Source of the DNA: Fistulifera solaris
Taxonomy: Eukaryota
Assembly (NCBI GenBank): GCA_030295235.1
Contig: AP026151.1
Span: 806,001 to 870,000 of the forward strand
DNA: 64,000 nucleotides
Direction: 5' to 3'
A program made the translations under genes and the position numbers. The notes under the pieces were generated by a model. It ran no database searches. It saw only the letters and a list, made by a program, of their open reading frames with translations, and had not been told where the DNA came from. Of this stretch, positions 1-64,000 are shown piece after piece (the first letter of the stretch is position 1; the number at the start of each line of letters is the position of its first letter).

Positions 1-76
1 TCGTTCGTCCTTACCTTTCTTTCGTGTCTGATTTCGATCGTGACTGAAGCCGTGACCAAACTGGCTCCTTTAGCTT

Positions 77-196
77 ACGTCACGCACTCGCTCGTTGTTG
101 TGTAGAAAATGACGACCCATTGGTGATGACGTGGATCGCTTTTCGCTTTCTTGTGTGACGTGTGCTTCCGGAATCAATCGTACAGTAGTATGACGT
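77..196. promoter_or_regulatory. Cluster of four TGACGT/ACGTCA (bZIP/CRE-like) motifs upstream of the carrier gene
   Basis: ACGTCA at 77-82; TGACGT at 127-132, 156-161 and 191-196. Confidence 0.4.
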
Positions 197-447
197 ACGC
201 ACGTAACATCGGATCGTGATTCGCTACATTTTAGTGAAGAGTGGGGTCATTCCTACATTTGAGCCGTTATTGCTTCTGATTGTGGGATGTTCTGTAGATG
301 CGTAAGTGCGGGCGTTTTCCGCAACGTGAGCCATCAGATTCATTCTTCGCAAAAGAGCGATGGAATTGTTTTTTTTTTTTGTTTTCTCATTATAAAATTG
401 ACCGCACAACCCAATTACTTGTAACGACACAACAACAAATATTAATC

Positions 448-1594
448 ATGCTGAAAGCTCCTTCTGGTTCTCCTATGGCAACTTCTGCCGCTGCAGCTCC
501 TCCTAGTCTACTCACGCAAGTCGGTATGGCTGGAGGAGCGGCTGTCATCACGGTGACTTTTATTCATCCGATTGATGTCGTAAAAGTACGTTCTTTATTT
601 GGGAACGTGTAATGACTCTGCTAAGAAACGGAAGATACTGACACCTTTTCCTCTCTTCACTCAACTCTCTTCTTTCTCTTCTTTACCTTCTTTCTTTTTC
701 TCTCTCTCTCTCGCTACCTTCTCCTTTCTCCCTCCACACACAACCAAACAGACCCGCATTCAAATCAGTTCCGAATTTGCCGAGTTGGGAATGTTCGGAA
801 CCATCAAGAAGGTTTCCGGCGAAGAAGGTGTCCTCGGTTTGTGGAAAGGCGTCAATGCCGCTTGGTTGCGAGAAGCCTCGTACACTTCGTTGCGATTGGG
901 TCTCTATGAGCCCATCAAGGTTGTGTTTGGTTGCAACGACCCGGCGACCGCAACCTTTGTCGGTAAATTCTTGGCGGGGTCGGCCGCGGGTGCCATTGGA
1001 TCCGTCGCCGGTAACCCGGTGAGTTTCTTGGGATGATCGTGTGTCTGTTTTACGCTTCCTTTTCCGATTCACTCACCATTCTACTATAACAGTTCGACGT
1101 TTTGAAAACACGTCTCATGGCCGCCAAGGGAGCCGAAGTTCCCTCCATGATGTCCATTGCCAAGGATCTTTACTCCAAACAAGGAGTTTCGGGCTTTTAC
1201 CGAGGTATTGACTCCAATATTGCCCGCGCCATGGTGTTGAATGGAACCAAGATGGGTGTCTACGATCAATCCAAGGGATACGTCGTGCAATTGACGGGTC
1301 TTCCCAAGTCGTCACTCATGACACAATTCTGTTCGGCCGTCGTGGCCGGCTTTTTTCATGACGTGCACGGTATCACCGTTCGACATGATTCGTACGCGTC
1401 TCATGAATCAACCGTCCGATGCCAAGTTGTACAACAATGCCGTCGATTGCATGATCAAGATCGCCACACAAGAAGGTCCCCTCACCTTTTGGCGTGGTTT
1501 CATGCCCATTTGGTCGCGCTTTGCTCCCACCACGACACTGCAATTGGTCATTTTTGAACAAATGCGAACGGTCATGGGCATGAAGTCGTTGTAA
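448..1594 (+). CDS. Mitochondrial carrier family protein (2-oxoglutarate/malate or dicarboxylate carrier/UCP-like), 3 exons
   Basis: Three PxDxxKxR signatures (HPIDVVK-TR, NPFDVLKTR, SPFDMIRTR); GT-AG introns ~586-751 and ~1019-1092; apparent 1-nt frameshift in the T-run near 1351. Confidence 0.9.
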
Positions 1595-1663
1595 ACGAAA
1601 TCAGTAATAAGTGAACGTTGGTTTGTTTCTTGTTCTAATTTATTTTCTCTTAATTGTTTCGTT

Positions 1664-3356
1664 TTAATATTGTTGATCGCGAATTTCCTGTAACCATTGT
1701 TCTAGAACTGCACGAATCTGTTGATGCGCTTCCACAACATCGGGAGTATCCAAGTGATCGTCCGGATGATTCGACAAGTCGGAATGGTGGGCGCCATTCA
1801 CCATATTGATGACGAGCAAATCGTCCGAAATACTCTCCAACAACGATCCCGCACTCCACATATCGTTCAAACCGTTGGTAAAGAGAATCTTGGTGGCATT
1901 GGCACGGATCAAATCGTCAAAGTGATACATGTGCAGTAGCTTATAGGGTTTTGGTGTCACTTGGAAGCGGCGTTCGCAGTGCTGGGTTAACCATTCCAAC
2001 GTCCACGGACGGTAGGGGAACATGGATTCGTGGGAAAAGCCAATGGCCGGTGTCAATGTGGAACAGCAATGGAAATCAAACATCATGCCATCGTATCCGA
2101 CACCGACGCCACTCCAGTCGGCGCCACTGATACTGGCATGATGTCCCGCCGGCAGTTGACTGCTCATATCGAAACAGTCTAATAGGTTGTCATTGTAGAA
2201 TTCAACATATTTCCAGAATTGCGACAATTTCTCGGTCGGAGTCTTGTAGTGATCATTCAAAAAGACGTGATGGCACACATCGTATAGATCTGTGGAATGA
2301 TCTGGCGGATACGCAAACATGTTGAAATCGGCGAAAGTATATCCCACGATCATCATCATTTCCTGTGACAGCAGTTCCGCGTTGGTAATATATGTGGGGA
2401 TGGTCCCCGGACAAATATTGAGATCATGCCGCGCAAAGTGAATGTAATCCTCGTCGGCTTGACGAATTTGTCGATCGACGGCTGCCAACGTTTCTCGCAC
2501 CGCCTGCGCACATCCCGGCGCTACTTGGTCCGTGACACGTGTCACCACATCCATGTAACCAAATGGATCGGCTTCCATTGACCACAGTTTGAGGGGGCGC
2601 CGAGGAGGCGTACGTAATATCGACTTGATCCGGATAATGAATCCGCATCAAGGTGGCGACAAAGGCCGGATACGATCCTCCGACGGCAATGACGGGACAG
2701 TAGTGGGGCGACGTCTTGTCGGGATTGCATTGATATTGATGTTTAAAGCGTCGTACAATGGCCAGCATGTCTTCGATGGCATTGGGTAACGTCAAGAGTT
2801 GCACGAGTTCTTCGTTGGTGACGGGATCGACCGGTTGACTGACACCATAAAAGCGATGTTCCGGATGTAACACAAGTGCTCCCCAGTGTTCCGCCAAATA
2901 CTGATCTACGAACGGATAAAACATACCGGTATCAATGCCCCCTTCTCCTCCGACTACTAAAATGATGGGATGACCCGGTCCACGAAAGAATTTGGTTTCA
3001 ATGAAATACCGTTGGGGCCACGTATCCGTGTTGGACGAATCAAAATGATCGACTTTTTTGGGAAAAGTAGTGCGGTGTATCTCCCGGACTGCGTTGTACT
3101 TTTGCCACATCTTTTTCTTCTTGTGAGTATTTGTTGATGATGTTGTAGAATAGAATCCGGCGAGGAACAACAAAGCTATGCCGGTAGCCAGTAGAATCGG
3201 ACCCGATGCACGACAGCCACGACGCCGATCATTGTGAAAGAAAGCAGCCGATTCTTCTTCGTGGGTAATGCTCTCATCTTGCTCATTAGTGTGTGTATCA
3301 GGTGTCACTACAGGAATGCTTCCGTACTGATACGCAGGCGATGTCGATTGTGTCAT
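1664..3356 (-). CDS. Serine peptidase family S28 (prolylcarboxypeptidase/DPP7-like) with N-terminal membrane anchor
   Basis: Motifs VDHFD, GGEG, EHRFYGVS, GGSYPA, ASSAP, NGLNDMW and GAHHSDL; split by a frameshift at the G-run near 2590. Confidence 0.9.
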
Positions 3357-4113
3357 ACTATCGGAATGACGTAACTAGAGAAGATCTTTTAGAGATATGC
3401 TATTGCTTTGTAAATACAGCATCAAAATGGCGAACGTTTTCAAGTAATATTCGAATATCTCAATCAACAAAGGTATCGGCATGCACTTCGGCATCAATCG
3501 ACATCACCTTCGACACGAAAATTCACCCCAAAACGTGAAATGGGCGCATCTTTCAGATACTATACCTTGCAGTGTAGTCTGGAGTGTCGCGGTGGTCGGA
3601 GTGGCCGCGCATGAAACTGCAAAGTTTTGGACTCATGACTGAAATCTAGTCATGAAAAAAGTAATATACACTTTACGTATATAGTCACAAAATATATTCT
3701 CCGGGTTCCCCCTCTGCCGATAAATTTCCCTACGAGGGCTACATGAAAGTCACGTAGACATTCAAAGCATAACCATCACCCTATTTCCCATGTTTAAAGC
3801 TCAAATTAACATTTCACTATCGTGTAATGACACTCTTATCCTAGATTTTGAAGTGGCAGCAACAGTCTCTGAGTAGCTGACAAAAGAGAGGAGTGCAGAC
3901 TTTTGCCTCATGACTGTAACCCAGTTTTGGAGAAAAACGGAAAACATTCTGGGTCTATAGTAAGAGCAACACGATGCGTCTGTCATGCATCCCGCATCAC
4001 CGTTGTTGTCGACCGTCAAAACATCGCATTTCCTTTTTTTTTTCTTCTTCTTGCTATTATTATCTCATCAAGAACTTCCAAACTCTATAATGAACAACTC
4101 AAGACACAATAAA

Positions 4114-5403
4114 ATGACAACAATTGAATCCTGCGCGACGCCGGGCTGCACAAACCCCTTAACACAACGTTTGGCGTGCCCCAAATGTCAACAAATGGGG
4201 ATTCCCATTGCGTACTTTTGCGGTCAATCTTGTTTCGCGCAGAACTATGCCAAACACAAGCAAGTGCACGTTTTGTTTCAACAATTAAAACAACAACAAG
4301 CATTGCAGTCGTTTGAGTGAGTCTAAGAAAGTCAGTTGTCTTATTTTTTCGTTGATATCTCTCACACACACTCGTCTATTATTATTAGCCCCACAACGAC
4401 ATGCCCCGACGATGCCCCCACGGAACAAAAATTACAATTACCCCACTGGGCACGCGATTATCGTTTTACGGGAACACTCCGTCCGACACTGCTCAGTCCC
4501 CGTCGGACCGTCCCGGCATCGATTCGACAACCCGATTATGCCCAACATCCAGCCGGGGTCTGCACGCACGAACAGAATGAACGCCACAAACCACCACACA
4601 TTCGTTGTTATACGGAAGAAGAAATCAATGGCGAAGAAGGATTGCGACACGTGTGTCAAATGGGACGCGAGATTCTCGATGTGGCGGGAAAAGCCGTACG
4701 TGTGGGCGTCACGACGGACGAATTGGATCGCATTGTGCACGAGGCCACGTTGGAACGCGACTGTTATCCGTCGCCGTTGAATTATTATCAATTCCCGAAA
4801 AGTGTTTGTACCAGTGTCAATGAAGTCATTTGTCACGGTATTCCGGATCATCGGGAATTGTGTGACGGTGATATTGTCAATTTGGATATTAGTGCTTACA
4901 ATCGGGGTGGATATCATGGTGATTTGAATGAAACGTTTTTTGTGGGCAATGTCGATGCGGAAGGACAGAAATTAGTCAAGACAGCCTTTGATTGTTTGGC
5001 GACGGCCTTGGAACTGGTGCGACCGGGGACGTTGTATCGCGACTTGGGAGCCGCCATTGAACGCAAGGCCAAGGAAACGCAGTGCAGTGTCGTTCGAACC
5101 TATTGTGGACACGGGATCGGGCATGAATTATTTCATACTATTCCCAATATTCCGCATTACGGAAAAAATAAGGCAAAGGGTGTCATGAAAGTAGGACACG
5201 TCTTTACGATTGAGCCGATGATCAACTTGGGGACCAGTGGAGACAAGACGTGGCAAGATGATTGGACGGCTGTCACGCTGGATGGAAAGCGCAGTGCCCA
5301 ATTTGAGCACACGTTGGTAGTGACGGAAACCGGATACGATTTATTGACGAAACGAAAGGATGAACCGGTCATGACTTGGAAACCTGAATTGTTGCAGCGA
5401 TGA
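4114..5403 (+). CDS. METAP1: Methionine aminopeptidase 1 with N-terminal zinc finger
   Basis: CPKC..FCGQSCF..HK.VH zinc finger; [36 protein letters not shown] and SAQFEHT; intron ~4317-4388. Confidence 0.95.
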
Positions 5404-5620
5404 GGAAGCGTCGACTTGGATGCCTATAGCTTACTTTGCGCTGTTGCATCGGCATAGTAACAGTTTGATAAATTATCGTCGTACTTATTGACATGCCTAC
5501 TTCATTCCGTCCTAATTGCATTGCAAACCTCGGTGAGCTCCGTTAGAAATCCTCGCGATTTTGTGTTCCTCTTGTTGACCAGTCTTTAGTGTTGACTATA
5601 CCCCCAGAATGTAGGCTCAA

Positions 5621-6457
5621 GATGAAAACGTCTGGTCCAAAATTTCTGGACCATCCACAGAAATTCTGTATGATGTTATCGCGGATTCCAGAGTTTCTGG
5701 AATTTAGACAGAAACGCTGTTTGTTGAAAAACACGGTTTCCATTTTCTTTGGAAACAGCAAGGAATATATATACGATCCAGAATAACGAGGTGCAAAGTT
5801 CGTTGAATGCGCAAATCAATTTTTTTGTGGGATGAAACCGTCTGGTCCAGAATTTCTGGACCATCCACAGAAATTCTGTATGATGTTATCGCGGATTCCA
5901 GAATTTCTGGAATTTACACAGAAACGCTGTGTGATGAAAAACACCGTGTCAATATTCTTCTGGAGACAGCATGGAATATCTGTACAATTCAGAACAACGA
6001 GGTGCACAGTTCGTTGAACGCGCAAATCATTTTTGTGGGATGAACACGTCTGGTCCAGAATTTCTGGACCGTAGACAGAATTGCTGTATGATGTTATCGC
6101 GGATTCCAGAATTTCTGGAATTTACACAGAAACGCTGTTTGTTGAAAACCACCGTGTCCATATTTTGCTGGAGACAGTACGGAACTTCTGTAGGATCTAT
6201 AACAACGAGGTGCACAGTTCGTTGAACGCGCAAATCATTTTTGTGGGATGAAAACGTCAGGTCCAGAATTTCTGGACCATCCACAGAATTTCTGTATGAT
6301 GTTATCGCAGATTCCAGAATTTCTGGAATTTACACAGAAACACTGTTTGTTGAAAAACAAGGTTTCCATTTTTTTGGAAACAGCACGGAATTTTTGTAGG
6401 ATCCAGCACAACGAGGTGCACAGTTCGTTGAACGCGCCAATCATTTTTGTGAGATGA
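5621..6457. repeat. Tandem array of four ~209-bp units with internal palindromes
   Basis: Units start at ~5621, 5831, 6039 and 6247; each carries GTCCAGAATTTCTGGAC and TTCCAGAATTTCTGGAA or 1-nt variants. Confidence 0.95.
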
Positions 6458-6692
6458 TTAATAAGACTGGATTTTAGTCACGACAAAAAGGTCACATTGA
6501 GCGTCTGTACGTCTATCATAAGGGGGTACGTGTGTCGGGAAAAATGAGGCGCTGCGAAAGCATCGATCGAGAAATAAGACGCGACAAAACAAAACTCTCA
6601 CGTCGTTTTGTCATCATCAAGAAAAAGACTCTCGTCTTTCTCATCATTCCGTTGTGTCTTTTCGAAGAAAATAGCGTTAGTCTTTCTTGAAA

Positions 6693-7633
6693 ATGTCATT
6701 CGCAGACAATTATATTGCTACTTTGGATTCCGTTGGTGAATCCATTTTGAAATGGTCCGATCCGGAAACCCAGTTTCGGGGTTACACCAATGTAAGTATG
6801 ATGAGATGTCATCATCTGAAGGCATGCTAAGCTTGTTGTCTTCTTGCCTAGTCCCTACTACACAAAGTTCCCTCACTCAGCTCTTTCTATTTTCGTAGGA
6901 CTGGCCCTTGGCGCGCTTCTCGACGGCCTTCAGCATCGCCTTGGCGTACTTTCTCTTTGTCGTCTTGGGAAGTGCCATTATGAAGCTCGGTGTCCCCGCG
7001 ATGGAACTCTATCCACTCAAATTCGTCTACAACGTCTCACAGATTATGCTATGTGCGTACATGACCCTCGAAGCGCTCTTTTTGGCCTACCGGAACGGCT
7101 ACACCGTCACCCCGTGTGTCGGATACGATCAAATGAATCCGCCCGTCGCCAACTTGTTGTGGCTCTTTTACATTTCCAAGGTGTGGGATTTCTGGGATAC
7201 CATCTTTATTGTTACCGGAAAGAAGTGGCGTCAATTGAGTTTCTTGCACGTCTACCATCACATTACCATCTTCCTCTTCTATTGGCTCAACTCGCACGTC
7301 AATTACGATGGTGATGTCTACTTGACCGTCCTTCTCAATGGATTCATTCATACCGTCATGTACACGTACTACTTTATCTGCATGCACACCAAGGTGCCCG
7401 AAACCGGAAAGTCCTTGCCCATTTGGTGGAAATCCAGTTTGACCATGATGCAAATGATTCAGTTTATCACCATGATGTCGCAGGGATCGTATTTGTTGGC
7501 GACGCAGTGCAAAACCACGAGTCTGCGTGTCGTGGCGTGTTACATTGTTTACATTCTCAGTCTCTTTGTGCTCTTTGCGCAATTCTTTGTGCAGTCCTAC
7601 GTCAAGCCGAGCAAGAAGAAGAAGCAATCGTAA
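6693..7633 (+). CDS. Polyunsaturated fatty acid elongase (GNS1/SUR4 family, diatom Delta6-elongase-like)
   Basis: KVWDFWDTIFIV, QLSFLHVYHH, NGFIHTVMYTYY, C-terminal KKKKQS; exon 1 MSFADNY...WSDPE, then intron ~6792-6898. Confidence 0.92.
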
Positions 7634-7720
7634 TCTCATTTTTTTTTTAAAAAACCCAAAAAAGAGAGTAAAAATTCACATTTAATTACGCTATTTCTAT
7701 TCCATACTGCTATCCCACAA

Positions 7721-10700
7721 TTAAGTTGTCTTAGGATCTCCGTCGCTCGGAGTGGATGCATTCACCGGATCTTCCGATGCTGGTTCTCTACTGTCGCCCG
7801 CTGCATTGTTGACATCGGGAGCCGAGGCGCTACGCGCCAACATGGCTTTCAAATTCTTAATACCAAAGCCTTTGCCGCCCGTCGCGGATGATGGGCGGGC
7901 AGGTTGCTGGGGCGGCTGCGGAGATGTCGCGAAAGTTGGTTGAGGCGGTGATGCTTTCATTGGTGGCGGTTGCAACTTGGCTGGTTGTGGCAGTGCTTGC
8001 GGGGCTGTCGAATGAGCCGAGCTGGGTTGCTGCTTCTGAGCCTGGGCCTGCATGGCTTGCATGTATTGCATCTGCATCATTTGCTGGTGCATTTGCATCT
8101 GCATTTGCTGATGTTGTTGGAGTTGTTGAGGGGGCATCTGACCTTGCAACTGAGGGTCACGCTGTTGTTGCTGCATCATCTGCTGTTGCATTTGTAATTG
8201 CATCTGCATCTGCTGCGGTGACATGGGCTGTCCCGGCATGGCTGACTGGGCGAATTGTTGTGGCGAAGGCATGGGTTGACCTTGCATGGCTAGATTCTGT
8301 GAGGACTGACGCATCAATTGACTGGGTTGGGTCTGCAATTTGGGCGGTGATGGCTGCATCTGCTGCGAAGACTGTCTGATAAGCTGACTTGGCTGAGGTT
8401 GCGACGGGATTGGCTGTAATTGTTGAGACGACTGCCTCATCAGATTACTTGGTTGAGGCTGCAGTTGCGGTGGCGATGCCTGAATATGTTGAACATTCTT
8501 TGACGGACTGGATTTTGGTGCGTTTGCGTTTCCTTTCTGAGTATTGTCTGTTGGTACATATTGCTGGGGCTGAGCTAGTGCATGCTGCTGACTTTGCTGT
8601 AGTCTGTGTTGCATCATCTGTCGTTGTAGCTGTTGTTGCTGAGCTGTGTACTTCTGTTGTTGCTCTGTTGCTACAGGTTGCTGCTGGTTATAGCTTGGCC
8701 GTTGTTGCTGTGCCATGGCCTGCTGCTGCTGTTCCGATTGGCCTACGTTCTGCGCTTGCTGCACTACTTGGTTCTGTGGTAATGACGGAGTAGCGTGCGG
8801 CTGTGACTGTGGCTGTTGATTTTTGTTTGAAGCTCTTGCTTTGAGCGCAGCCAAATCTTTGGCCCCACGTCCCAAGCCGCCGTACGGAGATCGACGATCA
8901 GCGCCAGGCGAAACAGAAGCAGGCGACCTTCTGTCGGAGATCTTTCTTACAACGATCGAGGCTTCCAAGGAAGATGTAATAAAATGTTTCAGGTCATCAA
9001 AATCCGCTGAGGTATAAGCATCACCTACGCACGATGCCAAACTCCTTTCATAAGTCAGCCGAGACGAGTAACCTCCCATTGCTCCCACTGGCCCAATCGG
9101 CATCCCGACTGTGAATAGATGGACGTCAAAAGCCGATAAACGTTGTGCTCCAGTGGACGTAACGTTTGATAAGGGTCGATTCTCAAGGGATTCCTGATCC
9201 TTGCTCTTAGATGGAGTAAGCCGGTTCGCCGAAATTGGAGGGACTTGACCTTGATTCAGCATCTTTGATGAAGCAACTAGGTTTCTCAATAAATGGCTTG
9301 TGTACTCTTTCATTGCAATAGTAACAAGCCATATAGCGTCCTCCGAGACCATCATTCCTAAGGATTGGGCATTCTTGCGCATATATGGGTCAACAATGAG
9401 AGCCCCAGGTATAGTGGAAGAGTTTCGGATAGTGTTTTGTGTTTTCAAAGTGGGCTTTGAAGGGAAAACAATTGGAGGAGCGTACTGGGCGGGACGACCG
9501 GGCGCGGATATGGCATACTTTAAATCCATTTCCAGTGTCTTTGAATCATTTGCAGGGTGTCCGTGAACCTGATTCTTGCGTCGACGGGATACGGGGCGGA
9601 TGCGCGCTCTGACATCATCAGGAACAGCCTGTAAATCGACCAAGTCTGATGGAATCCTATCATCCATACTTCTATCGATTAATGCTGCGAGAAACTACTT
9701 AGCTTTCGGTGGTAGACGAAGAATAAACCGTCGCGGAATACTTACCCAATATCAATTTGTTGTGCAGACGACGCAGTGATTTTGTCCTAAGAAATTGATC
9801 AATTACCTTTTGCAGGCTTTCGAATAGTTCATTGGCAAACGGCTATCCAGATATAATGCAATGGCGTTCCAGTAATTGCGAAACAGTTTCTCGTATCCCA
9901 CTTGACCGTGGGCGCGGATGCCTGTTGAAAACAGCCTCATCTTAATGCATCTGAGGTTAAGATATCTCTTCGGCTCTCCGACTTCCGAACTCGCGTCTTC
10001 GTCGTCCACTTTCTGGCGTTTCTGGCAAACACTGTTCAGTTCTTCATCATCGCTCCCTGCGATTCTCTTGTTTCCAACTCCCGTGGCATCTGTTTCACTT
10101 TGTTTGAAAGACACTTGATTGTCCGTTGTTTCGTAAGTATCTTGAGCCGCTGTCGACTGGCCCAGTGTAGCACATTCCGTTGTTGAAACAGCTAGCTCTG
10201 GTGCTAACTCCACCGGGACGGTCGCCGTTTCAGAGAGTCCGCTCACGCCTACATGGATAGTTGCAGAAGGCTGGTCCGCGCTCGCAATAGCTCTAAAAAC
10301 CTCTTTATCAGTGGATTCGGATAAAGTCATATTTTCAGTTCCATGTGAAGCATGAGTTAACGTAGTGGCACGAAATCCACTCGGTTCTTGCTGCGAGATA
10401 TCCACGTTGTGAATTAAGTCATCTCTCGTTTCACCTATTGCAGGTACACCTGCATCAACTGACTCTGGTACTACGACAGAATCGCCACCAGTCTGAATAA
10501 GCTCCGATGACTTGGAATCATTTTTGTATTCGTTTGAGAATTCAGCGCTACGATCATTCTCAATATCGCTGGCTGCTGTCGGGTTGGCTACAATTGCGTT
10601 ACCGCCAGCATGAAACAGCCCGTCAGTCATCTTCGTCCCAGCACTTGTGGCTCCAATATCTCCTGCTAGCGTCGTCGCTTCAAAGTCCATTTTGTCTTCT

Positions 10701-12513
10701 CTGTCCAAAGGCTTTTGTTGAGCATTGTGGATTTTTGGTTTCTCGTTGAATGGATTTTTAGCCTTCTCGCCGCCATCGGCATGCCGTACTGCCCCTGTCT
10801 TTTCAGATGCCTCGTCTTTTTCGATAATTTTGTCGTCTTGCGACGACGATTCTTTGTTATCCTTCGAAGGCAAAATGACGTTCGTTCCTTCATTGGATTC
10901 GCCTGCGTAATCCTTCTTATCTGAACAGCACTCATCGTCCACGTCCATAGTTCCTCCGTTGTCTCTAGCAGTCCCCTTCACTGTTACATCTTCCATACCC
11001 ATCCCATCTACCTCAATCATTTCATCCGGCATTTTTATCTTTGAACTGTCCTCCACTCCTGCCGGGGAACTATGATCAATCCCATCTACGTCAATCATTT
11101 CATCCGGCATTTCTATCTTTAAACTGTCCTCGACTCCTGCCGCGGAACTATGATCCATATCTTCCGTCACTTTCGCTTCTTCTTCGATAACGACGCCGTC
11201 ACTGTTTTTACCGGCCAAATTACTTTCATTTGCTTCTAGAGTAGTAGTTGTGACCGAACCCGAATTGTGTTCTAGGCCTATAGCGTCCTCGTCGACCTTC
11301 ACATCTACAGTACCCATTTCAGCAGTTTGGTCCTTCTCGTCAGGGATCAATCTCGCTCTTCTAATTTCAACATCATCAACCTTTTGCTCTTTCTTGAGTT
11401 GACTGTTTTCCACCTTATCCTCAATAGAAGCATCATCGCCTAAAGCATCATTTTGCTTATCTGTTGGTAAGATATCCGATCCTATTTCTTTTCATGTTTG
11501 GTTTCTTGAATTCCTTCTTGCGACTTCTGAGAACTTCGGTCTGTATCTGACTTGCTGTCTTCCACTTCCCCGCGGGGGTTTTCGTTGCCTGCTTTTTCAA
11601 CGTTACCATCTGCTTTCGGTTTGAGAAAATCAGATAACTTCAATTGCTTCGTACTCTTTTGCTTTTTGCTAGCTTCTTCTTCCACTTGTTTCTTATCGAC
11701 AGATTTCCTTTTGATGCAGCCGTTTTGGCCTTGGGACGAGTTGTGGTAGTCGGTTCAGGTTTGCCCTCTCTGTTTGCAGCTTCATCTGTATTTTCACCCT
11801 CTGCCGCGGACCTACTTGGTTTTTCTTTCGCCTCTTCCTTGTTTGCCCCAACCTTTTCTTCGGTAACTTGACCTTTTCGTGTTTTAGACCGCGATGCTCT
11901 CGTAACTCGCGAGGAACTCTCGTTCTCCGATTCAACACCACTCTTTTCCGTCTTATTGTCTTCTTTCTCCTCTACGTCGTCTTCGGAATTCGTAGTGTCT
12001 TTTTTGACGGTTTCCTCCTTTGACGCGAGGCTTGTTCGACGCGAGACACGTGTCTTTCGAGTTTCGGTGGTGCTTCGACACTTTCGGTCTCGCTGATGTC
12101 CTTGGTCGGCGTCCTGGAGCGTTTTGCTGGCGCACTTTTTGCTTGCCGACTTTCTTTGTTGATTTGTTCGATGGATTTTCTGGCTGTTCGCTTTCGGCAT
12201 CTTCTTTCTCGTCGTCGTCGCTCTTCCCGGCGGAGGCTTCTTTGTCCATTTTGCCTCTTCGTGTTCTCCGAGTACGTGTGCGATCTTGGCTCGTCTCGTC
12301 GCTTTCTTTATCACTTTCATTTTCCTCATCTTCCTCGTCCTCATCTGCAACCTTCTTTTCGTTCTTCGACGTCAACTTCTGCGTAGATCGCGTGGCTCTT
12401 CCCCTTCGTGGAGGCAGAACATCCTCTTCTTCTTCGTTGGTTGTATCTTCTTCCTTATTGGTAGTTTCTTTCACAGCTTTTTGCTGCGCCCTGGTTTTTC
12501 TTGTCGCCGGCAT
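7721..12513 (-). CDS. Large low-complexity nuclear protein, probable SAGA Ada1/Tad1-like domain between an acidic N-terminus and a Q/P-rich C-terminus
   Basis: Consecutive ORFs joined by frameshifts or an intron; YLNLRCIKMRL..YWNAIALYL..RRLHNKLIL and histone-fold-like VSEDAIWLVTIAMKEYTSHLLRNL; a single-gene model is inferred. Confidence 0.5.
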
Positions 12514-12654
12514 TAATCCGATATAAAAATATATGGTAAACTAAATGCAAATGATCAAAACTCGAGCTTGGATACATTTGCGTTTCGAATCAATAATGCA
12601 AGGGCGCGCTGCGAATGAAGATCGATCGCACGCGCCAACCTATACCAGGTAAGC

Positions 12655-12877
12655 AGATTTTCTGGAAAAGCGAAAATACCACACACCCAAACCCACATTT
12701 TCTGGGAACGTGATAAGCCACACTCCCACATTTTCTGGGAACGTGAAAAACCACACCCCCACATTTTCTGGAAACGTGAAAAACCACACCCACATTTTCT
12801 GCGAGAGTGAAAAAACCACTCGCCCACATTTTCTGGACAGGTGAAAAAAGCACACCCACATTTTCTGCGAGAGTGGA
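12655..12877. repeat. Minisatellite, about 7 units of 31-34 bp (CCCACATTTTCTGGGAACGTGAAAAACCACA)
   Basis: Direct tandem units with no unique spacers, between divergently transcribed genes. Confidence 0.9.
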
Positions 12878-12982
12878 CTAGTGAAAATATTTTCTGGGAT
12901 GATGCGATTTCGATTATTCGATTATGAATTCAAATAATTGAACTTTTCTTATTTACAATAGCAATCGATTCATTCAACTCAA

Positions 12983-13384
12983 ATGAGCTCAAATACGACC
13001 ACAATGAAGAAGCCGATGCTGTATTTGTATCGCTCTCTTTTACGCGCTCATCAAAAATGTTTACCGACGCAAATGAAGCAATTGGGAGATGCCTACGTCA
13101 AATCGGAGTTCAAATTGCATTTACAGAAGTCGGTTAAACCGGAACAGATGCAAGCTTTCTTATCCGAATGGCAGAAGTATTTAAATCAAATAGAAACAAC
13201 CGCCCGGGCCGTCGAACAACAAGTTGTGACAGAAGGATCGCCCCAACAGCACGGCAGTAGTAAAACTACGAAGCCAAAATTGTTTCGATTCGGAGCCGAT
13301 TTACCATCCGACGTGCCTTTGACCGATGAACAGAAATTTCAGTTGGAGAAACTGAAAGAAGAAGCGTCGTCTTTCAAGGGTTAA
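12983..13384 (+). CDS. SDHAF3: Succinate dehydrogenase assembly factor 3 (ACN9/Sdh7, LYR-motif protein)
   Basis: LYRSLLRAH..LP...KQLGDAYVKSEFKLH..FLSEWQKY..G..L....LTDEQKFQLEKL. Confidence 0.85.
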   Translation: MSSNTTTMKKPMLYLYRSLLRAHQKCLPTQMKQLGDAYVKSEFKLHLQKSVKPEQMQAFLSEWQKYLNQIETTARAVEQQVVTEGSPQQHGSSKTTKPKLFRFGADLPSDVPLTDEQKFQLEKLKEEASSFKG

Positions 13385-13970
13385 GTCCACAGAGAGCTGG
13401 CATCGGAAGAGATTGTATAAATTGACCATCTTCTATGTGAACAAAGATTTTTTAGAGCTTCACGATCACTCACTTGAGCCCATCTTGTCTTATTTACGCG
13501 CTCAAACAACTCAGCGGTTGTGATTTATTTCTCGTAGTTAAAGGTGATAGTAGTCTCCCCTTGTAAGTTCGCAAGAAAGTCTCGCTGAACTATGAATTGA
13601 TGCGACCTGCACTTTTTTGACTGTGCTCTCTGTAGATTCTACGTCGGATGATATCTGCGTAAGCGTTTATCAAACATAAACTACTAAAATTCAATCATCA
13701 CTATATCATCACTACTACTATGTTGTTATTCCTAAACTTCTCCACAGCAACATTTTCGTGATAACATTTCCATGACACATCTTCCCTTCCCTATCGCATG
13801 CATTACCATGAGCAGGTTCAAACGGTCGACACAAAGCCACATCCAAAACAGACTTTGATTACTCTCAGCATCCTTTCACATCAAGCTCCCGCGGAAAGAG
13901 TGTCATTTCATATTACCAATGTTACAAGAAGTATTCTTTCTTCAAACAAATAAAAAGACTGTCAGTTGAC

Positions 13971-14810
13971 TTAGGCCACCGCATTGCCTCCTTCTCCGAC
14001 AAAGACGGGCTTGCCGGTGCGCTCACGGTGCACCAAGAAGAAGGAGAAGAGGCAAAAGACAAAGGCGAGCGAGCCAATCACACCCAACGTGATGGCGAGA
14101 ATCTTGTTGGTATCCTTCTCCTTCTTCAACTCATCCTCGGGGTTGTTCGCCTGGTAACGTGCGGCACACGAAAAGAAGTCTCCGTCACCACAAAAGAGAT
14201 CCGTCTTGCACGCATCAAACCACGAGTCGCAAAAGCTCTTCTTGATGGGCATCTTGTGCATCTGCCACGTGTTGAAGTCTTCCAAATGCGACTGACTATC
14301 GTTGTACTTGCGAAATAGACCAGCCGACGGCTCGCACTCGTAGAAACACGCTTCATAAACAAAGAAGCGCTCACACGCGGGTGTCATCGGGCCGCAACGA
14401 TCCCAGTGATACTCTTCACCGTACGATTCCTTCAACTTCTCCATACTGGCAACTGTTGAACTGTTGCAGCACGAGCGCTGCTTCCAGGGCTGACATTCCT
14501 TCATGCCGTCGTCTTCAGGAGTCGGCTCGTCCTTGTGAAAGTACTGCAAACCGCATTCTTCGACGGGCTGCTGACCAAAGATATCCAACGTCACTTGATC
14601 GTTCGGATTCTTATCCGTATCAAAGAACCACATGGTGTAGCCGGGTTCCGTGTCATCGACGACGAGGAAACTGTCGGAAAACATCTTCTGGCAGAGCTCG
14701 GTTCCGCTGGCGTAGATTTCGGGGAAGGGTCGGCAGGTTTCTTCCCAAGCCATAATGGTAGGCAGGGCCATTGCGGCGGCGTAAGCGGAGTACTTGATAG
14801 AGAACTTCAT
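13971..14810 (-). CDS. Folate receptor/riboflavin-binding family protein, type I membrane, apparently circularly permuted
   Basis: Signal peptide; HKDEPTPED..ECQPWKQRSCC, WDRCGPMTPACERFF..EACFYECEP, CDSWFDACK; C-terminal TM helix. Confidence 0.85.
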   Translation of the reverse strand: MKFSIKYSAYAAAMALPTIMAWEETCRPFPEIYASGTELCQKMFSDSFLVVDDTEPGYTMWFFDTDKNPNDQVTLDIFGQQPVEECGLQYFHKDEPTPEDDGMKECQPWKQRSCCNSSTVASMEKLKESYGEEYHWDRCGPMTPACERFFVYEACFYECEPSAGLFRKYNDSQSHLEDFNTWQMHKMPIKKSFCDSWFDACKTDLFCGDGDFFSCAARYQANNPEDELKKEKDTNKILAITLGVIGSLAFVFCLFSFFLVHRERTGKPVFVGEGGNAVA

Positions 14811-15995
14811 GGTCTTGTAAAAGTTACTTTCAAGAAAAAATGAAGGCACTTTTGGATCCAAAAGATCTTTTAGTAAGACGAAAAGTCGGAACCGCCGAAA
14901 TACAGTAATGAGGACGAAAGGAATGGATGGACGAGATCGGTTATGTGACAACAAAGGATCGGAAGGAATTTCGATCGATCGTTGCAAAAGATCGCACGCC
15001 GTTCTTTCCAAACTGAGCGAGACACAGCGGCGGAGAGTTCTCGACGTAATTGATTGCCGAGTATGGCACAGTGTGTACTAACATGAAAACCTATGCGTCA
15101 CAACATCCTTGACTCTATTGCAATAAAGACTTTATCGCAAAAAGAGCTGTTTCACCAAATTAGGAGTCCGTCCTCGCCAATTTCCACCGTTTCGATGGCC
15201 CGGGCTGCGAACATTGCCTTTCTACTGATGTTCATTTAGAGAGAAATTAGTTATTATGTTCTGAACGCTTGCGGATTGTTGTCTTTTGTGGTCACTATAG
15301 AATCGGAGTGTTGTTCGTATTTCACCACGACGTTTTGGAGCCAATTTACTGCCTCATCCACTTTTGTTTTGCAAGTTATTAAGCTATTGACTTTCGGATT
15401 ACAAAACCATGTTAATCGGCAGCATCTACAATGCACCATCGTTTTGTTATGTCGACTTAAGCTGCGGATAGCATTTACTATGGACCAAAGTGAAGACCAC
15501 TTTTCGCCACGACTGCATTTCAGTCACGAGGAAATAAGATGGTTCAGAACCAAACGGGCTGACGTTAAGATCAGGCAGACGGACGCCGCACCTCCGCACC
15601 ACAAAATTTTGTTTTCTCACAGTAGGGAACGCAATAAGTTTGTTCTGTACTTCCAAGCCACCGCAATTATTCCGAGGCATAACAAAGTTAGAGTCATTGA
15701 AAAGCATAAAGAATTTCTTGGATATTCCCAACTTCCCGATGAGTTAGTCCCTATCGTTCTCTGATGTACACTTTGTGCTATAGGACACTTTCGGCTTCAA
15801 GACCAGGAAAATGAAAATGACTGGTCATTTTTGCCTTCCGACATCTTATCCGCCGCCGCCGCGAGGAGAAGGACAAAAAGACCTCGTCCTCTCTCTCCGT
15901 CTGCTGTTCATTTGCATTGAACTCCTTAGCAAACATAAAGAGTAAAAGGCAGACCTGCTGCTCGAAAAGCAATCGTTTCATTATTCTATAATATC

Positions 15996-16536
15996 ATGTC
16001 AGAACTAAGCTACAGCACCACCAGCAGCGTAATTGAATCTTGGGAGAGACTCAAGCGCATCAAAAATTACCAAGAAGTTGCTGGTGTCACTGTTTTCAAA
16101 GGTACGTAAAAAAATTACAAAATGATGCGTCCGGTTGCAGGCACTAACATTTCTTATTTCACAGACTCTTCGAGAAATGCCCCCAAGCGCGTGTTTTATT
16201 CGGCTTTCCTATTGATATCGACACCAATTCATCCGAGCTTTTGCAATCGAAACGATTCTTGACACACGCTGCGCACATGATGGATATGATGGACGCTGCT
16301 CTGAGCATGTTTTTGGGCCCCGACATGGATATGCTACACGAAATCATTGACGAGCTCGCCGACAAACACAGACGCTACGGCGTCACCGCTCCCATGTTTC
16401 CGGTTCTGGGCGAAGGCTTTCTTCTGGCACTGGAAACGCATCTCGGTGAATCTTTTTCGACAATAAAATGAAGGAGGCCTGGAAAGAAACCTATTCTCTT
16501 CTTTCTTGCGAAATGATCAATGCAATGTCAAAATAG
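15996..16536 (+). CDS. Single-domain globin (M-family, neuroglobin-like)
   Basis: VIESWE; LFEKCPQARVLF; E7 His in FLTHA; F8 His in LADKHRRYGV; AWKETY; intron ~16102-16164; frameshift at the T-run near 16455. Confidence 0.85.
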
Positions 16537-16731
16537 AGTCTCTTGTTGCGTTCTTAATTAATCCTCACTCCACCTTGAAGTGATAGCCACCATATTTTGA
16601 TAAAGGACATGGATTGATTAATCGATGTGACTGATGCCTGGATCAGTCACCGGGGCATCTTTCAATAAGACAACTAAAAATATTGACATAAACAAAGTTT
16701 AGTAATTAAGATATTTGGAATCCAAACGAGA

Positions 16732-18686
16732 TTACCACGCGGCTCCAAAATTGCCACCGCCGCTATTTCCACCGTATCCGCCGCCACCATTGTAGCCTCC
16801 GCCACCGCCGTGATATCCTCCACCGCCTCCTCCATAGTTGCGGTTGCCTCCGCCGCCACGGCTGTTGTTGTTGTTATTGCTATAACGGACATCGCGACTG
16901 CCGAAGCCACCCCCGCCGCCGCCACGACCGCGGCCTCGTCCGCCACTGCCACTACGTCCCGTGTAGTTGCACATTTGATTCAACCAACCGGGAACTTGCT
17001 GATCATTTTCATCCAGCAAGTCACGCAACTCGCGAATGATACCACTATTCTTCTCGTTGACAAAGGAAAGAGCTGCTCCGGTGTTTCCAGCACGGCCCGT
17101 ACGGCCAATGCGGTGAACATAGTCATCAATATTGCCAGGCAAATCATAGTTGATGACTTGTGTCACGTTGGGAATGTCGAGACCACGACTGGCAACGTCG
17201 GTGGCTACCATGACGGGTGTTTGCCCAGATTTGAAGCAGCGCAAAGCATATTCACGTTCACGTTGACTTTTGTCACCATGAATGCTGCACGCGGGGAACT
17301 TATTCTGGCACAACATGTCTTCTACGTAGTCACAAGAGCGCTTGGTCTCGACAAAGATAAGGATAAGACCTTCTTCAATGGTGAACAGAAACTTCATAAG
17401 AGTATCCATTTTTTCGCGTTCTTCAACAAATTCAACAGTTTGCGAGACATCCTTCGAGGCCGAACCAACACGACCGACGGTGAGGAAGATATAATCGCGC
17501 ATAAAGTCGCTCGCCAAGCGCTGGATATTTGCAGGGAATGTAGCACTGAACAACATGGTTTGGCGTTCCGGAGAACCGGGCATGTCCGACTCTTCGACGA
17601 TGCGGCGAATTTGAGGCTAACAATGATAAAACAAAATTGATTAGTGAGTCAAGTTGAAGCGAGAAGCAGGCTAAACAATTCATTAGCAGCGTACTTACTT
17701 CGAAACCCATATCAAGCATGCGATCGGCTTCGTCCAAAACGAGGAAACGGACATTCTCCATCGAGATACGTCCACGCTCCATCAGATCGACCAAACGACC
17801 CGGCGTTGCGACGAGCAGATCACAGCCCGCTTCGATTTGACGCAACTGATCACGCACTTCGGCTCCTCCGTAGATGACCACAGGGGCGATTCCGGTGCAG
17901 TACGTAAAGCGGCGCGCTTCATCGAAAATCTGCTGTGCCAGTTCACGCGTAGGAGCCAATACGAGTGCTTCGGGGTACGTGCAGCGGTGACTGTTCGCAT
18001 TAGAGGGAGGATCACGTCCTCCGTTATGGATCATGGTCAAAATGGTGGGAAACAAAAACCCAGCCGTCTTGCCACTTCCGGTTTGTGCACATGCCATCAA
18101 ATCACGACCGATGGTGCAAATCGGAATACTGTACTTCTGTACGGGCGTGGGCTTTGTGTAACCGCACAACTGAGCATTGCGGAACAAGTCTTCACCGATA
18201 GTATCGACCGTGTATTCCGAGATGGGATCGGGGACATTTTCTCCCGACACATCAATGGGAATTTTGTCGTAGTTATCAAAATTGATCCCCGTGGTTTGCT
18301 TGTCGGTCGTATCAAACAGACGTTGCTCCAAGCGTTTGTCGGGATTCATGTCACCGTGAAAACCGCGTTCATTCTTGCGGGGTCCACCGCGGCTGTAAGA
18401 ACCGCGTCCGCCACCGCCCCCGGCGTTGTTGTTCCAACGCGAGTTGGTGGAGAAGCCGCTTCCGCGATCACCGTCCGAACCATCGCGATTGCTGTAGCCC
18501 CCGCGACCGCCTTCTCCGCGACCGCTGTAGCTACCGCGACCACCGCCACTGTAACCGCCTCCACGACGATCGTAACCGCCTCGTCCTTGCGAAGAAAAGG
18601 AACTGCGTTGCTCCGAATTGCGTTGTTCGGAATTATTGCCACCGCCACTTCTCTGAGAGTTTCTCAGATGAGGTGGCACGTACTGC
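16732..18686 (-). CDS. DED1: DEAD-box RNA helicase DED1/DDX3 (first exon uncertain, possibly ATG at ~19086)
   Basis: YVPPHLR, RGG-rich termini, [29 protein letters not shown]; intron ~17617-17697. Confidence 0.93.
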
Positions 18687-19678
18687 TACCTGAAAGCGTC
18701 GATTGTTTGTGTGAGTTGTTATTTGTAAAGGTTGTTGTCATGATTCACAGAAATGTAATGAAAAGGGGTCGAAAAACACAACAGGAAAATTTCAAAAAAG
18801 AGAGAGAAAGAAGAAAATGAAAAGGACACGATTGATCGAACTGAATCGAAAGTGCTACCCTTACTGTTTATCATAGAGTGACAAGGAGGAATCTGGAATC
18901 ACAATATCAAAATTCACAGAAACACTCAAAACAAGGTCGCCCCCCAATAATTTTTTTTCGTGCTGCCCCAAGACACGAAAATCCTACTTCCATTGCCGTC
19001 AGGAAGCCTCTTCCTTTGCGCGAATTTCGTCAAACCATTCAATTCATTCAGGACGAACAAAACAAAGAAAAAAGGCGACTCACCATTTTGCATGAGATAT
19101 TGAAAGATGAAAGGTCTGTAACGACGAAACCTCAAAAATGTAGAATGAACGACAAGAGACAAAACAAGGATGAGGTGCAACGGTTCGCGGACCAAGGACA
19201 CACTCTATCCGTTGCACTATTTGCTTGTACAGTCAACCCCACCACGTTTCTCACCCTCCCCACCACTCATTCAACCACAGTTTTTTCGTGAGGTGCCTCG
19301 CGCTCCGCGAGGCGATCAAATGACAGACAGCTACCTGGTAGGAGACTAACTAAACTATAATAATCTTCTTTCGAAGAGGAGCCGTTCACAACAAAACAAG
19401 AGCGCGATAGTCTGAGATAGCCAACGCTACGCTTAGTAAAGCTTCCTAGATCGAAGATCCCAAATTCACCACCACTTCCAATAATCTATGTGCGCGCTAA
19501 TTTATTTTCTAAGTTAGCTAAAGTCAAAAGAGTGTTTAGTGCACCGATGCTTGGATGTCTTGACCTGCATGCATGTATACGAAGCGGTCAGTAATCGCTG
19601 AACAGTGCAACTGTGGACCCTTTCGACGAAATCGTTTGTACATTGAGATCCGCCGCTCTAACGATGCTTTCCTGACAA

Positions 19679-21123
19679 CTAATCCCGAGCGTCCATGTTG
19701 CAGCCGTCTTCAGCGGAACGTGACGATGATAATTCTATGTCATCCAAAACATCTTTTTCTTCTTCCTCTCCCATTTCGCTGAAGACAGCACAGAGAATGC
19801 TGCCCGTTGATCGACAGAATTCTTTTTCGATCTTGCCAGGAGAAGCTTCTGGACTAAATTCGATTTCATACTCAAGTTCTTCGTTCATTTTCTCCGTTTG
19901 TTCTATATCATACACGGGGGACAACCTTCGTGAGCTTTCACTAAAATTTCTTACGGATCGAGGCGCCATCCAGCCCGTCGCAAACATCTCTGTCGAGCTA
20001 CCGTCGTTCGCTTTCGGTTTGGGAAAGCGACCACATGTTATGAAGAGCAGGTATCCCATTCCAATATCCGGCTTCATAAGACAAACGGCTGCCGAGACAG
20101 CACCCTGCAAATGAGACCAAGTACCTCCAGCCCAAGCACCCTGTAGACAAGCCACCAATAGAATCAGTAATCCCCACAACGAATAATTATACCATTCATT
20201 CCGTTCAATCGTTAACTTACCCATGGCTCTATCCAGAAACTCGCAATGAACATCAATATCAGAGAGGGTAACCACATTACAATGAACACCAAGATCAAGC
20301 GCGCGATAAAGACCGACACGTTCCGTGTGCTGCCCGTCGCAGGCAACAACTTCAGCCGCCATATTTGAATCGCAATCCAAATGACATAGACTGCGGGTAT
20401 TCCGACCAGCGCTGGTAGAAATGCCGTAAAGAAAAAGATCATCGATTCATCGGAATACATCACGGGGAGACACGCCAAGCCGTTTTGTAGGCCGGGTTGA
20501 TGTGGTAATATTTCCCAAAAGACCCAGGAGGCAAGGAACGCCGACCATCCATACACAGCAAGAGAGTTCAATATGACTTTTCGCCTAGACGGTGGAATAT
20601 ACCGTTGTCGTTGTGATGATTTTTGCAACAATTCGTAAATATGATACGCAACAATGGCATTCAGCCACGAGTTGGCCCCGATACTGAAAGTGACATAAAA
20701 CGTTTGAAACCAACACCATGCTTCGGAAATGTAACTTCCCGCAGAGACGTTTAGACCACAATTGATGGCACATAGAAAAGAAAAGAGAAAGTCTGGAATC
20801 TGCGGAGTTATTGAAACACACCGAATGTGAGAGCTTCATGAAGAAGCCGCACCTGCAATCTAGGCATCCACATGACTTACCATCAAAAACACGAGATACA
20901 GATTGAAGCCGGACTTTCTTATCCGTTTGTTGCAGATCATACTGATAAGGACGGATGCAACGAAGATAGCCACAGCGCTCGTCACTACGACCCACACGGA
21001 CCATTGCAGCATGCGATCACTGTCCGGACCGGCAGCCACCAAGTGATCGTATTTGGAGTTCGTCTCGTTCAATTCAGAATACCGAAATGTGACATGATGC
21101 ATGGAAGTAAGTTCGCGTTTCAT
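19679..21123 (-). CDS. Multi-pass membrane protein, 7TM/GPCR-like; start uncertain
   Basis: About 7 hydrophobic segments across ORFs; RIRKSGFNLYLVFLM, SWLNAIVAY, FIVMWLP, SHLQGAVSA; introns near 20750-20878 and 20145-20220. Confidence 0.65.
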
Positions 21124-22101
21124 TGCGCAAGATCGATCTCTGATTTCCTTTTCCTTATTTCGAACGTTTGGCTTGTTGACGATGGTACCAGTATTCTATT
21201 ATTTCGTAGATACGGAGTATGTTTTATTACACTTATCACTTTGCACGGCTTCCTTGAGTTCGCCGGAAGATTTTTGCCAAACGTCGTTGTCTGCAGTTTG
21301 GGCCGCGTTGGCGCGGCGGAGAACGGCAAACCGTCAATGCAGAAAGAAGCTGTACTATTTTGTATCACGAACACCGGCGGGATGACTCAGAATAATCTAC
21401 AAAGAAAAAGACATAAACGTACTTTTTTGAAGATGATTAGACAATGATAAATGATAACGGAAATCGATGCTTGAAGTACGATCATTGATAAAGTTTAGGC
21501 TTCATTACCTGACTTTATGCGTGATACTAAATTATGTCATCGGATGAATGCGAATTTATTTATTTGGTCGAGAGTCGAGATGTACAATTTGAATATATAC
21601 AAAAAGACCGGAGAACGGAGAAACGCGTTAGACATAACCGCAGTCATTGATAAGGCTTACTGGACACGACGTTAAAGTTCTGCCTCGCCGTAGGCTTTAC
21701 GTAGAAACTTGTACTGAGAGGCAGAATTTTAACGCCCTTTCCTGTCTCTTACTGTAAGCTTACGGAAAATTTCAAATTTCTTTTCCCCGTGAGCACGTGA
21801 TACCAATGAGTTGCGTGATACGTGAGAGTGATAGATACTCTCTAAGGTTAAAGTTCTCCGTCAAAGTTCTTACGTTGACTGAGTGAACCCTAAACATTTT
21901 TAATGCTTAACCCTTTCAGCCCCAGAAATCTTGTGAGTCACAAGTCACAAGGTTTTTCCGTTAACTGGTTCGCGGGTAGTGAGTACTATGTATCCCACAC
22001 TGCGTGTATCCGTTGAACAATAGTCGGATAGCCTGAATCCTAAGCAACGAGCAACGCAAGCAACAACGACAAAAGGCGCACACTCGATCCTACGATGAAC
22101 G

Positions 22102-23166
22102 ATGACACAACACACAACAATGACAATGATCCTTTCAAGAAAACCGTTATTTGCATTCACAATTCTCTTTGTTACTTCATGCTGCCTTTGGTCGTTCACG
22201 GAAGACATACGGAATTTAGCTGAAGATCCTGCAAATACTGAGGCGAATGAGCGAAACACAACGAAGATCGAAGCCCACAACACTACTACGGAGATTATCA
22301 TACAATTGTCAGGGCAATTCGGAAATCACATCAGCAAAATCGCCGCAGGGGTCGCTGTTGCGATAGAATTGGAAGCCCGTGGTCGTCACACCACTCTCAC
22401 GCTTCTGCGGCCTCGACGAGGACACTCGGGAGAACAAACGGCGGCATTACTGCAAGAATGCTTTCCTTCGCTACGCAATGTATCGTTCGACAACAATCAT
22501 CCGAATTTAGTACCCAAGCCACTATCGTGGAATCAAGAGTCTCCTGGTGATTTTGACGATGCTATGAACGAGATAGTAAAGTCCAAAACTTCGTCTGTAT
22601 TGGTTGATTACTTGAGCGGACTCGATCTGATCGGCGATCGCCATTACAAGGCACTTCGGCGATTCTTCACTATCGACTGCTGCTCCTCTGAATCGCGGCC
22701 TTACCGTACAGTATTTCATTATCGCAATTTCGAGCGAGAGATGCCACGACGGGGAAAACAGAAAGGCTATGAAGAAATATCGGCTCAATTTGTGAACGAA
22801 CTGCTTCACGACAATAATGACAGCACGCCTATTCTCATTGTGACCCCTTATGCCCCCGATGTGAAGAGCTACGTGGATGTGCTACAGAACCAAGGGAAAG
22901 TGGTGCATGTGCTAGCCAATTCGACGCCGCTACAGGACTTTTGCATGCTGTTGTCGGCAACAGAAACAATCATCGGAGTAGCGCGTTCCACCTTCTTTTT
23001 GTGGGCCGGTCTACTTGGCAATGCACCACAAGTTCGAGCCTATTCGATTGACAGTGAATGGAAACGTCAATCGAATAGTCCGGTGTATGATCATTACAAT
23101 TGGACGGACCCAGAGCTGAAGGGACGATTTCACTTTGAGTTGTATCATTTGTTGTCGTCTCGATGA
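22102..23166 (+). CDS. Type II membrane glycosyltransferase, GT11 (alpha-1,2-fucosyltransferase)-like
   Basis: N-terminal anchor; LSGQFGNH, VFHYRNF, and DFCMLL...STFFLWAGLLG resemble the GT11 motifs. Confidence 0.6.
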   Translation: MTQHTTMTMILSRKPLFAFTILFVTSCCLWSFTEDIRNLAEDPANTEANERNTTKIEAHNTTTEIIIQLSGQFGNHISKIAAGVAVAIELEARGRHTTLTLLRPRRGHSGEQTAALLQECFPSLRNVSFDNNHPNLVPKPLSWNQESPGDFDDAMNEIVKSKTSSVLVDYLSGLDLIGDRHYKALRRFFTIDCCSSESRPYRTVFHYRNFEREMPRRGKQKGYEEISAQFVNELLHDNNDSTPILIVTPYAPDVKSYVDVLQNQGKVVHVLANSTPLQDFCMLLSATETIIGVARSTFFLWAGLLGNAPQVRAYSIDSEWKRQSNSPVYDHYNWTDPELKGRFHFELYHLLSSR

Positions 23167-24114
23167 ACAACAATAATTATTCACAGAAGCCCGCGTGTTT
23201 CCCATGATCGAATACAAGAATCCTTTTGCGGGCAATGTTAAAGTTTATTCACGAACTGGCTAGTCACTTGTCAACTTGTGATCTTCCAAAGCATTTCAAG
23301 TCGGAATCTACGTTGAAATAAGACGGAGTTGCAAATAGGCCTCGTCTGCAGTACAACGAAATGCGCAACCCGATCAAAATTAAACTCCCTTCTCAACAAC
23401 CGACCTGAGAAATGTTATTTCGCTAGATCGCTGTCCGAGAGACGAGAGCTTGCGCAGGGAACGCTTTGATTGCGGACCAGCCAAAAGAAGCTTTGGGAAC
23501 AATGTTTAACAGCTGACAGCTGACGACCTCTTCTTTGAAAAAACCTAGTTTACACTAACTAAAGACTACATAGACAAACTGATAATGTCTTCATTCTTCA
23601 ATGCCCATCGTTTGAGAAATATGGCAGGCGTATTCTAGTTTGTCGTAGCCAGTTAACGGAGTATTTATTCACTTTTGACCATCCGGCCGATTCAGTCCCA
23701 TGTCGGAAGCTCCTGATTGGATAGTCAGTCCCATACGTATCAGTTGTAGGAAACACACAGTAGGAACCTAGTGGACAGAGGACCAAAGAGAGCCGATCTG
23801 GACGAGAACCGAAGTCCTTAACGCTTGCGCCGCGTCTGCCGGTAGAACTTGGATCCGTCACATACTACTTAGTACTGCCTTCCAACCTAGTTTTTCTGGC
23901 AATTAACCAATCAGCCACGACGACGCACTATCCACAATTAGTCGGATGATACTGACTTACGCATTCCGAATTACAACGCCAACCTACTCTTTATTCGCAG
24001 GTTCGGACCTCAACTTTCGTCAAGGTTTCAAAATAACAGGTTCAAACGGCAAGCCGAGTGATACTTATTGAAAAAGCGGTAAATGCAAGCCAATGTATCT
24101 ATAAGACACCTACA

Positions 24115-25433
24115 ATGTCAATGAAAGAGAGAGACAGAGCGACGGCTCTGATCTCGAGGGAGAAGAAGGAAGCGGAGGAAGTATTGGTCAAGCATTGTCT
24201 TTTTCTTGATGACAGCGGTGATCCGCTGTTGCCTTTTAATCATCCTTTCAATGAACACGGAAACCAGCCGCCTGTATTTCCTGTCAACATGCATCATCAA
24301 TCGCATCTTAATCAATCCACCGCGACGGCTTCCTTTGCCGCTGCTGCTTCGCAACAATGGCCTCAAAATCAAGCCATGATTTCTCAACGGAAACAGGAAA
24401 GCTCCGGAGTATTTCAAAACTTTTTAGCCTCCAGCGTAGCCCAACGAGACACCCGAAGCGCGTTGGAAAATGACGCTAAACGGGGAAGATACGAGCTACT
24501 GCAGCCGCGTGAGCTAGCTACAATAAACCCCGCCGGCGCACACGACGATGGATATCGCAGCTTGAACCGTTTGATCGATAGATTCATCGAGAGTGCTGAA
24601 AAAGGACCAGGGACTCAGCAACATGATCAGTCTAGTCTAGAACCTGCCAATACTCGATTGCAGGCAGAGTTGCACATGACTTTGCCGAACGCTGTCGGAC
24701 GAGGCTTACCAGGAGCGTCTTCGATTCCTTATCATGGAGGACGCTCCTCCAATGCAATCCAGCCCGCATATTTCCCTACAGTCAACATGAATCAACCTTC
24801 TCCTGCAACTACGTACGCTTTTCCTCCTTCGACGACACAACAAACAGCAGCGCCGCCGGTTCCTGCAAACACCGCCGTGCCGCCAGTTCTGGCACAACCC
24901 CATCGCAAACTCAGCAGCCAGGTGACTTCCTCTTCGACGACTTCATCTTCATCATCCATATACTCGTCTCGAAGCTTGTATCTACCGGAGGACGCCGATC
25001 ATTTATCCCTTTATCAATGCTTGCTGCGACAACAAATTGAATTCTTCGCGGCCGATTGGGGAGATGTTGCCGTCATTCAGGGACGAAACAAGCCCGTCCT
25101 ACGACGGCAAGTCGGCATACGCTGCATTCATTGTGCTCATCTTCCCATCAAGAGTCGTGACAAGGGATCATCGTACTTCAGCGCCCGTCTCGATGCGCTG
25201 TACCAGTCGGCACAGAACTTGGCGAAAAAGCATTTGCTGCAAAATGCCGACAAATTCCTCCCAATATTCGAGAGCAATTAGCGCAGCTGAAACATGTCGT
25301 CCCTCGATCTACGAGAGGTGGAAGCGCGACTCCACAAACCAGTGGATCTGGCAAGGGATACTGGGCCGAGGCCGCGCAGAAAGTGGGCGTCTTTGAAGAT
25401 GAAGCCAACGGGCGGCTCGAGTTCCGTTTCTAA
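24115..25433 (+). CDS. Uncharacterised protein with C-terminal Cys/His domain (LSxYQCLLRQQ..GRNKP..VGIRCxHC), paralog 1
   Basis: Long ORF; domain shared with 27701-28835; a frameshift at the A-run near 25243 restores C..IP..YWA. Confidence 0.8.
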
Positions 25434-26316
25434 ACGCAAAACTATCTTTCAGTAACTTCAAACACTAAAATAGCCGTTACTGACATCACCTGCCTTTACC
25501 ATCAATGATCGTAGACTGCTTTGCAAAGAGTTGCGTGTAATTGGGTCAAGTTGATAGATGGCGTCATGCGAAATGGACCTGATTCTCGTTGGCATCTGGA
25601 TTAGACATGTGACTCCCTCTAAAATTCTGTGGCAGTGAAGTGACTTCCAAGGCAAGCTCTCGGTCTGGATTGGATTTCGCGGATGGATTTTGTGGAGCTC
25701 TTACTGTTTGATTCATACGAGGTGTCGCAGTGGAAAATCAAGTTCCCTTAAACGCGGTAGAGATCTTTACAAAGTTCATAGGATCTTCGTGACCATCAAC
25801 AGTGGTACCGCAAAGTAACTAATAAGATCCCTTTTCTGCTTGATTTTTATGAAATAGTTAAGAGTTGCAAAGTAGTTGCCTAATGGAGGTCAACGACAGC
25901 TTCCGGGACTGCAATTTGTATAAGTCATGTAACGTAGAACCTACATCTTATTCTATAGTAGATTTTGTTCTGATGAAAGGAAAGAAAAGGTTAAACTTTG
26001 TTGAGATGAACATTGTCACCACCGACATCAGCACCAATGCCTTGATCGTAACGAGGTATCCAACCATGTGGAAAGCCATGAAAAATTGAAGAAGGGCAGA
26101 CTATTAGGTTGGCAAAGTTAAGAACAGGTAACGGGACTGCCATTAATTTAAGTCACGTGATGTAAAACCAACATTTTATTCCATAGTAAGTTTTTGTAGT
26201 CAAACACACGGAAGCCCAAACCCATAACGAACGCGACGACGCGACGTCGGAGATGGGAGCATTAATGTTCTCGTTGTTATGCACATCTTATAAATGACTT
26301 GTTCTCTCAATGAAAC

Positions 26317-27075
26317 ATGGAAAATAAAAAGGAAAAAGTTGTTTTGAATGAAATGGGCTGGCTCGACGCATCTCAGCTGAAAAAATTAGAAGAATGGCCC
26401 CCGGAGGAAATTCTGGCCGCTGCCTTGACCGACGAAACATCGACACAGCATTTACAACAAGGCGCCCGTAATGCATTGTTAGGGAAATACGGATACGAAA
26501 GCTGGGATTTTCTGATAGCACGCACCCGTGACAAGAAAAACGAGACATCCGATGAACTGATCGAGTTGTTGACGACAGGAAAAAGCAATCAGCGCCAGTT
26601 ACAATGGACTTTAATGGATTGCGCACCAGGCTGTCAATTCCGATTGCATGCTCATCCCAATATTGAGCTCGTCTACTGCCTAGAAGGTGCTCTACACGAG
26701 ATTCGGATGGAAGGTTTGCCATTCACTACAAGCTTCGATTCGGATGGAAGTGGAGAAGGGGTACTGATCGGACCGTCTGTCACGCAGCTGCAACGACCGT
26801 GGACGTTTGGCACGTTACAACAAGGAACATGGCTGGTCAACGAAGTTGGAAGTATACATAAATCATTCACGGCATCCAACTGCGGCTGCAAATTACTCGT
26901 TTTGTGGGGCGGGTCACACGCCAACATTCCCGAGGAACCATCCATGATCTCCGAAGCAGTTCGCTCCATGGACGAAAAAGTCTGCGCTTGCCACGCGGGG
27001 GGAAAGTATCACGGAAACATTTCTTCCCGCGTCGGAAAGAAACGAGTCCGGGGGAGTGAAGAGAAAATTGAATGA
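26317..27075 (+). CDS. Cupin-domain protein (ChrR-like); C-terminus uncertain
   Basis: PGCQFRLHAHPNIELVYCLEG and GTWLVNEVGSIH cupin motifs; G-run near 27000 may shift the true stop. Confidence 0.7.
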   Translation: MENKKEKVVLNEMGWLDASQLKKLEEWPPEEILAAALTDETSTQHLQQGARNALLGKYGYESWDFLIARTRDKKNETSDELIELLTTGKSNQRQLQWTLMDCAPGCQFRLHAHPNIELVYCLEGALHEIRMEGLPFTTSFDSDGSGEGVLIGPSVTQLQRPWTFGTLQQGTWLVNEVGSIHKSFTASNCGCKLLVLWGGSHANIPEEPSMISEAVRSMDEKVCACHAGGKYHGNISSRVGKKRVRGSEEKIE

Positions 27076-27700
27076 AGGAGGCGAAGAAAGCGTCCCCGAG
27101 TGATAACCGAGATACGACTTCAGTTACAAAGGGCGACCTTCGCGATCGGAGGTTTTCCATGCGCCTTGCGAAATGCGGATTGCTGCCAAGGATTCGGCGT
27201 GTTACGTTGCAAGGCAGGATGCTGTTCTTCCTCATAAATGAAGGAAATAGGAAAACCTGGCCAGCTCATTTGCTCGTAAGTCGTAATGATTTCATAGAAC
27301 GTAGAAGGTGTCTTGTTACTTAGAAACGGTACTGAATCAAGGTAAAAATGTACGAATAAGATCAAATAGAAGTACAGTGACTATAGGGATGATGATGCAT
27401 ATCAGTCCTAAATCTGAAAGGATAGTTTTGTTCTCTTTTGTAAAGTTCAGAACCCCAATAAAGTTACGTGATTGATTCATGCCATTCATGCAGTAATCGA
27501 CCGCAGTATTGTGATGCATAGATAGAATTCGTACGCTATTGACGTTGTTTGCTTTAAATCCTTGCGCTTGGCCACGCACCAGTCATGTGTCAAGTGCAGC
27601 ACAACAAAAACAAGTTCCGCTTTCGTTATTGATCAAACAACCCTTCTTCTCAATCATCTTTCTTCGAACGAATAAAAAAGGAAGTAAAAGACTCCACAAA

Positions 27701-28835
27701 ATGTCAAAGAGAAAGCTCGTTCCGGAAGAGGAAAAGCAATCGGTAAATAAAGCGAGAACTTCCCTCGTTTCAACTCCAGCGGACGGAGTAGGGCCCAATC
27801 AAATTTTGAGCCGACCGGCTGAAAACGAGGTTGGCTTGAGTTTCATGAATAACGAAAGAGGTTAGTCATGTTGTTTGAACCACTTGCTTGTTTGTGTTCT
27901 TTCTCATGCTCAAACTACGCAATCTAGACAACCGAAGATTACGAGAAGACGAAGATGACATGAATAGTTTGAATCGCTTTATCGATAATTTTATACAATC
28001 GCACGACGCCGCCCCACCGATTGTGGAAACAGGTAATCCCTACTGGTTAATACACGACACAAACGTACCGCCTTCTTTGCTTGCATCGACGAGAAATAAT
28101 ATTCCTTCACTCTTAGGAAATGTACCGTTTGCGTCCCTCCACGGGCAAATAGGCCCGGCCCAGCAACAAGCGGAATTGCACCATAATCTTCAGTATACAG
28201 CACAACTGAATGCTCTTTATTCAGGGGTTTCATTTCCTCCCCCAGCGTCGGTGCTTCCGCCGGTCTTGATGCCTTCGGCGGCGACAACAGCAGCGCCCCT
28301 GTATACACCGTCTCGTGCTATTACGCTCTCATCGCATAGCACCGCTTCGAATACGAGTCGATCGGTATCAACGTTTACGACAGCCAACGTTTACTTACCG
28401 CGCGATGAAGAGTCACTGTCACCGTACCAGTGTCTACTACGACAACAATTGGAATTCTTTGAATCCACGAACGAAGATGCTTCGGTAGTGCAAGGACGCA
28501 ACAAGCCCGTTTCGCTTTACCAAGTCGGTCTCCGGTGTCGACATTGTGCACGGGTCAATGTCGTGCAGCGAACCGCCGGCGCCACATACTATCCGACGCG
28601 ACTCGATTCCATCTACCAGTCGGGGCAAAATGTAGCGAAACACCATTTTGATGTTCAAGGCTGTCCGACGATTCCACGCGAGATTCAACAAGTGATGACG
28701 GCATTAGCACACGAAGTACGAGGACGGAAAGGAAAGTCGTCCAAGGGTGGTGGTAAATTGTATTGGGCTGAGACAGCGAGAGAAGTAGGTGTTGTGGAGA
28801 CTAGTAATGGGTTAATATTTGCGAGTCGACGATGA
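27701..28835 (+). CDS. Uncharacterised protein with the same Cys/His domain, paralog 2
   Basis: LSPYQCLLRQQLEFF, GRNKPV, VGLRCRHC, YQSGQN..KHH, CPTIP, YWAETA; intron ~27861-27928. Confidence 0.8.
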
Positions 28836-29363
28836 CTCTATAAATGTGCGGTGATGCGCATCGAAAGACGCTAGTTAAAGAGAGATGGATGCAGAGCGCA
28901 GACACTCCTGTCGTTAATAGTCGAATATGTTTTGCATAGTTTGTGCTTGAACTAGGAGCTTGCATTCAAGTTTGATTTCTCTCTCTAGCTCGATGAACCA
29001 AAGGTTCGGCCTTTTCAGGTTTGTGGGCTTCGCAATTCGAAATACTCTTTTCATCATAGTACATCTTGGAGTGTCTTGTATTCGGAAAATTATGAAAAAC
29101 CGCTTCTGGCCTCTAATAAGGAAAAGAGCCTAAAACCGGAAGTAGACACTACCTTTAGATGAATACTGCGAAACGAGTATTGTGTTCACAGTAGTCTGGA
29201 CGCTGCTCGATGCGATGACCTTTGCCGTGTTTGTTCGGTCGTCGCGCTCAAATGCAATATTTTTTCGAACATCTTCTTGCATCTTTATTGCATCGCATAC
29301 AATAACATACCAGATACCTTCGCATCATTAAACATCACTATTAATCGCACCTATTATTGAGAA

Positions 29364-29767
29364 ATGCCAGTCAAACACGTTGAAAACATGGACGGATACA
29401 AATCTCTGATGGAGATTTCGAAAACAAAATTGGTGGTCATTGATTTCAGCGCAGAGTGGTGCGTGTCTGTTTGAGTGGGCTTTCTTTTCGTTTCCTAATT
29501 AATAATCCCTCAATGTTCCCCGCCTCTTCTCTCCCAAAAGGTGCGGACCTTGCAAATACATCGGCCCGATTTTCGAAAAACTGTCCGATGAAATCGACAC
29601 GGTCGTATTTGCGAAAGTCGATGTCGACGAAGCCGACGATGTGGCGGGTCTCTGTGGGATCAGTGCGATGCCCACCTTTCAATTCTTCCGCAATGGACAA
29701 AAAGTGGATGAAGTGATGGGTGCGAATGTGGATGCCTTGAATAAAAAAAATTGCGCAGCACAAATGA
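29364..29767 (+). CDS. Thioredoxin (cytosolic h-type-like)
   Basis: VVIDFSAEW|CGPC with the active site split by an intron ~29459-29540; KVDVDE and AMPTFQFF; A-run frameshift near the end; missed by the ORF track. Confidence 0.92.
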
Positions 29768-30089
29768 AGGCCGAGGCTGTGTATGCTCGTCATTCGTTCT
29801 CGTTCGATTGCATGACGTTTGTAAAAGTTCCAACTTAGCGAAATTACAGACTTTTATGAGTGAAAACTAAATTTATGTGATAAATTTTTGTGCTTGCTTT
29901 GTTGTCCGGCTGTGATCGAGGCGCTTGGCCTTGTTATGCTATTTGGATATACTACTTCACTTCTGTTTGTCTCTCGTTAATAGCTTATTATTTATTAACA
30001 CTGTTGTCTTAAAATCGAAAATCTCGCATCATCGAAGCGTTATACGGTCTACGAGTCGACAAATGAAGTTTTGGGTCATATAAAAATTC

Positions 30090-30790
30090 TATGGGTCGCA
30101 TCTTCCAGAAATTCTGGACCTATTTTTTGTTCTAACAGAAAATCTGCGCAACGTCCAAATATTCTAGAGAAAGCGTGTTGTCGATTGTCGATAAGACTGA
30201 CATTCTGTTGAAGTTCCAGATAATCGGGAACGCGATTTTTGGTCTTCGAGAAAATGCGTGAACATTCCAGAGATTCTGGAAATAGTGGTTTGAGGCGCAC
30301 AAAAAGTCTGTGGATCGTCCAGAAATAATAATTTTGGACCTATTTTTGATCCTACAGAGAATCTTCGGGCTCTCCAGATATTCTAGAAAGCGTGTTCTCG
30401 ATCGGACTGATAATCTTTGGCAGTTCCAGATATTCTGGAACGCAGTTTTGGGTTCTCGAGAACATGCGTTAGCATTCCAGATATTCTGGAAACAGTGGTT
30501 GGAGCTTACAGAAAGTCTGTGGATCGTCCAGAAATAATAATTTTGGACCTATTTTTTCGTTCCAACAGAAAATCTGCGCGAAGACTTCCAGATATTCATT
30601 CTGGAAAGCGTGTTCTCGATAAGCCCGACATTTTGTGGCAGTTCCAAATTTTTCTGAAACGCAATTTTTGGTCCATGAGAAAATGCGTGAGCATTCCAGA
30701 TATTCAGGAAAAAGTGGTTTGGAGCTTACAGAAAATCTGCTAAAGAAGTTCCAGATACTTGTATTCTAGAACAAAGATTGATGTTCTCGA
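30090..30790. repeat. Degenerate tandem array, about 3 units of ~215 bp, rich in TTCCAGATATTCTGGAA
   Basis: AAAGTCTGTGGATCGTCCAGAAATAATAATTTTGGACCTATTTTT recurs at ~30303 and ~30512; many palindromic subrepeats. Confidence 0.85.
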
Positions 30791-30808
30791 AAAAATGCGT
30801 CCTTTGTA

Positions 30809-31286
30809 TTGTTCGGTTCATGACTCATGACTACTGCACAATCGAGTCTTGGCTGGCGTAAACAAACACATCGTTTCATAGTGGAAATTCAACGTGTCGA
30901 TCCTCGGTTTATCGTCGTAAAAAAAAAGAAATTCCTTAACAAGTAATTCAAAATCATCATTGTTGCCACTTTTAATACCCATATTTGTAATTTTATGCGC
31001 CGTTGAATGACAGTGGACAGATGCGAGAGACGCAAACGAAACCCTTTGTTGTTCGGTTCATGACTCATGACAACTGCACAATCGAGTCTTGGCTGGCGTA
31101 AACCAACACATCGTTTTATAGTGGAAATTCAACGTGTCGATCCTCGGTTTATCGTCGTGAAAAAAAAGAAATTCCTTAACAAGTAATTCAAAATCATCAT
31201 TGTTGCCACTTTTAATACCCATATTTATAATTTTATGCGCCGTTGAATGACAATGGACAGATGCGAGAGACGCGAACGGAACCCTA
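30809..31286. repeat. Near-perfect 240-bp tandem duplication
   Basis: TTGTTCGGTTCATGACTCATGA... at 30809 and 31049 with few substitutions. Confidence 0.95.
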
Positions 31287-32412
31287 TTGGCGTCAGCGAC
31301 AATCTACAGGAAATACGCGCGCTTCTTTTTGGACCAAATTATTTTGGATCCTTTACCGGTCCGATCACATTTTATTTCAAAAAGTTTATCACTTCGCCTT
31401 TCGTCTTCGACATTAAACTTTTGGAGGCAGAATGCAGTGACCTTACGGTCTGTCGTCGTCGGTACCTTGATTATCCGAACGGTTCTCATATTATGAGAAC
31501 GGATCTCATTCTATTCGATTCCATATTCATTACATCTCATCTCACAATATTCATTATCTATTAATATCCATCATTACCATGATATCCTCTATTATTCCTC
31601 TAATCTCCTTGTGAGTCATGTCATTAAGCCTAAGGGCTTGGTTAAACGTACAAAGCAACTGACAAAAATGCTCGTTCTACGTGTTCCAAATTGGTACTAT
31701 AGTAAAAACTCTTCACTTCAAAAAAATTCCACCGCGATAACATCGCGACGACGATGGCCAAAATAAATGAAGTGCTTATTTCTTACGCTATGCTTGTTCA
31801 ATTTTGGCCAAACCAAGACCATAGGTTAATACAATAATCAAGAAGACAATGCGCAAGTTTGTCCAAGAATTGAGCGTTGCCGGTCGAGATATCAGCTTTT
31901 GAGTCGTTTTGTCGTGTTATTTCTCCGTGGCGTCAATGAAGTTTCATGTTTGCGCCTCCAAACTCGCATTATTGGCGGCGTTTAAAGCACCAATCTATTC
32001 CTCGGAGTAGAATAAGCATTATCATGTAAAAATAATCATTATTGGACTTTACTTCGATGGCAAATGTCCAACATGGTACGACGCGCATCCATCGCGTCGT
32101 TTCACGTTGTTTATCCGCGTGGAGTTTTTATGCATCGCAATTACTATAGGTGTTAACGTACAACCACGCAATTATAGCGGAGTTTGCCTCTCCGCGAAAT
32201 CAGCTCTTACAGAAAATCTGCTCTTCTGCCAGATATTCTGGAAAGGGTATTTTCAAAAAGAGAAGCGACGACGCGCACACGGCGGACGACGAGGGTCCGA
32301 GTGTGTGGTACTGGTACCAGTATCATTTTTTATTGCACTTCACCGCTTTTACCAGTACCTTACCACTTTTTTCGTATTGTCTTCTTCTTTCGAATATCTC
32401 TTTACTTCTATT

Positions 32413-33138
32413 ATGCATCCTTCTTTTTCTCTTTCTCGATATATCGCATTGCTCTTTCTGTGCCTACAATTTCGACTACCCGCAATACACGCACAATCTC
32501 AGGCGAATCCGCTGACCTGGCACGGCGGAGCCATTTTGGCCATGAGCGGTCGCAACTGCGTCGTCCTTGCCGTCGATCATCGCTTCGGACAAGGGCCTGT
32601 TTTAATACAAACCCGCCCTCGTCCCGTACTAACGATTTCGAATCATTGTCTGCTGGCTTGTACAGGTTTGTCGGGACACGTGCAAGCCTTGCATCACATC
32701 CTTCTTGCGCAATTGTCGAAACGCATTACTGTATCGACTACGAAATCAAAGACAGTGACACCCAATGCGGTGATATCTTTATTAAGTCATTTATTGTATC
32801 AACAATACACTTCTTCGGGTCAACCTTTCGCGGTGGAACCGATTGTTGTGGCCTTAAATCCGCACACCCAAGAACCCGTCTTGTGCAGCATGGACAGCAT
32901 AGGTGCTCTGTCCCGGGCCACGCACGTCGTGGCCGCGGGTCCTTCATCCACACTGTTGGGTGTGGCGGAAGATTTGTGGCGGCCGCAATTGGAACCGCAA
33001 GAGTTGGTGCAAGTGGTGGCCCGGGCATTCGTCAGTGCCCTCGAACGGGATTGTTTGTCGGGATATGGTGCGACCATCTATTTAATGACACCCTCCGACG
33101 GAATTGTCGAATATCCGGTTCGTATGCGGAGTGATTGA
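32413..33138 (+). CDS. Divergent 20S proteasome beta-3 subunit with signal peptide (probable periplastid copy)
   Basis: HGGAILAMSGRNCVVLAVDHRFG, VEPIVVAL, SMDSIGA, ALERDCLSGYGA and terminal RSD; hydrophobic N-terminal extension. Confidence 0.85.
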   Translation: MHPSFSLSRYIALLFLCLQFRLPAIHAQSQANPLTWHGGAILAMSGRNCVVLAVDHRFGQGPVLIQTRPRPVLTISNHCLLACTGLSGHVQALHHILLAQLSKRITVSTTKSKTVTPNAVISLLSHLLYQQYTSSGQPFAVEPIVVALNPHTQEPVLCSMDSIGALSRATHVVAAGPSSTLLGVAEDLWRPQLEPQELVQVVARAFVSALERDCLSGYGATIYLMTPSDGIVEYPVRMRSD

Positions 33139-33703
33139 AACAAGCAGAGTTGTAATGAAATTGGACGTTGAGGAGAGTCCGATGCATTCATCAGGGACGA
33201 TATCACCGTTGATTGGGCTGTTGTGTTGTTTTGGCATCATTCACGCCCATTATCTTACTCGGAACGAGATTCATAGCAAGAGTTCCCGGAAATCATAAGT
33301 GACGATGAAAAAATGACGGTGTTGGTCCAAACTTAGGCAGTGTGATACATGTTGGGGACATCAGCAAATGAAATAGAGAAGGTATGCGGAAAGATAAAAG
33401 CCTTATTCACCGAACGACTTATTGCGCGATCATTTATTTGGGTCTAACTCGGAGATTCGATTCGTAAGACATCGTCTTCTTGTGTTTCAAGTCGATCATT
33501 TTCGTCCAACGATGGTTCGCTCGATGTGACTATAGCTTTTAAGTGTATATTACTTTTTTTCATGACTGGATTGTAGGTCAGTCGTGTTTGCAACATAAAA
33601 AAACTCGCATTTTTTATCGCATTTCAAGTCTTATTATTATCATGTTCCTTCCTTTCTTTTCGTTCGTCCTTTAATCAAAACACTTCGTAGCAATCAAAAA
33701 AAG

Positions 33704-34807
33704 ATGAATGAAACGTGGCTGGATTGGTCGGATCAACAACGCCGCATCTTGACGGCCAATGGAAAGGCTGAATACTATTATTGCGCCGCACGCGGATTTC
33801 CCTTTCACAAACAAGAATTGCCGCATACGTTTTTCGGAAAGCATTCGTCCGATGAATTTCAGAAACTGTTGGCGAAATTGAGACAACAATCGTGTCCTAT
33901 TATCGGGGTATGGAATCGTCCTCTATTTGTGGGAGAATGGGAGCATTCGACGGATGATTTAGTGTATAATATTCAAACGAATGCGTGGTTCATTGACTTA
34001 CGGATCCCTTTGTGGCGTCTTGGTGCGGTATTTGCGTCTTCCTATCAAGACCTGACGGGCACCGAATTGCGGCTCTTGGCACGACAGCATGTCTTTGGTG
34101 GTCTCACCGTCTGTCATACCGACAAGGAACATGCTCCCTCTTTTCCACACGGCTTCTGTGGCTACGCCACACGGTATCATACAATGGATTGGAACTATCT
34201 GGGAAATCGTCGGAATCGTCCCAATCGATGGTGGATCGAACCAATGCCCCGAAATGACCGGACGTGGAAGGAATATTCCTATGCGAAAAATGATGCCGGA
34301 CAGTACTATTATTGGGAACGATGGGAATCGGCTGTGGAAGAACCACCGACTGCTGAGAAAGCTAAGAATGCACCGATAGTATTGGCGTTGCAACGCTGTG
34401 GCCCGTATCATGGATTGATTGTGGTGGTGGGAGATCATTTCAATTATTGCTTTCACAACGTGACAGATGATACTTTGCAAGAATGGTGTCAACAAAGTAC
34501 AACATCTCCGCAACATATTATTGATGATGCCGTCGGACGGGGTGGTTACGAAGAAGCCCGTCGTGTCTTGTCGCGCATGAATGGTGGACACGGACGGATT
34601 CAACCAAAGAATGCAGTACAAACAGAATGGAGAATCGATGTATCGACGGAGCCATGGAAACACGGTACGTTGCTTTGGGAGGATGTGCAATTGGTGGGTG
34701 ATCCGCATGACACTGCTACTTGGCGCATTCATGGCAATGGTGAGGAGTGGAAGGTTGTGGAATGCAATTTGACGTGCATGGAAGAATTGGAAAGTTGGTT
34801 GCCCTAA
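33704..34807 (+). CDS. Hypothetical protein, weak resemblance to HRI1-like proteins
   Basis: Intronless 367-aa ORF; FIDLRIP and YYWERWE. Confidence 0.6.
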   Translation: MNETWLDWSDQQRRILTANGKAEYYYCAARGFPFHKQELPHTFFGKHSSDEFQKLLAKLRQQSCPIIGVWNRPLFVGEWEHSTDDLVYNIQTNAWFIDLRIPLWRLGAVFASSYQDLTGTELRLLARQHVFGGLTVCHTDKEHAPSFPHGFCGYATRYHTMDWNYLGNRRNRPNRWWIEPMPRNDRTWKEYSYAKNDAGQYYYWERWESAVEEPPTAEKAKNAPIVLALQRCGPYHGLIVVVGDHFNYCFHNVTDDTLQEWCQQSTTSPQHIIDDAVGRGGYEEARRVLSRMNGGHGRIQPKNAVQTEWRIDVSTEPWKHGTLLWEDVQLVGDPHDTATWRIHGNGEEWKVVECNLTCMEELESWLP

Positions 34808-35138
34808 AAATCGTACAACCCATCGCGAGTCACTTGTAAACTATCCACGTCGACAACAGCTTTAGTTTCAAACTAGTGTATACTATAAATGTTGCTTCTA
34901 TTAACAAGGTTTACCTCTTTTATGAAACACAAAAAGTCAATTATGGAAGAGTCAGCGAAGCGTTTAGTTGTCGCACAACACATCCGCTCCATACAAATCA
35001 TCCACTGCATAACTACTAACTTCACTAATTACTCGAATATACTTTATAGTTACTGCAAATTTTTGTTCTATTTGCCTTATATTGTCTTGCGCCTTATTCT
35101 TCATTCTCTCTTTCATCCCATTATTTCTCCTCCCTTAT

Positions 35139-35869
35139 TTAATGAGCACCCGCAAAGGCCTCCGGATCCGGAATGTGCAACATCTTAAAGAACAAACCCA
35201 AATCCTTGATATAATACGTATTGTCGTCATTGTGAATGGTAAACCAGTACACGGCATGCGAGACCGGATCGACGTAACCCACTTGACGCTGTTCGCGTCG
35301 ACTGGGCACGAGAATGGGCGACGCAAAAGTCCCACTGCCTTCCGGTGGGACCAAACCCAAATTGTTGTACCCATCCAAATGTTTGTCTTCCATTTCTTCC
35401 AAATCGCCCATACTTTCAATGCCCATTTGTTTCATTTCTTTTTGAGATCGTCCGGAATGAAATCGGGCAAGGGTTTCATGTTTTCTTGGAGTTTGCGATC
35501 TTGATCTGTCGCAATCAAGTTATCGGGTTCTCCCAACTCAAAGACTTTGTTCAATCCGAAGGGCAGTTTCTCGTTGTCTTTGGACGTGGCCAAGCCGCGG
35601 AGTAGTGTTGTTGTCGTTGCAGTAGTAGTACGGGGCGCCAGAGTGGCGGCGATGCTGTCGAAAGTAAGAAAGAGACGAAATGAGCGAGAGAGAATGAGAA
35701 AGAAAATGAGAAAAAACATTATGAGAAAAGAGAATATTGTAAAAGGCAGTAAGACGAATGAAACGAGCTCGAAAAAGAGCAATAATAGCAAGATGCGAAG
35801 AATCGCAAGATGCAATCTGCGAACTTTTATCAACTTCAAAACGTACCGACGTGCTGTAACGGCCAACAT
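35139..35869 (-). CDS. COX5B: Cytochrome c oxidase subunit 5b-like
   Basis: Mitochondrial presequence MLAVTARR plus intron ~35654-35846; GTFASPILVPS...RQVG..VYWF; frameshift at the A-run near 35440. Confidence 0.7.
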
Positions 35870-36411
35870 GATTCAATTGAATTCAGTTTCTTTTTAATTA
35901 TTTCAAAGAAAAACAATTAGATTCACAGGAACGGCAACAAGATCGTTTTAATAAAGACTCGGATGGACTCGACCTGCCAATTCAATTGCAACAATCGGCG
36001 CAACGTGCGACGGACAAAAAGAGGTCTTTTTTTTGTTGCGCGTTGCGCGTCGACGCACCAACGCGAACACTTTCCAACTATACTTTCGAAGTGTACTGCT
36101 GACGTCAGGCCACTTCAGGTCTGTACGTCCGTCGATAGAAAGATCGCTATTTCCATCGGTACTCACTGCAGTATGGCACATTGAGTAATATTGTCCGTTG
36201 CAGTTACAATAGACTGAGGGCCTACGACAAACTTCCTAGATTCCATTTAATGAACAACAAGAGTGACCGTTTTCAAATTCGAATGGTGCGGCAAGGCTGG
36301 CGCTCGCAGGTTTTTTTCCTTGCAATAACACAACAACATCACCCAATAACAAGTACGGTAGTTGCTTCAAATCAATCAACAACCTACTTGTATCCACCTA
36401 AATCGTTTACC

Positions 36412-39400
36412 ATGAAAGCGTCTTCATCCTCTTCAACAGCCGTGGAAGCGTTGCTACACGCCGAGACGGTCCACGCGTTGCTGCAATTGTCCGAACACAC
36501 TCGGAAACAAGCTGCTTTACAATTCACGAAAGCACAAGCACGTCGGTTTTTCGGGACGTGGTTGGATCAGTGTTCGTTGGAAGAGGAAGATGCCTTGCAA
36601 CGCGTCGCACAAACTTTAGTGTATTACTTGCAGCAACCGAAACCGGTCCTGTTGCAAGTCATGATCGATTTGACGGTGCAGTTGCACGATGCGTTAACCA
36701 CAGATCTTTCCTACCAAACGCGACAAACGATCTTATCGTTGTGTGAATTGTGGTGGAAACACGATTTGCCACAAAAAGAACAATTCATTGCGAATGCTTT
36801 GCCGTATTGGTTGGAACCGCCGGAAGACGCGACGGCGGTCCAAAATTTGTACGACTTGCGTCAAGCCCTCGATTGTGTGGATTTTGTCGCGGATGAGTCG
36901 TTACAGGCGTCCGTCTTGTCGCTCGTATCGAATCCGTTCGTCTTGAAAACGGGAAAGAAACTACTGGTGCATCTTTTGCAAAATCGGGATTTGATGGAAC
37001 CCTTGCATCAAGCCATCAAAGTACAGTTGGTGGGCAACAAGACCAAAATCATCCAAGTGTACGCCGATGTCTATTACAAGGCGTATCATGAAACGAAAGA
37101 TCCTGAAATACAAGAGGCTTTGGAACAAATCGTTTGGTCCGATTTGGTACAAGCCGTGTTCCATGCCGCCGACCCCGAGACTCACAAAGCCGTTCGAATG
37201 GTCTTACAACCCTTGCATGCGGCACAAAAACATCACGAAGCACTCTTACATCGTTTGTATGGTCCGATTCTCTGGCGTGCCTTGTCGGCATCCCAAACAC
37301 AAGTTCGTTTACAAGCGGCACAAATACTGCCGGAAGTCTTTCCATTGCGGGGAGAACACACCAGTGCTTTGGCGGCCGTCGAACACTGTGTCAAAGCCTT
37401 GACCAACTTGTTGGACGATCGGGTTCCCAAAGTCCGTGTGGCGGGTGCACTCGCGACGGCACACGTGCTGTGCGACTATTGGACCATTGTGCCGACGGCC
37501 AGCATTCGCATGTTGTTGAATTGTACGTAAAAGTGGTTGGTGAGGATAAATCTGTGAATCTTTTACTCACAATGTTTTCGCAGGGCTAGTCACGAAACAT
37601 GCTTCGGATACATCATCGGCCTCAGTACGAGTGGGAGCGTTGAATGCAGTGAGTCTCGTGTTGCAGAATCCACAGTCCCATGCCGTGTTACGTCCGTTAT
37701 TGCCGTCGTTGGGGAATTTGCTGCACGACAAGACCGAATCCGTTCGTCTTGCCACAGTTCGAATGCTTCTTCGTGTTAAGGAAACAACCGACTTGGCGTA
37801 TTACCATGTTGTTCCGGTGTATCACTTGAATGCACGATTGGCCAATGAAGCCGTGAACAGTTCGGTCGCGGCTGCACTGACTTCGCTCCTAATGTCCTCA
37901 TACTTTCCTCCGGATCCGGCGACACAAATTGCTCGTACGCTGCATTTCTTGCAAACCGATCCCCAAGCCGCCGCAACGTTTTACGCCAATGTGCATCGCT
38001 TTTTGGATACAGCACAAGTTGCGGCCTTGGCGGCCATGTTGTGGCAGACCGTGTTGACGGCGGTGGAGACGGAAAAGAACCAGCAAAACAAGTTGCAATC
38101 CTCCGATCCGTCCGGGAAACGACGCAAGAAAGCCGCTGCGAAAGATGAAAGCGAGAATAATGCTAAAGGTGAAGAAGACGAGGAAGACTTCTTTTCATCG
38201 GCCGATACGGCTCTCATGGTGACTTTGACCGACACGATCAATGTCTTGTGGGGGTCGATTGCGAAAGACTTGCACGAGGATGTTGTTTCCTTTTGGTGGA
38301 CCATATGGAGGATTGGGTGGAAACTTTGCAGCACTTTGAGACCAAGCCTGACAATCGTACTGTGGTGCAGAACATTTTGAAAATTGTGCGTCGGCTTCCC
38401 TCGTGTGACGACTTGAAAATCAATGCGGAGAATCCGAACGTTGCTGGATACTTGTCCGTCTACTGCCATTGGGGTCGTTCTGACGAGGTAGTTGCATGCT
38501 TGGCTAAGTCCCTTGAAACGGATTTGGGAGTGGAAGAAGAAATTTTGTTTTCGACTCCCGAAGCCAAAACCAAGAAACGAAAAAAGCCGTCGTGGCAAGC
38601 AGGATGAAAGTATTGAGTTGCTACCTGCGCCGGTGGCACTGAAGGTAGTACATGCACTCTTGCAAGATCCTGACATTCGTCCTTATTTGCTTTCGCCGGT
38701 GCTCGAAAAGGCGTTGGAGAAGGGCACCAAGCTCGCCGAAAAGATGCTGAGCCGTGATCGAGTAAGTAGTAGTCAAGGGTATTTGCAAAAATTTACTTCA
38801 GACAGCTAACAGACTATTTCGGTTTTGTTTGACAGATGATAGGCGAGTCTGATATTGACTTCGTGTTGCGTGTCTGTGAGATTTATGGTCGCTTTGTTTT
38901 GCATCAGGCAGCAGCAACGGATGAACCTAATTTGACCATGACTCCTCAGGCCATGAATTTGCTACGTTGGATGTCGGTCAAAGTGATTCCCATGTTGAAA
39001 GATGTTGATGCTGATCAAAGTTGCGCCGAGTCCAGCATGCCGTTTAATGATCCGGATCTTTCTACAATTGCTGTCGAACAGAGTTTCGCGGATTGGCCAG
39101 CATCACCAACACCTGCCGGTCCGCCGCGTCGCCGACGTGATACCAAGGCAACTCCCAGTCGCGTCGAAGTCGAAAAGCGTCCTTCGTTGAGTCCCGATAT
39201 TTCTCATGCGTTGGCAACTTCTTTGGTTCAAGTGGCGTGCGTTGTGTTTGCCGAATGGCTAGCAGTCAGTGGGGGCGTGGGAGGATCCATCATTGATTCT
39301 CAGATGAGTGAATGGTTTTCGGCTGTGTCCGACGACACTACTGTGATTGCAATCATGTCGAAGCTTGCTTTCCAATTGGTGAAAACGTCGGACCAGTACA

Positions 39401-39783
39401 TGTTGTTCGAACAAATCTTGCGCAAAGGTCACGAATCGAACGGGATTGTCCGGAAATTGGTATCCACTCTGTCGAGTCCACTTTCCAAATGTCAGCACGA
39501 AACGGTTAAAGTTGTATTCGAAACGGCCAAGGCCATGTATAGTCCGCTAGAAGATGATGAGTGTCACTCCTCATGGGATGAGATGTGGACACAATCGTCA
39601 GGTGCGATTTCGGCTGCCGTAGGCGCCATTGTGGCCAACCGCATGTCGGTTGCTGTTTTGATCAATCTTGCCACAAAAACGCCCAGCGATCTCTTTTCCA
39701 AGCAATGTTTGTTTTTGTTGCAAGATCAAGTGACTGAAAGAAGCAACGACTTTACGGTACAGTCGGAAGAAGTAGTAGCTTAA
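36412..39783 (+). CDS. NCAPG2: Condensin-2 complex subunit G2 (HEAT repeats)
   Basis: LYGPILWRAL..VRLQAA..VFPL, LLDDRVPKVRV, YWTIVP, ASDTSSASVR, LHDKTESVR; introns ~37523-37583 and ~38762-38836; frameshifts near 38295 and 38590. Confidence 0.85.
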
Positions 39784-39872
39784 GAAAGAATATCAGTAGT
39801 AAGAATGATTTATACATGTGAACGAGTCCGTTTTCCATTATGCCTTTCGTATCAGTATACAGTGCTAAGTGT

Positions 39873-40382
39873 TCAAGAATGCGACAAGTTCAAACCGATG
39901 ACTCCGGTCGCAATCATGCTTAAATACAATCCCTTGAGCAAACTCCAGGGCTCCTGAAAGATCAAAACACCTGCTGTTGTCACGAGAATCGTTCCGATCG
40001 CTCCCCACGCCGCATACGCGGTTCCTACCGCAATTCTGGATAGAACGACATTCAAACCGAACATGCTCGTCATATTGAGAGCACAAGCGACTGCAAATAA
40101 GGCGAGTGAACCGATATCACGCGATCGTTTCGATAAGGAAGCACCGGTACATTCGACTGCAATGGATCCCAATAGTAGCAAGTAGGCTTGTTGTTTGGAT
40201 AATGTACGTGTTCTAGTCGGCGGATGGGTAGAATCGTCGGGTAAAGAGGAAGCAAGACGGACGTTGGGTGCTGTTTTGGACATTCGATTCCTCCGATTCT
40301 GGTGATTCAGGAAGGATAAAGCGTCCGTGCCATCCACGAGAAACAAAAGAGCAACTAGCCGATAAAGATGTATAAGTTGCAT
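39873..40382 (-). CDS. Small multidrug resistance (SMR/EmrE) family transporter with bipartite presequence
   Basis: YLLLLGSIAVE (Glu14 equivalent), IAVGTAYAAWGAIG, FQEP, GVIGLNL; signal peptide ending TDA-LSF, then an R/S/T-rich linker. Confidence 0.85.
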   Translation of the reverse strand: MQLIHLYRLVALLFLVDGTDALSFLNHQNRRNRMSKTAPNVRLASSLPDDSTHPPTRTRTLSKQQAYLLLLGSIAVECTGASLSKRSRDIGSLALFAVACALNMTSMFGLNVVLSRIAVGTAYAAWGAIGTILVTTAGVLIFQEPWSLLKGLYLSMIATGVIGLNLSHS

Positions 40383-41202
40383 GATAAAAACGCAATGAAA
40401 GGAAAGTATCTGACAATCTGGAAGCACAATAGAACGTTTTGAGACTGTTGCTGACGAAAATAATAAGGATCGACGCAGTCTCATGACTGAAATGCAGTCG
40501 TGGATTGGTAGAATATACTGTTTCGATGATAGTAAAAACATGAAGGTCAGGATTCGAAGACATTGGCCGGCTGAAATCGCAATTGCGCGACCTTCCAAGG
40601 TTAGAGCATGATAAGCTTTAGATCTATTATTGTAATTATTGTAATGAGACTAAAATTAAACGCGAAAAAGACAAAAAATTCGCGCTGCAGGCTGCATGAA
40701 CGAAAGGATTGATGAAGATGTATGGGTACGGTACCGGATATTGTCCAATTTCGATCACGCGGCCATCGTTTGCGTCTTTTGAGCTTTGGACACCAAATGT
40801 CAATGTTACTAGGTACTTTGACCAGTATCGCTTCTGCGTACCAAGAAACAATAATCGCTTTTGATTTGACATGGGATCAGCCTGGGATTACAAAAAGTAA
40901 AAAGACACAACGCGCTTCCGAATGGAGTTCAATTAACGAGACAATCACGCCGGCATAATTGTCGCTAAAAAGAAAATCGAATGCGCACAGAAAACATTCT
41001 ATTTCAAACTATCCCGTCGAAAATTTATTGGAGGCTTTTTCTACTGTAAAACGCAAAGTGACGATATATCTACTTTCCACGACTGGAGTTCAGTCATGAG
41101 CAACAATATTCATTCGTCTCGTTTATTGTGCACCACGAAAAAAACGCTACCACTATGATCAACAAAATTCTATTTAACAGATGAAAAACAAGGCAAGCAG
41201 TC

Positions 41203-43338
41203 ATGTTACTAATAGAACGAAGAGCAATTCCGCTTTGCTTCTGCAGCTTAAAACGAAGTATACATTTCCTGGGGCTACTACAACTGACTTTTGTGCACTG
41301 CTTTCTTTGTCAACTGCCAACGAAAGGATCATCTCCTGCTCTCTCGAATCATCCATCGTGCATTAGCCTCAATAGCGTTGCTCGAAACTCCGCATCCGAT
41401 ATACTAACAATACTGCGAAACAATCAATACACGAAACGAGTCATCACGCTTCAACAGAATGACTTGCCAATTACAGCCGAAGTTTTGATAAACGGAGAAT
41501 GTTGCGTCGCGAACATCACAAAAATTCTCTTTCCTTCTCTACCTGTCGGATCAAATTTACCCGTCAATGCACAATTTGAGCTTCAGGACGGATTGAAAGT
41601 AGATGTGGGGCAAATTACGACAGTTTGGATGACGGGCAGGTCATCGAATCGATCGGCCAAGGTATCGGCACAATACAAAGAGCGCACACTCGAAGGCGTG
41701 TATCGCTCTCACGTGGGGCGCGGTCGAAAAGGGGGAATTTCGAAGCACCAATTAGCTCAATTTGGTCAAGATCCTCAATTGCAGGCTGTCCTACGGCACA
41801 TTGTGAAAGGAGGAGTAGAGCAATCGCGCGTGGCGGATTCGTTTCAGGTTCAACAACAATCTCTTCTATCGCAAAGTGAATGCGCGAGGTTACTAGCGCA
41901 AGATGCACAACTTGGAGGACGGTTTAAGCGATGGCCCTGTATTTTGCTAGCGTGCGACTTTACAAAACACAAGCCAACCCTGACCCTGATGAATGGCGGC
42001 TGGCTGGTCATGGACCAAAACGTACGATCGGTGACCGATGGACAGTTGTTTGCGCAACGTAAAAGGTGCAAACAGCTACGGATGAGCGCATGGTTCTGCG
42101 TTTGGAGTGCCTTGCCTTGGGCGAACTGCAGCAAGAACAAAAACCATTGAATGAAGTACTCGAACTGGATGTGCGGCAAGTTTTACTCGAGATGAATTTG
42201 AGTCTGGATGCCGACGGCGCCAAAGAAGCACTGTTGCAGCTGGGACTATGGACGGCAAAAGACCAAGACAGTGGGAAAGCGCAATTTTGGATGCCAGCAG
42301 TGTTGAGTGCTGCAAAAACTACATTCAAAGTTTAAAGCAAATGAATTCGCTTGCCTCGGTGAATGATGAACGGGTCGATTTGCGTCATTTGCCGTGTATT
42401 TGTGTCGACGGCCAACGTGTATCATTTCGAGACGACGGAATTGGCTTGCGATCTCGTGCTTCGACAGGACGGAGATGTTTTCCAGAGGCTTCGAAATGGG
42501 AAATTTTGATTCATATTGCGGACGTTTCTGATATTTATGTGCCAAAAGATGAAGCTACAAGTATTTTACGAGAAGCGGCGGCAAGTCGAGGGATTAGTCG
42601 ATATGATTTGCCGACAGGGCCGATTCATCTTTACCGCCCTTGGTTCTGCAGGCATTGAGTTTACGGTCAAATAAAGCCAACCGTTGTGTTACAATCTGGG
42701 TCTACGTCGACGAAAGGGATGGGCGGTTGCTTGATGCAGGCGTCGAGCGCTCATTAGTCGCTGCCCCTTACGAGTATTCGTTTAAAGAAGCAAGTCGTTT
42801 AATGGAGGAGAAAGCCACAATCAACTTGAGTAACAGTTTGGACGGCAGTATTGATGGCAAGACTAGGGCAATTCTATTGGTGACGGAAAGGATTTTGACA
42901 GCATGGAGTCAGGCGCGACAGAATCGTAGTACAGCAGCAAGGAAGCGAGAAGAGCGCATGACATCAAAAGAGACAGACTTTCATCCCGAGAATATGTTTG
43001 ATGACGGACGAGATGGATTTGTTCGTACCCGAGCACATCGATTGGTCGACTCCGCGCTCGATTTGTATTCTTATGCAGCAGCCGCTTTATTGAGACGCGC
43101 AGAAGCTCCGATTCCTCGTGCCCAAGGCGCCGGCGCAGACCGCGGAGGACGTGTTGCTACTTCGCCACTTCGACGATTTCTTGACGGCGAAGCGCAACGG
43201 CAACTCTTGGCAGTCTGTTGTGAATTTGGTGATAAATTGTCAGCCAAAGAGTGTTCCGAAGCGGGTATTCTATCCAACGAAAGACGAAACAAAGTAAATA
43301 ACGTTCGTTCCGTGCGCCAAAAGAGAAGCTTGAAATAG
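41203..43338 (+). CDS. RNB-domain (RNase II/R family) exoribonuclease-like, probably organelle-targeted
   Basis: RVDLRHL..VD....RDDGIG, IHIADVS, RGISRY, TSPLRRFLD..QRQL; several frameshifts. Confidence 0.75.
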
Positions 43339-43461
43339 TAATTAATTGAAAGTAACCATTATATAAGTGTACAAAGTCTACTGACATTTCGATCCAGCAA
43401 CAGTTCAAGAGTTCGAAGGGCAATATGGAAGAAGAGGATTCGAGAAAACGCTCCGACGTGC

Positions 43462-43713
43462 CTACCCCATTCGTTTCCACATGCTGTTGCTTGTTGTTTT
43501 GTGGTCATCGTTTACACGCCGGGCTTGCATTTCTCGCATCAATGCTTCGTATTGCTGCTTTTGTTCATAAGTTGCACCGCCATCTTCATCCAAACCACGA
43601 ATTTTGTCTTTATCGGCGATGAAGGGTAAATAAATCGTTCCCACACCGACGGCAGCGAGCGTTAAGGAAACCGCCGCAACAACCATTTTCGATCCGTTGT
43701 TTCGTGCTGCCAT
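43462..43713 (-). CDS. Small single-TM hypothetical protein (83 aa)
   Basis: MAARNN...one hydrophobic helix...SMWKRMG. Confidence 0.55.
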   Translation of the reverse strand: MAARNNGSKMVVAAVSLTLAAVGVGTIYLPFIADKDKIRGLDEDGGATYEQKQQYEALMREMQARRVNDDHKTTSNSMWKRMG

Positions 43714-43819
43714 TCTTTTCGATGAGATGTCGACTAGTAATACTGCTGTACCTATTTCTGTTGATATACTTGTACGTGTCAAGAAAGATAATCATGAGCG
43801 AATGAATTATATTTTGCCT

Positions 43820-43970
43820 ATTCTCTGGGTAAGTAAAAACAACACGCCCCCATTTTCAGGGTACTTGAAAAACCACATTCCCACATTTTCTGGGTACGTG
43901 AAAAACCCACTTGCCCACATTTTCTAGGTACGTGAAAAACCACATTTCCACATTTTCTGGAAACGTGAAA
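43820..43970. repeat. Second copy of the ~32-bp minisatellite (4-5 units)
   Basis: CCCACATTTTCTGGGTACGTGAAAAACCAC units matching 12655-12877. Confidence 0.9.
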
Positions 43971-44863
43971 TTGTGGCTCTCGCCTGGGAGGCGGAAAAGT
44001 TACGCTGCACTGTAAGCTTACAATGTACAAATACCAGGTTAAAATAAGGTTAAAAGGTTAAGCATGTTTTTCAGGCGTTTTTGGATGGCGACGAAGAAAT
44101 TAGTGCAAGTGAACAAGAAGAAAAGGGTGGGTCTGATAGTGATGATGATTCAAGATCAACCTCAACTAGAAGAAGCAACGGAGAAACTGAGGAAGTGGAC
44201 GGCGGTGAACACATTAATGAAGTAGATAATGTTCGTTAATAGAGAGGTGGCTCTAGCAGATGCGAGTCTATGGTGTCAGACTCTCTTCGGAGGGTCTGGC
44301 ATCGCCCGTTGGAGCCTAGTTGACGCACACACTATGTACAGGTATAACCTCTAGTTAATTACTCCGTATTATAATTATTGGATTCAGCACACAGATGTCT
44401 GCGTTACCTTATTTTCCACCGCATCTGGTTTGCCTCAGGATTATTAGCCGCGATCGATGATTATTATTTAGAAACCAAAGGTTGATGGAACGAATGATGC
44501 GACGCTTCTAATGTCTACGGGTATTAGGAATTCGATTATTCGAAGTGAAACATGAAACGGTAGAAAGATAAAACGCTTCCAGTGTCTACGCGTACATTAC
44601 GTAGCCGCCGTACGAAATTATCTATCGATGTAGTGGGATCCGGATATTGCGTAATCTGACACCAGCCCTTTAAAAATGGATCTACAGTACTCAGATGTCA
44701 ACGTTTCCTTATCCACCGTATTTGCATCGTATCAGGAGGCAATAACCGCCGTCGATATGAAAACAAAACGTTGATGGAACGAATGATGCAACGCTTCGAA
44801 AGGTTACGTACTAGTAGGTTTCACGTAGCTCTCGTAGGGAAATTTATCGACAGATGGGCACCC

Positions 44864-45139
44864 GGATTAGACATGTGACTTCTCCACTGCTGACGTCCAC
44901 TTCACTGCCGTGAGGAAATTTCACTTCCTCTTCACTTCACTGCCGAGCCAAAAGGGTTCACTGCCATGTACCACACCTAGGTAAAGCTACGTGGGAAGTC
45001 AAAACCCTAGTGCACTTGAGGCAGTCCCTAGAGTAAGTGACTGACAAGAGTACAGTTTAGCACATACTATACTCAGTGCGACACGGGAGTGATTTCACTT
45101 CCACTTCACTGCCAAGAGTTTGCCTTGGAAGTCACTTCA
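44864..45139. mobile_element. Truncated dispersed repeat/MITE-like remnant related to ~25598-25660
   Basis: Shared GGATTAGACATGTGACT; 45115-45139 is the near reverse complement of 25636-25660; CACTTCACTGCC subrepeats. Confidence 0.5.
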
Positions 45140-46800
45140 ATGTCGTTCTCTTCTTTGGTAGTGACTGGAATTTAGTCGCGATCGCGTTCAACCTACATTT
45201 TACCGTTATAGTGAAAATGGCAGACGACGATACGGATGCTTTTCGACGCAACTAGTTGCGTTTCGAATGAAGATGGTAGTTAGTTCATTTATTGGTATTT
45301 TTATGGCATTTGATTATAGACTTCGTGCTTTTGTTTGTGGACAACTTTGGTGCTCTCATTGCTTCGGTGGCTTTTCAAGGACTAATTTTAGTCGCGATCG
45401 CGTACAACCAACACTCTACCATTATAGTGAAAATAGCAGTCCACGATACGGATGCCTTTCGGCGCATATACTTGCGTTTCGAATGAAGATGAAAGTTCGT
45501 TCATTTATTGGTTTTTCCATTGTATTTGATTATAGACTCCGTGCTTTTTTGTGGACAACTTTGGTGCTCTCATTGCTTCGGTGGCGTTTCAAGTGACGGA
45601 AATTTAGTTGCGATCGCGTTCAACCTACACTTTACCATAATAGTGAAAATGGCAGTCGACGATACGGATGCCTTTCGGCGCATATACTTGCGTTTCGAAT
45701 GAAGATGAAAGTTCATTCATTTATTGGTATTTCCATTGTATTTGATTATAGACTTCGCGCATTTGTTTGTGGACAACTTTGGTGGCGTTTTTAATAAAAA
45801 TGTCTTTCTCTCCTGTGGTAGTGACTGGAAAGGAATTTAGTCGCGATCGCGTACAAGCAACACTTTACCATTATAGTGAAAATAGCAGTCGACGATACGG
45901 ATGCCTTTCGACGCAAATACAGTAGTTGCGTTTCGAATGAAGATGATAGTTAGTTCATTTATTGGTATTTCCATGACATTAAATCATACACTTTGCGCAT
46001 TTGTTTGTGGACAACTTTGGTGGCGTTTTTCAATATCGTTTCCTTGTGTTGATAGTGACACCAACACTCTACCATCATAGTGAAAATGGCAGTCGACGAT
46101 ACGGATGCTTTTCGACGCATATACTTGCGTTTCGAATGAAGATTAGTTCATTTATTGGAATTTCCATTGTATTTCATAAAGACTTCGCGCTTTTTTGTCG
46201 ACAACTTCGGTGGCGTTTTTTTAAAAAATAAAAATGTCGTTCTCTTCTTTGGTAGTGACTGGAACTTAGTCGCGATCGCGTACAAGCAACACTTTACCAT
46301 TATAGTGAAAATAGCAGTCGACGATACGGATGCCTTTCGACGCAAATAGTTGCGTTTCGAATGAAGATGACAGTTAATTCATTTATTGGTATTTCCATGA
46401 CATTAAATCATACACTTTGCGCATTTGTTTGTGGACAACTTTGGTGGCGTTTTTCAATATCGTTTCCTTATGTTGATAGTGACTGAAATTTAGTCGCGAT
46501 CGCGTACAACCAACACTCTACCATCATAGTGAAAATGGCAGTCGACGATACGGATGCTTTTCGACGCATATACTTGCGTTTCGAATGAAGATGACAGTTA
46601 GACTAGTTGTTAGTTCATATTTCATCTATTGGTATTTCCATGGCATTCGATTATAGACTTCGCGCGATTGTTTGTGGACAACTTTGGTGCTCTCATTGCT
46701 TCAGTGGCGTTTCAAGGACTGAATTTTAGTCGCGATCGCGTACAACCGACACTTTACCACTATAGTGAAAATGGCATTCGACGATGCGATACGGATGCAG
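45140..46800. repeat. Satellite-like tandem array, about 8 units of ~195-235 bp
   Basis: TTAGTCGCGATCGCGT..ATAGTGAAAAT..GATACGGATGC..TTGCGTTTCGAATGAAGAT recurs at ~45170, 45385, 45601, 45834, 46060 (partial), 46264, 46487 and 46722. Confidence 0.95.
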
Positions 46801-46997
46801 GGTACATACAGGAACGATCCGAATATCATCGCATCGATTACTCGCTTGCATTTTATGAATGAATAATAATACCATCACCGCACTTCAAATGTTACATAGC
46901 ATGCTAAAGTTTATTCCCTATTATCTGTTGAGCTTGTGTTCATCATACGCTCGAGCTTTACGCGTTTTCAGACGGCAAAGGAATCGCCTTCGGATCA

Positions 46998-47825
46998 TCA
47001 TTTACGTTCAACAAATTCGTTCCGGTTTCTCGCCATTATGCGCTGTTGTTTCATGCTTCTGAACGCCCATTTCAAAGCAACCAAAGATATAAAAAAGACG
47101 AAACTCTGACGTGAATACATTATCACTTCCAATCCGAAAGCGACACACACCCAGGGAAACAAGAGCAATAATAACCAAAAATTGAAACAGGCGAAATGCT
47201 CCAAGTAGCGATCGGGGGAAATCATGACCCAAGGCGTCAAGTAGAGGACCAAAACACGATACGGTGCCATTAATAGATGCAATAGTTCCGGATACAAGTG
47301 CATGGGTGTATCGGGATAACACGAGGCTTCAATTCCATTCACAATCAAGTCTCCGGTCCGCGTCAAAGGCGCAAAGCGACCTTGTCGTGTTACCGTTTCG
47401 TGCTCTTGCTGAACCGGCAAACGTCGTCCTTGGTCCGATATCAAGGTAGTCTGCACCTTTTCAGCAGCAAGAGGGCGCTTGACGTTGCCTTGATAAATAA
47501 ATAGAAGCTGCGACGGTGTCACTTCCAACATGACAGTGTTGTTTCGATGCATCATGGAAAAGGAAAGAAAGTCCGTCGGCTCGTTCCAGGTCGCGACGGC
47601 ATATACTCGAGTAAACGAACTACCGTGCTTGCCACGAACTTGCACGAAATCGCCGCTGCGCAATTCATTCAAGGGGATGATACCCCGACCCCGAATCTGC
47701 ACAGTATCGTGTCCCGAGAATCCCATGGGTTTGACATCACAACCCGGTGGACCATGAAAGACCCACACGAACCATAGTGCCGAGAGAGCAAAGTAATTGA
47801 TTAATACAAAGGAACGGGACAGCAT
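46998..47825 (-). CDS. Hedgehog-type Hint (Hog) domain membrane protein lacking the catalytic Cys
   Basis: GFSGHDTV..LNELRSGDFV, LEVTPSQLLF, GRFAPLTRTGDLIVNGIEASCY, HLLMAPYR; N- and C-terminal hydrophobic helices. Confidence 0.85.
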   Translation of the reverse strand: MLSRSFVLINYFALSALWFVWVFHGPPGCDVKPMGFSGHDTVQIRGRGIIPLNELRSGDFVQVRGKHGSSFTRVYAVATWNEPTDFLSFSMMHRNNTVMLEVTPSQLLFIYQGNVKRPLAAEKVQTTLISDQGRRLPVQQEHETVTRQGRFAPLTRTGDLIVNGIEASCYPDTPMHLYPELLHLLMAPYRVLVLYLTPWVMISPDRYLEHFACFNFWLLLLLFPWVCVAFGLEVIMYSRQSFVFFISLVALKWAFRSMKQQRIMARNRNEFVERK

Positions 47826-48055
47826 GGTGTATGGTTGTGAATCAAAGTCTATTGAGAAAATACGATCGCGGATGTTTGTGAGAATGAGAAGGAAGCTCGA
47901 TACGAAAAAGGACTTGATTGGATCGAGTTCTCATTCTACGTCATTTCGGAACGCCTTCGCAAAATGTACGGAGTAATTCTTATCTAGACGAGCTGACTGT
48001 TGTTTATAAATACCTTTATCGTTACAGCATTCCACCTTCCAGTTCCACAAAATCC

Positions 48056-48975
48056 TTAGCTTTTTGTTCGGCTTTTTTCTTTCTCTAGTTGTTCCTCCAG
48101 CAGCTTTGCGTCCTCGGAATCTTTCGATGGCTCACTGACTTTCGGTGGCTCTTCCATCTTTTTCAATAGGTCGTCATACGGAGCTTCGGCTCGTTCATTG
48201 TCTTTTGTATCCGATTTAGAAGTCACATCTTTGGCGATAGTTTTTTCGTCGTCTTTATTAGTGACGTCCTTCTTCTCGGATGCGCTTTCCTCTATCTTTT
48301 CCACCTTTTCCTCTGTTTTGCTCTTGGATTCTTCCTCTTGCTTTACTTCGTCTTTTGATGATTCAACTTTTGCTTCAACTTTCGGCTCGTCTACTTTCGC
48401 TTCGAGTTTCGGTTCGACTTTTGTTTCTTTGGCGACTTCTAGCACATTTACTGGCTTAGAGTCTGCTGTAGCAAACACAGGTTCTGGAACCGGCGATGAG
48501 AAAAACACCAATTGGAACGCCAGCACAAACGCAAAGGAGAGTACTCCAGCAATCGATGATAACTATCCCCAAAAAGTGGTTGAATTGTGAGTCAGAAGAT
48601 CTTCCGTGGAGAGGATCAAGACCAACATACCTTCGCAATAATCTCGAGTGCTTCCACTCGAGATTTACGTACCTTGATTGCTTCTTCAACTTTGACAAGG
48701 CGTTGCTTGGCATCTTCCAAAAACTTTTGACTCGTCTCAATTTCGAGTTGCAATTCATTTCGATCGTTAATGGCCGATGCTCGTACAACGAGAGCGGCAA
48801 CGGGTACTAAAAACAGACCAAAGTCGAGAGGACCGAGTTGTCCCAGAGTAGCGATTTCATTGGCGGCATGTAAGCAAGAAGATCGAGGTTTCGAGTGAAA
48901 CGTGAAAGGCTTCGATACTTGAAATGCCGATACCGACACAGTCGTCAGAAGAAAAAGTAGAGAAGGAAGCCGCAT
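48056..48975 (-). CDS. Plastid-targeted hypothetical membrane protein with coiled coil and E/K-rich tail
   Basis: MRLPSLLFLL..VSA-FQV ASAFAP-type presequence; two hydrophobic segments; intron near 48590-48672. Confidence 0.7.
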
Positions 48976-49544
48976 TATCAGACTCGATACAATCAAAAAT
49001 AGATAGCGAAGCTAGTATATCGCTCAAACCTCGACTGTTATGCTTTCACTGGATATTATTTTTGAATTCGGTTTCATTGCAACAATCGGCACGCACTTTC
49101 ATTTGCGTCTCATATGTTTTTGGGCGGCGGAGGATCTTACGCGTTGAAAGTCGTAACGGTTTTAAACACTTGACTGTGAACGTTTGTGTAGTAACGTCAC
49201 CAAATGCCATCCATGACTGACGCAAGTCTACGTAAGGCAACTATGACGACTCACTAAGGACTCCATTTCTCCAAGACTGCGATCAATGAGACAAATAAAT
49301 AATGCGAGAAATATCATCATCCCGACGATGATCGCATGCGATGCGAGACGAAAGCATCGACAAGATGATTATAAGCTTTAAGTGAAAGGCCTTTGAAATG
49401 AACTCAGAACTTATAAGAAAAAGCAAGCTGAAATACAAAACGTGGATAATGATAAGCGCTTGTGTGCGAGAAAACTATGTAAACGAATAAAAATAAAAAT
49501 GAATGCAACAATTTTTCGGAAGAACGATGCTCCGACTTGTCAGC

Positions 49545-52500
49545 CTAAGCATACTTTGCCAAGAACTTCTGCACAATTTCTTCGCCCTTCTTCTCCCATT
49601 CAGCGCGATTGTTCGTGGCATAATTCAAGTATTCATCGCTTGAAACACCAAACACGCCGCATTCTTTCAACTTCTTCGTCAGGGGAATGATGTAATTATC
49701 AAAGAATCCTAGCTCGCCCTTGTACCAGTTTACGGAAGGATCGTTCTCCAAGAGGCCGGCTTTGTATCCCAGGTACATTTCTTCAAAGAGACGTTCATTC
49801 CATTTCTGGTAGACGTGCCAGTGTTGCATGGTGTGAGAGACGTCACTGGCTTGGATCAAATGCTCAATCACGATGGTGGCCTTGCGGTGGATTTGCGTAT
49901 CGACTTCTTCGTTCGAATCGGGATTGTGAAAGGCGTCGGCCCAGCGCTTCTTGCGCATGGCCCCCAAGTCCTTGTCGAAAATATCGGTCGCCATAACGGA
50001 GTTAACAACGAGCTGGCGTAAGCGACGGAGGTCGCCTTCCGTCTTGAAGAGACACGCCCGTAGATTGCTAAAGGCGGAATCCATGAGAATGTGCCATGCA
50101 AGATCGACCGAGTTCTGCTCCGCAACGCTCTGATTGTTGTACGCTGCCGCCATAGTGGGGTCTTGCTTAATCAACACAAAATTGGGAATACCGCGGTGGT
50201 CGACATCGTGAATGAGTGCGGCAAACACGAGGGCGAATTGCGTCAACGGATCGGACGTGATACCGTACGTCTTGTCAGCGGCTCCGTCGGTCTCTCGGCC
50301 CTTTTCAATGCGTGATAGCAGCTTGGTGACCGACATGGTGACATGCGAAGCGTGCTCGAAGCAGTGGAAGGGATTGGTATGATACATCTTGGAGAGAACA
50401 GTAACGAGACTGCGAACTTCCTCTACTACGATTGGATCGAGCTCGACCGTGTTGGTATCCTGCGACGCTGTGTGAAGATGCTCATCGGCGGGCATAACGA
50501 TGATTTCGGCGATTTCTCCAATGACGTTGGTAGTATCGCGCCCGATTGACTGTTCAGCCGCGCGGACGCGTCGTTCATCGGAGAATGATTTAGGCAACGA
50601 GTTGGCTGCTTGACGCTTGAGAACAAGTTTCTTGAGGAGATTGACGAGGATATCGCAGTTCCAGTCTATGAGGCGATCGATCTTTCTCTGTTCTAGATCA
50701 ATCTCGACCTTGGGGTGCTCACCGTCTTGCTCTACGATAGATGCCGACAATTGTTTATTTTCTTTGTTGGGATTGATCTTGAGCCAGTATGTTTGGATGG
50801 CGCCCTTGCCTTTGGCCACGATGAGATCGTCACGAAGTTCCAACCAGTCTTCTTTGCCGCCCTCCTTGAGCAACTGAGCTGTTTCAGGGGAGACATGGAT
50901 TTTCTTCCCCTTTCCTGAGGTTTCGATGCGCGATGTTGTGTTCATGGTATCACCAAACAGCTGTAATCGCGCTCGTTCGCCGCGAAGCACACCGGCAGTT
51001 ACCGGACCACTGTGTAAACCGCAACGCAACGAAAGCTCACCGGTATCTGGTCCCAGCTTGAGTTCTAGACTCTCAGTGACTTCTTTCATTTTCTTCTGAC
51101 ACTTTTGCGCAAACACGGCCATCAAGATGGCGTGATCATCTCGTGGCTCTGGCATTCCTGCCACGGCGACGTAACAATCTCCTACGGTCTCGACCTTGAA
51201 GACGTCCATCTTGCGCGCCACCTTGTCGAACTCGCTGAATATGGCCTCGAGCAGCTGAAAGACTTGAGTTGGTTCTCGGACACTGCTCCATGCAGTGAAC
51301 CCAACGATGTCCATGAAGGAAACGGTCGTTGCAACGTACAAATCAGCCACGGGCTTGGAGCCGAATGCAGTACTTTGGGTCGGTGCATTGTTTTCTTCCA
51401 TCAGATTGGAGTAGTCGACTTGCTTGGTTGTTTTAGTCTTTTGAGTGCCTCAATGTCCCCGCCGTTTTTCAACAGCTGGGCCTGAATACTCTTGGGGAAC
51501 ATTGCCGAGACGATCTTGTTCGTTTTCTGGACCCGCATTGCGAGCTTTGTCTGTCTCTTTTTTACGTTCATATCCCAACAAACGAAAGCAAACGCCGTCA
51601 TGATGAAGATGGCGATGCATCCCACGCTGAATAACAACGGTGCATTCGTCAAGTACTCATCCTCGAATTCCTGGGTTGGGTAAAGGCGGAGTGTGTAGAC
51701 GCAAAGCTTGCTTTCGTCGAGTTGAAGCCGGCGAGACTCATCCGTGGGTTGCTCGGAAAAGCGCGAATTGACAAAAGGAACGTGCTTGCCGAGATAATCA
51801 AACTTGTGGTCATGACGGTCTCCTTCTCCAATGTAATGAACCTCTTCGCCCGAAATGTCGAAGGTGTACGCATCGCCACAGGAGTTCTCTACAACACACG
51901 TCATAGGATAAGGTGTGTGCAGTATATCACCGAGAAAGAGTTCCCAAGTGAATACCGAGACAAAATATCCAACAACATTGGCTTGCAGTTGCAGGGTATC
52001 GTTGATGGGCTGAACAATGAAGCTGTGCGGATGATCGGCGATCACTCCCGGGAGCGATGTTGTTCCCAAGTCCTTCGCCAGTGTCGTCGTGATCTCGGAA
52101 ACAACAACGTCGATGTACACTTCAGAAACTTCTGCCGCGTGTCGAAATGCGTCTACAGACCGAAGGTCGAAGTTCATGACCGTTTTATCGGTCACAGGTG
52201 GAGATAACTGCCACATCGGATTATAGGGTCCTTCGGATACGCTGGTGATTACGTTTCCCTCGCCGTCGTGCAACTGGTTTGCAATTCCCGACTCGCTTTG
52301 AGAGTATTGCTCCCACGCTTCCACATCGTCGACGTTCGGCGTGAAGATGACGAGTTCCGTGTGACTGAGAGATCGAAATGCCTCGCCCTGTTCTTGGAAG
52401 TACGGAATGGTCACTTGGGGCCACTGGGCTTGAGTAGCAGTTAACACTGATGTTGTCGAAGTGGTCATCTCGTGCATTTCACCAAGAAGCTCATTGAACT

Positions 52501-52856
52501 TTCGTTGCGAGAGACGGACGAGCTCGTCAGATAGAATGTGAAACTTTTTCATGATGTTGTGTTAGAAGCTGAAAGTAAACATACTTCATCTCAGGGCACG
52601 ACGAGATGCTTACCTCTCCCTCGAAGTGTTTCTCTTCTTCATTTCGGAAAGCGAAGTAACAGACAGTGGATAACGTAGCAGCGCTGATCAGCAACGTCAA
52701 AGCGACGCAGTAACGACTGTAACGAACAAGCTTATCTTCCGCCGCAAGCTCTTCCGGTGTCTTGTTGCTTGAATAGGTCACTCCGGAAGTGTTGCTGATG
52801 CTTGCATCCTTCCCACTGCTGTTGTTGGATGACGAATGATTGGAAGAATCTGTCAT
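49545..52856 (-). CDS. Receptor-type class III nucleotide cyclase-class I PDE fusion, copy 1
   Basis: TM-sensor-TM; FMDIVGFTAWSS, KVETVGDCY, QLFGDTMNTTSR; NPFHCFEH, HDVDH, ATD, ASDVSH; intron ~52544-52613; frame break near 51401-51445. Confidence 0.92.
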
Positions 52857-53916
52857 ATCGAAAGAACTGTCGGCAACAAACTGCTGTGTTCGGATTGGTG
52901 CCTTTTTGTGATTGTTTTGAAATCCTTTTCTTGCTTTTTCTTCGAGAGGATGGGTCTTGTCGATGTGTTTTGATGTGCTTTTGACGTCCTTTATTCTTTG
53001 GGCTTGTCGAACTGTACTTTATACTATCAAGGTTGGCTCTTAGAAAACCGTTGGGCGTATTTCAAATGTTCCAATCTTCAAATTCAAAATTCAAGGCTTC
53101 TTCTGTATAACTCTGGCCTTCGTTCTTCGTTTACTAGGTACCATCAGTACTTAGTACAGTAGACGCTATAGTCCACTAGTCATTATTACTTAGGACTTTA
53201 TTGCCCAAGTGCCGGTGCGTCATACCCTGTCGTCGACGCACAAAAATTTGTCGCCAAGATGAAGCTGAATTGCATTCTGAATTCTGACTCTAGAGAGGGA
53301 AATTAGGAATAGATAAGCTTATAATAATTTATAATGGATCATATTATTACGTAAAAAAAGTACCTGATGGGGTGATGGTTGATGGGTGACGCGAATGTAA
53401 TGGGCGATAGAGGTGAGATTGAATTAGGAGATGGGCGAAGAAGCGAAGAAGACTTTCGCTTTTGCCTCATCCTGTCATAGTAGGAGTAGTATGACTTCTC
53501 TACTTGTTGAGCTCTAAGCTCTTCTCTGTCTTGAGGCAACAGGTTTACTTCAAAGTTCAAAGTGATGATGAAATTCAAAAGTTCCAACAGAACATGCTAG
53601 TGGCGCTCTACTCTATGCTTCAATTGTTTGAAGCTAACAAAGAACGCAAACAACCCGACACTCGACGCAAAAGAAGGGGCTAACCATGGCAAGGAAAGGT
53701 ATATCATCAGGACCAGCTCAACGCAAAGACGTTCTAGTAGGCTGGCCCTTTAATTGGCGACAAGGACTAAAAAAGACCAAAAAGAAAGATCCGCTCAAGT
53801 TCACTCCACCTTCGTCTTTAAGAATTGAACAATCAGTGTTCGTTTGAGTAACATCTAACCATTTAATATTTGCCTTAACAACGAAACTGGAAAATACGTA
53901 CGCTAGCTGCAAATGC

Positions 53917-54401
53917 TTTTGATCCTATACTGGTAGTAAATTTGCCGGTAATCGATGCGAAAGCTTTTCGGATCCAAGAAACGGTACATTGCGTTTTGAA
54001 TGATGATGATATTTCGTAGCATCACCGTCAATACCAATACAATTGATCATACACTTAATGCTAGCACTTGTGGACTTCATTGTTGCCGATTCATTTATTT
54101 TCGTATTTCGATCGCGACTCAAGTTCAGTCAAGGATTGCTTGAACCATCACTTTGATCCTATAGTGAATTTGCCGGTGATCGATGCAAAAGCTTTTCGGA
54201 TCCAAGAAACGGTACATTGCGTTTTGAATGATGATGATATTTCGTAGCATCACCGTCAATACCAATACAATTGATCATACACTTAATGCTAGCACTTGTG
54301 GACTTCATTGTTGCCGATTCATTTATTTTCGTATTTTGATCGCGACTCAAGTTCAGTCAAGGATTGCTTGAACCATCACTTTGATCCTATAGTGAATTTG
54401 C
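53917..54401. repeat. Tandem duplication of ~230 bp (2 copies plus a partial third)
   Basis: CTTTGATCCTATA at 53917, 54151 and 54379; near-identical bodies. Confidence 0.95.
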
Positions 54402-56157
54402 AGCTGATCGTCTGGACTTCGTCACTCCGTTGACGATGAACTTCGATCGATCTCATCCTCACGAGACTATGATCAGAGATCGAATGATTGAATAGCAGTT
54501 GAGCGAGTCTATAGTTTTGTTTTCGAACAAGAGAATGCCATTGCATGGGGCATCGGAGTGCGCGCGATTTGCCCTTCTTGCCGGAAGAGCGAATGCTTTC
54601 CGCGGTAGATTGACAAAGTATTTATCACCTTTTTCAGGTTTTGCACGAAATTGAAGATTCTCGTATCTGCATGTGATGATAAAAGGAAAGATTTCAGCAT
54701 GCCTTCTAGACGGAGTTGAACGACTCCTATTTTACTTGTTTCTGCATGCAGATGAAGTGAGGTAGGAACGACTAGCTCTGGCTTGACGACAACGTTTAAA
54801 TCGTTGATGAGGTGCTTGTCATCTTAGAGAGTAAACGGCATCGTGCTTCCTGCCCTCATTGTGGCAATAACCGCGCGTTCCCTTTCCTATTTTGTGCCAT
54901 AGCCCTTGGTGAAATACGAACACATGTAAAACCGGCTAGAGAGCAACAGCCATGGCACAAGAAAGATTTTCGAAATCTACGAGAGATTGCTGTTTTCATG
55001 GAGTAGTGATATTTTCGGTTCAGTGAAGCCAATACGTGACAAAGTCCAATCAGAGCAGTGCGCGCACTGGTGTGCTGTCTTTCTTTTCCCGTTCGGCACG
55101 GTTAACCCTCGAAGAATGCTAATACTCGCCGCTTGAAATCTAGTAAAAGACGCCGCATGCCCTGATCCTCAACAACACGATAACGATGTACTTATCAGAG
55201 AAACTAATTTTGCTTTTCAAAGTTGCAAACGAATATCGGTCTGCAGACGGTCTGTATTGTTACCCTTATACATGTCGTCAAAGGGATGCTAAATCTACAA
55301 ATCAGAGATTCAAGTTCCGGTGCTCGGCTGCCCCAATTCGTCGGTAGTCAGACTTTACACGCTTTGAAGCTGCTCAATGCTTATCTGTTGCGGGCCTGCA
55401 AGCGCTTGAGAAACACCAAATTGGCACCATCGTGAAATTGTCATCGCGCTCCTATTGATAACAACACTCTATCGATGCAGCGCTAAAAAGATATCTACGT
55501 CCCAATCCTATTCTTTTCGGACACTAAATGGGCTTGGATGTCACGCAAGGCGTACACCGTTTATCGTGTAAACACAGTTCAGGGGCGCCTCGACGATTTG
55601 GATTGCGTTTCAATATTTTCGATGTTCTGAGTTCATGGCAGATAACCAGCTGGGAGCGTATGCTTTTAATTACAGAGCACGTTTACAATTATAGCTACGT
55701 TCAATCGGTGAATGCAGGAGGACGATGAGCCATTTGTATGAAGGCCACCGTAACATTTTGAAGAAACGCGATAGGAGTGTCATTACATTAAAAACTTTCG
55801 CCTTGCCTGAATATCAGCGATTACCTCTGAAATTTCTCAAGGGATGCCGTTGTTGGTTTTTCACAAGAATTATTTTAGGCTCGATTCTTTTCGAATCGGG
55901 AGGGCGCGTGTTAGGGAACCGTTGTGTCAATTTATCAGACAATTGTCGTCTGGCTAATACTTTCTAGCGCGGCGCGGTCGCTGCTTTGCGAAGCACGAAC
56001 GCATGCGACGCAATTTCGAGCCAATGCAATCGCACAATGAACTTCAAATGTATCCTACGGAAAAATAATTGCTCAATATTCAAAGTATATGCTTAACGTG
56101 AAAAGCTGGAACGATGTGGTCGGTTGAGTGATACCTGACAAGTGTAATGACGTCCGC

Positions 56158-59100
56158 TTAGCCGTACTTCTCGAGGAACTTCTGCACAATTTCTTCGCCC
56201 TTCTTCTCCCATTCAGCGCGATTGTTCGTGGCATAATTCAAGTATTCATCGCTCGAAACACCAAACACGCCGCATTCCTTCAACTTCTTCGTCAGGGGAA
56301 TGATGTAATTGTCAAAAAAGCCAAGTTCCCCTTTATACCAGTTTACGGAAGGATCATTCTCTAAGAGGCCGGCTTTGTAACCCAGGTACATTTCTTCAAA
56401 GAGCCGTTCATTCCACTTCTGATACACGTGCCAGTGTTGCATGGTATGGGAGACGTCACTGGCTTGAATCAAATGCTCAATGACAATTGTTGCCTTTCGA
56501 TGGATTTGGGTGTCAATTTCTTCCTTTGAGTCCGGATTGTGAAAGGCATCGGCCCAGCGCTTCTTGCGCATGGCCCCCAAGTCCTTGTCGAAAATATCGG
56601 TCGCCATAACGGAGTTAACAACGAGCTGGCGTAAGCGACGGAGGTCGCCTTCCGTCTTGAAGAGACACGCTTTCAGGTTACTAAAGGCAGAGTCCATTAG
56701 AATATGCCACGCCAGATCGACCGAGTTTTGTTCCGCAACGCTCTGATTGTTGTACGCTGCCGCCATGGTCGGGTCTTGCTTAATCAACACAAAATTGGGA
56801 ATACCGCGGTGGTCGACATCGTGAATGAGTGCGGCAAACACGAGGGCGAATTGCGTCAACGGATCGGACGTGATACCGTACGTCTTGTCAGCGGCTCCGT
56901 CGGTTTCTCGGCCCTTTTCAATGCGTGATAGCAGCTTGGTGACCGACATGGTGACATGCGAAGCGTGCTCGAAGCAGTGGAAGGGATTGGTATGATACAT
57001 CTTGGAGAGAACAGTAACGAGACTGCGAACTTCCTCTACTACGATTGGATCGAGCTCGACCGTGTTGGTATCCTGTGACGCTGTGTGAAGATGCTCATCG
57101 GCGGGCATAACGATGATTTCGGCGATTTCTCCAATGACGTTGGTAGTATCGCGCCCGATTGACTGTTCAGCCGCGCGGACGCGTCGTTCATCGGAGAATG
57201 ATTTAGGCAACGAGTTGGCTGCTTGACGCTTGAGAACAAGTTTCTTGAGGAGATTGACGAGGATATCGCAGTTCCAGTCTATGAGGCGATCGATCTTTCT
57301 CTGTTCTAGATCAATCTCGACCTTGGGGTGCTCACCGTCTTGCTCTACGATAGATGCCGACAATTGTTTATTTTCTTTGTTGGGATTGATCTTGAGCCAG
57401 TATGTTTGGATGGCGCCCTTGCCTTTGGCCACGATGAGATCGTCACGAAGTTCCAACCAGTCTTCTTTGCCGCCCTCCTTGAGCAACTGAGCTGTTTCAG
57501 GGGAGACATGGATTTTCTTCCCCTTTCCTGAGGTTTCGATGCGCGATGTTGTGTTCATGGTATCACCAAACAGCTGTAATCGCGCTCGTTCGCCGCGAAG
57601 CACACCGGCAGTTACCGGACCACTGTGTAAACCGCAACGCAACGAAAGCTCACCGGTATCTGGTCCCAGCTTGAGTTCTAGACTCTCAGTGACTTCTTTC
57701 ATTTTCTTCTGACACTTTTGCGCAAACACGGCCATCAAGATGGCGTGATCATCTCGTGGCTCTGGCATTCCTGCCACGGCGACGTAACAATCTCCTACGG
57801 TCTCGACCTTGAAGACGTCCATCTTGCGCGCCACCTTGTCGAACTCGCTGAATATGGCCTCGAGCAGCTGAAAGACTTGAGTTGGTTCTCGGACACTGCT
57901 CCATGCAGTGAACCCAACGATGTCCATGAAGGAAACGGTCGTTGCAACGTACAAATCAGCCACGGGCTTGGAGCCGAATGCAGTACTTTGGGTCGGTGCA
58001 TTGTTTTCTTCCATCAGATTGGAGTAGTCGACTTGCTTGGTTGTTTTAGTCTTTTGAGTGCCTCAATGTCCCCGCCGTTTTTCAACAGCTGGGCCTGAAT
58101 ACTCTTGGGGAACATTGCCGAGACGATCTTGTTCGTTTTCTGGACCCGCATTGCGAGCTTTGTCTGTCTCTTTTTTACGTTCATATCCCAACAAACGAAA
58201 GCAAACGCCGTCATGATGAAGATGGCGATGCATCCCACGCTGAATAACAACGGTGCATTCGTCAAGTACTCATCCTCGAATTCCTGGGTTGGGTAAAGGC
58301 GGAGTGTGTAGACGCAAAGCTTGCTTTCGTCGAGTTGAAGCCGGCGAGACTCATCCGTGGGTTGCTCGGAAAAGCGCGAATTGACAAAAGGAACGTGCTT
58401 GCCGAGATAATCAAACTTGTGGTCATGACGGTCTCCTTCTCCAATGTAATGAACCTCTTCGCCCGAAATGTCGAAGGTGTACGCATCGCCACAGGAGTTC
58501 TCTACAACACACGTCATAGGATAAGGTGTGTGCAGTATATCACCGAGAAAGAGTTCCCAAGTGAATACCGAGACAAAATATCCAACAACATTGGCTTGCA
58601 GTTGCAGGGTATCGTTGATGGGCTGAACAACGAAGCTGTGCGGATGATCGGCGATGACTCCTGGGAGCGATGCTGTCCCTAAGTCGTTCGCTAATGTCGT
58701 CGTGATCTCAGAAACAACAACGTCAGTGAAGACTTCGGAGACTTCTGCCGCGTGACGAAATGCGTCCACGGACCGAAGATCGAGGTTCATGACCGTTTTA
58801 TCGGTCACAGGTGGAGATAACTGCCACATCGGATTATAGGGTCCTTCGGATACGCTGGTGATTACGTTCCCCTCGCCGTCGTGCAACTGGTTTGCAATTC
58901 CCGACTCGCTTTGAGAGTATTGCTCCCACGCGTCAATGTCGTTGACGTTCGGCGTGAAGATGACGAGTTCCGTGTGACTGAGAGATCGAAATGCCTCGCC
59001 CTGTTCTTGGAAGTACGGAATGGTCACTTGGGGCCACTCGACTTGAAGGAAGGCAGTTAGTGATGTCGTAGAAGTAGTGAATTCATGCAACTCATTAACG

Positions 59101-59459
59101 AGATCTTTGAACTTCTGACGAGAGAGACGGTCTACCTCATCGGAGAGAATTTCGAACTGAACACTGAGTTAGAATGGCTCTGATTATGAACTGAGTAAGC
59201 GATTGAAATGGCTTACCTCTCCCTCGAAGTGTTTCTCTTCTTCATTTCGGAAAGCGAAGTAACAGACAGTGGATAACGTAGCAGCGCTGATCAGCAACGT
59301 CAAAGCGACGCAGTAACGACTGTAACGAACAAGCTTATCTTCCGCCGCAAGCTCTTCCGGTGTCTTGTTGCTTGAATAGGTCACTCCGGAAGTGTTGCTG
59401 ATGCTTGCATCCTTCCCACTGCTGTTGTTGGATGTCGAGTGATTGGAAGAGTCCGTCAT
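56158..59459 (-). CDS. Receptor-type cyclase-PDE fusion, copy 2
   Basis: Nearly identical to copy 1 (offset 6613 bp); intron ~59156-59216; same frame break near 58014. Confidence 0.92.
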
Positions 59460-59859
59460 ATTGAAACTTTTACGAATAACAATCACTGGGGAAAACGAAT
59501 GTTTTGATTGTGTTTTTCGATGCTCGTTTGTGTTGTGAGTGTTGCGATGGGGAGAAAGGAGAAGAGGCAAAGGGAGAAAGTCTTTCGTCACCTTGTCCCG
59601 ATCGATCGGCTTCTTGGTCAGCTGGGACATTTGTTACTTGTTTTGTGTAGATTTTGCTGTAAGACGGACATCGTCATGGACCTCTGCTTGGCATCTTCAA
59701 TTTTGCACTGTTTCCTTTCTGAAAATCAGCGAACAGCGAATGCTCTCTTTTGTTTTTCTGATAGAGTGAGTGCCAAATACCTGATGCACTCTGTGAATTC
59801 TTCCAGTCACTTGCACTTGAATACGCCTATTCCCTGACACATTCTTGTAGATTATTCGG

Positions 59860-60216
59860 TAGTGTTCGGTCTCATGCTTTCAACCAGGTCCGAGATGAGA
59901 GTCGAGAATTGCACTTTCCAACTCATGAGACACTCGAGAATCTCGAGAATTGGAGATTTTGTCGGAAACGATCTACTATAGGATATTAAGTACTAAGTTT
60001 CAGTCACGGTTAGTTGTGGAACACGAGACTGACTCCTTCGTAGGAAATACACGTGAGAAATGGTCGATCGACGGCCAGAATCCTTGTATTTTATACGGGT
60101 GACGACCAGACACTCTCATCTCATGAATTTTTTCGAGAATCATGAGAATTGAGAGTGAAAATTCAAAATTCGATTCTCGAGACTCTCGAGAACTGCCCTC
60201 TCGAGACCGACCACTA
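59860..60216. mobile_element. hAT-type MITE (357 bp)
   Basis: TIRs TAGTGTTCGGTCTC / GAGACCGACCACTA (1 mismatch); 8-bp TSD TTATTCGG at 59852-59859 and 60217-60224; CTCGAGA subterminal repeats. Confidence 0.88.
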
Positions 60217-60292
60217 TTATTCGGAGTCATTAACTTTTCGTCAACCTTCTTTTGTATTCCTCGTTCCTTAGCAACTAGGAAATGAACACTTA

Positions 60293-60585
60293 GGCCAATG
60301 CTAACCGGGGCGAATAAATCAATATTTCGGAGAAACTCAAAGTCGTCCGGTACTCATTTCAATAAATTTCGAATAAATTGAATTGCTAACCGGTACAAAA
60401 AATGATAAATCGAGTACTCCAATTTATTGGCCCGAACAAATTCGAGCCCGAACGCACAAATTTTCGCTCAATTTATTCGACAACAAATCGAAATCACAAA
60501 TCGAATGCGGTATTCATTATTTAGAGGTGCCAAGTACCGGATGAACCCCTCGATTTTTACTTTTTCGCCCCGGTTAGCATTGGCC
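60293..60585. mobile_element. PIF/Harbinger (Tourist)-type MITE (293 bp)
   Basis: Perfect 22-bp TIR GGCCAATGCTAACCGGGGCGAA; TTA TSD at 60290-60292 and 60586-60588. Confidence 0.88.
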
Positions 60586-60952
60586 TTAACCACGAACCAC
60601 GTTAAGAGCACAGTGTAGTCCACAGTACCAGGTAAAGGTAATTATTTACTGTAAAATTTTTAACGTTAACCTTACCGTATTCCCCAACCTTTGCTACAAC
60701 CCGGCAGCCACGCCACAAAGATCCGAAAGCGCGAAAAGCATCAAGCATCGACATTGCTATAATCAATCGTCAATAAATAAAAGCGTTGACTTTTGAAAGG
60801 CGATCACTTTTACTTTGACCAATCGTAACATATGAAGAATTCTTCCTTTATTTACAATTGCTGGAAATGCGTAAAGCAACTGGAATGCAATTTACGAGGC
60901 TTTAATATCTTATTGATGCGCAACAGAAGCTGGGCTCGCCATTGCACTAGTT

Positions 60953-63900
60953 CTACGAATACTTCTTGAGGAACTTTTGAACGATTTCTTCTCCCTTTTT
61001 CTCCCACTCAGCGCGATTGTTTGTCGCATAATTCAAGTATTCATCGCTCGAGACACCAAACACACCACAGTCCTTCAGTTTCTTTGTCAAGGGAATCACA
61101 TAGTTGTCGAAGAATCCGATTTCTCCTTTGTACCAGTTCACAGAAGGATCATTCTCCAAGAGACCGGCTTTGTAACTCAAATACATTTCTTCAAAGAGCC
61201 GCTCGTTCCACTTTTGATACACGTGCCAGTGTTGCATGGTGTGAGAGACGTCACTAGCTTGAATCAAATGCTCAATCACGATGGTGGCCTTGCGATGAAC
61301 CTGTGTAAGGGCGGCCTCATTGGAATTGTTGTAAAAGGCATCTTCCCATCTCTTCTTGCGCAGAAGTCCCAGATCTTTGTCAAAGATATCGGTCGCCATG
61401 ACGGAATTGACAATCAATTGTCGCATGCGTCGCAAATCGTCCTCGGTCGAAAAGAGACTGTCGCGAAGGTTCGCAAACTCCTTGTCCATGAGGATATTCC
61501 AGGCCAAATCCACCGAGTTTTGTTCGGCGACACTTTTGTTGGCATACGCCGCCGCCATTGCCGGATCCTGTTTGATCAAGACAAAGTTGGGTACGCCGCG
61601 GTGGTCGACATCGTGAATCAACGCCGCAAGAACAACGGCGAACTGCGTGAGCGGATCGGACGTAATTCCGTACGTTTGATCCTGCAGTTGGCTTTCGTTA
61701 CTCTTTGCAATGCGCGATAGGAGCTTTGTGACGGACATGGTGACGTGCGAAGCGTGTTCGAAGCAGTGGAACGGATTGTCATGGTACATTTTGGATAGGA
61801 TTGTCACCAGGTTTCGCAGTTCGTCTCGCACTTGTGGATCGATCTCGACATCTTTGGCGTCTTGCTCGACATGTTCGTTATCAGCTTCAGGCATGGGAAT
61901 AATTTCAACAATCTCTTCGATCACATTGCCTCCTTGACCGAGTTGCTTTTCCGCTTGCTGGATGCGGTTTCGCATTAGACGTTGGAGAGATATGGGCAAG
62001 TTCTTCTTCGACCGCTTCTGGACTATCTTTTTCAACAGGTTGAGCAAGATGTCGCAGTTCCAATCAATGAGGCGTTGGCGTCTTCTTTTCGTCTGCTGTC
62101 ATGGGGACTTCGTCTTTCTCAGCGTCACCTCTGGATACAATCGCCGCAACTGCTTTGCACTGCTTTACTGAAACCCCATTGCTGATGTCGGGGTCGATCT
62201 TGAGCCAGTACGTCTGGATGGCACCTTTTCCTTTGCCACGACGATATCCTCTCGCAAAACCAGCCAGTTCTCCTTTCCGTCGTTCTTCAAAAGCTCAGCC
62301 GTTTCGGGGGACACATGAATTAAGTGCGGCTTTCCAGATGTTTCGATTCTCGATGTTGTATTCATAGTATCACCAAAGAGTTGCAATCTGGACCGTTCAC
62401 CGCGCAGCACTCCAGCAGTAACTGGTCCACTATGCAAACCGCATCGAAGAGCGAGTTCACCGGTATCCGGTCCCAGCTTTAGCTCCAAGGACTCTGTGAC
62501 TTCCGCCATCTTCTTCTGGCAGCGTTGAGCAAATTGGGCCATGACAACGAAGTGATCCTCGCGTGGTTCCGGAAGCCCCGACACAGCGACGTAGCAGTCT
62601 CCTACAGTTTCGACCTTGAAGACGCCCATTTGTCGAGCGATATCGTCGAACTGGAAGAAAATGGACTCGAGTAATTGGAAGACTTGAGTGGGTTCTCGGA
62701 CACTGCTCCACGCGGTGAAACCACAGATATCGGCGAAGAAAATAGTTGTTGCAACGTACAAATCAGCAATTGGCTTGCCCTTGAAGGCGATCACACATTC
62801 TTGGCCTTCATCGGCGTCCATGAGGGTCTTGCTGCCCACCTGCGCTTCTTTTAGCTTCTCTGCTTCCTCCATTTGGCGGCGAGCTTCTTCAATCATTTCG
62901 TCCTCTTTGGTCATCTGATGTTCGACCTTGGTAGGTGCAACTCCAGCGATGAGTTGCTTCGTCTGACTGATGTTGAAATTGAGCTTCGAAGTATTTTTAC
63001 GAACAGCGGAATCCAAGAAAAGAAAGGCCACTGCTGTAAAGAGAAAGATAAGTACGCTTGAAATTGCAAGAAGAGTTGGCTGCAGAGTAGAGTAGCTGGT
63101 GTCGAAGGATTTCGTCGGGTAGAGGTGCATCATGTAGACACAACGGGTAGTTTGTTGCAGCACGCGCTCGGGTGATGCTTCTGTAAGGTCTGCGTTGGCA
63201 AGTTCGAAAGAGACTTTCATATCGTCGTATGCCTGGTCATGAAGATCACCGTCACCCTTGTATGAAACGTCACCACCACCATGAAGCTGGTACGTAGTGA
63301 CGTATCCACACGAACTCTCGAGGACAGCCTCAATGACACCTTCTTGACCATGAACAATGTCTTTGAGAACAGCATCCCAGGCAAGAATAGCCGAGAAATA
63401 GGCAACCGGCGTTTTGCTCGTGTCAAGCGACAAATTTTCATATACAGGCCCAATGAGGAGGCAGTGCGGGACGTTGTCGGTATCCGTAGTGGCCTCCGAG
63501 AAATTGTACGCCGAGATGGTCTCGGAGAATACAGCTGCTTGTGATTCACTTGCAACTTGCACCGCGTCAGCGAAGGATGGAAGAGACATTAAATCCAGGC
63601 TCAAGATTGCATGGTCACTGGCCAACGACGGCGAAATTTGCCAAACGGGTGCGTAGGGCCCTTCGGAATCAACATGTTGTCCAGTAGCTGTTTGAAGAGA
63701 GTAAAACTCGTCGTTGCGACCCAACTGAGCGTACAGAGTCCATTCAACAAGGTCCTGGACGACGGGGCTGAACATCAATGCTTTTGTCTCGGTCAAGGCG
63801 CTGAAGCTTGTACCAAGACGATCGAAATAGGGAATGGTGACCTGGGGCCACGCGGCATCTTGAGAAGCGAGAAGCGAAGTGGTCGACGTACTCAGCTCTC

Positions 63901-64000
63901 TCGTTGCCTCCAACAGAGTAGTCACTTTGGTAACACTGAGACGAGCTACTTCATCCGCAGCCCTTTCATACTGCATTAAGATCAGAAAGAGAAATTATTT
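60953..64000 (-). CDS. Receptor-type cyclase-PDE fusion, copy 3 (more divergent; 5' exon outside the window)
   Basis: FADICGFTAWSS, KVETVGDCY, HDVDH, ASDVSH; frameshifts near 62230 and 62090; acceptor near 63973. Confidence 0.9.

Follow-up and report, generated by a model that had tools for sequence, protein, structure and literature searches.

Folate receptors (FOLRs) are GPI-anchored, and chicken riboflavin-binding protein (RfBP; 6hce) is secreted. Both have the canonical order, in which an N-terminal core (here block A) is followed by a C-terminal block (block B), and the latter protein binds riboflavin; the family can change its vitamin. In human FOLR1, according to PMC9055165, the pterin is stacked between Y85 and W171 and bonded by D81, R103, R106, H135, and S174, and the folate tail is gripped by W102, K136, W138, and W140.

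In Micromonas, Algal Thiamine Sensitive 1 (ATS1) combines the folate-receptor domain PF03024 with a TPP riboswitch, and it was reported to rise 80-fold without thiamine in thiamine-auxotrophic species lacking TH1 and THIM (McRose et al., 2014; PMC4260697). Starvation induction has been shown for ATS1. The closest described system is the diatom FOLR of Llavero-Pasquina et al. (2022; PMC9544697), who called ATS1 and FOLR homologous and proposed, as a hypothesis, thiamine transport by receptor-mediated endocytosis. The protein described below (GAX20339.1/FisN_9Hh048) is the FOLR query of that study, letter for letter; its sequence is given in supplement S3c and its aptamer in Table S1b. The gene, the aptamer, and the thiamine-uptake hypothesis are consequently already known (PMC9544697). 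The range reported there comprised diatoms, prasinophytes, and Rhizaria, and the wider range and the pocket changes presented below were not found in the available portions of that paper. Its main text contains none of the words "permut," "Branchiostoma," or "amphioxus," and "transmembrane" in a reference only; the main text of PMC4260697 likewise has no "permut." We found no description of the permutation in print, in a search outside of which most subscription papers lay, and the superfamily survey PMC3537238 (ref. 51 of PMC4256011) may contain one. Neither the dinoflagellate 5′ aptamers nor the amphioxus and choanoflagellate members were found in print, and the supplement of PMC4260697 may list a dinoflagellate ATS1 aptamer, because that paper reports riboswitches from a Karenia transcriptome. 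With that qualification, what appears to be added here is the permutation, the analysis of the pocket, the 5′ aptamers of dinoflagellates, and the members from choanoflagellates and amphioxus.

Organization of the FOLR Locus of Fistulifera solaris

The window analyzed here is a stretch of 64,000 nt, and positions are counted from its first nucleotide. On its minus strand, which carries all of the features that follow, a single-exon ORF at 13971..14810 encodes a 279-aa protein without internal stops, annotated as FOLR. The protein begins with a probable, weakly hydrophobic signal peptide (aa 1-21; 14748..14810), followed by block B (aa 24-74; 14589..14741), which is the FOLR C-terminal block in an N-terminal position. 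Its residues include C26, C40, F44, and S47, and its FOLR counterparts include C153, C167, W171, S174, MWF, and NPN. A linker that bridges the former C- and N-termini (aa 75-83; 14562..14588; helix 69-78 in the model) leads into block A (aa 84-215; 14166..14561), the counterpart of the FOLR N-terminal core (C15-C130 plus a shortened loop), with 12 of the 14 ectodomain cysteines. A predicted helical stalk (aa 216-236; 14103..14165), a transmembrane (TM) helix at about aa 237-260 (14031..14102; Kyte-Doolittle value 2.6 for the 19-residue window from aa 237; model helix 224-264), and a 19-aa cytosolic tail complete the protein. The juxtamembrane/cytosolic motif RERTGKPVF (E-x-x-G-x-P-x-F; aa 262-270; 14001..14027) is conserved in homologues. 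In addition, a TPP riboswitch aptamer (Rfam RF00059) that the initial annotation had overlooked lies in the 3′ UTR, 68 nt past the stop codon (13770..13902).

The signal peptide is the weakest of these elements. With a hydrophobicity of 1.7 against a family median of 2.4, it lies close to the family's lowest 5%, values of at least 1.8 were found in 256 of 285 permuted homologues that start with Met, and SignalP 4.1 found no signal peptide in the F. solaris FOLRs according to the part of PMC9544697 that deals with them. This weakness counts against a surface thiamine receptor. At the other end, the helix and tail agree with the earlier proposal that a TM helix replaces the GPI anchor. By hydropathy, 246 of 278 permuted proteins of at least 240 aa have a TM helix with a tail of at least 10 aa, and 10 have a tailless hydrophobic end. 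The motif E-x-x-G-x-P-x-F occurred in 203 of the 246 proteins with TM helix and tail and in 0 of 29 canonical or tandem proteins, and E263, G266, P268, and F270 were at least 90% conserved in 119 aligned proteins; an alignment picked by the tail motif was left out, since its invariants would be circular. No Tyr motif was seen in the tails of the permuted proteins, and FxxL occurred in only 92 of 203 (the window protein has FVGE), a further point against the receptor reading. A query made of the TM helix and tail gave six matches in the F. solaris genome, all of them paralogues and no other protein, and a profile of the tail matched generic TM helices in the PDB.

Near the receptor gene, a Complex1_LYR-like gene on the plus strand (12980-13384), which we take to be SDHAF3-like, is convergent with it. 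Between this gene and a divergent low-complexity gene, 5.4 copies of a 33-nt repeat occupy 12692-12867; loose contig ends suggest that the genome has a comparable stretch at another place. A globin gene with an intron (Pfam Globin, E 2e-10) was found at 16000-16540 on the plus strand.

The C-Terminal Block of the Folate Receptor Precedes Its Core

The window protein is a circular permutation of the FOLR domain within one ORF, with the order B-A where FOLR has A-B. Against Pfam Folate_rec (PF03024) it scored 120.5 bits (gathering score 29.8; E 8.6e-35) in two stretches, the better of which aligned residues 86-209 with model positions 2-115 of 172. A phmmer search of the PDB likewise aligned residues 86-208 with 15-131 of FOLR1 (4lrh; E 9.6e-20), and residues 25-74 with 152-204, the latter weakly from the single sequence (i-E 1.3); a profile of 119 homologues lifted the match of the N-terminal block to i-E 4.3e-5. 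When a profile of block B alone was built from 44 sequences, its matches at E < 0.002 were to the C-terminal parts of RfBP, JUNO, and FOLR1/2 alone. Of 14 rows, the 10 best all came from these proteins, with E values from 2.4e-7 to 1.8e-3, and the next stood at 0.038. The best PDB match was RfBP 154-182 (E 2.4e-7), and FOLR1/2 matched at 153-203 (E 1.6e-3). The N-terminal block thus aligns to the FOLR C-terminus.

The AlphaFold2 model of the window protein had a pLDDT of 88. In sequential alignment, its residues 79-222 superposed on FOLR1 8-142 (Z 9.0, rmsd 2.9, 133 aligned); the human receptors FOLR1/FOLR2 (4lrh, 4kmz) and JUNO share this core fold at Z 9.0-9.2, rmsd 2.7-2.9, and 133-135 aligned residues. 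Across FOLR1/2, JUNO, and RfBP the range was Z 8.3-9.2, and the next family, NPC1, reached Z 4.0. ESM Atlas matches were to PF03024 clusters only (under 0.9). Block B had a pLDDT of 97-98 in the whole-protein model and 73 when its 51 residues were folded alone, and the isolated block gave no Foldseek or VIA-wide match, which is uninformative at that size. Because the structure aligners are sequential, the position of block B in three dimensions is inferred.

The initial annotation had described this permutation in a single uninterrupted ORF and quoted its motifs. The motifs are present, the block matches are inverted, and B came before A in 121 of 121 first-search proteins (the query and the best 120 of 325), as it did in 79 of 79 metagenome loci (from the best 80 of 144 matches). 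It had also considered that the gene might be the remnant of a tandem two-domain gene. The whole window contains a single A and a single B, which share a frame, with no second core or C-block, and the leader directly precedes B in homologues (median 24 aa among the 285 Met-starting permuted proteins), so that this possibility fell away. The homoeologue of the gene is 94% identical. Unbroken cover of 13785-14903 comes from one contig of a run that we guess to be RNA (a single study), and this contig represents a near-identical allele; in runs X2 and X3, whose RNA status is likewise a guess, cover ends near 14900-14940.

Cysteines co-vary across the A/B junction. Among 215 dereplicated sequences, C40 in B and C194 in A were both missing in 44 and discordant in six, with paired replacements that include I/A and A/W; when mapped on the tree, independent pairs agreed in 5.4 of 6 cases (median p 0.03). 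These two positions correspond to FOLR1 C167 and C117, which by our own numbering form the C9-C11 pair of the pattern in the consulted part of PMC4256011. Ten of the 12 cysteines of that pattern are present, and the absent two (C113 and C187) make up one pair, C8-C12, again by our numbering; C187 is opposite a gap. C207 and C215, which flank the shortened loop, are also a pair that is lost together. The four plus-strand paralogues in F. solaris have lost C207/C215 too.

With human FOLR the window protein has in common 14 of 16 cysteines, the Y85/W171 sandwich positions, and an acid at D81. In contrast to human FOLR, it is ordered B-A rather than A-B, lacks C113, C187, R103, R106, and the W134-W140 loop, and has a TM helix and a cytosolic tail where FOLR has a GPI signal. 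By score and fold it is a PF03024 member; by residues, order, and anchor it is not a folate receptor.

The Ligand Pocket Is Altered

At the positions that contact folate in FOLR1, the window protein has E153 (D81), Y157 (Y85), F44 (W171), and S47 (S174). N180, W182, and Q183 replace R103, E105, and R106, there is no clear counterpart of H135, and the H135-W140 loop is shortened to seven residues between C207 and C215. The aromatic sandwich is retained across 300 permuted proteins (Y157 in 286; W in 241 or F in 53 at position 44, together 294). E153 was found in 286 of the 300, N180 in 255, and W182 in 266; the R106 position is Q or E in 258, the S174 position is Ala in 193, and Arg was absent from the five commonest residues at 180 or 183. 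Position 179 (W102) is variable. The initial annotation had read the change of Asp to Glu as a hint of another ligand. D81 does align to E153, and a changed ligand is supported; the substitution by itself is undiagnostic, because Glu also occurs there in 8 of 25 classical-order domains. Without the two arginines and the glutamate site, the pocket would suit a smaller cationic ligand such as thiamine.

TPP Aptamers Accompany the Permuted Receptor Genes

The window aptamer scored 44.4 bits against RF00059 (E 1.1e-6), under the gathering score of 54.3. It carries the CUGAGA, P2, P4/P5, and GCG motifs, its minimum free energy fold is unremarkable (z -1.6), and it is covered by contigs of runs guessed to be RNA. 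The low score and the plain fold weigh against the thiamine reading. There are six copies of the gene in the F. solaris genome, all permuted and each with a 3′ aptamer (42-58 bits), two of which are above the gathering score. The genome has 12 TPP matches, six at the receptor copies and six behind NMT1 genes.

A TPP match (E ≤ 0.05) was detected at 55 of 79 related metagenome loci, always on the sense strand (55/55) and at or above the gathering score in 28; after clustering at 70% identity, 34 of 50 clusters had one. Grouped by nearest named protein, aptamers occurred at 16 of 22 diatom loci, all 3′, and at 31 of 32 dinoflagellate loci, all 5′, the exception having 38 nt of leader. They were found at 4 of 6 Pseudopedinella-like loci (5′), 1 of 9 haptophyte loci (3′), and 3 of 10 unassigned loci. 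None was detected at 24 of the 79 loci, some of them long-flanked (8 of 9 haptophyte-like loci), which speaks against a thiamine reading. In a set of 27 hand-picked, related aptamers with the structure taken from Rfam, the P2 and P5 stems had 99% of cells paired and 28 compensatory changes, a number as high in 0 of 500 shuffles. The 31 dinoflagellate-like transcripts (among L028-L070; e.g., L043:33-129 and L033:22-118) carry their aptamers at the extreme 5′ end, several directly behind a spliced-leader remnant, and show compensatory changes in P2 and P5; the first 16 nt of L043 belong to the spliced leader.

In P. tricornutum, TPP-aptamer genes showed no response to thiamine and THIC switching was negative, according to the relevant section of PMC9544697. 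Because those genes did not respond, the diatom aptamer is treated here as an association and not as regulation.

Some further observations concern the F. solaris copies. Three tandem NMT1/THI5-like genes per homoeologue (L093-L099; C7:971-975 kb and C8:872-876 kb) each have a 3′ TPP aptamer and lack a signal peptide, as already recorded in PMC9544697. The receptor paralogues L003, L004, and L005 are convergent with adjacent M12B/M43-like metalloprotease genes. Two of the aptamers of these paralogues are given to the protease in Table S1b of PMC9544697, yet they lie on the FOLR strand. Copies L005 (C26:781635-782416) and L006 (C25:882087-882784) have frame changes near the C- and N-terminus, respectively, and the former may be an assembly error because the database protein matching L005 is intact.

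Thiamine Genes and FOLR Presence

The F. solaris genome gave no matches to THIC or to TMP-TENI (TMP synthase), four to thiamine pyrophosphokinase (TPK), and eight to the SSF family, a family-level assignment that covers SSSP or otherwise. Table S3e of PMC9544697 shows F. solaris and Nitzschia Nitz4 without THIC, TH1, and SSSP, and marks TH1 as absent from F. solaris, Nitz4, and N. putrida. Using this table by eye for the 19 genomes above the BUSCO threshold, we found FOLR in 3 of 3 diatom genomes without TH1 as against 2 of 16 with it (Fisher p 0.01; 0.05 after collapsing relatives). The presence of FOLR and of SSSP in the same table showed no anti-correlation (p 0.40), which counts against a thiamine reading. 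Where TH1 is missing, the precursors cannot be joined by known enzymes, and therefore intact thiamine is indicated.

Distribution and Origin of the Permuted Order

Named permuted members were found in diatoms (Fistulifera, Nitzschia, Thalassiosira, Cylindrotheca), dinoflagellates (Prorocentrum, Karlodinium), haptophytes (Phaeocystis, Pleurochrysis, Chrysochromulina), a pelagophyte, Pseudopedinella, Diplonema, two choanoflagellates, and three Branchiostoma species, a range that is a minimum since most matches are nameless. Identity to the amphioxus protein is 50% across 272 residues, the tail motif among them, and this protein is encoded on contigs of 1.6-44 Mb. An algal surface vitamin receptor had been proposed for this locus; a surface vitamin receptor is consistent with the sequence, and "algal" proved too narrow in view of the choanoflagellates, the diplonemid, and amphioxus. 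Among 25 candidate viral contigs, none was confirmed.

Of 147 further representatives, 89 were B-A, 18 were A-B, nine began A-B-A (tandem), and 31 were partial. The tandems came from the profile search only; a search of longer proteins by words gave one match and no tandem. In quick trees of 70 of the 354 domains, in which deep forks are unsettled, a classical FOLR-like group was set apart from a group (SH-aLRT 99) that holds all permuted proteins, an algal canonical-order set, and the tandems. One permuted clade was not rejected by the AU test (p 0.75; constrained tree 22 log units higher), so that a single origin of the permuted order is allowed. The order B-A is probably derived, because FOLR, JUNO, and RfBP are all A-B, and a duplication to A-B-A-B followed by loss of the ends would be the simplest route to it.

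The canonical-order algal sister group (P0214, P0226, and Pyramimonas P0201; tandems P0162 and P0187) has the same pocket (E in 27 of 29, N in 24, W in 28), and C113 in none. Unlike the permuted proteins, its members are ordered A-B and have no tail motif; in an Atlas search, P0214 superposed on FOLR1 over 212 residues, as against 140 for the window protein. Because the whole group shares E153, N180, W182, and the loss of C113, the pocket would have changed before or with the permutation. ATS1 may belong to this sister group. The sole named prasinophyte protein among the matches, Pyramimonas P0201, has the canonical order, which counts against extending the ATS1 induction to the permuted proteins, and the homologues listed include no named match from Micromonas. 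Locus L085, tried as Micromonas ATS1, was rejected as haptophyte-like by its nearest named protein.

Several unusual architectures were also seen. P0173 and P0211 have the canonical order and fall among permuted proteins in the quick trees, a possible reversion with weak support. The Branchiostoma proteins P0123, P0149, and P0270 are secreted and have at least four tandem canonical-order folate-receptor domains with His-rich spacers, and P0243 (772 aa) has a canonical-order domain behind a long repeat region, between sushi-like Cys repeats.

Discussion

Taken as a whole, the sequence evidence makes the window protein a candidate cell-surface receptor for intact thiamine (or thiamine phosphate), which is the reading we favor with some, though by no means full, confidence. 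In such a receptor, block B would pack on block A as in FOLR through the disulfides C26-C139 and C40-C194, so that fold and pocket are kept, and the permutation would let the C-terminus leave from block A into the stalk and TM helix. Thiamine may stack its aminopyrimidine between Y157 and F44, a position that W occupies in most members, with E153 holding the ring, while the conserved N180 and W182 would stand in for the arginines that read the pterin of folate. The loaded receptor might then be internalized through its tail motif, or thiamine might be handed to a membrane carrier, and TPK1 would make TPP from the thiamine delivered. The permuted order would most likely have a single origin, a tandem duplication followed by loss of the ends, within a clade whose pocket was already of this kind.

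The alternative that survives best, which we nevertheless regard as unlikely, is that the protein serves salvage by binding a precursor or degradation product of thiamine (HMP, AmMP, FAMP, or a thiazole). TPP aptamers mark precursor genes too, the other six in F. solaris being held by NMT1/ThiY-like genes; a pocket without the second half of the folate site suits a small ring; and, in the experiments of PMC4260697 considered here, induction of ATS1 was even higher in thiamine-free medium with precursors. Set against these points are the failure of Micromonas RCC299 to grow on the precursors tested in those experiments, the lack of any TMP-synthase match in F. solaris, and the marking of TH1 as absent in F. 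solaris, Nitz4, and N. putrida in the table discussed above.

It is less probable again that the protein binds thiamine as a sensor or accessory subunit, acting through its E-x-x-G-x-P-x-F tail and not as an uptake receptor. "Transport or sensing" was also raised in the passage of PMC9544697 that discusses FOLR, and conservation of the motif from diatoms to amphioxus, with none in the 29 canonical-order relatives, is unusual. The tail is merely 19 aa long, however, and starvation induction together with presence in auxotrophs without SSSP fits acquisition.

A receptor for folate, a pterin, or a flavin, with the aptamer incidental or reflecting B-vitamin co-regulation, appears quite improbable. 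The retained aromatic sandwich, the acid at D81, and the closeness of block B to RfBP are what this explanation would predict, and the solved homologues with ligand all bind folate/antifolate or riboflavin. The pocket, however, has no counterpart of R103 and R106 (N180 and Q183), the loop with H135, K136, W138, and W140 is reduced to seven residues, and Ala replaces S174 in most permuted proteins. Nor does this explanation readily account for a TPP aptamer that is kept on the 5′ side of the gene in some lineages and on the 3′ side in others. The folate/flavin/pterin list of the initial annotation was not borne out, because the TPP aptamer and the gene content point to thiamine. Finally, that B-A is an artefact, the remnant of a tandem gene missing its upstream exon or a misassembly, is scarcely credible. 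Tandem A-B-A-B proteins do exist, but the order recurs in every first-search protein and metagenome locus, the leader directly precedes B, the window has no further block, the homoeologue is 94% identical, and cysteines co-vary across the junction.

Returning to the thiamine receptor, we tentatively entertain, at somewhat less than even confidence, the broader view that it is an ancient eukaryotic one: a permuted type I branch in which the folate/riboflavin receptor fold would have gained a third B vitamin. It may then be the main B1 route of diatoms without TH1 and SSSP and of dinoflagellates (with their 5′-UTR TPP aptamers), and choanoflagellates and amphioxus may still have it, at 50% identity and with the tail motif retained.

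CRISPR tools for F. solaris are reported in PMC13276009. Auxotrophy for B1 is common among bloom-forming algae. Neither F. solaris nor Nitzschia Nitz4 has SSSP, the sole proven diatom uptake gene, and the permuted FOLR family is the obvious candidate to take its place. Little transcriptional regulation is known in dinoflagellates, and riboswitch control in this group could be approached through the 31 dinoflagellate-like transcripts that carry TPP aptamers at the 5′ end. For the family, whole-protein Pfam naming conceals the permutation under "folate receptor," and a natural circular permutation of a seven-disulfide extracellular domain, from stramenopiles to a chordate, is uncommon.
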